From Minisyncoccota bacterium (GTDB lineage: Bacteria > Patescibacteriota > Minisyncoccia > UBA6257 > JAVHQB01), in NCBI GenBank assembly GCA_035404205.1, contig DAONGQ010000003.1, positions 1 through 43,572 of the forward strand: a DNA stretch of 43,572 bases. The letters run 5' to 3'. Positions 1-43,572 of the stretch are shown here, one piece after another (positions within the stretch are counted from its first letter, which is position 1; each line of letters begins with the position of its first letter). The position numbers were made by a program, and so were the translations under genes. The notes beneath the pieces were generated by a model. It had not been told where the DNA came from. It was given only the letters and a program-made list of their open reading frames with translations, and ran no database searches.

Positions 1-1128
1 TATTTGAAATTTAACTTTGAAATTTTGAAATTCTTGAAAACTTTCAAAAATAGGTAAAGCGTAAAGAAAATAACCGCCATTATTGTGATTAGATATCTCC
101 TGGGTTAAATCGATTTCTCCTAAATTTTGCCATTCATTATGATAAAAATAGCTAATAACTATTTTCCCATCCGTTTGTTTCTCTCCAGCTAAAGAAAACC
201 TCAATTGAACGTTTTGAGAAACCATTTGATTAAAAACGTCCTCTCCCAAATCAAAACCAGATAAAATTAATGCAGAGGAATTTAACCCTTCTTTTTTATC
301 AATCTTGGTCTCTGGTACTGTTGAGGTTGAAGTCTTTAAATCAGTAGAATTTGTGGTCTCTAAAACTGTCTCGTCAGTATTTTTCTCTGACAGTGTAGAA
401 GTAGGTGTAGTAATACCTTCTTCTATTACTGCGGGCTCAGTGGTAGTTTTTGTAACAGTTGTTTCAGGAGAATCTATTGCTGCAACAGGAAGGGTAAAGG
501 TAGTAGAAGCAATTGTAGTTGTGGTTGTAGTCGCAGTGATTGTTGTTGTGGTATCAATAGTAGTAGTTTCCTCTACAATAGTTGTTGTTTCTTCTGCTTT
601 GACCCAAGGGACAAAAAAAGAAAAAATATTCCCAAGAAAAGATATTGGTGAAGTAGTGCTAGTAGTTGACTCGATATTATTTACTGCTGGAGTAGTGATT
701 GTCGTCGTCGGTTCGATGTTGTCTACTACCGGAATCGTACTTGTCGTCGTTGTCGTCGTTGTTGCCGTTGTCGTAGTCGTAGTTGTAGTTGGTACGGTAT
801 TATTCAAGATTGTTGTTGCTGTTTCTTCTAGTGTCGTAGCACTTGAGCTATCTAGGGTCGGAATATATGTTGACCCTTGGATAAAGGCAGAATTATTGTC
901 ATTAAAATCTCCTATAGATGCATCCTCTGATAAATCTTGATTAAAAACATTTTGAGGATTCTGCCAAGTAACATCACCAATGGATTCTATAGAATAGTTA
1001 GAGGGTAAAATTTTTATTTGCTCATCAGCTTTTACAAATTTTTTTAAACACGAGCCTAAAAAAACCAGACCGCAAAGACCTGATGCGATGATACCAAAGG
1101 TAATTAAAAATTTTCTGTCTACGTGCAT
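1..1128 (-). CDS. Thr-rich secreted or membrane-anchored protein; its C-terminal end is cut off by the window edge (376 codons visible)
   Basis: Absent from the ORF track because it runs off the window. Hand translation of the minus strand from the ATG at 1128-1126 gives MHVDRKFLITFGIIASGLCGLVFLGSC (signal anchor), then Thr runs (TTTTTTTATTTTTTTST, TTTITATTTTTTIASTT), then a non-repetitive domain. The frame stays open to position 1. The V-rich plus-strand ORF 305..940 is its antisense shadow. Confidence 0.75.
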   Translation of the reverse strand, partial: MHVDRKFLITFGIIASGLCGLVFLGSCLKKFVKADEQIKILPSNYSIESIGDVTWQNPQNVFNQDLSEDASIGDFNDNNSAFIQGSTYIPTLDSSSATTLEETATTILNNTVPTTTTTTTTATTTTTTTSTIPVVDNIEPTTTITTPAVNNIESTTSTTSPISFLGNIFSFFVPWVKAEETTTIVEETTTIDTTTTITATTTTTTIASTTFTLPVAAIDSPETTVTKTTTEPAVIEEGITTPTSTLSEKNTDETVLETTNSTDLKTSTSTVPETKIDKKEGLNSSALILSGFDLGEDVFNQMVSQNVQLRFSLAGEKQTDGKIVISYFYHNEWQNLGEIDLTQEISNHNNGGYFLYALPIFESFQEFQNFKVKFQI

Positions 1129-1206
1129 CAAAAATGGAAACCTAAAGATTTGTGAGATAACTAATTATTATAACTCAGTGGTCCGGGTTTCTCAAATAAA
1201 AAAATG

Positions 1207-2256
1207 TCAATCTGAAAGATTACGACCCGCCAATTGCCCGCAAGCTCCACTAATATCTCTTCCAAAACTTACCCTGCGCGTCCAATTGATTTTATTTTTT
1301 GAAAGAATATCTTCAAATATTTTTAAAGTATTAGCATCGGGAGTTTTAAAGGTATCCCAATGACCATAATTATCTTTTGTGGCATTATAAACGATCAAGT
1401 TTACCATACTGAGCCGCGAAATATTTTTATATTTACCAATAAGTTCAACCAATGTCTCTGCTTGTTTTGGGCTATCGTTAAGTCCTCCCAAAAGCAAGTA
1501 TTCTATCATTAACTTTCTGTTGGTTTTTAGTACGTAATCATCTAGAACGGGCATTAATTGCGCCAAAGGATAGGTTTTATTTATAGGCATAATTTTTGAA
1601 CGCAAATCATTGGTAGGCGCATGCAGAGAAATAGCCAAATTAACTTGCCAAGTTTCTTTGGTAAAAGTTTCAATTCCAGGAACAATTCCGCTAGTGGAGA
1701 CCGAGATATGTCTTTGTCCTAAATTAAAACCGTCTTTATCGTTTAAGAGTAAAATGGCTTTTTTGACATTATCATAATTCAAAAAAGGCTCCCCCATTCC
1801 CATAAAGACTACATTAGTAACCCTCTCTCCTTGAGATTTAAGATAGCGAGCAAAAGACAAAACCTGCTCGAAAATTTCATATTGAGTTAGAACCCTTTTG
1901 AAGCCCAAGTGGCCAGTAGCGCAAAAAGAACAATTAATTTGGCAACCGGCTTCAGTGGAAACACAAATTGTTCTTCGTCCGTCTTCATGTTTAATGAGGA
2001 CACTCTCAATAGCAAGTCCATCAGCCGTAAGAAACAAGCGTTTAATAGCGCCATCAGCCGCCTTTCGTTCTGTTTTCAGAGTCAGTTCATTAAACGGAAT
2101 AAGTTTAGCTAAACTCTCTCTTAGCCCTTGCGGTATATTATCAATAAAATTAAAGCCGTCTTTCAGGTCTCTATAAATAGCTAATTTAATCTGCTGCAAC
2201 CGATAGGCAGGCTCTCCTAATTCTTCTAAGATTTTTTGCAGTTTGTCCCAATCCAT
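1207..2256 (-). CDS. rlmN: 23S rRNA/tRNA adenine-C2 methyltransferase, radical SAM (RlmN family)
   Basis: Radical-SAM motif GCQINCSFCATG, downstream MGMGEP and a C-terminal GACGQL, typical of RlmN/Cfr. ATG start, TGA stop. Confidence 0.9.
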   Translation of the reverse strand: MDWDKLQKILEELGEPAYRLQQIKLAIYRDLKDGFNFIDNIPQGLRESLAKLIPFNELTLKTERKAADGAIKRLFLTADGLAIESVLIKHEDGRRTICVSTEAGCQINCSFCATGHLGFKRVLTQYEIFEQVLSFARYLKSQGERVTNVVFMGMGEPFLNYDNVKKAILLLNDKDGFNLGQRHISVSTSGIVPGIETFTKETWQVNLAISLHAPTNDLRSKIMPINKTYPLAQLMPVLDDYVLKTNRKLMIEYLLLGGLNDSPKQAETLVELIGKYKNISRLSMVNLIVYNATKDNYGHWDTFKTPDANTLKIFEDILSKNKINWTRRVSFGRDISGACGQLAGRNLSD

Positions 2257-2392
2257 AAAAATGAGTATAACATAGACGCTACAGAAAAATTCAGTTTATA
2301 AAGTTCTTAGAGTTCTTGGAGTTTATAAAGTAAGATATCTTAAAAGTCCAAAGTCCAAAGCTCAAAATTTAAATGCTAAAGGAAAGTTTCTC

Positions 2393-2421
2393 TTGTCAAA
2401 AAGGCCTGAAACAGCTAAGAT
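2393..2421 (+). promoter_or_regulatory. Candidate sigma70-type promoter for the GT2/GT-C gene pair
   Basis: TTGTCA (2393-2398), 17-nt spacer, TAAGAT (2416-2421), about 28 nt upstream of the ATG at 2449. Confidence 0.35.
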
Positions 2422-2448
2422 AAATTTATTCTGTTTTTATCGGCTTAA

Positions 2449-3129
2449 ATGAATTTCTCTCTTATTTTACCAATATATAACGAAGAAAGGAATATCGATT
2501 CGGCTGTTTCCCTCCTTTTGCAAAATTTTCCAGAAACGGAGCTTATTTTAGTTAATGACGGCAGCACAGACGCGACTGCTTCAATTTTAGAAAAATATGC
2601 TAAGACCGCCAAGGTTATAAACTACGCTCGTAATATGGGCAAGGGCTATGCTATCAAACAAGGCGTCCTGGCGGCTACGACAGACTATATAATCTTTTGT
2701 GATGCCGATATTCCTTTTGGTATTAATGGTATAAAACAATTAGTGGAAAAGTTAGAAATTAATCCTGGCTTAGACATCGTAATTACAGAAAAAATTAAAC
2801 CTACCGAAAGCTTTGTTTATCATTTAGCAAAGCAAATTGTGAGAAAAATAATTTTTCTCCTCACCGGCTTAAAATTTAATGATACCCAAGCAGGGCTGAA
2901 AGGTTTTAAAAAAGAAGTCGCCAAAAAGATATTCTCCCACAGCTTTATTAATCGCTTTGCCATAGATATTGAAATCCTTTATTTAGCTAAAAAATTCCAG
3001 TACTCAGTCGGCACCATATCTATGCCAGTCACGGAGAACTACATGCGTTCCAGCAAATTTACAATGAAGGAAGGTTGGTATCTATTTAAAGACATATTTA
3101 AAATTTATTTTCACCATTACAATGTTTAA
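2449..3129 (+). CDS. Family 2 glycosyltransferase, polyprenyl-phosphate sugar synthase type (GtrB/CsbB/DPM1-like)
   Basis: N-terminal SLILPIYNEE...LVNDGSTD...CDADIPF (GT-A fold, DxD-like). The 226-aa size is typical of polyprenol-P-sugar synthases. The stop overlaps the next gene by 8 nt. Confidence 0.8.
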   Translation: MNFSLILPIYNEERNIDSAVSLLLQNFPETELILVNDGSTDATASILEKYAKTAKVINYARNMGKGYAIKQGVLAATTDYIIFCDADIPFGINGIKQLVEKLEINPGLDIVITEKIKPTESFVYHLAKQIVRKIIFLLTGLKFNDTQAGLKGFKKEVAKKIFSHSFINRFAIDIEILYLAKKFQYSVGTISMPVTENYMRSSKFTMKEGWYLFKDIFKIYFHHYNV

Positions 3130-5206
3130 ACAATTGCTAAGCAAAGCAACCCGTGCCAACGGCCCAAAAGACAAAAGAAAAATAAATGAAATACTTTTAA
3201 CCATTTTTGTCTTTGCTTTCATTTATATTTTTATCTTCACCGCCATTCCCGCTAAATATCTATTTACCAATACCGATTTGGCCGGAGGTGATACTGGTTC
3301 TCATATCTACATCCCCTGGTATGCTAAAGAGATATTTCCTAAAATAAAATGGTGGTCACCAGATTGGTACAGCGGTTTCCCCTTTCTCTATTTTTATCCC
3401 CCGCTGCTTTATACTGCCACTGTCATGCTTGGTTTTGCGCTCCCATTGGCAATAAGCTTCAAATGGATAACTTTCCTGTCCATTGCCGTTTTTCCTATAG
3501 CTGCTTATCTTTGTTTGAAATTTCTTAAGGTTGATTTCCCCGGACCACAAGCAGGAGCAGCTTTCATTACTCTTTTAATGTTCTTTGAAGGTTTTAATAC
3601 TTATGGCGGAAACTGGCCCAGTACTTTAGCTGGTCAATTTTCCCATACCTTCAGTATTGCCATATTTTTTGTATTCATTGGATTGATGTATAAGGGCATT
3701 AAAGAGAAGCGTTACTTGGTTGCCAACGCTATTTTAGGCGCAGCGGTTATTTTATCCCACCCCATTTCGGGACTTTTTCTTATTGCCCTAGCGCCATTCT
3801 TTCTTTTGATTAATGGCAATTTTAAAGAAAAGCTAAAATATATCTTCTTCACCTATGTAGGCATTTTCCTCTTGTCAGCTTTTTGGACTTTAAGCATGGT
3901 CTGGTACAAGGGCTATTCAGGAACCATGAGTTGGACCAACGAAGTAAAGTGGAGCTTGATTGCCCCCAAACTCTGGTTAGGATGGATTATATTAGCTTCA
4001 CTGGGAATTATATGGCTTTTTATTAAAAAGGATGATCGGATGAGAATTATGTTACCAGTAGCCATTGGTTCAATGCTTCTCTATCTCTTCTTAAATCACA
4101 CCACCGTTTGGAATACTCGTTTTCTTCCTTATTACCTGTTTAGTCTTCTTTTAATGGCTGCCTATGGTTTTAGTCTGATAGGACGAATCAAGCTCTTCAA
4201 AAAGAACTTGTGGCTCCTCGATATTATTCTTATTCTGACTTTAGTCATTACCCTAAATTACACTAAGAAGGAAACTTCTTATACTGCCTCGTGGTTCAAA
4301 TGGAACTATGAAGGCTATCAGGTTAAAGATAATTATCAGGACTTAGACAGCTTATATTATTTCCTAAGAAGCTTGCCGCCCGGACGAGTGATGTGGGAAT
4401 ACAGACCAGAATATGATAAGTATGGCACCCCGCGCGTTTTAGAAACCATTCCTATGCACACTGGCCACCCCACTTTTGAGGGATTGCTCATAGAATCCGG
4501 TTTAACTGGTCCCTTTCACTTCATTAACCAAGCCGAAACTACCAAAAACCCCACCACCGCTATTGCCGGTTTTGAATATCCACCATTTGATTTCACAAAA
4601 GGCATAAAACATTTGCAAGCCTCAGGCGCAGAATATTTTGTTGCCTATACAGAGGAGATTAAAAAGTTAGCCAATGATAATCAAAACCTTACTTTCCTGC
4701 AAAATACCGGCGCTTTTAATATCTACAAGGTAGCTAACGCGCCTCTGGTAGAACCGATTAATAATTTTACCATCAAAACCAAAGCTAAAGACTGGTTAAA
4801 AGAGGATGCCGTTCCTTGGTATAAAAATGGCGATTTAAAAACACCAATTATTTTCACCAGCTCGCAAGAGGAAAATAATATGTGGCAACAATTGCTTTCT
4901 TCGGCTAGACCCCAAGGACAAGCAGCTACTAAGATAGTTGCTACTAATGACTCTTTGAGTTTTGACGCGCCAGTAATAGGTATTCCCTATGTGGTCAAAA
5001 TATCCTATTTTCCCACCTGGAAGGTTAGCGGTGCCAGGGGCCCCTATTTAGTCTCGCCCGCTTATATGGCAGTGATACCCACTCAAGAGCATGTTACTCT
5101 AAAATTTGGTTATGGCCCCATTGATTACATTGGCTATGGCCTTACCCTCCTAGGCGTTCCTTATATATTATTTGCTATTAAAAAAGGCAAAAAGAAAGAT
5201 AATTAA
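3122..5206 (+). CDS. Large polytopic membrane protein, putative GT-C fold extracytoplasmic glycosyltransferase (YfhO / PTPS-related membrane protein-like)
   Basis: 694 aa with many hydrophobic segments in the first ~400 aa and a soluble C-terminal domain. An early-loop motif, GGDTGSHIYIPWY, resembles the GxDxxxH loop of YfhO-type GT-C enzymes. The overlap with the GT2 gene suggests translational coupling. Confidence 0.55.
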   Translation: MFKQLLSKATRANGPKDKRKINEILLTIFVFAFIYIFIFTAIPAKYLFTNTDLAGGDTGSHIYIPWYAKEIFPKIKWWSPDWYSGFPFLYFYPPLLYTATVMLGFALPLAISFKWITFLSIAVFPIAAYLCLKFLKVDFPGPQAGAAFITLLMFFEGFNTYGGNWPSTLAGQFSHTFSIAIFFVFIGLMYKGIKEKRYLVANAILGAAVILSHPISGLFLIALAPFFLLINGNFKEKLKYIFFTYVGIFLLSAFWTLSMVWYKGYSGTMSWTNEVKWSLIAPKLWLGWIILASLGIIWLFIKKDDRMRIMLPVAIGSMLLYLFLNHTTVWNTRFLPYYLFSLLLMAAYGFSLIGRIKLFKKNLWLLDIILILTLVITLNYTKKETSYTASWFKWNYEGYQVKDNYQDLDSLYYFLRSLPPGRVMWEYRPEYDKYGTPRVLETIPMHTGHPTFEGLLIESGLTGPFHFINQAETTKNPTTAIAGFEYPPFDFTKGIKHLQASGAEYFVAYTEEIKKLANDNQNLTFLQNTGAFNIYKVANAPLVEPINNFTIKTKAKDWLKEDAVPWYKNGDLKTPIIFTSSQEENNMWQQLLSSARPQGQAATKIVATNDSLSFDAPVIGIPYVVKISYFPTWKVSGARGPYLVSPAYMAVIPTQEHVTLKFGYGPIDYIGYGLTLLGVPYILFAIKKGKKKDN

Positions 5207-5223
5207 GGAAGCCGAGGAGAAAA

Positions 5224-5254
5224 CAAAAAAAGAAGGGTTTGAACCCTTCTTTTT
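5224..5254. terminator. Bidirectional intrinsic terminator between convergent genes
   Basis: An A-run, the hairpin gaaggg-tttgaa-cccttc (5231-5248), then ttttt. Confidence 0.7.
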
Positions 5255-5282
5255 AATATTTATAGAGATATGAAAAGAAAAC

Positions 5283-5340
5283 AAAAAGGACCCTTGCGGG
5301 ACCTAATTGTTACTTGGCAGCTCTTGCGAACTACTAAGCT
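5283..5340 (-). ncRNA. Candidate small RNA or structured 3' element: two GCAA-capped hairpins, the second followed by a U-tract
   Basis: Read on the minus strand: CUUAGUAGUUC-GCAA-GAGCUGCCAAG (5339-5314) and AGGUCCC-GCAA-GGGUCCU + UUUUU (5304-5283). Both loops are GNRA only on the minus strand. A possible promoter lies at 5347-5374: TTGACA, 16-nt spacer, TAAACT. Confidence 0.3.
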
Positions 5341-5489
5341 ATTATGAGTTTAGCAAATTAGAGGGTTTTGTCAAGCAGGCCTAAAGGAGATTGCCTGATT
5401 GTTACTAAATGGCGTCAAAGCCCATGGATACTGATTTAAAGACCAGCGGCTGCAAGTAATGGAAAAAGTTATCCACAGTCAGCGTTATT

Positions 5490-5729
5490 TTAAACCAAAA
5501 CATTATTATTATTTTCATTTTTGCCCTTCTCTAACTCTTGGCTTAAGGATTTAAAAGTATTCTCCGCTTTGGCAATTTGTTCTCGGCAAAATTTAATAAT
5601 CTCAATGCCTTCTTTAAATTTGTCTAAGCCTATCTCCAAGTCAATATTGGGGCTGTTCAATTCGGAAGTTAAAGCATCTAATTTAGCGAGCGCCTCCCTA
5701 AGGGTTATTTCTTTTTTCTCTGTTTTCAT
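5490..5729 (-). CDS. xseB: Exodeoxyribonuclease VII small subunit
   Basis: A 79-aa helical protein (ALAKLDALTSELNSPNIDLEIGLDKFKEGIEIIKFCREQIAKAE) placed directly downstream of xseA. Confidence 0.85.
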   Translation of the reverse strand: MKTEKKEITLREALAKLDALTSELNSPNIDLEIGLDKFKEGIEIIKFCREQIAKAENTFKSLSQELEKGKNENNNNVLV

Positions 5730-5768
5730 AAAATATATAATATTAAATAATTTATTATCTTTAATAAT

Positions 5769-7298
5769 TTAAAAGTCAGCTTTAATTTTTTCTATTCTAG
5801 ATTCTGCCGAGCCGTCTTTTACTTTGAGCTTCACTATTTCCCCTATCTTTAAATCATTCGCGCTTTTTACCAAATGATTGGCCTCATCATAAATCAAACT
5901 ATAGCCTCGTTGTAATGGCTTTTCTGGATTCATCTCGGCAAAAATTCTAGCTTTTAAACTTAATTCTTGCTTCGACAGCTCTAAAACATTTGTCACCTTG
6001 CTAGATAAAACTTTTTCTGCCTGAGACAGCTGGCTGTAAAACTCTTGAATTTTAAACCGATAACTATTCAAAACATTCGCGAAAGCGCTTTCTTTTAAAC
6101 GCCAACTTCCGAAAATATTAGTTAGGCCAGTTTTAAGGGTAACGGTTTTGTGGTCAAGCAATAGACTCTTGCTATAAAGATTATTTTCTAAGCTTTGTTT
6201 CAGCGCAAATTCGCTTTCCGCCAAAGTCTGCAGAATTTCTTCGTATTGGTTTCTGAAGTAGGCGGCTACAGCTGTAGGAGTAGAAAGACTTTTATCTGCC
6301 ACCATATCAGCGATACTTAAATCTTTTTCGTGACCGATACCGGTAATTACAGGGATACGAGAATTAAAAATAGCTTCAGCTATTTTTTCGGAATTAAAAA
6401 CTTTAAGATTCTCGACGCCACCACCACCTCTAATTAATACTATGGCATCAAGATTGCCCTTCAGATTAAGCGTATGCAAAGCTTTAATTATTTCCCCTTC
6501 CGCTAAATCACCCTCTACATGAGTATCTATTTGCCAAATAGTGATACCCCAATCACCTAAATTTTTTTTAAAATCAGTAATAGCTGCTCCCGTTTCCGAG
6601 GTAATCAGACCAATTTCTCGTACCGGCATCGGTATAGGCCTTTTTCTCTCCGGAGAAAAATAACCCAGTTTTTCTAACTTGACTTTTAATAATTCTAAAG
6701 CCTTTTGCCAAGCCCCTTGTCCAACCGGTTCTATCTTCTCCAATCTCAGGTTAAAACGACCTGTTTGGTAAAGACTGGGGCGGCCAGTCACAATTACCTC
6801 TAAACCGTTTTCCAATAAATAACTATAATTTTCAAACTCCTGAAACCCCAAAAAGCAATTAATAACGTAATTATTAAAATTGGAATCTTTAAGGTCAAAA
6901 TAAGCCTTATCTCCTTTAAGACTCAAACCGCCAATCTCGCCCTTGACCGCCACTACCCCCAAACCCCCTAAGGCTTTATTGGCTAGGCTCATAAATTCAG
7001 CAACAGTAAGAACCAAAGATTTAGCTCCCGCGCTTGCTGGCTCGGAAATGGTATTCTTTTCCCAAGCATTGCCAGTATCGCTAGAAGAAATTAGCGCTAG
7101 ATATTCTTGGCCGTAAGCGGCTATTTTCTTTTGCCCCCAACCTTTAATATTTTTTAGTTCTTCTAGATTGGTAGGTCGCGAAGCCGCGGTGCGTTCCAGG
7201 GTATCATTACTAAAAACATAAAAAAGAGCTTTGCCTTCCCGGCGAGCTATTTCCTCTCTTTTTCTTTTAAATAAATCTAATAATTGTCTATCATCCAT
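5769..7298 (-). CDS. xseA: Exodeoxyribonuclease VII large subunit with an N-terminal HRDC-like domain
   Basis: OB-fold segment VAVKGEIGGLSLKGDKAYFDLKD, catalytic core LIRGGGGVENLKVFNSE...ITGIGHEKD and a C-terminal coiled coil. The first ~70 aa (LLDLFKRKREEIARREGKALFYVFSNDTLERTAASRPTNLEELKNIKGWGQKKIAAYGQEYL) match the HRDC pattern. Confidence 0.85.
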   Translation of the reverse strand: MDDRQLLDLFKRKREEIARREGKALFYVFSNDTLERTAASRPTNLEELKNIKGWGQKKIAAYGQEYLALISSSDTGNAWEKNTISEPASAGAKSLVLTVAEFMSLANKALGGLGVVAVKGEIGGLSLKGDKAYFDLKDSNFNNYVINCFLGFQEFENYSYLLENGLEVIVTGRPSLYQTGRFNLRLEKIEPVGQGAWQKALELLKVKLEKLGYFSPERKRPIPMPVREIGLITSETGAAITDFKKNLGDWGITIWQIDTHVEGDLAEGEIIKALHTLNLKGNLDAIVLIRGGGGVENLKVFNSEKIAEAIFNSRIPVITGIGHEKDLSIADMVADKSLSTPTAVAAYFRNQYEEILQTLAESEFALKQSLENNLYSKSLLLDHKTVTLKTGLTNIFGSWRLKESAFANVLNSYRFKIQEFYSQLSQAEKVLSSKVTNVLELSKQELSLKARIFAEMNPEKPLQRGYSLIYDEANHLVKSANDLKIGEIVKLKVKDGSAESRIEKIKADF

Positions 7299-7301
7299 AT
7301 G

Positions 7302-8066
7302 CTAATTTTTAATGTCCAAAAGGACTGGACAATGGTCAGAGCCTTTAATATCGTTCAATATTCGGCAATCTTTAACATCTTTAATGCAATCATTATTAAC
7401 AAAAAAATAATCTAAGCGCCAGCCAACATTTCTCTCTCGGGCAGCGGTTCTGTAGGCCCACCAACTATATTTAATTTCCTGAGGGTGCAAGTAACGAAAA
7501 ACATCAATGAAACCGCCTGCTAAAAACCTGTCCAGCCAATGTCTTTCTATCGGTAAGAAGCCTGTATGTTTTTCGTTATCCTTGGGCCGAGCCAAATCTA
7601 TTTCCTTGTGAGCGGTATTAAAATCGCCGGCTAAAATTATTTTCTCTTGGCGCGCTAGCATAGGTTGTAAATAGGCCGCCAATCTGTCAGAAAAATCCAA
7701 TTTGTAATCAACACGGCTCAGGTCTCTTTTGCCATTAGGGATGTAAACAGAGAAGATATTGCAGTGGTCAATCTTTATTTGGGTAATTCTTCCCTCCTTC
7801 TTAAACTCTTCGTCAGTTATCGGTATAACGCTAGCTTTAATATTATTTTTGTATAAGATAGCTGTTCCGCTATAGCCAGCTTTGATGGCAGAATTCCAAG
7901 CTATTTTATAGTCCTTGAATTCTTGGTCTAATTGCCCCATTTCTTTATCCCCGATTTTAATCTCTTGCAAACAAATGATGTCGGGGTCATAAGTCTCTAT
8001 CAAGGGTAACCAATGATGACGCAAAACCGCCCTTAAACCATTTACATTCCAGGTAATAATTATCAT
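7302..8066 (-). CDS. xth: Exodeoxyribonuclease III / AP endonuclease
   Basis: IITWNVNGLRA, CLQE, GDFNTAH and SDHCPV motifs of the EEP/ExoIII family. Confidence 0.92.
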   Translation of the reverse strand: MIIITWNVNGLRAVLRHHWLPLIETYDPDIICLQEIKIGDKEMGQLDQEFKDYKIAWNSAIKAGYSGTAILYKNNIKASVIPITDEEFKKEGRITQIKIDHCNIFSVYIPNGKRDLSRVDYKLDFSDRLAAYLQPMLARQEKIILAGDFNTAHKEIDLARPKDNEKHTGFLPIERHWLDRFLAGGFIDVFRYLHPQEIKYSWWAYRTAARERNVGWRLDYFFVNNDCIKDVKDCRILNDIKGSDHCPVLLDIKN

Positions 8067-8070
8067 ATAA

Positions 8071-8673
8071 TTAGGGATGGGTATCCAGTACTTCTTTAAT
8101 AACTTGAAAATCTTTTTTTAGGTCATCAAACATGTGACTATTGTAAACCGCTACTGCAGGATGATAAAGAGGCACCACCGTATAACTTTTACCAGTTTGC
8201 TTGCTTTTCACTGCAAATTTCTTTCCTCTTAGTTGGCTAATACCCAATTGGCTTTCCGCCACACCGAATTGCTCAAGGATAAAATGAGTCGCATAATTGC
8301 CTAAAGTGCCTATTACTGTTGGCTCTATAATATCTATTTGCCTTAAAAGGTAAGGAGTACAGGCTAGAATTTCATCTACAGCTGGCTGGCGATTTTGAGG
8401 AGGACGGTCTTTCAAGATATTAGCAATATAAACGTTATCTCTTCTGATGGCCACCGAGGTCAAAAGAAGGTTTAGCACTTGGCCAGAACGTCCACAAAAC
8501 GGCACGCCAGTTTTATCTTCATTAGCGCCAGGGGCCTCCCCAATAAACATGATTTGGGCGTTATGATCGCCCTGACCGATGACTGGTAGGGTACGGGTTT
8601 TATACAACTCGCATTTTTTGCAATTAATTACTTCCTCTTTAATGGCTAATAGTAAATTGTCTTTTGGGTCCAT
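8071..8673 (-). CDS. udg: Uracil-DNA glycosylase, family 4 (Fe-S type)
   Basis: CKKCELY...[25 protein letters not shown]...HPAV, the family-4 UDG signature with its Cys ligands. Confidence 0.88.
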
Positions 8674-8701
8674 AATTATCCACCAAAACTTTTCTGATAA
8701 A

Positions 8702-10936
8702 CTAAAGCTTATTAATTTTCACTGTATACACAAATTGGTCTCCTTCTAGTGAAGCAAGCACATAAGTGTCACCATTTTTTAAAATGGCTTCCGGCGGAGG
8801 GGCAAAAACTAATCGGCTCTGGTCATTGTGGGTTAAAGTCAGCTCTTTGGCTAGGACTTGCTCACCTGCAGGCATATATAAGAGAATAAGATGTTTTCCG
8901 GAATCGAGGCTAACTTGTATTTTGGGATTGCTTAGAGAACATGATATAAATCCTGTATTGAATGCCCCTCGTCCTAAGATTTTATCTATAGCACCCGTTT
9001 TTAATAATACAAAAGTTAACTCCAAAAGGCTAATCATGACAAAACCAATCAAAATCGTTTCCCAATAAAGGGACAAAAAATCTCTGAGGCCGATCGGCAA
9101 AGAACTTTTGGGAAGAGGGGTAGTGGTAACAGTTGCGTTGCTGGACTTAGAACTGGGGTCATTTATTAGAGCAGAACTCGCGCTCTCCAGGGTACTGGTC
9201 GTCTGAGGAAGAGAAGTTGTCGACGTTTCGTCGATAATTATAGTAGAGCTGGCTTTAGTCTCTGTGGTTGAAACAGCTAAAGTAGTAGCAGTGGTAGAAG
9301 TAGAGGTAGTAGCTGCAGCCGTAGAAACAGTAGGAACAGTTATATTTACAGATATGGGTTGCGCCTTGGTTGTGCTGGTAGATAACAATGTAACTGCAGT
9401 CGTGGGCATTATCTTTGTTGTTTGAGTGGTAGCCTGAATCTCAGCCATAGTCGTTATAGTTGTTGTGGCTTGAGATATTGTAGAGGTAACTATTACTGGC
9501 ATAGTGGTAGAAGAAGTTGTTGTCTTGGCTGATTGTAAAGAGGTATCAGCAACGGTTATAGGAACGGTAGCAGTGGGTAGGGTGATAGTCGCTAGAGGCT
9601 GTCTTGTTACCCTTAAACTGTACATTCTTAAGTCGCCATTTTGGGCTCTGACTGAAATAGTTTTCAATTGATTAAGGTTTAAACTGGTACCGCTGAGGGG
9701 CTCAATTTCAGAATAAGGGTCTGATTCCGCCATAATCGTTACATTAGTTAAGTCGGCTTTGAGGGGAAGAGTTAAATTAACCACATTTATTTGATTATCA
9801 ATAATTGTAGCGCTCTCATATTCTTTAACCCTGAAACTCAATAAAGTATTCAGGGAGCTTTTGGGGGCCTCGACGACTGTAACTGTGTAAGTAGTGGTAG
9901 ATCCATTTTCGGCCATGACTGTATAAATAACCGGCTGGGAATAATCTCTTGCCTGCTCTGGCTGGGGTGCTAAAGAAGCCTTAGACGAGATACTGATAGT
10001 AGGTTTTAAATTCTTAAGGTCTACCCCATTGGGTACCTGTATTTTTATGGTATGGTTTTGCTGGTCAATCGTGCCTACGCTATTAAAATCTGGAAGAGTA
10101 AAGGCAATTATTTCTTTCTCAGAGCTTTTTATTAACGAATGATTTAAAATTTTTACCTTGCCCAAATTTGTTAATATTTTAACAAGAAAATTAGGTGCCT
10201 TAGTCGTTGAAGGAACGTCGAAATTATCATTAGAATTGTTAATCAAAGTAGTAGTACTTTTTAAGTGACCGGCTAAAGGTTTTTTAAATAAAGAGAATAA
10301 CCGCGCTAAGCGTATATTAAAAGTTTGCCACCAGGATTGAAAAGTTGTCATCTTCTCTCCTAAAGTCGTGGTTACTGCTAAAGTAGTTATGGGGATACTT
10401 ACCGTGGTAGGCGCTACTATAGTAGTATTGGTAGTCGCAGGCTCTCCTGGTAGTGTAGTAGAAGGAATAATTACAGCTTTGGTAGTCGCAGTGGTTGCAG
10501 TGGTTGCAGACAATGTCAAATTTTTTATCCAATCAAGCCGCGCTTCTCCACTATGCGCATTCAAACCGATTCTGGCATTGTAATCAAAAAAATAGTTCTC
10601 TTCTTCTAGCGTATGGTCAACTAGTTGATTCAAGCGTGCCACTGCTCGTTTCGTGAGGCGACCATAAAAACCAGTCACTAGTCCTTCTGGGTAAATAATC
10701 GGATTTTGCTTTAGAAGCAATTGCAAACATTCTACTCGCGTATTGAAATAACCAGGATAAAGATTGCTCAGAAAATTTAAGTTGCTGCAACTCGGCAATA
10801 ACTGCTCTTCCTCTGCCGGGGTAAGAACGGTGGGAACATTTGAAATAGCAAAACTAATAGACGTTGGCATTAAAGTTGCCAAAAATAAAATACAAAAAAC
10901 GCCTTTAGTTATTTTTATAAGATTACGCCCACTCAT
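8702..10936 (-). CDS. Large bitopic envelope protein: signal anchor, PG-binding-like module, two Ig/cadherin-like beta-sandwich repeats, ~190-aa Ser/Thr mucin-like tract, TM helix, 99-aa C-terminal domain
   Basis: The ORF opens at 10963 on a TTG; the first ATG is at 10936 (MSGRNLIKITKGVFCILFLATLM). The PG_binding_1-like segment is ECLQLLLKQNPIIYPEGLVTGFYGRLTKRAVARLNQ. The repeats end in ...STTTYTVTVVEAP and ...DLRMYSLRVTRQP. The Thr/Ser tract maps to about nt 9044-9601. The TM helix is YWETILIGFVMISLLELTFVLL. Confidence 0.7.
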   Translation of the reverse strand: MSGRNLIKITKGVFCILFLATLMPTSISFAISNVPTVLTPAEEEQLLPSCSNLNFLSNLYPGYFNTRVECLQLLLKQNPIIYPEGLVTGFYGRLTKRAVARLNQLVDHTLEEENYFFDYNARIGLNAHSGEARLDWIKNLTLSATTATTATTKAVIIPSTTLPGEPATTNTTIVAPTTVSIPITTLAVTTTLGEKMTTFQSWWQTFNIRLARLFSLFKKPLAGHLKSTTTLINNSNDNFDVPSTTKAPNFLVKILTNLGKVKILNHSLIKSSEKEIIAFTLPDFNSVGTIDQQNHTIKIQVPNGVDLKNLKPTISISSKASLAPQPEQARDYSQPVIYTVMAENGSTTTYTVTVVEAPKSSLNTLLSFRVKEYESATIIDNQINVVNLTLPLKADLTNVTIMAESDPYSEIEPLSGTSLNLNQLKTISVRAQNGDLRMYSLRVTRQPLATITLPTATVPITVADTSLQSAKTTTSSTTMPVIVTSTISQATTTITTMAEIQATTQTTKIMPTTAVTLLSTSTTKAQPISVNITVPTVSTAAATTSTSTTATTLAVSTTETKASSTIIIDETSTTSLPQTTSTLESASSALINDPSSKSSNATVTTTPLPKSSLPIGLRDFLSLYWETILIGFVMISLLELTFVLLKTGAIDKILGRGAFNTGFISCSLSNPKIQVSLDSGKHLILLYMPAGEQVLAKELTLTHNDQSRLVFAPPPEAILKNGDTYVLASLEGDQFVYTVKINKL

Positions 10937-11010
10937 GTATGTATGCCTAAAAACTGTTAGCAAAGAATATTCAAATTAAAAACTTTTTATGCTATATTGA
11001 CCCTATGCTT

Positions 11011-11081
11011 TGCGGGATCGTCTAACGGTAGGACATGGGCCTCTGGAGCCTAGTATCTTGGTTCGAATCCAAGTCCCGCAG
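11011..11081 (+). tRNA. tRNA-Gln (anticodon CUG)
   Basis: Cloverleaf readable by eye: acceptor TGCGGGA/TCCCGCA, D arm GTCT..AGGAC, anticodon stem TGGGC/GCCTA with loop CTCTGGA (anticodon CTG at 11043-11045), T arm CTTGG-TTCGAAT-CCAAG, discriminator G. No encoded CCA. Confidence 0.9.
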
Positions 11082-11126
11082 CCTTTTGAGTTCATGGCTT
11101 CAAGCGAATCAAGCAAAAGAGAAAAA

Positions 11127-12245
11127 TTAAGCGCTTTTTTCTTGAGGATTGATACCAACGCTATCGATAATAGCTAATTCTAAAGGCAGGGTAGCTAACC
11201 CTGCTTTTTTGGTTCGGGATAATTGGTCCATCAATGCTTTAATAAAAGATTCTATTTGGTCTGCAGTTGCTCTTGCAGCCTGTTTCTTTAAAGTATCCAG
11301 CTCCTCATCGGTAGTTTCTCTGCTAATCAATTGTTCCGTTGCAGGAGAAACTTTTATCAATAATAACCACCTAAAATAATCTAACAAGGCGCGGCTCAAT
11401 TCATCAAGATTATAACCTTTCTCATTTAAATCATTGACCATTTGAATTGCCTTGCCAATATCTTTATCGAGAATAGTCGCCGAGAATTTACTTAAAGATG
11501 AGAAATTTATAGAACCTAAAATTTTTTGCAGAGCATCCAAGGTAATCTTATCCTTTCCGAACATAGAGGCCACCTGCCCCAACACTGATTCCGCATCTCT
11601 CATTCCCCCATTGGCATTGCTAGCAATCAATCTTAAAGCATCGTCTTCTATCTGCAAGCCTTCCTTCTTGGCTACCATTTGGAGTTCGTGAATAATATCT
11701 TCAAGGGCAATGCGTTTAAAGTCGTAACGCTGCACTCGAGATAATATAGTGGGCAAAAACTTCTCTGGCTCTGTACTGGCCAAAATAAAAACTGCATAAG
11801 AAGGCGGCTCCTCCAAGGTTTTGAGCAAGGCATTAAAAGCGGATTTACTTAACTGGTGGGCTTCATCAATAATAAAAACTTTGTATTTAAATTTAACCGG
11901 AGGAAATTTGATGTTTTCTATAAGCTCCCTGATATCGTCTACCCCTGTATGAGAAGCGGCATCAATTTCTATGATATCCAAATTAGTGCCATTTTCCGCT
12001 GCCAGACAAGACTCGCATTCATTGCAGGGTTCAAAACTGCCAGCTTTTCTATTTTGACAATTAAGCGCTTTAGCCAAAAGCCTGGCCGTAGTAGTTTTAC
12101 CTGTCCCCCGCGGACCAGCAAAAAGATAAGCATGAGAAATCTGCCCTTCTTTAATAGCCTTTGTTAAAACCTTAACCGTAATTTCTTGGCCAGTTATTTC
12201 CTTAAATAAACGGGGGCGGTATTTGCGATAAAAAACTAAAGACAT
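11127..12245 (-). CDS. dnaX: DNA polymerase III subunit gamma/tau (short form)
   Basis: GPRGTGKTT Walker A, Zn module CNECESC, IIDEAH Walker B, SRVQRYDF sensor. Confidence 0.92.
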   Translation of the reverse strand: MSLVFYRKYRPRLFKEITGQEITVKVLTKAIKEGQISHAYLFAGPRGTGKTTTARLLAKALNCQNRKAGSFEPCNECESCLAAENGTNLDIIEIDAASHTGVDDIRELIENIKFPPVKFKYKVFIIDEAHQLSKSAFNALLKTLEEPPSYAVFILASTEPEKFLPTILSRVQRYDFKRIALEDIIHELQMVAKKEGLQIEDDALRLIASNANGGMRDAESVLGQVASMFGKDKITLDALQKILGSINFSSLSKFSATILDKDIGKAIQMVNDLNEKGYNLDELSRALLDYFRWLLLIKVSPATEQLISRETTDEELDTLKKQAARATADQIESFIKALMDQLSRTKKAGLATLPLELAIIDSVGINPQEKSA

Positions 12246-12259
12246 GACATAAGTTTAAA

Positions 12260-14659
12260 TTAATTCATACGCATACGGTCTGACATCTGCAAATCTATTT
12301 CTGTTCTGGGTCGCCCATATTTAAGAGCTGAGAGTTCTTTCATTAGGTTTGCCAGGGTCAAATTTCCTGGCTTTGGTTTAAAGGTTTTATTCAGACTAAA
12401 GGGCTCCGTAGTGGCATTATTAACCATGAGGCGAGCATAAGCTTTAAAGTTGTCCAAGTTGACTAAATCATAAGCGTTGACCACGGGACCAAACTCCTTG
12501 AGAAGAACTTCTGTATCCATAGGGCCGACTCTGTAGGTAATTAAGCTGCCTACATTGCCAAAAACAGCATTGCGAATATTTTCCGTTAATTGCCCTATAT
12601 ATTGATGGGCAATAGTTAAATTGAGATGATATTTCCGAGCCTCAGACAAGATGGTGGCAACGCTATCGGTGGTAATATTTTGAAATTCATCTAAATAAAG
12701 ATTGAAATCCTGCCTTTGTGATTCTTCCATATCGGCTCTGGCAAAGGCAGCCATCAGAATACGACTCACTATAATCATACCTAAAATCTGGCTGTTAATA
12801 TCTCCTATTAGTCCTTTGGACAATTTAACGATAAAGATTTTACGATTATCCATAATATCCCTGAAATCTATTGTCGAGTGTGATTGTCCCACAATATATT
12901 TTATTAATTCGTTCGAGAGAAAGGGACTCAGTTTAGAATTAATATATGGAGCCATATTGGCTAGGGAAAAATCTCCACCGGCTTTTTCAGCTTCCTTGAT
13001 CCAAAATTCTTTGACTAAGGGGTCATTGCATTTCAAAAGAAGATAATGTCTAAAGTCAGGATTAGTTAACACTCTCACCACTTCCATTAGTGTATAACCA
13101 GCTTCGGGGTCGCTTAAAAGCAGAAGAAGGATGTTTCTAAAATATTGTTCAAACATAGGCCCGCCCGTGGTTTTAAGATCGTAAATCTTTCCAATAATAC
13201 TTAAAAGCTCGTTAATGACAAAATTTTTCTCCTCTGGCCGATTAGAATTAATTTCTAAAAAATTCAAACCAATAGGATGTTCGCCGTCAGCTGGATTAAA
13301 GACAATTACATCTTGAGCTCGTTCTTTAGGAATATGGGCCAAAATATCTTCTGCATCATCACCGTGTGGGTCAATATAACAAACACCTTTCCCCTGCTCA
13401 ATGTCTTGGATGATCATCTGCTTGAGTAGCGTAGTTTTACCTACGCCGGTTTGTCCAATAACATAAACATGTCTGCCCCTATCCTTATCAAGCAAATGTA
13501 CTGGAGTAACCGCTCCCCGATAGACATTCTCTCCGAGAATAATCCCCCCTTCTTTAATTAAATTATTTGGGGCCATAATAGCTTTGGCCTTAAGCCATTT
13601 TATACTTGGAGTGTCAGTACAAGGTAAAGGAAAATGCCAAAGACCGGCTAATTCTGCAGAGTTAAGAATTATTGCCTGTTTTTCGTCTGGCAACCTAAAA
13701 GCAAAATTATAAACTAATCCCTTTAAAGCTCTCTCACGATTTTTCCATTTAGTGATGTTGAAACTATTGCTATTAGCTGACATAAATTGAGAAAAGCCCG
13801 CTGCTAAACTATCAACAATATCTTCAGCCCTGAGAGAGGTTTCTGCTGAAGCTAAAATTCTTATATTGGCAGTCAATAGCGGCCGATTTAGTTTTTTCTG
13901 GACTGTTTCTATAAGACCTTGATCGATAACTTTATTCTTTTCTTTTTCTTGTTTATCTTTTTCTATTTGTTCTGCGCTCCGGTTATCCAAAATGGACTTA
14001 GCCAAAATTTGACCGACGCTTTCTCCTTTAGCATCTTTGAGAGTTTTTCCCTCTCTTAATAATTGTAAGACGCTTTGCACATACTTTGACGAAGCAGCAC
14101 TTGCCGGACTAGTTACCAATTGGATAGCGGCTCCCTCTTTACCAAGAGCCACTCTTTCCAAAGCGTTACTGAGAGAGTTCAATGGGTCATTTTCTAATTC
14201 TTGATATGACCGCAAAGGGATAGCGTAGTCCTCGCGCAAAGTTAAAACCGCGCCTACTGTTATACCGTTCTCTTGAAAAATTGTGTAATCTTTAGATACC
14301 TCTATCTCTGCGTCTGGGAAGAAACCGTTAATTTGCTTTATTATTAAATCGGCATCCTTTTGGGGCACAGCCACATAAAAAGCAATTTGATCAGAATCGG
14401 TAGGTACTGCCATTTCCCAAAACAAGGGCTTTTTATAGTTGGCCAAACTCCCAAGTAGCTGGTCAAAAAGACTAATAAACTCAGCTGGTTTCTTTTTAGC
14501 GGCCTCCTCAGGAGAAGCTTTGGGCATCAAAACTTGCAACAATCTATACTCCATAGCGCCTGCTAATGAGCGTTTTTTTCTCCATTGCAAAAACAAAATC
14601 AGAAAAATGATTAATCCGATTGCAGCAAAAGAAACAAAATACAGATTAAGAATATTCAT
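12260..14659 (-). CDS. Membrane-anchored P-loop ATPase of the VirD4/TraD/TraG (type IV coupling protein, FtsK/HerA superfamily) type, with a ~330-aa N-terminal domain of unknown function
   Basis: N-terminal TM helix (ILNLYFVSFAAIGLIIFLILFL). Walker A is HVYVIGQTGVGKTTLL...CYIDPHGD, Walker B is FNLYLDEFQNI, and a downstream motif is LTIAHQYIGQL. Confidence 0.65.
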   Translation of the reverse strand: MNILNLYFVSFAAIGLIIFLILFLQWRKKRSLAGAMEYRLLQVLMPKASPEEAAKKKPAEFISLFDQLLGSLANYKKPLFWEMAVPTDSDQIAFYVAVPQKDADLIIKQINGFFPDAEIEVSKDYTIFQENGITVGAVLTLREDYAIPLRSYQELENDPLNSLSNALERVALGKEGAAIQLVTSPASAASSKYVQSVLQLLREGKTLKDAKGESVGQILAKSILDNRSAEQIEKDKQEKEKNKVIDQGLIETVQKKLNRPLLTANIRILASAETSLRAEDIVDSLAAGFSQFMSANSNSFNITKWKNRERALKGLVYNFAFRLPDEKQAIILNSAELAGLWHFPLPCTDTPSIKWLKAKAIMAPNNLIKEGGIILGENVYRGAVTPVHLLDKDRGRHVYVIGQTGVGKTTLLKQMIIQDIEQGKGVCYIDPHGDDAEDILAHIPKERAQDVIVFNPADGEHPIGLNFLEINSNRPEEKNFVINELLSIIGKIYDLKTTGGPMFEQYFRNILLLLLSDPEAGYTLMEVVRVLTNPDFRHYLLLKCNDPLVKEFWIKEAEKAGGDFSLANMAPYINSKLSPFLSNELIKYIVGQSHSTIDFRDIMDNRKIFIVKLSKGLIGDINSQILGMIIVSRILMAAFARADMEESQRQDFNLYLDEFQNITTDSVATILSEARKYHLNLTIAHQYIGQLTENIRNAVFGNVGSLITYRVGPMDTEVLLKEFGPVVNAYDLVNLDNFKAYARLMVNNATTEPFSLNKTFKPKPGNLTLANLMKELSALKYGRPRTEIDLQMSDRMRMN

Positions 14660-14685
14660 ACTATTTAGAGTCTGTGACTATGCGT

Positions 14686-15138
14686 TTAATGCAACAAATT
14701 TTTGTCACCCTTGGCTATTTCCACGGCGCCATCATGTAGAGCATCTAGTGAATAAAAATCCCCGTTGCGTCGCAACTCTTGGGCGCCCTCATAGACTAAT
14801 TTATAAAATGTTGGCATATCATCAGTCGCCTTAGCCCGCCATTCCTTAATATTCTGCAGAATCTCTTCTAACCTTTGATTTCTGTTTTCGAATTCTACGG
14901 GCAAAATATTTTCAGCTGCAGCTAAGGTTTTTTGCGAAGAAGACACTATTTCCTCTTGATTCCCCGGTAAATCATTAATAGCGTCGGCGATAGCACGCGA
15001 AGCCATTTCTTCCGGAGAGAATTTCAAACTTTCTGGCTCGATAGCCCCCGTTTCTATTGGCAAAGGCTTGGTAGTCTCCGGAGAAGAATAAACGTCCTTA
15101 GATAGGTTATTTAATTGGGAATTTAACATAGAAGGCAT
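14686..15138 (-). CDS. Hypothetical acidic protein (150 aa)
   Basis: ORF with an ATG start, packed 26 nt upstream of the coupling-ATPase-like gene on the same strand. I recognised no motif. Confidence 0.5.
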   Translation of the reverse strand: MPSMLNSQLNNLSKDVYSSPETTKPLPIETGAIEPESLKFSPEEMASRAIADAINDLPGNQEEIVSSSQKTLAAAENILPVEFENRNQRLEEILQNIKEWRAKATDDMPTFYKLVYEGAQELRRNGDFYSLDALHDGAVEIAKGDKNLLH

Positions 15139-15178
15139 ATAAAAATCATACCCTATTCACGGTTTAAAAACAACTGTA

Positions 15179-16075
15179 TTAACGACGGAAAAACCCGTCG
15201 GGTATATAATAAATTTTAGGATAGAAGCAAAAATTCATGCTAGCCAACCCCTGCCATTGAGGGTTATTTTTAGTCTGAATTTGCAACTCTTTTACTACTT
15301 GCAGGATTTCACTCGCGTCATCGCTAGGTTTAAAAGTAAAATGAAAGCCCAAATTAGTCGTAGCGGAAAAGCACTCTAGGGAACTTTCATCTAATGATAT
15401 TTCCCGATAACTAAGAATAGTTCCCTGGCATTGGTGGAACCAAGACCGAAGATTATTAATAATCTCTGGCGGCACAATAGAGGAACCCACTGTGATTGGT
15501 TGGGAAGTTTCTTTAAATTGCCCTTTCAGCAAAAAATAATCAGCATAAACAGGGTCCTGTAAAAGGGTCTGCTTGTCATTTATAGCCAAGTCTTTAAAAT
15601 AAAGGCCATTTTCGTCTATGAACCCGCATTTACTGTCATTGCACCAAAGAGCTGTAACCACTCTTTTACTTAAAGAAAGATTCAGGGTTTGCCGCCACCA
15701 ATCAAAATCAATGTGGCTATCTGAATATTCTGGAAAATTTTCTTCAAAACCTTTTTCTAGAGCATCGAAATTTTGGAAGAGACTGTTTTTGTCATTATAC
15801 GAAAGCTCCTTTAAAAAGCGAACATACAACGGCCCCATATTCAGCCAGCTTCGGCTTTCTAAAGACGTTGTCAAAAAATTCATCACAGCCTGCCTATCGG
15901 CAGGGTCTTCGCCAGAAAGATTGATTTGTTTTATTTTAAAAATTGGAGAAAAAAAGATAATCCATATCACTCCAATTAAAAAACATAAAATAAAGAAGAA
16001 AAAACAAAACCACTTAATTTTCTTAAGAATTTTTCGTTTGCGTAAACGTTTTTTTCTATCAGTAGTATTAACCAT
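15179..16075 (-). CDS. Bitopic membrane protein with a POTRA-like start, possible FtsQ/DivIB-like division protein
   Basis: Basic N-terminus, one TM helix (WFCFFFFILCFLIGVIWIIFF), then IFKIKQINLSGEDPADRQAVMNFL, resembling the FtsQ POTRA beginning. The ORF-track start at 16099 is a TTG that overlaps serS; the first ATG is at 16075. Confidence 0.45.
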   Translation of the reverse strand: MVNTTDRKKRLRKRKILKKIKWFCFFFFILCFLIGVIWIIFFSPIFKIKQINLSGEDPADRQAVMNFLTTSLESRSWLNMGPLYVRFLKELSYNDKNSLFQNFDALEKGFEENFPEYSDSHIDFDWWRQTLNLSLSKRVVTALWCNDSKCGFIDENGLYFKDLAINDKQTLLQDPVYADYFLLKGQFKETSQPITVGSSIVPPEIINNLRSWFHQCQGTILSYREISLDESSLECFSATTNLGFHFTFKPSDDASEILQVVKELQIQTKNNPQWQGLASMNFCFYPKIYYIPDGFFRR

Positions 16076-16082
16076 ACTACGT

Positions 16083-17363
16083 CTAAACCTTGCGCACAAT
16101 TTCTTTCATACCCCCCATATAAGGTTGTAAAATCTCTGGAACTTTAATATTCCCCTCTGCTGTTTGATAATTTTCTATAATAGCAATGAGCGCTCGGCCA
16201 ATAGCAAAAGCGGTGCCATTGAGAGTATAGGCAAAATGCAATTCTTGGTCTTGAGGGTCACGGTAACGAATATTCAAACGACGCGATTGAAAATCGGTAC
16301 AATTAGAAGTAGAGTGCGTTTCTCGATATTCGCCTTCCCCATTGTTTTGACCAGGCAACCAGGCTTCAGTATCAAATTTAGCTGCTGCCGGATCGCCTAA
16401 ATCTCCGCTGCAAATGTTTAAAACCCTATAAGGGATTTTTAACGCTTGCATCAGCTCCTCTTCCATGCGTAAGAGAAATTGGTGCTCCTCGGCTGCTTCT
16501 TCCGGTTTAGTAAAAACAAACATCTCAATCTTATCAAATTGGTGTACCCTCAAGATGCCTTTAGTATCTTTTCCGTAAGAACCTGCTTCTCTTCTAAAAC
16601 AAGAGGAAAAGGCCGCGTAGCGCAAGGGAAATTTATTATAATCTAGGACCTCATCGCTATGCATAGGACCTACCATTTGCTCGGCCGTGCCTACCAAATA
16701 TAAATCGTCTTTGGGCAAATAATAGATTTCTTCCCCGCCTCTTTCGACATATCCCATCCCTTCCATCAATTTGGGTTTGAGCATAACCGGAGTAATCAAA
16801 GGAATAAATCCTTCTGTAGACAATTTTTGAAAAACAAATTGTAAAAGAGCGAATTCCATCAAAGCTAATTCATTCTTTATAAAGCCGAAGCGAGAGCCAG
16901 AGGTTTTGGCGGCTCTTTCAGTATCAATTAAATCTAGTTTTTCGCTTAAACTTACATAATCTTGCGGTTTAAAATCAAATTTAGGCTTATCGCCCACTTC
17001 TCTTAAGACAAAGATTTTCTTTCCCGTAGGGTCTACTGGCACTGTATCCAAGGGGGGGTTGGGAATAAGTCTCATGATTCTTAAAAACTCAGCATCCGCG
17101 ACAGAAGATTTATCCTCTAATTCTTTGAGTGAAGTTTTAGCATTTTTAAGGAACTCCAAATCAGCTGGCTCTTTTTGACCTTGAGCCATTTTCTCTTCTA
17201 TGAGCGATTTCTGATGCCTTAAATTATCTATTTGGGTAACCAATTCTTTGCGATTGTCATCCGCTTCTATAACCTGGTCTATAAGAGAAGCGTCGCTGCC
17301 CTTATCAATAAGTTTTTGTTTAAGCAGCTCCTGGTTATTGTGAATGTATTTTATATCCAGCAT
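16083..17363 (-). CDS. serS: Seryl-tRNA synthetase
   Basis: N-terminal coiled coil MLDIKYIHNNQELL and class II motifs (FRREAGSYGKDTKGILRVHQF, GTAFAIGRALIAIIENYQ). The ATG at 17363 is preferred over the TTG at 17420. Confidence 0.93.
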   Translation of the reverse strand: MLDIKYIHNNQELLKQKLIDKGSDASLIDQVIEADDNRKELVTQIDNLRHQKSLIEEKMAQGQKEPADLEFLKNAKTSLKELEDKSSVADAEFLRIMRLIPNPPLDTVPVDPTGKKIFVLREVGDKPKFDFKPQDYVSLSEKLDLIDTERAAKTSGSRFGFIKNELALMEFALLQFVFQKLSTEGFIPLITPVMLKPKLMEGMGYVERGGEEIYYLPKDDLYLVGTAEQMVGPMHSDEVLDYNKFPLRYAAFSSCFRREAGSYGKDTKGILRVHQFDKIEMFVFTKPEEAAEEHQFLLRMEEELMQALKIPYRVLNICSGDLGDPAAAKFDTEAWLPGQNNGEGEYRETHSTSNCTDFQSRRLNIRYRDPQDQELHFAYTLNGTAFAIGRALIAIIENYQTAEGNIKVPEILQPYMGGMKEIVRKV

Positions 17364-17420
17364 ATAATTTCTTTTAGTTACGATATGCCCTATTATATAG
17401 CAAAAATGCTTTCGAGACAA

Positions 17421-17453
17421 ATAAAAAAGAGCGCCCTCACATGCGAAGGCGCC
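17421..17453 (-). terminator. Strong intrinsic terminator of the 97-aa gene
   Basis: Minus strand GGCGCCUUC-GCAUGU-GAGGGCGCU (9 bp including 2 GU) followed by CUUUUUUAU. Confidence 0.75.
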
Positions 17454-17468
17454 CGTAAAAATAACCTT

Positions 17469-17762
17469 TCAGTATTGCTCATACCTCTTCCAGAGGGAAA
17501 GGTATCCCCAATTACCAGCCCAGGAGAAAAAAGACATCATCGCAGGTCTCAATGCTATTGGCCAGATGTCAATAAGGAGCGCAATTACACAAATGGTAAC
17601 TATTAGATCGCGAAGACATAGTCGTTCTTTCTGCAATTCCCGGTCCATCTGCTCGTCAAAGGATACCATCAAATTATTGCCATTTAACAGTCGCTTGTTC
17701 TCCGAATCTTGTTCCTCTGCGCATGAAGACAACTCTTTGTCAAAATCACATATAGGCAGCAT
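17469..17762 (-). CDS. Small tail-anchored membrane protein (97 aa), unknown function
   Basis: ATG preceded by GGAGG with a 6-nt spacer (CAGAGGAGGAATAATATG). The N-terminal half is acidic, and the C-terminal hydrophobic segment is LIVTICVIALLIDIWPIAL. It has its own terminator. Confidence 0.55.
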   Translation of the reverse strand: MLPICDFDKELSSCAEEQDSENKRLLNGNNLMVSFDEQMDRELQKERLCLRDLIVTICVIALLIDIWPIALRPAMMSFFSWAGNWGYLSLWKRYEQY

Positions 17763-17945
17763 ATTATTCCTCCTCTGATTTAGCTGCTTAGCAGCTACGA
17801 CCCCCCATTCTCATAACGAGAATGGTCATTCTTAAAAACGTCCTACGACGAATGTTAGTCACCAAACTAGAGAATTACCATTTTTGGCAGAAGACATGAT
17901 TATCTCCCGCATGCGTTTAATCCTCGCATTTGTAAGTAGGTATGA

Positions 17946-17975
17946 TATATAGAGCTAGTTTAGAAACTGTGACAA
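17946..17975 (-). promoter_or_regulatory. Candidate promoter of the 97-aa gene unit
   Basis: Minus strand TTGTCA (17975-17970), 18-nt spacer, TATATA (17951-17946). This would give a leader of roughly 180 nt. Confidence 0.4.
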
Positions 17976-18072
17976 ATACTTGTAGTTAAAACAACTATAA
18001 ATACTTGCCACGGTTATCGTTTTAAAAGGACTAGGGAAACTGATCCTGTTGTATTAAACCACTAGCAAACAA

Positions 18073-18088
18073 GACTGTCAATACAGTC
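18073..18088 (-). terminator. Weak terminator-like hairpin at the lysS stop
   Basis: Minus strand GACUGU-AUUG-ACAGUC followed by UUGUUUG. It overlaps the TAG stop. Confidence 0.35.
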
Positions 18089-19584
18089 TAATCATTATTC
18101 TTGGTGGCAGGAAAGAACACTGTTTCCCTCACTGGCCTATCAACAATAAAGGAAAAAAACCTTTCTGATAAACCAAAACCAGCCGTAGGTGGCATTCCGT
18201 ATTCAAGCGCTTCTATGAAATCTTCATCTATCATTTGAGCTTCTTTATCCCCGCTTTCCCTTAGTTTCATTTGTTCTTCAAATCTAGCTCTCTGGTCTAA
18301 GGGGTCATTAAGTTCCGAAAACCCATTGCCTAATTCGGCCCCAGCCACTAATACCTGAAATCTTTGGGTCCTATTATGGTCATCAAAAAATGATTTGGCT
18401 AAAGGAGAAACTTCAATGGGGTGGTTAATTAAAAAACAGGGTTGGATTAAGGAAGGACGACAAACTTTTTTATAGATTAAATCGATTAACCTTCCTTTGC
18501 CCAAATTGGAGGCAGGATTAAGTTTTAATGCGCTAGCTTTATTATATAAATCTGTATCTGTGGCAATTTTAAGGTCTAAGCCAGCCTTCTCCTTAAATAA
18601 TTCGTAATAATCCACTTTGGGCCAGGGTTTAGACCAATCGATATTTATACCATTGTAGGTTGTTACTAAACTACCCATAACCCTCTCCACTACAAACTTA
18701 TACATCTCCTCGATAAAAACCATCAGTTTATTGTAGTCAGCATAAGACCAATAAAATTCCATCTGAGTATAGTCCTGCAAGTGTTGCGCATCGATACCCT
18801 CATTTCTGAAAACTCTGCCAATTTCAAAAACCCTTTCAAATCCGCCAACAATCAATCTCTTAAGCGCTAGCTCCAAGGATATCCTTAAATAGAAATCCTT
18901 ATTTAAAGCATTGTAATGCGTCATAAATGGCTCTGCGTCGGCGCCGCCAGGGATACTTTCTAAAACAGGCGTTTCTACTTCTAAAAAATTATCTTTCTTG
19001 AGAAACTCTCTGATAGCATCCCAAAAAATAGTTTTCTTATAAAACAATTCTCTGGTCTCCTTATTCATAATCAAATCTAAATACCTTTTCCTGAGGAGTG
19101 TTTCCGTGTCCTTTAAGCCATACCACTGAGTAGGTAATGGTCGTATCGCTTTCGTTAAAAGAGTAACTGTTTTGGCGAGAATGGTTTTTTCACCCACTTT
19201 AGTTATAAAAACGGTTCCCTCTATTTCTACATAATCGCCTATATCTAAATGGTCTAGCCAAAATTTTAGCTTCTCCTCGCCTATTTCATCTGCCTTGAGA
19301 AGCAATTGTAACTCCCCTTTTTCATCTTTAAGGTCCATAAAAACGAGCTTTCCATGTGGTCGAATCGAAAAAATTCTTCCAGCAGTAATGATCGTAGTGG
19401 CAGATTTTTCTAATTCATCAAATCGCTCACTGACTTGGGATAAATCGAACTGTCTATGGGAAATAGCCGGATAGGGGTCAATATTGTTTTTTCTTAAATC
19501 AGTGACTTTAGAGATTCTAGTTTGCCTTAAATCTTCTAGGGGCATAGGACAAAAATTAAAGTTTAAAAATTTGAATTTTTCCAC
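18088..19584 (-). CDS. lysS: Lysyl-tRNA synthetase, class II
   Basis: OB anticodon-binding domain plus class II core (FRNEGIDAQHLQDYTQMEFY, GFGLSERF). The start is uncertain. It is either the GTG at 19584 (GGAGG lies 14 nt upstream) or the ATG at 19545 (MPLEDLRQ..., closer to typical LysS N-termini). Confidence 0.9.
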   Translation of the reverse strand: MEKFKFLNFNFCPMPLEDLRQTRISKVTDLRKNNIDPYPAISHRQFDLSQVSERFDELEKSATTIITAGRIFSIRPHGKLVFMDLKDEKGELQLLLKADEIGEEKLKFWLDHLDIGDYVEIEGTVFITKVGEKTILAKTVTLLTKAIRPLPTQWYGLKDTETLLRKRYLDLIMNKETRELFYKKTIFWDAIREFLKKDNFLEVETPVLESIPGGADAEPFMTHYNALNKDFYLRISLELALKRLIVGGFERVFEIGRVFRNEGIDAQHLQDYTQMEFYWSYADYNKLMVFIEEMYKFVVERVMGSLVTTYNGINIDWSKPWPKVDYYELFKEKAGLDLKIATDTDLYNKASALKLNPASNLGKGRLIDLIYKKVCRPSLIQPCFLINHPIEVSPLAKSFFDDHNRTQRFQVLVAGAELGNGFSELNDPLDQRARFEEQMKLRESGDKEAQMIDEDFIEALEYGMPPTAGFGLSERFFSFIVDRPVRETVFFPATKNND

Positions 19585-19637
19585 CTTTAGTTACAATACC
19601 TCCTCGAGTATACCATAAATACGAAGCCGTCTCAACT

Positions 19638-19659
19638 AAAAACAGGGTAACAAACCCTG
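19638..19659 (-). terminator. Intrinsic terminator of greA
   Basis: Minus strand CAGGGU-UUGUU-ACCCUG followed by UUUUU. Confidence 0.7.
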
Positions 19660-19667
19660 TTTTGAGG

Positions 19668-20135
19668 CTATTTTATTTTAAGAATCTTATAAGTAGTTTC
19701 TCCTTTGGGCGTTTTTAATTTGACAACAGCCCCCTCACTTTTCCCTAAAAGTAACTTCCCCAGAGGAGAAACATTAGAAATTTTGCCAGTCAAAGGATCG
19801 GCCTCTTCTACGCCTACTATCATAAATGTTTTTTTATCTTTTTTGGTCATATCCTCAACGTCTACAGTAGCGCCCACCGTTATTATGTCTAGCCGATGGT
19901 TTCGAATAGGGGTCGCCCTTCTAATAAGGTCGCTCAATTCCTCAATTCTACCCTCCAAAAAAGATTGAGCGGTACGCGCTTCTTCATACTCAGAATTTTC
20001 AGAAAGATCGCCCAGTTCTTTGGCCTCCTGAATCCTTCTCGCCAATTCTAGACGTTTATGCTTGATTAGTTCTTCGTACTCAACCTTCATCTTTTTGTAG
20101 GCTTCATCAGTAACGTAATACGGTTCCAGTGCCAT
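19668..20135 (-). CDS. greA: Transcription elongation factor GreA
   Basis: Coiled-coil N-terminal domain with the GDLSENSEYEEAR acidic-tip motif, plus a C-terminal FKBP-like domain. Confidence 0.93.
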   Translation of the reverse strand: MALEPYYVTDEAYKKMKVEYEELIKHKRLELARRIQEAKELGDLSENSEYEEARTAQSFLEGRIEELSDLIRRATPIRNHRLDIITVGATVDVEDMTKKDKKTFMIVGVEEADPLTGKISNVSPLGKLLLGKSEGAVVKLKTPKGETTYKILKIK

Positions 20136-20202
20136 AAAATTTAGTTAAAGCAATAAAAAAATATATACAAAGATATATATTCCTCAAAATTTATTATGCT
20201 TC

Positions 20203-20230
20203 ATTATACAAAACTTAGGTCAAAAGTCAA
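20203..20230 (-). promoter_or_regulatory. Candidate greA promoter
   Basis: Minus strand TTGACT (20230-20225), 16-nt spacer, TATAAT (20208-20203). Confidence 0.5.
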
Positions 20231-20248
20231 ACTTTTTGATTTTACAAA

Positions 20249-22186
20249 TTAGAGACCTTTGGCATAACGGTTTTGATTCCACCAGTCCAGTACTTTCCCC
20301 ACCACAGGAATAGCTACGGCTGAGCCCTCCTTAGGACCTTCAAACAAAACAAGAACCGCAATTTGTGGGTCTTCATAGGGAGCATAAGCGACAAATAAGG
20401 CATTAATTTTTTGTCCGCCAGAGACTTGGGGTGTCCCCGTTTTACCTGCCAAAGAAATTCCTAAATTATTTAGGGAAACCGCTGAACCCTCAGTTACCAC
20501 TGCGCGCATTCCATCTTGAACAATGTGAAAATAATTTTCAGGTAAATTTAATTTTGTAGTTAATTGAGGGTCTTGGGTTTTTATGACGTCTTCGCCATTT
20601 TTTATTTGTTTCACTAAATGCGGCTGCCAAAAATTACCATTCTCGGCTATGGCTGAGATATAAGACAATAAAGCCAAGGGTGTTACCTGCAAATCTCCCT
20701 GGCCTATACTGATATTATAAGTATCACCGAGATGCCAAACCGGGTCATTGGGGCGAGTTTTACTAAGCAAAGCCTCATCGGCTAAAACACCGGTGCTTTC
20801 CCCCGGCAAATCAATCCCGGTCAATTTATCCAGTCTAAATAATTGCCAATACTGCTTTATTCTATCTTTGCCTAAGCCAGTAACACTGCCATAACCACCG
20901 CCAACAGTATAAAAATAAGTATTGCAAGAAACGGCTAAAGCTTTTCTTAAATTCACTAATCCATGACCATCTAACTTCCAATCTCTAAATACACTTTCTT
21001 TACTAGGGTCGTAGGGATTGGGAATTACTACTCTGCCCTTATCTATTATATTGTCTTGGGGCGGAATAATTTTTTCATTCAAAACAGCCATAGCCATCAG
21101 CGGCTTAATGGTGGAACCGGGAGAGTAGAGGCCGCTAATTGCCCTATTAAACATAGGATGATTAGCGTCTTGAAAAATACTTTGAATAACACTGGCACTA
21201 CCGCCTTGGCTGAAAATATTGCTATCGAAACTGGGCAAACTTACCATGGCTAAAACTTCTCCATTTTTGGGATTCATGGCAATACCGACTGCTTTTTTAA
21301 CTCCCAAATTAATCGTAGACTCCTTAAGCGACGTATACAAGTAATTCTGTAATTCGCTATCAATAGTAAGAACCAAATCAGAGCCATTTTGAGGTTTTTT
21401 CTCTCCAATTGGCTGCAATGTCTTTTGACGAGCGTCTACTTGATAATATTCTTTGCCAGAAACACCATGTAAATAATTCTCATAGGATTTTTCCAATCCC
21501 ATTTTCCCTACCAAATCTGATAAGGGATAATGGCTATATTCGTCCACTTCCTTGGGAGTAATTTTCCCCACATAACCTAAAACAGTGGCATCAGCTTCAC
21601 CACCAGAATAAGAGCGCGACCAACTGGGTACTATGGAAAAACCAGGAAAATTGTTAGAAATTGGCTCAAATTTTTGTATTTCTTCCTGGCTTAAATTATT
21701 TTTTAAAATAATGGGGTCAATGCTTTTACTTTTTACTACCTTGGTGTCCCACCAACTGTCTTCCTTAGCTAAATTGAAAAAGGTATTGACTTGGGTAAAA
21801 AGATTTGATTTAGCCGTAGCATCTGTAGGTAAATCTGCTGGCATAAGCATTAAACTATAAGATTTAATGTTATCAGCTAATTTGGTGCCATAGCGGTCAT
21901 AAATTATCCCCCTAGGCGCATTGATTATTTTATAGCGAGTGGCATTTCCTAAAGCCAAATTTTCAAAGATGCTAGACTTCAAAACTTGACTTTTGAAAGC
22001 CAGAAAACCATACACTATACAAACTCCCAAAACTAAGAACCTTAACAACAAAATAGGTTTACGACTAATATCAGCCTCTAAGTGTTCAAAATTATCCGAA
22101 ACATCAGTAGAATTAGCTGCCATTTTGTCCATCAAAATTTCTTCCGGTTCCAGCTGATAGTAATTTTTCTCTCGCCGCTTAAACAT
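20249..22186 (-). CDS. mrdA: Penicillin-binding protein 2 (elongasome transpeptidase)
   Basis: N-terminal TM helix, with the SPGSTIKP (SxxK), SCN (SxN) and KTGT motifs. It lies downstream of mreBCD and overlaps mreD by 8 nt. Confidence 0.88.
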   Translation of the reverse strand: MFKRREKNYYQLEPEEILMDKMAANSTDVSDNFEHLEADISRKPILLLRFLVLGVCIVYGFLAFKSQVLKSSIFENLALGNATRYKIINAPRGIIYDRYGTKLADNIKSYSLMLMPADLPTDATAKSNLFTQVNTFFNLAKEDSWWDTKVVKSKSIDPIILKNNLSQEEIQKFEPISNNFPGFSIVPSWSRSYSGGEADATVLGYVGKITPKEVDEYSHYPLSDLVGKMGLEKSYENYLHGVSGKEYYQVDARQKTLQPIGEKKPQNGSDLVLTIDSELQNYLYTSLKESTINLGVKKAVGIAMNPKNGEVLAMVSLPSFDSNIFSQGGSASVIQSIFQDANHPMFNRAISGLYSPGSTIKPLMAMAVLNEKIIPPQDNIIDKGRVVIPNPYDPSKESVFRDWKLDGHGLVNLRKALAVSCNTYFYTVGGGYGSVTGLGKDRIKQYWQLFRLDKLTGIDLPGESTGVLADEALLSKTRPNDPVWHLGDTYNISIGQGDLQVTPLALLSYISAIAENGNFWQPHLVKQIKNGEDVIKTQDPQLTTKLNLPENYFHIVQDGMRAVVTEGSAVSLNNLGISLAGKTGTPQVSGGQKINALFVAYAPYEDPQIAVLVLFEGPKEGSAVAIPVVGKVLDWWNQNRYAKGL

Positions 22187-22697
22187 TTCTTCCCCAAGAG
22201 GGTTTAATTAATTTTATGACAATGAAACAACAACTAAAGTCTACCACAAGGTGTATACAGGCGGTAATAAAATTATAATTGGAAATTAACGGGTTAATAA
22301 AATTTGTAAAGAGAAACGGACCAACAATCCAAAAACAACTCAAAAAAATAAAAATATCAATTAGTTGTGTAGGCACAGTTTTAATGTTGGCTAAAACTAA
22401 ACTTCCTAAAATAAATAAATTCCCTACCAAGAAACCGATGGCATAATAACCAAAAGCAGCTGCCCCCAACCAGGTATCTAAAAATATGGTTAGGGGGACC
22501 ATCATCAGGAAAACCACAGGAAAAATCAAATCTCGTTCCCCCAAACCAAAACACAAGACAACTAAATAGGCAATAAGACTGACAGTGGGCCAATAGTAAA
22601 AACCCGTCAGGCCTACCAAGCTATGATTAATCAAAATCCCGCCTAAAATAACAGCCCAGCCAATCACAAATAATAAAACCTTTGCTCGTATAGACAT
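22179..22697 (-). CDS. mreD: Rod shape-determining protein MreD
   Basis: A 172-aa polytopic membrane protein between mreC and mrdA. The call rests on position and topology. Confidence 0.65.
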   Translation of the reverse strand: MSIRAKVLLFVIGWAVILGGILINHSLVGLTGFYYWPTVSLIAYLVVLCFGLGERDLIFPVVFLMMVPLTIFLDTWLGAAAFGYYAIGFLVGNLFILGSLVLANIKTVPTQLIDIFIFLSCFWIVGPFLFTNFINPLISNYNFITACIHLVVDFSCCFIVIKLIKPSWGRNV

Positions 22698-22699
22698 AA

Positions 22700-23449
22700 T
22701 TAGTTCTTGCTAGGTTGCATAAGAACCTTAACCATCAAGGCGTCGTTTAAATTCATTAATGGCTCCAGATAATAAGTTTGATTGATGGTATCGGCCTGCG
22801 CTACCTTGCCAATAATTAACCCTGCTAAATATTCTCTATTGTCTGCCGTAGAGACCAAAATATCATTAATTTGAACATCGCTTTTTAGTTGCAAATAATC
22901 CAAATAGAATTTCCCTTGCGCGTTAACGGTGGCTACTCCCAAAGATTTAGACCGAAGGTCTACAACACTAATCTTGGTTTTGGGACTCAAAAGGTTTTTC
23001 ACCAGGGCGCTATGGGAATAAACGCTGTCTATTACCCCGAGAGCGTTGTTAATTTCGCCCACCACATTCATTCCTACTTGCAGACCGTCATTGGCGCCTT
23101 TATTTATCCAGAAATAATTGCCAGTATTGGTAATATCGCTTTTCAGAATCCTCGCTTCCAATCCATTAATTTCGGCGCTGTTATGAGACAAACCAGCCAG
23201 GTTGTTCTGGACATAGTTAACCACTAAATTCTTGTTTTGTATTTTTACATTGTTGTAATCGTTAGTAAAAGCGATCAAATGGAAAAGATTGTAAAACCAA
23301 GTATATTGGCCATTTAAGGAAGAAACAAATAAATTAGCGCTTACTAAATGCCTATCTAAAAATAGTCTTACCGGTTTCCACATCAAAAGCAGAGACAATA
23401 AAATCAAAACAATAATAGCTAGTTGTAATTTCTTTCTTTGGGCGCTCAT
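22700..23449 (-). CDS. mreC: Rod shape-determining protein MreC
   Basis: N-terminal TM helix and beta-rich periplasmic domains (GMNVVGEINNALGVIDSV..., LAGLIIGKV), immediately downstream of mreB. Confidence 0.8.
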   Translation of the reverse strand: MSAQRKKLQLAIIVLILLSLLLMWKPVRLFLDRHLVSANLFVSSLNGQYTWFYNLFHLIAFTNDYNNVKIQNKNLVVNYVQNNLAGLSHNSAEINGLEARILKSDITNTGNYFWINKGANDGLQVGMNVVGEINNALGVIDSVYSHSALVKNLLSPKTKISVVDLRSKSLGVATVNAQGKFYLDYLQLKSDVQINDILVSTADNREYLAGLIIGKVAQADTINQTYYLEPLMNLNDALMVKVLMQPSKN

Positions 23450-23453
23450 GGGC

Positions 23454-24569
23454 TTAATAATTTATTTTAGAGTCTGCTTCGTTAATATCTATCAAAACAG
23501 TATCTAAGCCGTGCCGATTGTTTATAATCCGCACCATTCCCTTAATCACCGCCAAAGTGGGGTCTTCTATCAAGTGAACCGGCAAATCTGTTTCAGCTGC
23601 TATGAGTTTATCTAAACCATTAAGCAAGCTTCCCCCACCAGCCAAGATAATGCCCTTATCCATAACATCAGCCACCAATTCGGACGGGGTGCTTTCTATC
23701 GTACTTTTGATGCTTTTTATAATAGTCTGTAAAGAACCGCTAATAGCTACTCTCACATCATCATCGGTAATTTTAACTTCCTTGGGCAAGCCGCATGTTA
23801 GATCTCTACCTTTAATGGGCATACTCTGACGAGTACCGGTTTCAATAGCGGAACCAATAGCCAATTTTATCTCTTCAGCGGTCGCTTCCCCAATAGCCAT
23901 TTTGAATTTGTCGCGAACATATTGAATAATATCGCTATTTAATTTATCCCCGGCTACTCTCACGCTACGAAATACCACCACTCCTCCTAACGAAATAACT
24001 GCCGCTTCGGTAACGCCACCGCCAATATTTACCACTAAATTACCACCTGGCTCTAAAACAGGAACACCTGCCGCAATCGCTATAGCAATTGGCGATTCGA
24101 CCAATTTTACTTCATGGGCACCAGCATTTCGGCCCACATCTTCTACGGCCTTTTTTTCTACTTCAGTTCCTCCACAAGGAATGTTAATAACGGCCCGGAT
24201 TCTCCTGAAAGGTAAAAAATTTAAACCATCACTTTTCTGCAAAGCTAACTTGCTAAAAAAGGCTTTAAGCATTTTCTCGGTAATCTCAAAGTCAGAAATC
24301 ACTCCCCCATTTAAAGGTCTGACGGCAGAAATATGTCCCGGAGTTTTACCCAACATAAGGTAAGCCTCGTTGCCAATAGCAAGAATCTGACCGGTTTTTA
24401 CGTTTACGGCAGCAACCGAAGACTCTTGAATTTCTATTTTACCCTCTTTTGAAGCAATGAGAGTTTTGGTGGTGCCCAAATCTATGGCTACGTCTATGAA
24501 CCAATTTTCAGGCCAATGGAAAAAAGAAGTTTTTTTGACAGAAGAATCGGGCTGAGAATCTTTAGGCAT
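23454..24569 (-). CDS. mreB: MreB-family actin homologue, divergent paralogue with a ~25-aa N-terminal extension
   Basis: Actin-fold motifs AIDLGTTKTL, NIGGGVTEAAVISLGGVV and LAGGGSLLNGLDKLI. The N-terminal extension is MPKDSQPDSSVKKTSFFHWPENWF. Confidence 0.85.
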   Translation of the reverse strand: MPKDSQPDSSVKKTSFFHWPENWFIDVAIDLGTTKTLIASKEGKIEIQESSVAAVNVKTGQILAIGNEAYLMLGKTPGHISAVRPLNGGVISDFEITEKMLKAFFSKLALQKSDGLNFLPFRRIRAVINIPCGGTEVEKKAVEDVGRNAGAHEVKLVESPIAIAIAAGVPVLEPGGNLVVNIGGGVTEAAVISLGGVVVFRSVRVAGDKLNSDIIQYVRDKFKMAIGEATAEEIKLAIGSAIETGTRQSMPIKGRDLTCGLPKEVKITDDDVRVAISGSLQTIIKSIKSTIESTPSELVADVMDKGIILAGGGSLLNGLDKLIAAETDLPVHLIEDPTLAVIKGMVRIINNRHGLDTVLIDINEADSKINY

Positions 24570-24590
24570 AAGAATATTTTAAAATTGTAT

Positions 24591-25688
24591 TTATTTTATA
24601 AGGAATGAGAACAAATGCAGATGGATTATATCTTTAAGGGCAATAACCAAAGAAAGACCCAACAATAAAAGCATGCCAATCCCATTAATCGCTTCCACAA
24701 CCTTTAGGGACAAAGGCTCTTTTCTTATCTTTTCCACTATAGCCAGAACCACGCGCCCCCCATCTAATGCTGGCAAAGGCAGAATATTCACAATAGCTAG
24801 GTTAGTAGATAAGAAGGCTAAAAAGTTAAAGAAGTAACGCCAACCTATATGAGCCATTTGGATACTTAATGAAGCTATTCCGATTGGCCCCGTAACTTGA
24901 GGAGTCACCTTTTTGACAAACCAATCTTTTAAGGCCTGAACCAAACCCACAATCATTTCTTGGCTTAAAACTGCCACATGTTTAAATCCCTCCCCAATAG
25001 CTCTCAAAAATGGATATCTGTAATAAGCTAGCTCCATTAAAGACACTCCAATAGGACCAACATCCTCGGCATGATTAATCCTGGGGCTAACTTTAACAGT
25101 TACAATTTCGCTGCCCCTTCGAATAATTAAATCTAAATTAGAAGTTGCGTTTTCTTTCACAATCGTCTGGAAATCAGTTATTCGCTCGGGAACAAATTCT
25201 TGCCCCTTAGCATTACTTACCTTCCAAATAACATCACCCACTTTCAATCCAGCTATTTGGGCGGGAGACTTTTTTTCTATGCTAGTAATAACGATTTCTG
25301 CCTTTTGGCCAGGGAGTAAAGTTTCGTTCGAAACATCCATGGGAAAACCAACGGCAAAAAGAAGGGAAAAAATTAATCCGGCCACTAATAGGTTTACGCC
25401 CACCCCGGCAACGAGAATGCTTATTTTTTGCCCAAGGCCTTTAGCGGCGAAACTACGATTATTTTCGCGAGCTTCCCCTTCTTCTCCTAGAATACGCACA
25501 AAACCTCCGATAGGAATGGCATTAACAGAGTAAACTGTCTCACCAATTTTTTTGCCGAATATTTTGGGAGGAAAACCAATACCAAATTCCTCCACCTTGA
25601 CCCCATTTTTTTTGGCTGCTAGAAAATGGCCAAATTCATGAGCCATAATAAGAAAACCGAAACACAAAATAAAAATTAAGAGTATCAT
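24591..25688 (-). CDS. rseP: Site-2 protease RseP (M50 zinc metalloprotease with PDZ domain)
   Basis: HEFGHF zinc motif in TM1, a PDZ-like segment (AGLKVGDVIWKV), and NILPLPALDGG in the C-terminal membrane core. Confidence 0.9.
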   Translation of the reverse strand: MILLIFILCFGFLIMAHEFGHFLAAKKNGVKVEEFGIGFPPKIFGKKIGETVYSVNAIPIGGFVRILGEEGEARENNRSFAAKGLGQKISILVAGVGVNLLVAGLIFSLLFAVGFPMDVSNETLLPGQKAEIVITSIEKKSPAQIAGLKVGDVIWKVSNAKGQEFVPERITDFQTIVKENATSNLDLIIRRGSEIVTVKVSPRINHAEDVGPIGVSLMELAYYRYPFLRAIGEGFKHVAVLSQEMIVGLVQALKDWFVKKVTPQVTGPIGIASLSIQMAHIGWRYFFNFLAFLSTNLAIVNILPLPALDGGRVVLAIVEKIRKEPLSLKVVEAINGIGMLLLLGLSLVIALKDIIHLHLFSFLIK

Positions 25689-25690
25689 AA

Positions 25691-26248
25691 TTAAACCGTC
25701 ATTATCTCTTTCTCCTTGTCATCAAAGAGCTCCTCAATGGTGGCATTAGTCTTAGTAACTAGTTTTTCTATCGTTTCTTTATATCCAAACTTTTCGTCTT
25801 CAGAAATTTCTTTATTTTTAAAGGCATCATTTAAAGAACTCATTATTTCATCACGCAAGCGTCTAAGCTCTACCCTAAAGCCCTCCTTGGTCGTACCTAA
25901 ATTTTTGACAAGTTCCTTTCGGCGGTCTTCAGTTAGGGGAGGCAGGACTATACGGATTAAGTTTATTTCCTTAACAGGGGTTACTCCCAAAGGAGAAATT
26001 AAAAGCGCCTTAAAAATGGGGTCTATCGCCCCTTGGTCCCATGGTTGAATAGTAATAGTCATTTGGTTTACGCTAATGCTCGCCAAACCTTTTAGCGGTA
26101 ATTTTGACCCATAATAATCAACATTAATATCTTCAACCATTTGGGGATTGGCTCGCCCTACTCTTAGTTTAACCAAGGTGGAGCCAATATTACCCTCTAA
26201 TTCGGTAATTTTATTTTCAAATTGTTTGATAGTATTGTTGTCAAACAT
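25691..26248 (-). CDS. frr: Ribosome recycling factor
   Basis: 185 aa, with LRVGRANPQMVEDINVDYYG...LPPLTEDRRKELVK typical of Frr. Confidence 0.93.
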   Translation of the reverse strand: MFDNNTIKQFENKITELEGNIGSTLVKLRVGRANPQMVEDINVDYYGSKLPLKGLASISVNQMTITIQPWDQGAIDPIFKALLISPLGVTPVKEINLIRIVLPPLTEDRRKELVKNLGTTKEGFRVELRRLRDEIMSSLNDAFKNKEISEDEKFGYKETIEKLVTKTNATIEELFDDKEKEIMTV

Positions 26249-26298
26249 AATATAATTTTAATAATTTAACAATGGGCAATAACTAACGAGGTAGCATC

Positions 26299-26481
26299 CT
26301 ATTTATTAAAATAAAGAGTTGCCCCTGTCTTTTGGTTGAGGAACATAAGCAAATTTGCCATTTGAGAGCTTTTTAAAGACCGGACAATAAACAGCGGCGC
26401 TTCTTTAAAAAATAATGGTATATAATAAATAGCCAAGGCCAAGACTGCAAAGAAAAATAGGGTTTTACCAGCTTGTTTCAT
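26299..26481 (-). CDS. Small membrane protein (60 aa), hypothetical
   Basis: ATG-started ORF with one hydrophobic helix (TLFFFAVLALAIYYIPLFF), on the same strand between holB and frr. Confidence 0.35.
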   Translation of the reverse strand: MKQAGKTLFFFAVLALAIYYIPLFFKEAPLFIVRSLKSSQMANLLMFLNQKTGATLYFNK

Positions 26482-26527
26482 TGATAAGAATACTGATATT
26501 AATATAGCACTAAAAGCCTGATCATGC

Positions 26528-27574
26528 TTAATTCTGTCTTAAAAAAATGTTCTCTAACCATAACCTTTTATTAATACCGCTCCGACGGTTCCAATCGAGA
26601 AAGCTGCTCAAATCCCCAGCCATAACAGCCAAGTTTTTTTGGGTTAGTTTCGGTGGTGGGCCTTTAAAGGAAAATTGATGAGGACGTTCTTCTAAATAAT
26701 ATTTTAGCAAAAATAACCATTCTAGGAGCGTTGTTTCGATATCTGCCGAGTTTAATTTTGCCAGTTTGTCTAAAAACGGGCTTTGTTTGCAAAACGGCAT
26801 AGTCAGCAACTCTAGAAACTCTTTATCAGTTTGTCTGTACCACTGTAGCTTTTCCTGATTAGCTATTAAATCTAGAGCCATCCCCGGGAGACCATGACTG
26901 CGCCATGCAATTTCAGTTAAATCTTGATTATTATTAAAGTTTTTCTCTAGCCATTTGTTTATCTCGACTAAAGGGATTTCTGTAAAATCCAATTTTAATA
27001 ACCTCGAGGTAATAGTGTCTGGCAATCTTTTAATATCTGTGACCAAAAAAATTAAAATACTATCTGGAGGAGGCTCTTCTATCGTTTTTAGAAGATAGCT
27101 CCAGGCCTCGATATTTAACCTTTCGGCATTATCTACTATAACCACCCTTTTCCGAGACAACTGTGGTTTATATTGCAAAAACTCTAAGAGAGGCTTAATT
27201 TGTTCTACTTTAATTTCCTTCGTTTCGGCTAGTTTTTTGGGCGCCACGATATTGTCATCTGCCCCCACTGTCTCTTCGCTATCATCGTCAGTAATCGTCT
27301 CGTTGTCACCGGTATCACCAGCAAAGGAGATTTCAAATAGGTCTGGATTTAATTTTTTAGCCAAACTAAGACAACTGGGACAATTTCCACAGGCTTCATC
27401 TTTAGTTAAATCCTGACACATTATTTTTTGAGCAAATTCTAGAGCTATCAATCTCCGACCAACTTTTTCCGGTCCCACAAACACAAAACTTTGGGCCGTT
27501 AAATTGCTCACTTGTCCATCTAAAAATTTTCTATTGAATGCGTGACCACAGATAGTTGGGTGAGAAGAAACCAT
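26528..27574 (-). CDS. holB: DNA polymerase III delta-prime subunit, with an acidic insertion
   Basis: Degenerate P-loop FVGPEKVGRR, Zn module CGNCPSC, VIVDNAERL, and TSRLLKLDF (SRC-like). An acidic insert, GDTGDNETITDDDSEETVGADDN, follows the Zn module. Confidence 0.8.
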   Translation of the reverse strand: MVSSHPTICGHAFNRKFLDGQVSNLTAQSFVFVGPEKVGRRLIALEFAQKIMCQDLTKDEACGNCPSCLSLAKKLNPDLFEISFAGDTGDNETITDDDSEETVGADDNIVAPKKLAETKEIKVEQIKPLLEFLQYKPQLSRKRVVIVDNAERLNIEAWSYLLKTIEEPPPDSILIFLVTDIKRLPDTITSRLLKLDFTEIPLVEINKWLEKNFNNNQDLTEIAWRSHGLPGMALDLIANQEKLQWYRQTDKEFLELLTMPFCKQSPFLDKLAKLNSADIETTLLEWLFLLKYYLEERPHQFSFKGPPPKLTQKNLAVMAGDLSSFLDWNRRSGINKRLWLENIFLRQN

Positions 27575-27674
27575 TACATCAAAATTTAAAATTCAAACTA
27601 GCGCTAAAATTAGCAGTCAGAATTTGCTACAAATCATTTCTCCTGACGCAAAACTTCCTAATCGCCAACTCTTA

Positions 27675-28688
27675 CTAACGACCGCTATGGGTAATAATAC
27701 TTTTTTTATAAACTTCTAAATTATCCAATACCACGCCAGTTCCCTTAGCGACGCAAAATAGAGGCTCTTCTGCTATATAGGCGTTCACTCCTGTGGCTTT
27801 ATGAAGCAATTCGTCGATATTGCGCAATTGCGCCCCGCCACCGGAAACAATCATTCCTCGGTCCATCACGTCAGCCGCCAACTCAGGAGGAGTTTCTGAT
27901 AAAACGTTTTTTACCGCTTGAATGATTTCTTTCATGGGTCCGTTAATAGCTTCGGCAATTTCATTAGCTGCCAAATTTAAGGTACGAGGCAGGCCCTCAG
28001 TTAAATCTAATCCCCTGATGTCCATATCGCTTTTTTCTCTCATAGGTAGCGCCGTGCCAATCTTTATTTTTACCTCCTCGGCAGTTCTTTCTCCTACGGC
28101 CATGTTATATTTTTTTCGGATATATTCTACTATAGCCTCATCTATCTTATTGCCAGCAACACGTACCGAAGCCGATGCTACTATGCCACCCAAAGCAATC
28201 ACGGCCACCTCGGTAGTACCACCGCCAATATTGACAATCATATTCCCAGCCGCAGAATTAATAGGGATATTAGCGCCCAAAGCTGCTAAAATAGGCTCTT
28301 TAACCACATAGGCCTCATGGGCGCCAGCCTCCCTGGCAGCATCAATTACAGCCCGTTTTTCGGTAGAAGTAATGCCTACAGGCACAGAAATCATCACATC
28401 CGGTTGAAAGATATGCCAATTACCCATAGCCTTGTTAATAAAATAGCGCAACATAGCTTTAGTCACGCGATAATCAGCAATCACGCCATCTTTTAAGGGT
28501 TTGTAAGTTCTTATAATTTCTGGAGTTCTGCCGAGCATTTCCCGGGCTTCAGCCCCTATAGCCACAACATTATTATCATCAACTGAAATAGCTACTACCG
28601 ACGGTTCATTGATAACCACCCCTTTCTTTGGTACAAAAACCAAGGTGTTTGCCGTGCCCAAATCGATACCCAATTTACGGATGATCAT
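27675..28688 (-). CDS. mreB: Rod shape-determining protein MreB (canonical paralogue)
   Basis: GIDLGTANTLVFV, NIGGGTTEVAVIALGGIV and VSGGGAQLRNIDELL; 337 aa. Confidence 0.92.
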   Translation of the reverse strand: MIIRKLGIDLGTANTLVFVPKKGVVINEPSVVAISVDDNNVVAIGAEAREMLGRTPEIIRTYKPLKDGVIADYRVTKAMLRYFINKAMGNWHIFQPDVMISVPVGITSTEKRAVIDAAREAGAHEAYVVKEPILAALGANIPINSAAGNMIVNIGGGTTEVAVIALGGIVASASVRVAGNKIDEAIVEYIRKKYNMAVGERTAEEVKIKIGTALPMREKSDMDIRGLDLTEGLPRTLNLAANEIAEAINGPMKEIIQAVKNVLSETPPELAADVMDRGMIVSGGGAQLRNIDELLHKATGVNAYIAEEPLFCVAKGTGVVLDNLEVYKKSIITHSGR

Positions 28689-28730
28689 AAAATAGTTTTA
28701 CTCTAGTTTAATCGTTCCCCCTATTAAAGC

Positions 28731-28755
28731 AAAAAACTGGTAAAAATACCAGTTT
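28731..28755 (-). terminator. Intrinsic terminator downstream of murA
   Basis: Minus strand CUGGUA-UUUU-UACCAG followed by UUUUUU. Confidence 0.65.
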
Positions 28756-28801
28756 CTTTTTATTTAAAAAAAGTATATTGCTCTCAAAAAAATCACTTTT
28801 T

Positions 28802-30088
28802 TTAATTAGCAATAACTTCTTTTCTCCTTATATCTGCTCCTAATTTTTGCAATTTTTCATCTAGTTGTTCGTAGCCTCTATCTACTTGGTACGCATTAGT
28901 AATGATGCTTTCTCCTTGCGCTAGCAGAGCAGCTATAATCAGGGCGGCGCCGCTTCTAATATCAAAAGAGTTTATGGTTTGACCAAATAACGATGTCGGG
29001 CCGTTAATCACGGCTCTGTGAGGGTCGGCAATAATAGCGTTAGCCCCCATTTTATTAAGTTCGTCAATGTATTTTAAGCGTCCTTCAAACATGGTGTCAA
29101 AAAGAAGCGATGAGCCAGTAGCCTGGGTAGCTAAAACCCCAAAAACAGATTGCAAATCAGTAGGAATGCCAGGATAAATCTGGGTCTGGATTTTAGAAGC
29201 TTTTAATTGATGAGAGGGCAAAACTTGCACATCAGTTAAACCGTTTTTACCTTTTTTAAAAGTAAAAGCGCCGCCCATTTCCATTAATTTTTTAAAAACC
29301 AAATCGAGGTGCTCGGGAATTACATTTTTAACCAAGAGATTAGAGTGTAGGGCCATGCCCATAATGATATAAGTGCCCGCCTCATTAGTATCGGGAATCA
29401 AGGTATGAGTAGCGCCATGGAGGGTCTTCACTCCCTCTATTTCGTAAATATGAGACCCTTTGTTTTTGATTTTAGCCCCCATTTTATTCAAAAAAGCAAT
29501 GAGGTCCTCTACGTGGGGCTCGGTAGCAGCAATCTTTAGAGTTGTTTTCCCGGGAATCAAAGAAGCCAACATCAACACATTTTCCGTAGCAGTGACGCTA
29601 AATTCTTGCAGGACTACTTCGGCAGAATGTAGATGATTTCGACGAATAAAATATTTATCAGGAAAAACTTGTACCTTAGTCCCTAAGTCCTCTAGGGCAA
29701 TAAGATGGGTATCAATAGGACGAGCGCCAATAATACAACCACCTGGCTGCCTTAATTCAAAAGAGGAAAAACGATGGGTCAATGGGGCCATTAGAAGAAC
29801 CGAGGCTCTAATTTTCTTCACCAAGTCTTGGTTAAGCTTTTTTAGGCTTAAATTTTCGGGTACAATTTTAACAGTATGTTTGTCTAGCCACTCTACCTTG
29901 GCGCCCAAGCTCTCCAATATTTCAATTAATTTTAAAATATCCTGAATCAAGGGAACATTCTTAATAATAGAAGGCTCTCTAGTAAGCAGCGTAGCTGCCA
30001 GAATTGGGATAGCCGCGTTCTTGGAACCAGACACCTCAATCTCTCCCTTCAAAGAATGTCCGCCCTGAATTATAAAAACTTCCGCCAT
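28802..30088 (-). CDS. murA: UDP-N-acetylglucosamine 1-carboxyvinyltransferase
   Basis: Active-site loop QPGGCIIGARPID, SGSKNAAIPILAA, and a 428-aa EPSP-synthase fold. Confidence 0.94.
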   Translation of the reverse strand: MAEVFIIQGGHSLKGEIEVSGSKNAAIPILAATLLTREPSIIKNVPLIQDILKLIEILESLGAKVEWLDKHTVKIVPENLSLKKLNQDLVKKIRASVLLMAPLTHRFSSFELRQPGGCIIGARPIDTHLIALEDLGTKVQVFPDKYFIRRNHLHSAEVVLQEFSVTATENVLMLASLIPGKTTLKIAATEPHVEDLIAFLNKMGAKIKNKGSHIYEIEGVKTLHGATHTLIPDTNEAGTYIIMGMALHSNLLVKNVIPEHLDLVFKKLMEMGGAFTFKKGKNGLTDVQVLPSHQLKASKIQTQIYPGIPTDLQSVFGVLATQATGSSLLFDTMFEGRLKYIDELNKMGANAIIADPHRAVINGPTSLFGQTINSFDIRSGAALIIAALLAQGESIITNAYQVDRGYEQLDEKLQKLGADIRRKEVIAN

Positions 30089-30098
30089 AAATAATCTT

Positions 30099-31541
30099 TT
30101 AAATCAATAATTTACCAACCTTCCTCTTCCAAACCCTATCCTTTTGCCAAACAACCTGACCGTTTATAATGACAACCTCTATTCCCTCCCCCTGATAACT
30201 AGGGTTCTGGTAGTCACCCAGGCTTTGGACTTTATCTGGATTAATAATAACTATATCAGCTAAATAATCTTTCTGCAAAAATCCTCTGTTATCCAGTCCA
30301 GCCATCAAGGCTGGCTGGCTAGTAATTTTAGCTAAAGCAGATGGCCATTTATCGGCCGGGGTATTACTTAAGTGGGTTTTTAGAAAATGATTCACACCGC
30401 TAATAATGTTTGGTCCATAGGAATTATTGTGGACAATAAAAGTTGAATCAAACCCCACATAAGTAAAAGCACTACTCCACCACCCTTCATTTAAATGGTA
30501 GGGAATGAGTATCTTAAAATGATTATCGGGAAAGAGGGAATCTATTTTCGACAGAGTATCTTTGGTATTCATATCCCAATTTCTTTTTATTTCTCCCACA
30601 GTTTTTCCTTGTAGCATCATGGGAATTTGGAAACCAAAAAGAAAGGATGAATTTATTGTTTTCTCCAAATTTTTTATACTATTTAATTGAGAACCTAGCA
30701 GTTTTTCGGCAGCCCGAAGCTCGTACTGGATTGAATCATAGGGCCATACTTGGAAAATTAAATTAGCACCTTTCTTATTTTCTTCTTCGGCAAGAGAGAG
30801 AATCATGTCGCTCACCGATGTAAAGCATCCTAAAAGAGGACAATTGAAAGCAATCGTTATTTGGTGGTTCAAAGATAATTCCCCCAGGCTTCTGATTAAT
30901 AAGGTGTCTGGCAAGCTAAGCGGAAAAAACAACATTAAATTTTTCCCTCTTTTGCTTAAAATGGGGGCGATTTCAGTCAATTGTTTCAGAACCTCCTCTT
31001 GATGTTCCTCTCTGACCTCAAGAGATAATCCGGCAAAATTATGTTGAATTTGGTCAAGAAAAAGACTAAATTGCAACGAGTTTTTAATCCCCCAATTATT
31101 AAGCGTGGTCCACCCCAAAAACGAAGCCAAATTAAGATTGGGACAAGATTTAATAAACAGCTGTAACACCCTCTCCCTAACATCTCCTTTCCCCAGTTTA
31201 GTTTCTAATTTTGTTTTTTGCAGCGGTTGACGGCTGAAATGTTGAAAAATGGATTCGCCCCTGCCGCCAATGACGGCTGTAGTTATTCCTTGTCTTAAAA
31301 GAGAAGAATAGTCTTCAGAGCTATTTTGAGAAACGTCATTATCCAATAAACTGCTCAAATCTATAAATCCTGGGGAAACGATGCGACCCTCTCCATTAAT
31401 AACTTTTGCGCCAAGACGGCTATTTTGTATTGTGCCGATAGCTTGAATTTTACCGTCATGGACCAATAAATCCGACCGAGTTAGCATATTTTCGCCTTGG
31501 CCATTAAACACCCAACCATTTTTGATAAGAATATCGGACAC
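30099..31541 (-). CDS. Amidohydrolase-fold (D-aminoacylase-like) protein lacking the canonical metal ligands
   Basis: GTG start. N-terminal ILIKNGWVFNG...LLVHDGKIQAIG...SPGFIDLSS and C-terminal ADIVIINPDKV...VIINGQVVW match the composite beta-domain of Amidohydro_3 enzymes. The HxH motif is replaced by LSS, and GNCG by GGRG. Confidence 0.6.
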   Translation of the reverse strand: MSDILIKNGWVFNGQGENMLTRSDLLVHDGKIQAIGTIQNSRLGAKVINGEGRIVSPGFIDLSSLLDNDVSQNSSEDYSSLLRQGITTAVIGGRGESIFQHFSRQPLQKTKLETKLGKGDVRERVLQLFIKSCPNLNLASFLGWTTLNNWGIKNSLQFSLFLDQIQHNFAGLSLEVREEHQEEVLKQLTEIAPILSKRGKNLMLFFPLSLPDTLLIRSLGELSLNHQITIAFNCPLLGCFTSVSDMILSLAEEENKKGANLIFQVWPYDSIQYELRAAEKLLGSQLNSIKNLEKTINSSFLFGFQIPMMLQGKTVGEIKRNWDMNTKDTLSKIDSLFPDNHFKILIPYHLNEGWWSSAFTYVGFDSTFIVHNNSYGPNIISGVNHFLKTHLSNTPADKWPSALAKITSQPALMAGLDNRGFLQKDYLADIVIINPDKVQSLGDYQNPSYQGEGIEVVIINGQVVWQKDRVWKRKVGKLLI

Positions 31542-31571
31542 TCTAAATAATTTTAATCGATAACGAAAACG

Positions 31572-32192
31572 TTAAAATTTCGCCACAGGCGTCAAAGAAG
31601 ATTTTTCTTTTTTAAAAACCCAAAAACGATAACCAATAAAATTAATAATAATGCCAAAGACGCTGGCTACCAAAGCCGCCACAACACCCCAGAGACCTTT
31701 ATTTAAGGACAAAAAATTAAAGCGATTAATCAGGGAAGCTAGGTTCACATTGATAGCAAAGGAAACTAAACTTACTAAAAGAAATTTTGACAATTGTTCT
31801 GCTACGGCAGTTTTATGGGCATCTGCGAAACTAAAGTGGCTATTAAAATAATAACTATTAGCTAAGGCAAAAATAAAAGAGAGTGATTTAAAGAGAACGT
31901 AATACCAACCTATAGTTTTAGCAGGATTAAAAAAGAGAAAAAAACTTAAAGCTCCAAGGTCTACTAAGGTATTAAGAATTCCTATAATTAAGAACCGCGC
32001 AGTCGCAGTAAGATGAGCATATTTTTCCCCTATTGCAAAAAGGCAGCCATTGCCGATCCAATAGAATAATATCAATAAAAACCAGTATTTTCTCAATAAT
32101 AAAATTTGAGTATTCAAAATCACACCCCACAGGCCAATGGCTCCTAGAGCGCAGACGATTACCAAGGTTTTTAGACCCGGCTTTAAATTCAT
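31572..32192 (-). CDS. GtrA-family membrane protein (polyprenyl-P-sugar flippase-like) with two extra N-terminal TM helices
   Basis: ARFLIIGILNTLVDLGALSFFLFF and the C-terminal IINFIGYRFWVFKK are the two GtrA signature ends. Confidence 0.65.
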   Translation of the reverse strand: MNLKPGLKTLVIVCALGAIGLWGVILNTQILLLRKYWFLLILFYWIGNGCLFAIGEKYAHLTATARFLIIGILNTLVDLGALSFFLFFNPAKTIGWYYVLFKSLSFIFALANSYYFNSHFSFADAHKTAVAEQLSKFLLVSLVSFAINVNLASLINRFNFLSLNKGLWGVVAALVASVFGIIINFIGYRFWVFKKEKSSLTPVAKF

Positions 32193-32198
32193 AATTCA

Positions 32199-33284
32199 TT
32201 ACTTAACAAGAAACCGATCTAAAAAATAAAGCATTAATCCCACGGCAGCCATAACACCAGAAACTAACCAGAACCTGGGGGTAATATGAGTTTCAGGGTA
32301 CTCCATGCCTTGCTCTTTTAACACTGCTTCATAATGGTGGTGAATAGGAGTAGAACGGAAGACTTTTTTGTGCCTTATTTTTTTAGACAGAGTTTGAATA
32401 ATAACTGAACCCGATTCAAAAACTAAAATAAAGGCAAAGAAAGGTAAGAGCACAGAGGTATTGGTTAGCATGGCTACTACTCCCAAAACAATACCCAAAG
32501 ACATGGCCCCAGTATCTCCCATAAAGAATTTGGCTGGAAATATGTTGTACCATAAAAATGGCACCAAGGCGCCTACTATAGTTACCAGAAAAGCAGCTAG
32601 ATCATAACGACCCTCGGTAAAGGCCACCACCATCATAGCAATAAAAGACACCATGAGAACACCGCCGGCTAAACCGTCTAAACCATCGGTTTCATTAGTA
32701 GAAAAAGCAGCTGCTACTAGAATAAAAATAAAATACAAAATATACCAAACCCCCAGGGAAAAATTACCGACAAAAGGAATTCTAACTACATCGAATTGTA
32801 ATTTAACATAAAACCACCAAGCGCCAATAATAGCGATAAGAGTATATAAGAGAATCTTGCGCTTCATGGTTAAACCCCCTCCCTTGCTACCTATATGCAA
32901 GAAGCCTAAGACATCATCTGCTAGTCCAATTAACGCAGCAGCCAACATGGCCCCTAAGGGCAAATAGGTCTGCGCCCGAGAAAGAAAAGATAAACTACCC
33001 CAAAAGCCATCCAGAGTACGACTTAAAATTGCTAAGATAATGGTGATCAGTAACACAGACCCCCAAATAATTATACCTCCCATGGTAGGGGTACCAGCCT
33101 TATAAAGGTGCATATTGGTGTACACTGGAGTATCGCCGTCATTCCTAATTTGCTTACCAGCTTTAATCTTGATCAAAAATTTAAGAGTTAACGGCGCCAA
33201 AACGAAACCGCCTACTAAGGCCATAGTACCCAAGAGAATTAAACGAATTATTTGACCAGTAATAGAATTAAAAGCAATTGCCAT
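32199..33284 (-). CDS. mraY: Phospho-N-acetylmuramoyl-pentapeptide transferase
   Basis: GTPTMGG, GLADDVLG, NETDGLDGLAGG, MGDTGAMSLG and PIHHHYE motifs. Confidence 0.94.
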   Translation of the reverse strand: MAIAFNSITGQIIRLILLGTMALVGGFVLAPLTLKFLIKIKAGKQIRNDGDTPVYTNMHLYKAGTPTMGGIIIWGSVLLITIILAILSRTLDGFWGSLSFLSRAQTYLPLGAMLAAALIGLADDVLGFLHIGSKGGGLTMKRKILLYTLIAIIGAWWFYVKLQFDVVRIPFVGNFSLGVWYILYFIFILVAAAFSTNETDGLDGLAGGVLMVSFIAMMVVAFTEGRYDLAAFLVTIVGALVPFLWYNIFPAKFFMGDTGAMSLGIVLGVVAMLTNTSVLLPFFAFILVFESGSVIIQTLSKKIRHKKVFRSTPIHHHYEAVLKEQGMEYPETHITPRFWLVSGVMAAVGLMLYFLDRFLVK

Positions 33285-33327
33285 GGTTTAGAATAATAAT
33301 TTCATTATAGCACCAACTAAGGTTTAA

Positions 33328-34266
33328 TTAAATTGTCAGCCCAGCTTTTTTGAATTGGTTAAAAATTATCCAAGAATCGCTAACTCGATCAGTGGACCCT
33401 AAAACAATGCTGGCTACGGTCTGACCATTGTTCAACCGATAAACTAAAATAAGGCACTCACCTGCATTATCGGTAGTTCCAGTTTTACTCAACCATAAAC
33501 CGCTAATTTTATCAATTAAGGCATCGGTATTTTTTACATTATGTTGAATTCCGTCCACCGCTTTGAAAGACAGGCTGGGTAAACGGCTTATAATGCCAAT
33601 TAAGGGGTAATTACGATAAATATAGTCAACCATATTCAATAAATCAGAGGCATTGGAAAAGTTGCCTCTTTCATCTAAACCAGTAGCATCAAAAAAAGCT
33701 GTATCCGTCAGCCCAATTTCTTTAGCCTTTCTATTCATTAAACCAATAAAGCGATTATATCCCATTCCTTCGGAAAGGGCTACCGCGGCATCATTGCTAG
33801 AAAAGACTAATAAATCTCCAAGAAGGTCTTTTACCGTAAATTTTTCTCCAATTTGTAAATAATCGCCATTACCATATGTGTTCACTGCTCGACTAGAAAC
33901 TGTTAATATCGCATTCTGATTTAAATTATCTAATGTAACCATGGCCGTCATCAGTTTAGATAAAGAAGCAATATTCACTAAGACATCAGGATGTCTAGAG
34001 TAATAAACTTCTTTAGTATCGAGATTAGCTACAATAATAGAGCGGGCTTTTAATTGCGGTTCTAAAGCCAGCCAATCTGGATGAGGCACATAAGTAAAGT
34101 TCTTAATGCGGGTATCTCCGTCTGTTGGCAACGACACAGTTTTTTTAGCTACATGGCGCCAGTACCCACAAGCAAAAATAACTATTAAGATTAAAATAGC
34201 TAAACCCGATTGCCAGAGTAGCCTTTTATTGGCTGTGTGGTTATTGGCAAAAAAATTTTTAGTCAT
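33328..34266 (-). CDS. D-alanyl-D-alanine carboxypeptidase (S11, PBP5-like)
   Basis: N-terminal TM helix, with IASLSKLMT (SxxK), FSSNDAA (SxN) and SKTGTT (KTG). Confidence 0.85.
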   Translation of the reverse strand: MTKNFFANNHTANKRLLWQSGLAILILIVIFACGYWRHVAKKTVSLPTDGDTRIKNFTYVPHPDWLALEPQLKARSIIVANLDTKEVYYSRHPDVLVNIASLSKLMTAMVTLDNLNQNAILTVSSRAVNTYGNGDYLQIGEKFTVKDLLGDLLVFSSNDAAVALSEGMGYNRFIGLMNRKAKEIGLTDTAFFDATGLDERGNFSNASDLLNMVDYIYRNYPLIGIISRLPSLSFKAVDGIQHNVKNTDALIDKISGLWLSKTGTTDNAGECLILVYRLNNGQTVASIVLGSTDRVSDSWIIFNQFKKAGLTI

Positions 34267-34269
34267 AAA

Positions 34270-34842
34270 CTACTCAATGGTTTCCATGTTTTCTAGCTTA
34301 GTACTAGTGTTATCAGCTAATAGCGATTGTAGGTCTTTGGCATGGTATTCTTGATAATGAGGCAGGTCCTGGATGCTGGACAAACCCAAATGTTTTAAAT
34401 AATCGGCAGTAATAGAGTAAAGAAAGGCATTGTTCCTATTAGGATTGCTCTGCCTTTCTACCAATCCCCGCAAAACCAATTGATGCAAAATGTAGCCAGA
34501 GTTTACTCCTCGGATTAGATCTATCTGAGACCTCCCCAATGGTCCTCTATAAGCCACTATTGTCAAACATTCCATAGCCGTGGGTGTTAATTTTTCCTCG
34601 AACACGCCAGAAACCAGTTTTTGCACATAGGCCTGATTAAGAGCCTTGCTTAAAATTTGGTAGCTGCCCTCATGTTCAAATAAAGTTAATCCGCTTTTTT
34701 CTTCTTCATACCTTTGTTTTAATTCCGTCAAAGCTTGCTTTACCTCGGCAATGGTAGCTCCCGTACTTTTTACTAAAGTATCCTCCAACAGGGGCTCGCC
34801 GCTAGTAAATAAAAGGCTTTCTAAAATAGATATCAAAACCAT
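34270..34842 (-). CDS. scpB: Segregation and condensation protein B
   Basis: ESLLFTSGEPL start and two winged-helix repeats (AMECLTIVAYRGPLGRSQIDLIRGVNS...LVLRGLVE), downstream of scpA. Confidence 0.88.
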   Translation of the reverse strand: MVLISILESLLFTSGEPLLEDTLVKSTGATIAEVKQALTELKQRYEEEKSGLTLFEHEGSYQILSKALNQAYVQKLVSGVFEEKLTPTAMECLTIVAYRGPLGRSQIDLIRGVNSGYILHQLVLRGLVERQSNPNRNNAFLYSITADYLKHLGLSSIQDLPHYQEYHAKDLQSLLADNTSTKLENMETIE

Positions 34843-34847
34843 AGTGT

Positions 34848-35573
34848 TTAATTAATATTTTCCTTTGCTTCGACTTCTATGTCACCAAAGAGATTCTCTT
34901 GTTGCGCATTGATTTTATTATCTTTAAGCAATTCTAACAAGGCTAAAAAAGTAATAACAATTTCTTCTTTAGCGGCTTCACTGCCTACAGATCTAAAACA
35001 AATTTTACTGCTCACGTTCTTCAACCTTTCTAAAATACTTATAATTTTGTCTTGGAGAGAAATGGCTGGATGTTTTATTTCAGCTTCTGGTGAATGAATA
35101 ACAACTTGGCTTTCCAATTTTTCAAAAAGCATAAGGCAAGCTTCGGATAAGTTAGTGCCACTAACATTTGACGGAGGGTCAAACACCACTGTTTTGCCCA
35201 CCCAGGACGGACGATCAAACATCTGCGTTTGCAGACTCCAATTAGCAGCTAATTCGATTCCCAAATCTTTAAATAATTTATACAGAGCTAGACGCGTCTG
35301 AAGGTCTATAATCTCTTCTTTCTCTTCTGAAGTAACTTCCAGGGTGGGTAATATGGAGCGAGATTTAATTAAAAGAAGAGTGGCGGCTACCTGCAAAAAA
35401 TCAGCTACATTTTCCATATAATTTCCCTGAGCTTGAGTTACCCACGCCAAATAATCTTCGGTCACAGAAGATAACGAAACTTCAGTAATCTCCAAGTGCT
35501 TTTCCTCTATAAGTTTCAAGAGAAGCTCTAGCGGTCCGCTAAATTTATCTAAAGTAACTACAAAACTTGTCAT
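34848..35573 (-). CDS. scpA: Segregation and condensation protein A
   Basis: FSGPLELLLKLIEEKHLEITEVSLSSVTEDYL is a kleisin N-terminal signature. The ATG at 35573 is preferred; the ORF-track start at 35618 is an ATT that overlaps secA. Confidence 0.88.
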   Translation of the reverse strand: MTSFVVTLDKFSGPLELLLKLIEEKHLEITEVSLSSVTEDYLAWVTQAQGNYMENVADFLQVAATLLLIKSRSILPTLEVTSEEKEEIIDLQTRLALYKLFKDLGIELAANWSLQTQMFDRPSWVGKTVVFDPPSNVSGTNLSEACLMLFEKLESQVVIHSPEAEIKHPAISLQDKIISILERLKNVSSKICFRSVGSEAAKEEIVITFLALLELLKDNKINAQQENLFGDIEVEAKENIN

Positions 35574-35575
35574 AA

Positions 35576-38101
35576 CTAGCTCATTTTGAACAACAAATTT
35601 ATAACCTGACTTTCCCAATTGTTTTCTAACTCTTTCCAGTATCTATAACTTTCTCGTTTGTATTCCACCAAAGGCTCGTGTTGTCCATAGCTACGCAAGG
35701 TAGTGCTATCTGGCAAATCATTCATCCGCACTAGATGATCCATCCAAAGTAAATCACGTAATCGCAAACAAAGATTTAAGACCGTGTTACTCCATGTCTC
35801 CCCTAGCCGCTTTTGCTCTTCTTTCAATTTATTGTCTAAAAATTCCTGCAAGATATGCTTTATCTCGCTACGGTTTTGGGATTTCTCTATTGCCTCTATG
35901 AGATTAGGGTCAGATGTCGGTAGCCATTGTCCAATTACTTTCAATAAATCGCTTACTCCCTCTGAAGTGACTCTCTCCCCCAGAGTACCGTTCAAGATTA
36001 ATTCTAATTGGTTATCAATTAGTTCTAACAGCAGGCGCAAAAGATCTTGCTCTGAATGGTGCTCTAGTAAATCTTGTCTTTTGGCATAATAAGCTTGACG
36101 CTGTTTGTTGAGTACATCATCGTATTCCAAAATATGCTTACGCATATCGTAATTAACCCCTTCTATCTTGGCTTGCGCCGACTCTACGGCTTTGCTAATT
36201 AAAGGATGGCTGATAGCTTCGTCTTCAGGAAGATTCATTTTGCTCATTAAACCAGAAATATTTTGAGGAGCAAAATACTTCATTAAATCATCTTCTAAGG
36301 AAATAAAAAACTGGGCAGAGCCTGGGTCCCCCTGCCTGCCAGAACGACCCCGGAGCTGATTATCTATACGCCGTGACTCGTGTCTTTCTGTGCCCATCAC
36401 ATGCAAACCGCCTACAGCTAAGACTTTATTTCTTTCTTCTATAGTGGTTGGATTGCCTCCAAGAATAATATCTACACCCCTGCCAGCCATATTAGTAACA
36501 AGGGTAACGGCTCCAAATTTTCCAGCCTGCGCAATGACGGACCCTTCTGCTTCGTGATTCTTGGCATTTAAAATATGATACGATACCCCCTCAATATCTA
36601 AAAGCTTTCCTAATTTTTCATTTTTCTCTGGGGAGACTGTTCCTATTAACAAAGGCTGCCCAGTTGCATGGCGATTTTTAATTTCCTTTACCACCGCCAT
36701 CCACTTCCCTTTTTCGGTTCTAAAAATTTGATCAGGCAGGTCCTTCCTAATTAGCGGTTTATGCGTAGGCAAACTGACTAAATCCAAATGATAGACATTT
36801 TTAAACTCTTCGGCAGAAGTAACAGCTGTTCCCGTCATGCCTCCGAGCTTATCATAAAGCCTAAAATAATTCTGAATAGTAATAGTGGCGCCAGTCCTAC
36901 TCTCTTCCTTGATTTCTACACCTTCTTTAGCTTCTATGGCTTGGTGCAAACCCCCCGTATAACGATGGCCGAATTTAATACGCCCAGTAAATTCATCCAC
37001 TATTAAAACTTCGCCGTTTTTGACAATGTAATCTACGTCTTTTTTGAACAACTCTTTGGCCTTTAGGCTTTCTTCTATATAATGAACATTGCCAATACCG
37101 GAATCGTCAAAAATATCTTTACCAAAAATGGATTCGATTTTATCTAAACCGTCTTCGGTTAAGCTCACTGTTTTAAATTTATGGTCAACAGTATAGTCCT
37201 TGTCTAAGTCTAAACGATTGACTATCTTTGCAAATTGCTTATACAAAGCAGCTGCATTTTCATCGGGTACAGCTATGATAAGAGGCGTTCTGGCCTCATC
37301 AATCAAGATACTATCTACCTCGTCCACAATAGCGTAATGATGACCTCTGCCAGTCTGCACTTGTTCTTCTAGACTATTGGCTAAATTGTCACGCAGATAA
37401 TCAAAACCAAACTCAGTATTGGTTCCATAAGTAATGTCAGCCTCATAAGCCTCTCTCCGAGAAATTGGTTTAAGATATTCATCGGTTACCATAAAACTGC
37501 CCTGAGTGTCTCGCTGCTTATCCTGATTTTCTAATTGAGCAATAGTTGTTTCCTTTAAAACCAGGGTATGTTCATCGCTGCTTTCAAAAGTATTCTCTCG
37601 CTTACCTGCATACAAATAAGATTTGTCTTGAACTATACAGGCAACTGTGAGTCCCAAAAAGTCATAAATCTGACCCATCCAGGTGGTATCGCGACGGCTC
37701 AAATAGTCATTAACAGTAACCACATGCACACCTTGACCGCTTAAGGCGTTTAAATATGCGCTCAGGGTTGCTGCTAAAGTTTTCCCCTCGCCAGTTTTCA
37801 TTTCGACAATCTTGCCATCATTTAAAGCAATACCACCGAATAATTGCTCGTCAAAATGTTGTTGACCCAAGGTTCTGCTAGAAGCTATTTTTACTAAAGC
37901 GAAAGCCTCTGGCAGCACTTTGTTCAAAGATTCCCCCTCTTGCACTTTTTTCTTTAAGGTTAGGCTATGGTTTTTAATCTCTAAATCGCTCAATTGGTTA
38001 AGTTGAGACTCTAAGAGATGAATTTTATCAATAACAATTCGATTTTTTTGTAAAAATCTTGTATCAGTATCTGGCCACAAAAAATCAAACCAATTTTTCA
38101 T
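35576..38101 (-). CDS. secA: Preprotein translocase ATPase SecA
   Basis: MKTGEGKTL Walker A, VDEVDSILIDEARTPLII, TNMAGRGVDI and RGRSGRQGDPG. Confidence 0.96.
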   Translation of the reverse strand: MKNWFDFLWPDTDTRFLQKNRIVIDKIHLLESQLNQLSDLEIKNHSLTLKKKVQEGESLNKVLPEAFALVKIASSRTLGQQHFDEQLFGGIALNDGKIVEMKTGEGKTLAATLSAYLNALSGQGVHVVTVNDYLSRRDTTWMGQIYDFLGLTVACIVQDKSYLYAGKRENTFESSDEHTLVLKETTIAQLENQDKQRDTQGSFMVTDEYLKPISRREAYEADITYGTNTEFGFDYLRDNLANSLEEQVQTGRGHHYAIVDEVDSILIDEARTPLIIAVPDENAAALYKQFAKIVNRLDLDKDYTVDHKFKTVSLTEDGLDKIESIFGKDIFDDSGIGNVHYIEESLKAKELFKKDVDYIVKNGEVLIVDEFTGRIKFGHRYTGGLHQAIEAKEGVEIKEESRTGATITIQNYFRLYDKLGGMTGTAVTSAEEFKNVYHLDLVSLPTHKPLIRKDLPDQIFRTEKGKWMAVVKEIKNRHATGQPLLIGTVSPEKNEKLGKLLDIEGVSYHILNAKNHEAEGSVIAQAGKFGAVTLVTNMAGRGVDIILGGNPTTIEERNKVLAVGGLHVMGTERHESRRIDNQLRGRSGRQGDPGSAQFFISLEDDLMKYFAPQNISGLMSKMNLPEDEAISHPLISKAVESAQAKIEGVNYDMRKHILEYDDVLNKQRQAYYAKRQDLLEHHSEQDLLRLLLELIDNQLELILNGTLGERVTSEGVSDLLKVIGQWLPTSDPNLIEAIEKSQNRSEIKHILQEFLDNKLKEEQKRLGETWSNTVLNLCLRLRDLLWMDHLVRMNDLPDSTTLRSYGQHEPLVEYKRESYRYWKELENNWESQVINLLFKMS

Positions 38102-38165
38102 AATTTAAGTTATCTTAACAATTTTCTTTTAATTCTAAAATCAGAATAATAGACAGAAAATCTGT

Positions 38166-38498
38166 TTAGCTATTAATGTTTCTTTTTAGATTAATTCTCC
38201 TTTCCTTCTTGTCTACCAATTGGGCTTTCAGATTCTTCACACACTTATCTAGAATATATTTGACATCGTCCCCCTCTTCTTCGGCTACCAAATTGTCTTT
38301 TAATATTTCTAACGTTAATTTTACTTTGACGCTATAGCCCTTTTCGTGATGCGTACCCAAGGAAACCACGGCTACTTTGAGGAGGGTTTCTGGACCAAAA
38401 CGTTCAGTTAATTTGCTCAACCCGGCGGTTTTCTTTTCGATTAAACCAATCCAATAATCATTCAACTCAAAACCTTGACTATTTATGGCAGTTTTCAT
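38166..38498 (-). CDS. hpf: Ribosome hibernation promoting factor (short HPF/RaiA family)
   Basis: 110 aa with the beta-alpha-beta-beta-beta-alpha pattern (LKVAVVSLGTHHEKGYSVKVKLTL...DVKYILDKCVKNLKAQL). It sits in the classical position directly upstream of secA. Confidence 0.75.
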   Translation of the reverse strand: MKTAINSQGFELNDYWIGLIEKKTAGLSKLTERFGPETLLKVAVVSLGTHHEKGYSVKVKLTLEILKDNLVAEEEGDDVKYILDKCVKNLKAQLVDKKERRINLKRNINS

Positions 38499-38573
38499 GA
38501 GCTAAGACAATTTAAATTGATTTGTCTTATTATATCAAAACCGCCAGTAAAAACCAACCAATTATAACCAAAC

Positions 38574-38600
38574 AAAAAGCGCGAAGGAATCGCGCTTTTG
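38574..38600 (-). terminator. Intrinsic (bidirectional) terminator downstream of the Lys-rich micro-ORF
   Basis: aaaaa-agcgcga-aggaa-tcgcgct-tttt. On the minus strand the stem is followed by UUUUUGUUU. Confidence 0.7.
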
Positions 38601-38670
38601 TTAGGATTCAATGTTTACAAGAGGAGGTTACTTTCTCTTTCCGAAAATTTAACATCCTCATTTGACAAGA

Positions 38671-38760
38671 CTATTTCTTGCCGTGCTTTTTAGCAGTTTT
38701 CTTTGCTACTTTTTTGGTGGCTTTCTTGGCTACCTTCTTAGTGGCTTTCTTCTTAACCAT
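38671..38760 (-). CDS. Candidate 29-aa Lys-rich micro-protein (MVKKKATKKVAKKATKKVAKKTAKKHGKK)
   Basis: Hand translation; too short for the ORF track. ATG at 38760, TAG at 38671-38673. 15 of 29 residues are Lys, in a KKxx period. A strong terminator lies ~70 nt downstream. No obvious SD. Confidence 0.35.
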   Translation of the reverse strand: MVKKKATKKVAKKATKKVAKKTAKKHGKK

Positions 38761-38938
38761 ATTATGAAGATTTAATTTTGCTTTATCTTTTACCGTGCGA
38801 AAAACTAAATTGTCGACCAAAGAGACCTAATCAATTTATTTTTCACACTTGGAAAATTGTTTTTTTAATTTCAATCTAATCTCCTTAGATAATTTTATTA
38901 CAATCATTTTAAAATTCAAGTCCTCCAGTTTCAATGAC

Positions 38939-39062
38939 AACAATTTTTTCACTTCATTGAAAACTGTTTAATTAAATTCTCTTTCATCTAATTTAATTAT
39001 AACAATTTTTTCACTTCATTGAAAACTGTTTAATTAAATTCTCTTTCATCTAATTTAATTAT
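38939..39062. repeat. Perfect 62-bp tandem duplication (2 copies)
   Basis: 38939-39000 and 39001-39062 are identical: aacaattttttcacttcattgaaaactgtttaattaaattctctttcatctaatttaattat. A degenerate partial copy lies at about 38832-38863. Confidence 0.95.
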
Positions 39063-39182
39063 AGAAGTTTTCAATACAAATGCAAGTGTGAATAACTTTA
39101 AAAAACACAAATTTAAAAAAATCGGGTTAAAAACAAGGAACAAGGAAAAAATTTACAATCAATCTTGTTTTTTATTAACAGA

Positions 39183-40136
39183 TTAATCAAATTCGCCTAA
39201 AAAATTAATCTCCGGAATTAATTTTAATTTAAATTTTCCCCAAACATTTTTTTGGACCAATTGAATAAGGGCAAATATATCTTGCGCTCGCGCTCCACCC
39301 AAATTAACTAAGAAATTACAATGTTTAGGCGAAACTTCCGCATTGCCAATCCTACATCCTTTAAGTCCGCTCCTTTCTATTAGCCACCCTGCAGGAATGG
39401 TTTCCTTAAAAAGTGGTAGAATTTCAGCACTGCTCGATAAACTTTTATCTAACTCCATTATTGATACATTTTTAAAGACGCTCCCAGCACTCGGATATTC
39501 TAACGGCTGCTTTTGTTTGCGTTCTTTTAAGTGGTCTAAAATAATTTGACGGCCAGTAGTAGCATTACCAACCTCTAGGCGCAGAAAAATAGACCAAATA
39601 ATTTTTTTCTCTTGTTGAAACAGGCTATGACGGTAACCAAAATGGCAATCATCATTTTTATAAGTCTTAAAAACTCCTTCTCTCAAATCATAAGCATACA
39701 CCGACCGCACTATATCCTCCATACTTTGGCCAAAAGCGCCTGCATTGCCATAAACCGCTCCCCCCACTAAGCCAGGAATACCGGCTGACCACTCTAATCC
39801 AGTAAAAAATTTAGAAGCAGTGTTACAAAATTGAAGTAAACTTCTCAGGCTTAAACCACCGCCCACCCTTAATTCAACATTTCTAGCACTTAACACTTTG
39901 CTATTAATTTGTTGGTTAGAAGGTTTAATGACAAGTCCGTCATAGCCCTTGTCAGAAACTAGAATATTACTGCCTCCTCCCAAAATATAAACCGACTGCT
40001 TATGTTTTTCTGCCCAATTCAAGGTTTCTAAAAGCTCGCCCGGGGTTGAGGGACGAGCAAAATATCTAGCCTTTCCGCCAATGTTATAAGTAGTGAGTGG
40101 GGCTAGAGAAACATTTTCGAGAAGTTTAATTTTCAT
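39183..40136 (-). CDS. murB: UDP-N-acetylenolpyruvoylglucosamine reductase
   Basis: FAD-binding YILGGGSNILVSD, GLEWSAGIPGLVGGAVYGNAGAFG and the C-terminal MurB domain. Confidence 0.93.
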   Translation of the reverse strand: MKIKLLENVSLAPLTTYNIGGKARYFARPSTPGELLETLNWAEKHKQSVYILGGGSNILVSDKGYDGLVIKPSNQQINSKVLSARNVELRVGGGLSLRSLLQFCNTASKFFTGLEWSAGIPGLVGGAVYGNAGAFGQSMEDIVRSVYAYDLREGVFKTYKNDDCHFGYRHSLFQQEKKIIWSIFLRLEVGNATTGRQIILDHLKERKQKQPLEYPSAGSVFKNVSIMELDKSLSSSAEILPLFKETIPAGWLIERSGLKGCRIGNAEVSPKHCNFLVNLGGARAQDIFALIQLVQKNVWGKFKLKLIPEINFLGEFD

Positions 40137-40149
40137 TTAACTGATACTA

Positions 40150-40710
40150 TTAGGCTAGACCTAAACTCTCGTCAATCGCTTGCATAGCCTGTAAGGTTAT
40201 AGTAATAAATTCATCTAAAGAGATACCAAGTAATTCATTACATTTTAAGATATTAGGTCTATTTACCCCCCTGGCAAATCCTTTTTCTTTAAAACGTCGC
40301 AAAACATTATCTGTTTGCACATCTTTAATTTTACGCGATGGCAACACTAATGTCGTGGCCACAATAAGCCCCGTTAGAGAGTCAACACAATAGATTGCTT
40401 TAGCCATTAATGTTACCGGCGGAAGGCCATGGATGTCATTGTGTGTTTTAACGGCTTCGGCAATATCTGTTCCCAGTCCCTTATCAATAAGCATTTGAAA
40501 CCCCTTGAGGCTATGTTCAGATTCATTATCCTTAGTAGCTTCATAGTCAATATCGTGGAGTAGCCCAGTTAGACCCCACATACTTTCATCCTCGCCGAAC
40601 CTTAAAGCCAGGCTTTTCATAGCCGCTTCCGTCGCTAAACAATGCTTTAGAAGATTGGGCTCTTTTATTTCTTCTTTTAGCCAATCAAAGGCTTCTTCTC
40701 TTGAAATCAT
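40150..40710 (-). CDS. HD-domain (HDIG-type) metal-dependent phosphohydrolase
   Basis: LKHCLATEAAM...GLLHDIDYE carries the H...HD metal motif; 186 aa. Confidence 0.75.
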   Translation of the reverse strand: MISREEAFDWLKEEIKEPNLLKHCLATEAAMKSLALRFGEDESMWGLTGLLHDIDYEATKDNESEHSLKGFQMLIDKGLGTDIAEAVKTHNDIHGLPPVTLMAKAIYCVDSLTGLIVATTLVLPSRKIKDVQTDNVLRRFKEKGFARGVNRPNILKCNELLGISLDEFITITLQAMQAIDESLGLA

Positions 40711-40716
40711 TTTATT

Positions 40717-40935
40717 TTAATCTTTATCCTCGTCATCATCGTTACTATCCTCCTCGTTCTCGGTCTCCCTCGCATCTTCAGGCGCCTCTTCGGTAATAGG
40801 CTCAACTAATTTAAAATCACTTTTTCTTCCTACTTTGCATTCTGGACATGTATAATCCTCTGATAAATCCTCAAATTTTTTCCCTTCTTTATCCTCATCA
40901 TAAACATAACCGCAAATTTGACAGATATATTGCAT
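40717..40935 (-). CDS. Rubredoxin-like CxxC...CxxC protein with an acidic C-terminal tail
   Basis: YICQICGYVYDED...DYTCPECKVGRKSDF matches the rubredoxin knuckles. The tail is EEAPEDARETENEEDSNDDDEDKD. Confidence 0.7.
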   Translation of the reverse strand: MQYICQICGYVYDEDKEGKKFEDLSEDYTCPECKVGRKSDFKLVEPITEEAPEDARETENEEDSNDDDEDKD

Positions 40936-41038
40936 AAAATATATTTTAAATTAATATGCGCTCTGACTCCTTAATTTTAAGATAATAGATTTAAAAAAGC
41001 AATTGTCTTCGTCCTCATTATAGAGTGTTTTTAAAGCA

Positions 41039-41068
41039 TTGACAAATCAAGTATTACCTATTTATAAT
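41039..41068 (+). promoter_or_regulatory. Near-consensus sigma70 promoter
   Basis: TTGACA (41039-41044), 18-nt spacer, TATAAT (41063-41068). Confidence 0.6.
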
Positions 41069-41075
41069 AACTTTG

Positions 41076-41563
41076 TGAATGGGCTTTGATGACAGCTCTC
41101 ATTCACATCCTTTCGAGGTTGAAATAAGGTTGACCTCCCTTGGTCTTTGTACTAGGGAGGAGAATCTTGGTCTCACTTTTGGGTCAGAAGACGGGATGGT
41201 CTTATGTCCCCATTATAGACAAATAAGATCGGCTGGTTTGCTTACAGGCGGATGTCTTCTGCGTTATCGTGGTCTCCAAGCCATTTCCAGACCATGGCAG
41301 ATCTTGTTTCACTGCAAGCAAATACCGACCCTGTTTATCTAGAAGGGGTGACGTTTGATTATCCCGTCTCGTCCCTTGCCCTTTACAATTTAACTTTTGG
41401 TGGCATCCTACTTTTTTGACTTTTTGTACCCCCGTATTTCTTTTTTCTTTTTATTCTCTTTTTCATTTTTACTCATCTTTACCGCATTTTCTTTTCGTTG
41501 TAGCCACCTTGCTCTTTATATTTTCACTCTTTGCCATCTCCTTGTAGATGGTTTTTCTTTTTT
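41076..41563 (+). ncRNA. Candidate novel structured non-coding RNA (~490 nt), family unrecognised
   Basis: Bounded by the promoter above and the terminator at 41534-41563. The 5' ~320 nt are about 46% G+C by hand count, with several 7-9 bp helices. The 3' portion is ~79% pyrimidine. There is no convincing ORF. Confidence 0.4.
41534..41563 (+). terminator. Intrinsic terminator
   Basis: ccatct-ccttgt-agatgg followed by tttttctttttt. Confidence 0.65.
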
Positions 41564-41652
41564 CATATAAAACTGACTTTTAATTTAGGCTCTTTATATT
41601 TTTAAGGAATTTTAAAAGTTCCCGTGCTAAACTGTTCTTACAGCCAAAAAAT

Positions 41653-42705
41653 ATGCAATCTTCAATCACTCCCAAAAAAATAGTCACTATAGGCGGTGGC
41701 ACCGGTAGTTTTATGGTTCTTTCTGGTTTGAAAAAATACAATTTTGACCTCACCGCCATTGTTTCTATGTCTGATGATGGCGGCTCTACTGGTATTTTAA
41801 GAGATGAATTAGGTGTTCTACCGCCAGGAGACTTACGACAGTGTTTGGTGGCCCTTTCAGATTCGCCTGATATTATGCGTAAAATTTTTAATTATCGTTT
41901 CAATAGTGGCAGTTTGGAAGGGCATAATCTTGGAAACTTATTACTTTCGGCTATGGAAAAAATCACTGGCAGCAGCCAGCAAGGGATTAAAGAAATTGGC
42001 ACTATTTTAAAAATTAAGGGACGCGTTTTACCGGTATCGTTAGAATCTAGCAACCTAGAAATTGATCTTAAAAACGGCTTAAAGCTAATTGGCGAAGACA
42101 AAATTAATCACAATTACGCTCTAGACACCATTGGCATAAAAAAAATCTCTCTCAACCCCATACCCACTGCTAATCCGGAAGCTATTCAAGCTATTTTAGA
42201 AGCAGATGTAATTATCATTGGACCGGGAAATCTCTATTGTAGCCTTTTACCCAATCTTTTAGTACCAAAGGTCAGCAATGCTATCTCACAGAGTCATGCT
42301 AAAATTATCTACATAGCCAATCTAGTTAACAAGCGCGGGCATACCAGTAATTTTAGCCTTGATAATTATATTCAATGCCTGCAAAAATATTTGCATGGCA
42401 AAAAAATAGATTTTGTTATTTCTAATGTTCAAAAACCCTCAGCTGCTTTATTAAAAAAATACCAAAAGGAAGGCGATGAGTGGTTAGAAATAAAGGGCGC
42501 GAAAAACGAAAACCAGCCTCCCCGCGTCTCTCCCACCATAGTCCAAGCCAATCTGCTGAAGAACACTCTCTATAAACCTGTCGCCGGGGACCATATTAGC
42601 AACACCCGTTCCCTTATTCGTCATGATAGCGACAAACTCGCTAAACTTATTAATTTGATTGTAGAATGGTCAGATAATCCAAAAATCCTCAAACAAATTC
42701 TCTAG
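41653..42705 (+). CDS. yvcK: YvcK/CofD-family protein (gluconeogenesis factor-like, UPF0052)
   Basis: IVTIGGGTGSFMVLSGLK, MSDDGGSTGILRDELGVLPPGDLRQCLVAL and IIIGPGNLYCSLLPNLL. Confidence 0.85.
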   Translation: MQSSITPKKIVTIGGGTGSFMVLSGLKKYNFDLTAIVSMSDDGGSTGILRDELGVLPPGDLRQCLVALSDSPDIMRKIFNYRFNSGSLEGHNLGNLLLSAMEKITGSSQQGIKEIGTILKIKGRVLPVSLESSNLEIDLKNGLKLIGEDKINHNYALDTIGIKKISLNPIPTANPEAIQAILEADVIIIGPGNLYCSLLPNLLVPKVSNAISQSHAKIIYIANLVNKRGHTSNFSLDNYIQCLQKYLHGKKIDFVISNVQKPSAALLKKYQKEGDEWLEIKGAKNENQPPRVSPTIVQANLLKNTLYKPVAGDHISNTRSLIRHDSDKLAKLINLIVEWSDNPKILKQIL

Positions 42706-42730
42706 CAACCACTTCACACAAAAACAACTG

Positions 42731-43288
42731 CTATTTAATAGCAGTTGTTTTTGAGAATAATCTGCTTATAAGCCTATAGGCTATCCAGCCACAGAGTATA
42801 CCCACGCCTATACCGCCCAAGACGTCCAAGGGCCAATGAACCCCCATAAGAATACGCCCTAAACCCACAAGAAAGGCCACCGCAAAAGCGCCGATTCCAG
42901 TTTTCTTATTATATAAGAAGAGAACCATAGCCAGGGCAAAAGCTAGGGCAGTATGACCGGAAGGAAAAGACTTGGTATATTCTGTAACCTTTAAAAAATT
43001 TTTATAATTACCAACTTCTGGCATTACGAGAAAGGGTCGCTCCGATTTATAAACGTAATGAATAGCTGGAGTCACCATTACATTGGAAAAACAACAAGCT
43101 AAAATTAAAATGGACAACCATTTGATTTTTTCTTGTTTGGGTTCTTTACTTAGAAGCAAATATAATAAAATAACTATTCCCAAAATATAAATAAGATATT
43201 CCCCGCAAAACAAACCGATAGGCACATTCGTCGGGAAGAAACGATTTAAGTTATAAATAAATTGAAAGATGTTTAAATTTATTGCCAT
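42731..43288 (-). CDS. PAP2-family phosphatase (BcrC-like undecaprenyl-diphosphatase candidate)
   Basis: KSERP, PSGH and HWPLDVLGG, which are the three PAP2 motifs, in a polytopic 185-aa protein. Confidence 0.8.
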   Translation of the reverse strand: MAINLNIFQFIYNLNRFFPTNVPIGLFCGEYLIYILGIVILLYLLLSKEPKQEKIKWLSILILACCFSNVMVTPAIHYVYKSERPFLVMPEVGNYKNFLKVTEYTKSFPSGHTALAFALAMVLFLYNKKTGIGAFAVAFLVGLGRILMGVHWPLDVLGGIGVGILCGWIAYRLISRLFSKTTAIK

Positions 43289-43302
43289 AGGACAATTCTA
43301 AC

Positions 43303-43323
43303 AAAAAATCGCCACTGTGGCGA
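43303..43323 (-). terminator. Intrinsic terminator downstream of the disrupted tRNA copy
   Basis: Minus strand UCGCCA-CAG-UGGCGA followed by UUUUUU. Confidence 0.55.
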
Positions 43324-43349
43324 AAATTATCAACTTGTTATATTAAGGG

Positions 43350-43451
43350 CTGCGGGACTTGGATTCGGACCAAGATACTGGGCTTCAAAGGCCGAGGATA
43401 TAATCTGAGATACAGGTTTAATAACCAGTACCCATGTCCTATTATCCCGCC
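43350..43451 (-). pseudogene. Disrupted tRNA-Gln(UUG) copy (39-nt insertion in the anticodon stem, D-arm deletion)
   Basis: The 3' 45 nt (43349-43393) are identical to the intact gene at 43501-43545. Then come a ~39-nt insert (43394-43432), an 11-nt match (cccatgtccta), and a truncated 5' end that lacks the D-stem 5' strand. Confidence 0.6.
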
Positions 43452-43478
43452 AAAAAGGCGGGATACTTCCACCCCGCC
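43452..43478 (-). terminator. Intrinsic terminator of tRNA-Gln(UUG)
   Basis: Minus strand GGCGGGG-UGGAAGUA-UCCCGCC followed by UUUUU. Confidence 0.6.
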
Positions 43479-43501
43479 AAATTATTCCTTTCTTGGCAAA
43501 G

Positions 43502-43572
43502 CTGCGGGACTTGGATTCGGACCAAGATACTGGGCTTCAAAGGCCCATGTCCTACCATTAGACGATCCCGCA
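43502..43572 (-). tRNA. tRNA-Gln (anticodon UUG)
   Basis: The reverse complement reads TGCGGGA TC GTCTAATGGTAGGAC A TGGGC CTTTGAA GCCCA GTAT CTTGG TCCGAAT CCAAG TCCCGCA G. The anticodon is TTG. The gene ends exactly at the window edge. Confidence 0.9.

Follow-up and report, generated by a model that had tools for sequence, protein, structure and literature searches.

The window is the whole 43,572-nucleotide stretch of DNA analysed here, and it contains a 717-bp spacer flanked by divergent genes. A rubredoxin-HD-MurB operon lies on one side of the spacer and yvcK, whose product belongs to the CofD/YvcK family, on the other. The neighbourhood abounds in cell-envelope genes (MurA-like, MreB, MurB, YvcK, PAP2). 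An earlier note on this DNA called the gap far larger than any other. It is indeed the largest in the window, but positions 38499-39182 also hold 684 bp without a long ORF. A sigma-70 consensus promoter, TTGACA-18 nt-TATAAT, stands at 41039-41068 (+), where the note had placed it. It matches at 12/12 positions and is the sole perfect match in the window, where 0.01 would be expected. Exactly one such promoter is present per homologous locus, always in the same place. Transcription probably starts at the G in position 41075, which lies 7 nt past the -10 element and is found in all seven homologues. The intrinsic terminator that the note had also reported is recovered by a scan at 41533-41562 (+), as a hairpin (G)CCAUCU...AGAUGG(U) (41533-41552) followed by a U-run. 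Every homologue has it, even the partial L006, and across them its stem is 100% paired, with one compensatory change. Because this conserved terminator is on the + strand between divergent flanking genes, the transcript that it ends must begin within the spacer. Promoter and terminator are both sequence predictions, and they delimit a stand-alone transcription unit inside the spacer, from ~41075 to ~41560 (+), of ~485 nt.

Seven distinct syntenic homologues were recovered, some from metagenome contigs and some from MAGs of Paceibacterota; these species-level relatives, with a pairwise identity of 49-64% in most pairs, form one narrow clade of phylogenetically related sequences. None of the seven has lost the promoter or the terminator, and all have a single common architecture; in each of the loci the element lies 5' of yvcK in the same orientation, with one copy per locus and none elsewhere. 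A search of genome contigs with YvcK led to a single syntenic relative, L001, and to L002, where the context is unrelated. The scan of metagenome contigs with the pattern TTGTTCTTTAMAATT-N6-18-GTGGYATC returned only the L001 species again, since the linker motif used is too specific and L017 and L019 carry CTCTTTAAAAGTT in its place. In viral contigs the pattern scan gave three chance matches only, inside phage genes. The spacer is absent beside the YvcK homologues at ~55% identity (L007-L010) and beside an HD homologue at 64% (L020), which belong to other operons. Either this is a narrow family, or the element has moved to another site in these genomes. Two further contigs (L025 and L026) stop 43 and 106 nt upstream of rubredoxin and contain no RNA sequence. 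We note that public assemblies often break at the element.

The folding energy of the element corresponds to z = -4.3 on the + strand. The seven homologues share a common architecture: a 5' hairpin, two small hairpins and a rod closed by the helix P4, then a conserved linker, a GGUGG hairpin, a pyrimidine tract, a U-rich stretch and the terminator. The conserved folded domain comprises the first ~300 nt, that is P1-P3 and the P4-closed rod. The element has the sequence signatures UUGGUCUCA and GGUGGUAUCCCACU. The earlier note had drawn five helices, and every one of them pairs as described in the window; two correspond to hairpins of the 5' part that are conserved in relatives. The first is P1 (41075-41106 (+), GUGAAUG...CAUUCAC, pairing 41075-81 with 41100-06). 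The 5' hairpin is present in 7/7 sequences with differing stem sequences, 5/7 pairs are double-changed among the five alignable sequences, and the loop carries the purine-rich motif YUGAYAGGR in most relatives. The joining region J1/2 (41107-41133 (+)), defined from alignments and folds, has the conserved motif YCGAGRG...GUG.GAU and forms an additional hairpin, P1b, in three relatives. The second is P2 (41134-41160 (+), pairing 41134-40 with 41154-60), found in 7/7 sequences with variable loops. Its CCUC/GAGG core is invariant and thus yields no covariation evidence. The alignments then place the conserved UUGGUCUCA segment together with the small hairpin P3 (UGGUC/GGUCA) at 41167-41186 (+). 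Between the window and L001, P3 shows G-U to G-C and U-G to U-A changes, and the other five sequences have a CAAUR/YRUUG hairpin at this position. A search by eye for pseudoknots among the P1 loop, J1/2, UUGGUCUCA and the tip loops found none that is consistent in all seven sequences.

P4 is a long-range helix of 12-13 bp. It is formed by AGACGGGAUGGUC at 41189-41201 (+), identified by covariation in alignment A4, and GAUUAUCCCGUCU at 41357-41369 (+), supported by the same alignment and the curated pairs. It closes an irregular rod of 170-240 nt made of P5-P6-P7, an internal loop and a variable tip; in the window the rod measures 181 nt (41189-41369). Independent folds and the curated pair table place its 5' strands at 41204-41247 (+) (P5 41204-11, P6 41216-32, P7/P8 41237-47) and its 3' strands at 41312-41354 (+) (P7/P8 41312-22, P6 41325-41, P5 41346-54). 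The internal loop and the variable distal tip occupy 41248-41311 (+), with a tip hairpin at 41269-75/41289-95. The 3' side of the internal loop has a conserved UGUUUCA, and the alignment keeps GCUGUUUCACUG on this side. The distal part spans 59-132 nt and differs between subgroups, and the tips end in variable loops of 13 nt or more. All seven trimmed rods, folded independently, give the same P4-P5-P6-P7 stack. The other three helices of the earlier note lie here and fare differently. The pairing 41190-97/41361-68 is the core of P4 and is conserved with strong covariation. The pairing 41267-75/41289-97 forms a tip hairpin that is shared only with the closest relative. The pairing 41185-92/41254-61 forms in the window but is not conserved in L001; hence the competing P4 pairing is the real one. 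The alternative conformations proposed on the basis of 41185-92 are thus not retained, but a different pair of states is conserved, in which GGUGG pairs either locally (P9) or across the tract (P10).

The linker at 41370-41398 (+) carries the aligned motif YUCUUUAMAA.UU, with CUUUACAAUU at 41381-90. It is followed by P9 (41399-41412 (+), GGUGG-CAUC-CUACU), which is 97% paired and shows one compensatory G-C to A-U change in L017. In the alternative helix P10 the 5' strand of P9, extended by C41404, pairs across the tract with GCCACC at 41503-08. A conserved U-rich segment follows this strand up to 41532 (+), and the consensus of the relatives around it reads CGCUUUUUAGCCACCUUUUUGYUCUUUU. P10 is favoured by its sixth pair, which is C-G, U-A or U-G, and by an A-U pair in L004, while an A-C mismatch in L017 speaks against it.

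Between P9 and the 3' strand of P10 lies the pyrimidine-rich tract (41413-41502 (+)), presumably single-stranded, with 82% C+U and only 6 G and 10 A in 90 nt. Both composition counts of the earlier note are reproduced. Positions 41401-41520 hold 25 purines in 120 nt, and no other 120-nt stretch of the window reaches 78% in either pyrimidine or purine; 41101-41340 has 110/240 (46%) G+C, with neighbouring spacers at 19-29%. The tract has a simple-repeat character, including an 18-nt tandem repeat at 41438-80. Its composition is kept in the relatives (79-85% pyrimidine where measured), while its sequence and its length, from 28 nt to ~200 nt, vary. The shortest tract, of 28 nt in L004, indicates that a long arm is not essential. 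Repeat slippage, rather than selection, could account for the scarcity of purines in the tract.

The fold is supported by covariation. On the unfitted MAFFT alignment A4, P4 is 95% paired and 8/12 of its pairs are changed on both sides; none of 500 shuffles scores as high, and slid controls reach 42-62%. The curated 59-pair model, fitted by hand to the structure, is 95.4% canonical with 25 double-changed pairs (slid controls 37-47%), and these counts are inflated relative to independent events, since the seven sequences are phylogenetically related. G-U pairs make up ~12% of the paired cells by our own count from the curated pair table. On the opposite strand they would be A-C mismatches, which favours the + strand. 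These data bear on whether the element might be a relic without function, for example what is left of a decayed gene or of a mobile element, with structure arising by chance. The narrow distribution, the freely evolving simple-repeat tract and the frequent assembly breaks would fit such a relic. However, seven lineages have retained the perfect promoter and the terminator while their spacers diverged to ~50% identity, compensatory changes hold 95% of 59 pairs, and the element occurs in small compact genomes as a single copy per locus. As far as comparison of the homologues can tell, a relic is already contradicted by the covariation, and we regard it as extremely improbable.

The element might also be the mRNA of a small protein. 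The 87-aa ORF reported earlier is present in the window at 41079-41342, and a second ORF of 57 aa spans 41397-41570. A hydrophobic peptide encoded by the tract, like those of type I toxins and preceded by a long structured 5' UTR, and a Lys-rich peptide on the opposite strand are the other candidates. For the latter, gene callers give ORFs of 43-44 aa antisense to the tract in two relatives, and a ‘KKVAKK’ reading of the conserved AGCCACC motif is seen repeatedly on the minus strand. However, the 87-aa ORF is missing in the relatives. Its substitutions are spread evenly, with 31/31/30 mismatches over the three codon positions instead of the three-nucleotide pattern that the earlier note had expected of a real gene, and the indels in its region (4, 2, 4 and 1 nt) are not multiples of three and break the frame; we reject it as a gene. 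The hydrophobic peptide is rejected as well, as L005, L017 and L019 have early stops in the frame that GGUGG sets. The Lys-rich antisense peptide is interrupted in L001, L005 and L006, differs in length and start, and is likewise rejected. We note that a sequence made up only of pyrimidines stays open in every frame simply because of its composition. No ORF over the element is conserved on either strand among the homologues. A small-protein mRNA is therefore highly improbable in our view, and the element appears to be non-coding, as judged from the absence of a codon pattern, the non-triplet indels and the lack of a conserved frame. We conclude that the comparison of the loci shows 41075 to ~41560 (+) to be an independent gene for a non-coding RNA with its own predicted promoter and terminator.

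The search against Rfam 15 (4227 covariance models), which the earlier note had proposed, leaves the element without a match to any known family. At the gathering threshold the whole window gives two tRNA-Gln only, none on the element. At E <= 10 the region 40900-41700 has zero matches, and at E <= 5 the six homologous loci have no match over the element on either strand. Together with the conserved covarying fold and the absence of a coding signature, this supports the proposal of the earlier note that the locus encodes an undescribed large ncRNA.

A highly divergent housekeeping RNA could escape such models, as 6S RNAs, for instance, are poorly conserved in sequence. The most plausible of these is a 6S-like polymerase decoy embedded in a longer precursor; RNase P, SRP RNA and tmRNA are less likely candidates. 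The P4-closed rod of 181 nt has the size of 6S RNA (RF00013 and relatives) and shares with it the form of a long, irregular hairpin whose internal loop is conserved, as well as transcription from a strong consensus sigma-70 promoter. However, the internal loop is small and inconsistent, from ~10x10 nt in the window to ~2x7 in L019 by our reading of the folds, with no large bubble resembling an open promoter. The ends of the rod are not the ends of the predicted transcript, either: the rod is internal, with 114 nt of conserved structure before it and ~190 nt of conserved sequence after it. No Rfam match to 6S, RNase P, SRP or tmRNA models was obtained. For bacterial RNase P, RNaseP_bact_a/b gave no match at E <= 10 in the window, and none of the seven sequences contains the pseudoknot strands of its P4, GAGGAAAGUCC and ACAGAA...GGCUUA. 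A scan of the window for tmRNA with ARAGORN was negative, and no tRNA-like domain is seen. The element also has no GNRA-capped domain IV of SRP RNA; UGUUUACCAG in L003 resembles E. coli 4.5S, but the likeness is not conserved across the family. A housekeeping RNA of this kind is thus very unlikely.

The position of the element in front of yvcK raises another possibility, already mentioned in the earlier note, namely a long cis-acting leader or attenuator of this gene. Its 5' domain would sense a ligand or a protein, for example as a signal of the supply of UDP-GlcNAc or other cell-wall precursors, and would determine whether transcription ends, with the terminator or a Rho site within the C/U-rich tract as the stopping point, or continues into yvcK. 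The same orientation in all seven loci and the neighbourhood rich in cell-envelope genes are in line with this, although synteny weighs little in so narrow a clade. GGUGG has conserved alternative partners in P9 and P10, as in expression platforms, and the unstructured tract, poor in G and rich in C/U, is similar to sites at which Rho loads. As to T-box leaders, GGUGGUA(U)C (7-8 nt) resembles the GGUGGNACC core of the T-box sequence, UGGY pairs with an RCCA strand, and alternative pairings lie 5' of the terminator. However, the RCCA partner is internal and covaries with Y, and hence it is not a tRNA 3' end. The element has no recognised Stem I, specifier loop or further T-box feature and no Rfam T-box match (E <= 10); the gene downstream is yvcK, not an amino-acid-related one, and 30-200 nt of pyrimidines lie between the motif and the terminator. 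This distance between folded domain and terminator is unlike known riboswitch platforms in general, and no conserved anti-terminator pairing with the 5' strand of the terminator was found.

Further arguments against a leader come from the region between terminator and yvcK. An extended -10-like element, TGCTAAACT, is located there at 41625-41633 (+), 19 nt before the yvcK ATG, and marks a boundary outside the RNA. Its TGCTA is invariant in the alignment, including the partial L006, and is also found in L017. It is always 3' of the terminator, in every homologue read there, which suggests that yvcK probably has its own start signal. The spacer from the terminator to yvcK varies freely from ~55 nt to >200 nt and contains simple repeats, and the perfect consensus promoter of the RNA is far stronger than the yvcK element. 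A yvcK leader is hence disfavoured, and we consider it unlikely.

A related ncRNA context is known from enterobacteria, where GlmY/GlmZ act with RapZ, a member of the YvcJ family. As in the present case, an ncRNA is tied there to the yvcJ-yvcK (GlmR)/UDP-GlcNAc module, and the likeness is one of context only. The element is more than twice as long, it has no sequence or structural similarity to GlmY/GlmZ, no rapZ was seen adjoining it, and its association with yvcK is synteny in one narrow clade.

The purine-poor single strand could instead serve a base-pairing regulator, in which the tract or the linker pairs in trans with purine-rich mRNA, as the C-rich motifs of RsaE/RoxS do. K/E/N codons make the coding strands here rich in purines, and the window contains many short matches. 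None of them amounts to specific or extended complementarity above background to any window gene; an antisense action on the Lys-rich small gene at 38671-38820 was rejected because its 11-nt match is no better than background. Shine-Dalgarno sequences, the usual target, are almost absent, with SD-like motifs before only 4/39 genes, and a sponge for the anti-Shine-Dalgarno sequence is rejected for the same reason. The sequence and length of the tract are not conserved, though seed-target pairing would need that, and a structured domain of ~300 nt is unnecessary for an antisense RNA. Base pairing in trans is thus quite unlikely.

We lean, by a modest degree, towards a joint explanation in which an independent gene of ~485 nt produces a protein-binding ncRNA that acts in trans. 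Composition and context suggest that such an RNA would be stable and abundant. Its structured domain, with many conserved unpaired motifs, may be a module for specific recognition. The purine-poor tract, unable to pair with itself, would form a flexible single-stranded arm for a single-strand RNA-binding protein, and the choice between P9 and P10 would set whether the arm is free or closed into a loop. From composition and context only, the most attractive candidate partner would be ribosomal protein S1 or the 30S subunit, as the organism hardly uses Shine-Dalgarno sequences.

It is possible, though in our opinion doubtful, that the element is the first member of a so far undescribed class of large RNAs with a complex fold, specific to one lineage of Paceibacterota (CPR) and of the rank of OLE, ROOL or GOLLD. 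The element has the features of an orphan large structured ncRNA: more than ~400 nt, a predicted promoter and terminator, a covarying multi-helix fold and non-coding character. With OLE, ROOL, GOLLD and raiA motif RNA it shares a length of several hundred nt, a stand-alone unit, an elaborate covarying fold with many conserved unpaired nucleotides, a lack of coding capacity and a restricted range. Unlike these, it occurs in Paceibacterota (CPR) and not in Firmicutes or phage contexts, it is known from only seven sequences, and it matches none of them in Rfam by sequence or structure. Its folded domain is also separated from the terminator by a long tract that is poor in purines and variable in length, and we know of no OLE, ROOL, GOLLD or raiA RNA with such a tract. 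To our knowledge, no bacterial RNA family has been reported in which a folded domain is joined to a purine-poor tract of variable length that is bracketed by a helix.

The genomes of CPR/Patescibacteria are tiny and contain little non-coding DNA, and we are aware of almost nothing on their regulatory and structural RNAs. By our estimate an RNA gene of ~485 nt takes up ~0.05-0.1% of such a genome. Its retention there, with a perfect promoter and a covarying fold, suggests that its function is probably important. Large bacterial RNAs with complex folds have repeatedly proved to act as ribozymes or to form the core of an unusual particle. A covariance model for all CPR genomes and metatranscriptomes can be seeded with the helix model and the seven sequences. 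If the element does represent a new class, its ~300-nt domain would perform a new biochemical task, either catalysis or the assembly of a dedicated RNA-protein or RNA-only particle, and its purine-poor arm would be a functional module of a novel type. Such a class may be linked to translation without Shine-Dalgarno initiation, or to the control of envelope precursors around YvcK and MurB.

We suggest that the 717-bp spacer between the rubredoxin gene (40717-40935, minus strand) and the gene of a CofD/YvcK-family protein (41653-42705, plus strand) very probably carries a real, independent gene of a structured non-coding RNA of ~485 nt, extending from about 41075 to about 41560 on the plus strand. 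The promoter singled out in the earlier note as the best of the window, TTGACA-18-TATAAT at 41039-41068 (plus strand), matches the consensus at 12/12 positions and is the sole perfect one on both strands of the 43.6-kb window, where shuffles predict 0.01. It is found once per homologous locus, with identical position and 18-nt spacer, and a G is located 7 nt past the -10 box in 7/7 sequences. The proposed intrinsic terminator is likewise seen in the sequence: at 41533-41552 a terminator-like hairpin precedes TTTTTCTTTTT. Both hairpin and U-run are retained in all sequences; pairs vary between U-A and U-G, and a single compensatory change turns C-G into U-A. Since the flanking genes are divergent, a conserved plus-strand terminator within the spacer needs a transcript that also begins there. 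The -35 box lies within the near-palindrome ATTGACAAAT (41039-41045), and in the window the minus strand reads TTGTCA-17-TATAAT (41045-41017, 11/12 match), the -10 of which is not conserved among the relatives.

The RNA is located upstream of yvcK on the same strand and had alternatively been read as an unusually long leader of this gene. However, an extended -10-like element, TGCTAAACT (41625-41633; TGCTAARMT in relatives), is conserved past the terminator, ~19 nt before the yvcK ATG, which implies a very short yvcK leader devoid of a Shine-Dalgarno sequence. This element argues in favour of independent transcription of yvcK and against the RNA being just a leader of that gene. The distance from terminator to yvcK varies from about 55 nt to >200 nt across homologues.

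The composition of the spacer is as described in the earlier note, with 110/240 G+C in 41101-41340 (19-29% in flanking spacers, 38% on average in the window) and 25 purines per 120 nt in 41401-41520; no further stretch of the window reaches at least 78% pyrimidine or purine over 120 nt. The spacer is indeed the largest of the window, but ‘far larger’ was an overstatement, as 38499-39182, between the HPF-like gene and murB, comprises 684 bp without a long ORF. That region contains a terminator-like hairpin, AAAAGCGCGAAGGAATCGCGCTTTT, near 38575-38600, a small Lys-rich ORF (38671-38820, minus strand; ...KKKATKKVAKKATKKVAKKTAKKHGKK) with a 24-nt repeat structure and, just upstream of murB, a 62-nt AT-rich unit in perfect tandem duplication (38939-39063; 2.0 copies, 100% identical). 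Large parts of it are 72-86% identical to relatives, a conservation above that of the RNA spacer. The 70 nt preceding the rubredoxin start (40936-41005) are also far better conserved across relatives than the RNA itself; on the minus strand they can be read as a promoter (TTGCTT-17-TAAAAT) and a short leader without Shine-Dalgarno sequence.

A genome scan with YvcK identified the locus L001 in a Paceibacterota MAG (90% YvcK identity, same gene order), and YvcK and HD protein searches with contig look-ups added the syntenic loci L003, L004, L005, L017, L019 and the partial L006. L011-L014 and L016 have the same sequence as L001. The comparison set thus consists of seven distinct full-length sequences, window included, with pairwise identities of 49-64% in most pairs and 80% between L004 and L017. 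Searched with their profile, each locus contains exactly one copy, and the window has no second one anywhere. YvcK homologues of ~55% identity and an HD homologue of 64% belong to different operons without such a spacer, and in the JGI metagenome collection a motif scan turned up the L001 species again and nothing else. Hence, as far as these searches show, the RNA is restricted to one narrow Paceibacterota lineage. Several public contigs end in or beside the spacer (L006:1, L018:1-83, L025:1-43, L026:1-106), L006 inside the pyrimidine tract and the others 43-106 nt upstream of the rubredoxin gene. The spacer seems to be a point at which assemblies fail, for which the simple repeats of the tract, or differences between strains in it, may be responsible. 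In L003, ~110 nt downstream of the PAP2 gene (5052-5161, minus strand) match two eukaryotic microRNA precursor models below gathering threshold (45 and 36 bits); we interpret this stretch not as a miRNA but as a long near-perfect hairpin or an inverted repeat.

Individual folds of all sequences share one layout. The 5' hairpin P1 is followed by the junction J1/2 with the motif YCGAGRG...GUG.GAU (and an additional hairpin, P1b, in three members), by P2 with its invariant CCUC/GAGG core, and by the UUGGUCUCA segment with a small P3 hairpin. P4 is a long-range helix of 12-13 bp (41189-41201 with 41357-41369 in the window), which closes an irregular rod. Within the rod, P5, P6 and P7/P8 are followed by an internal loop, whose 3' side carries a conserved UGUUUCA, and by a variable tip (59-132 nt). 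Then come the linker YUCUUUAMAA.UU, the P9 hairpin (GGUGG-YRUC-CYACU), the purine-poor tract, RCCACC, a U-rich segment and the terminator. With the variable tip swapped for GAAA, 7/7 rods independently form one P4-P5-P6-P7 stack.

RNAalifold retrieves P4 from a plain MAFFT alignment of the trimmed rods, which was unfitted to structure. In this alignment 95.2% of P4 cells are canonical, both sides are changed in 8/12 pairs, and the covariation score is 0.58 versus 0.30 in shuffles, 0/500 of which equal it; sliding the partner strand by 1-3 columns leaves 42-62% paired. This result stands alone. As MAFFT misaligned the inner rod strands across subgroups, helix strands were curated by hand and supplied pre-aligned. 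The 59 curated pairs (P1, P4-P8, P9 and terminator) give 95.4% canonical cells and 25 pairs in which both positions have changed; 0/500 shuffles score this high, and slid controls reach 37-47%. These figures are biased toward the model to which the alignment was fitted, and they come from seven related sequences, so that pair cells are not independent events. All five helices listed earlier pair in the window. Of these, P1, P2 and the core of P4 recur in the relatives, the tip hairpin is common to L001 only, and 41185-92/41254-61 is not conserved, so its supposed mutual exclusion with P4 is settled in favour of P4. The folding energy of the plus strand is -139 kcal/mol (z = -4.3) and the minus strand has z = -4.15, therefore energy alone cannot choose the strand. 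G-U makes up ~12% of paired cells by our own count in the 59-pair table, and a U-G of P5 is retained in five sequences; such cells are A-C mismatches on the minus strand, in agreement with the orientation of promoter and terminator.

Within the 3' half, GGUGG can pair with either of two conserved partners. The local P9 is retained in 7/7 sequences, with a compensatory replacement of G-C by A-U in L017, and the long-range P10 joins GGUGGY to RCCACC across the tract. The sixth P10 pair is C-G, U-A or U-G; L004 has an A-U in P10, and L017 an A-C mismatch. Probably both helices form: P9 would arise first, as the RNA is transcribed, and P10 would have to await synthesis of the tract. The tract (41413-41502 in the window) is 82% pyrimidine with 6 G per 90 nt and includes an 18-nt tandem repeat. 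Its length ranges from 28 nt (L004) to ~200 nt (L019); composition and position are kept across relatives, sequence and length are not.

Small-protein products are rejected. L001 lacks a counterpart of the 87-aa ORF, mismatches between the window and L001 are even over codon positions (31/84, 31/85, 30/86), and indels are of 4, 2, 4 and 1 nt. ORFs across the tract are expected by composition, because stop codons require purines. The frame set by the conserved GGUGG stops after 6-8 codons in L005, L017 and L019, and minus-strand Lys-rich peptides (‘KKVAKK’, a reading of AGCCACC) are broken in L001, L005 and L006 and vary in starts and lengths. Known housekeeping RNAs are rejected as well: Rfam 15 gives zero matches in 40900-41700 at E <= 10 and, at E <= 5, none that falls on the element in any of six homologous loci, and ARAGORN finds no tmRNA. 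In the whole window Rfam 15 detects two tRNA-Gln genes only (11011-11083, plus strand, and 43501-43572, minus strand; anticodons CTG and TTG), near-identical except at D-loop, anticodon and T-loop positions; in relatives, too, a tRNA follows the PAP2 gene at this position.

The reading as an undescribed large ncRNA thus fits the lack of an Rfam 15 match, the conserved covarying fold and the missing codon pattern; novelty of the family is judged from Rfam 15 and general knowledge only. The element is of the same kind as OLE, ROOL, GOLLD and raiA, orphan large structured bacterial RNAs, and matches none of their models. To our knowledge, a length-variable purine-free arm is unusual among RNAs of this kind. 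The rod resembles 6S RNA in both its size and its shape, but a closing stem from the RNA ends and a conserved large bubble are absent. GGUGGUA.C resembles the T-box core; however, the RCCA partner is internal and covarying, and other T-box features are absent.

A GGAG/GAGG-type motif occurs within the 25 nt that precede the start in 4/39 genes of the whole window, which rejects an anti-Shine-Dalgarno sponge; the organism seems to initiate translation almost without Shine-Dalgarno pairing and, in line with what is established for bacteria poor in such sequences, probably relies on S1-type recognition of unstructured U/A-rich leaders. A specific antisense relation within the window is rejected, as no partner was found among its genes. 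We suggest that the element may be an abundant trans-acting RNA, working with a protein or as an RNA machine, because it combines the perfect promoter, a ~300-nt covarying domain with many conserved unpaired motifs, and a helix-bracketed strand unable to self-pair. S1 or the 30S subunit would be the most attractive binder of the tract, since Shine-Dalgarno sequences are nearly absent; other candidates are Rho and proteins of the KH-domain and cold-shock types. Given a real ncRNA gene, this trans-acting protein-binding model is tentative, somewhat short of probable; for gene and model together we lean slightly in favour, with the weight on the gene. Last, the neighbourhood abounds in genes of envelope proteins (MurA-like, MreB, MraY/WecA-like, D-Ala-D-Ala carboxypeptidase, MurB, YvcK, PAP2), and from synteny in a narrow clade alone a link of the RNA to envelope precursor control is possible.
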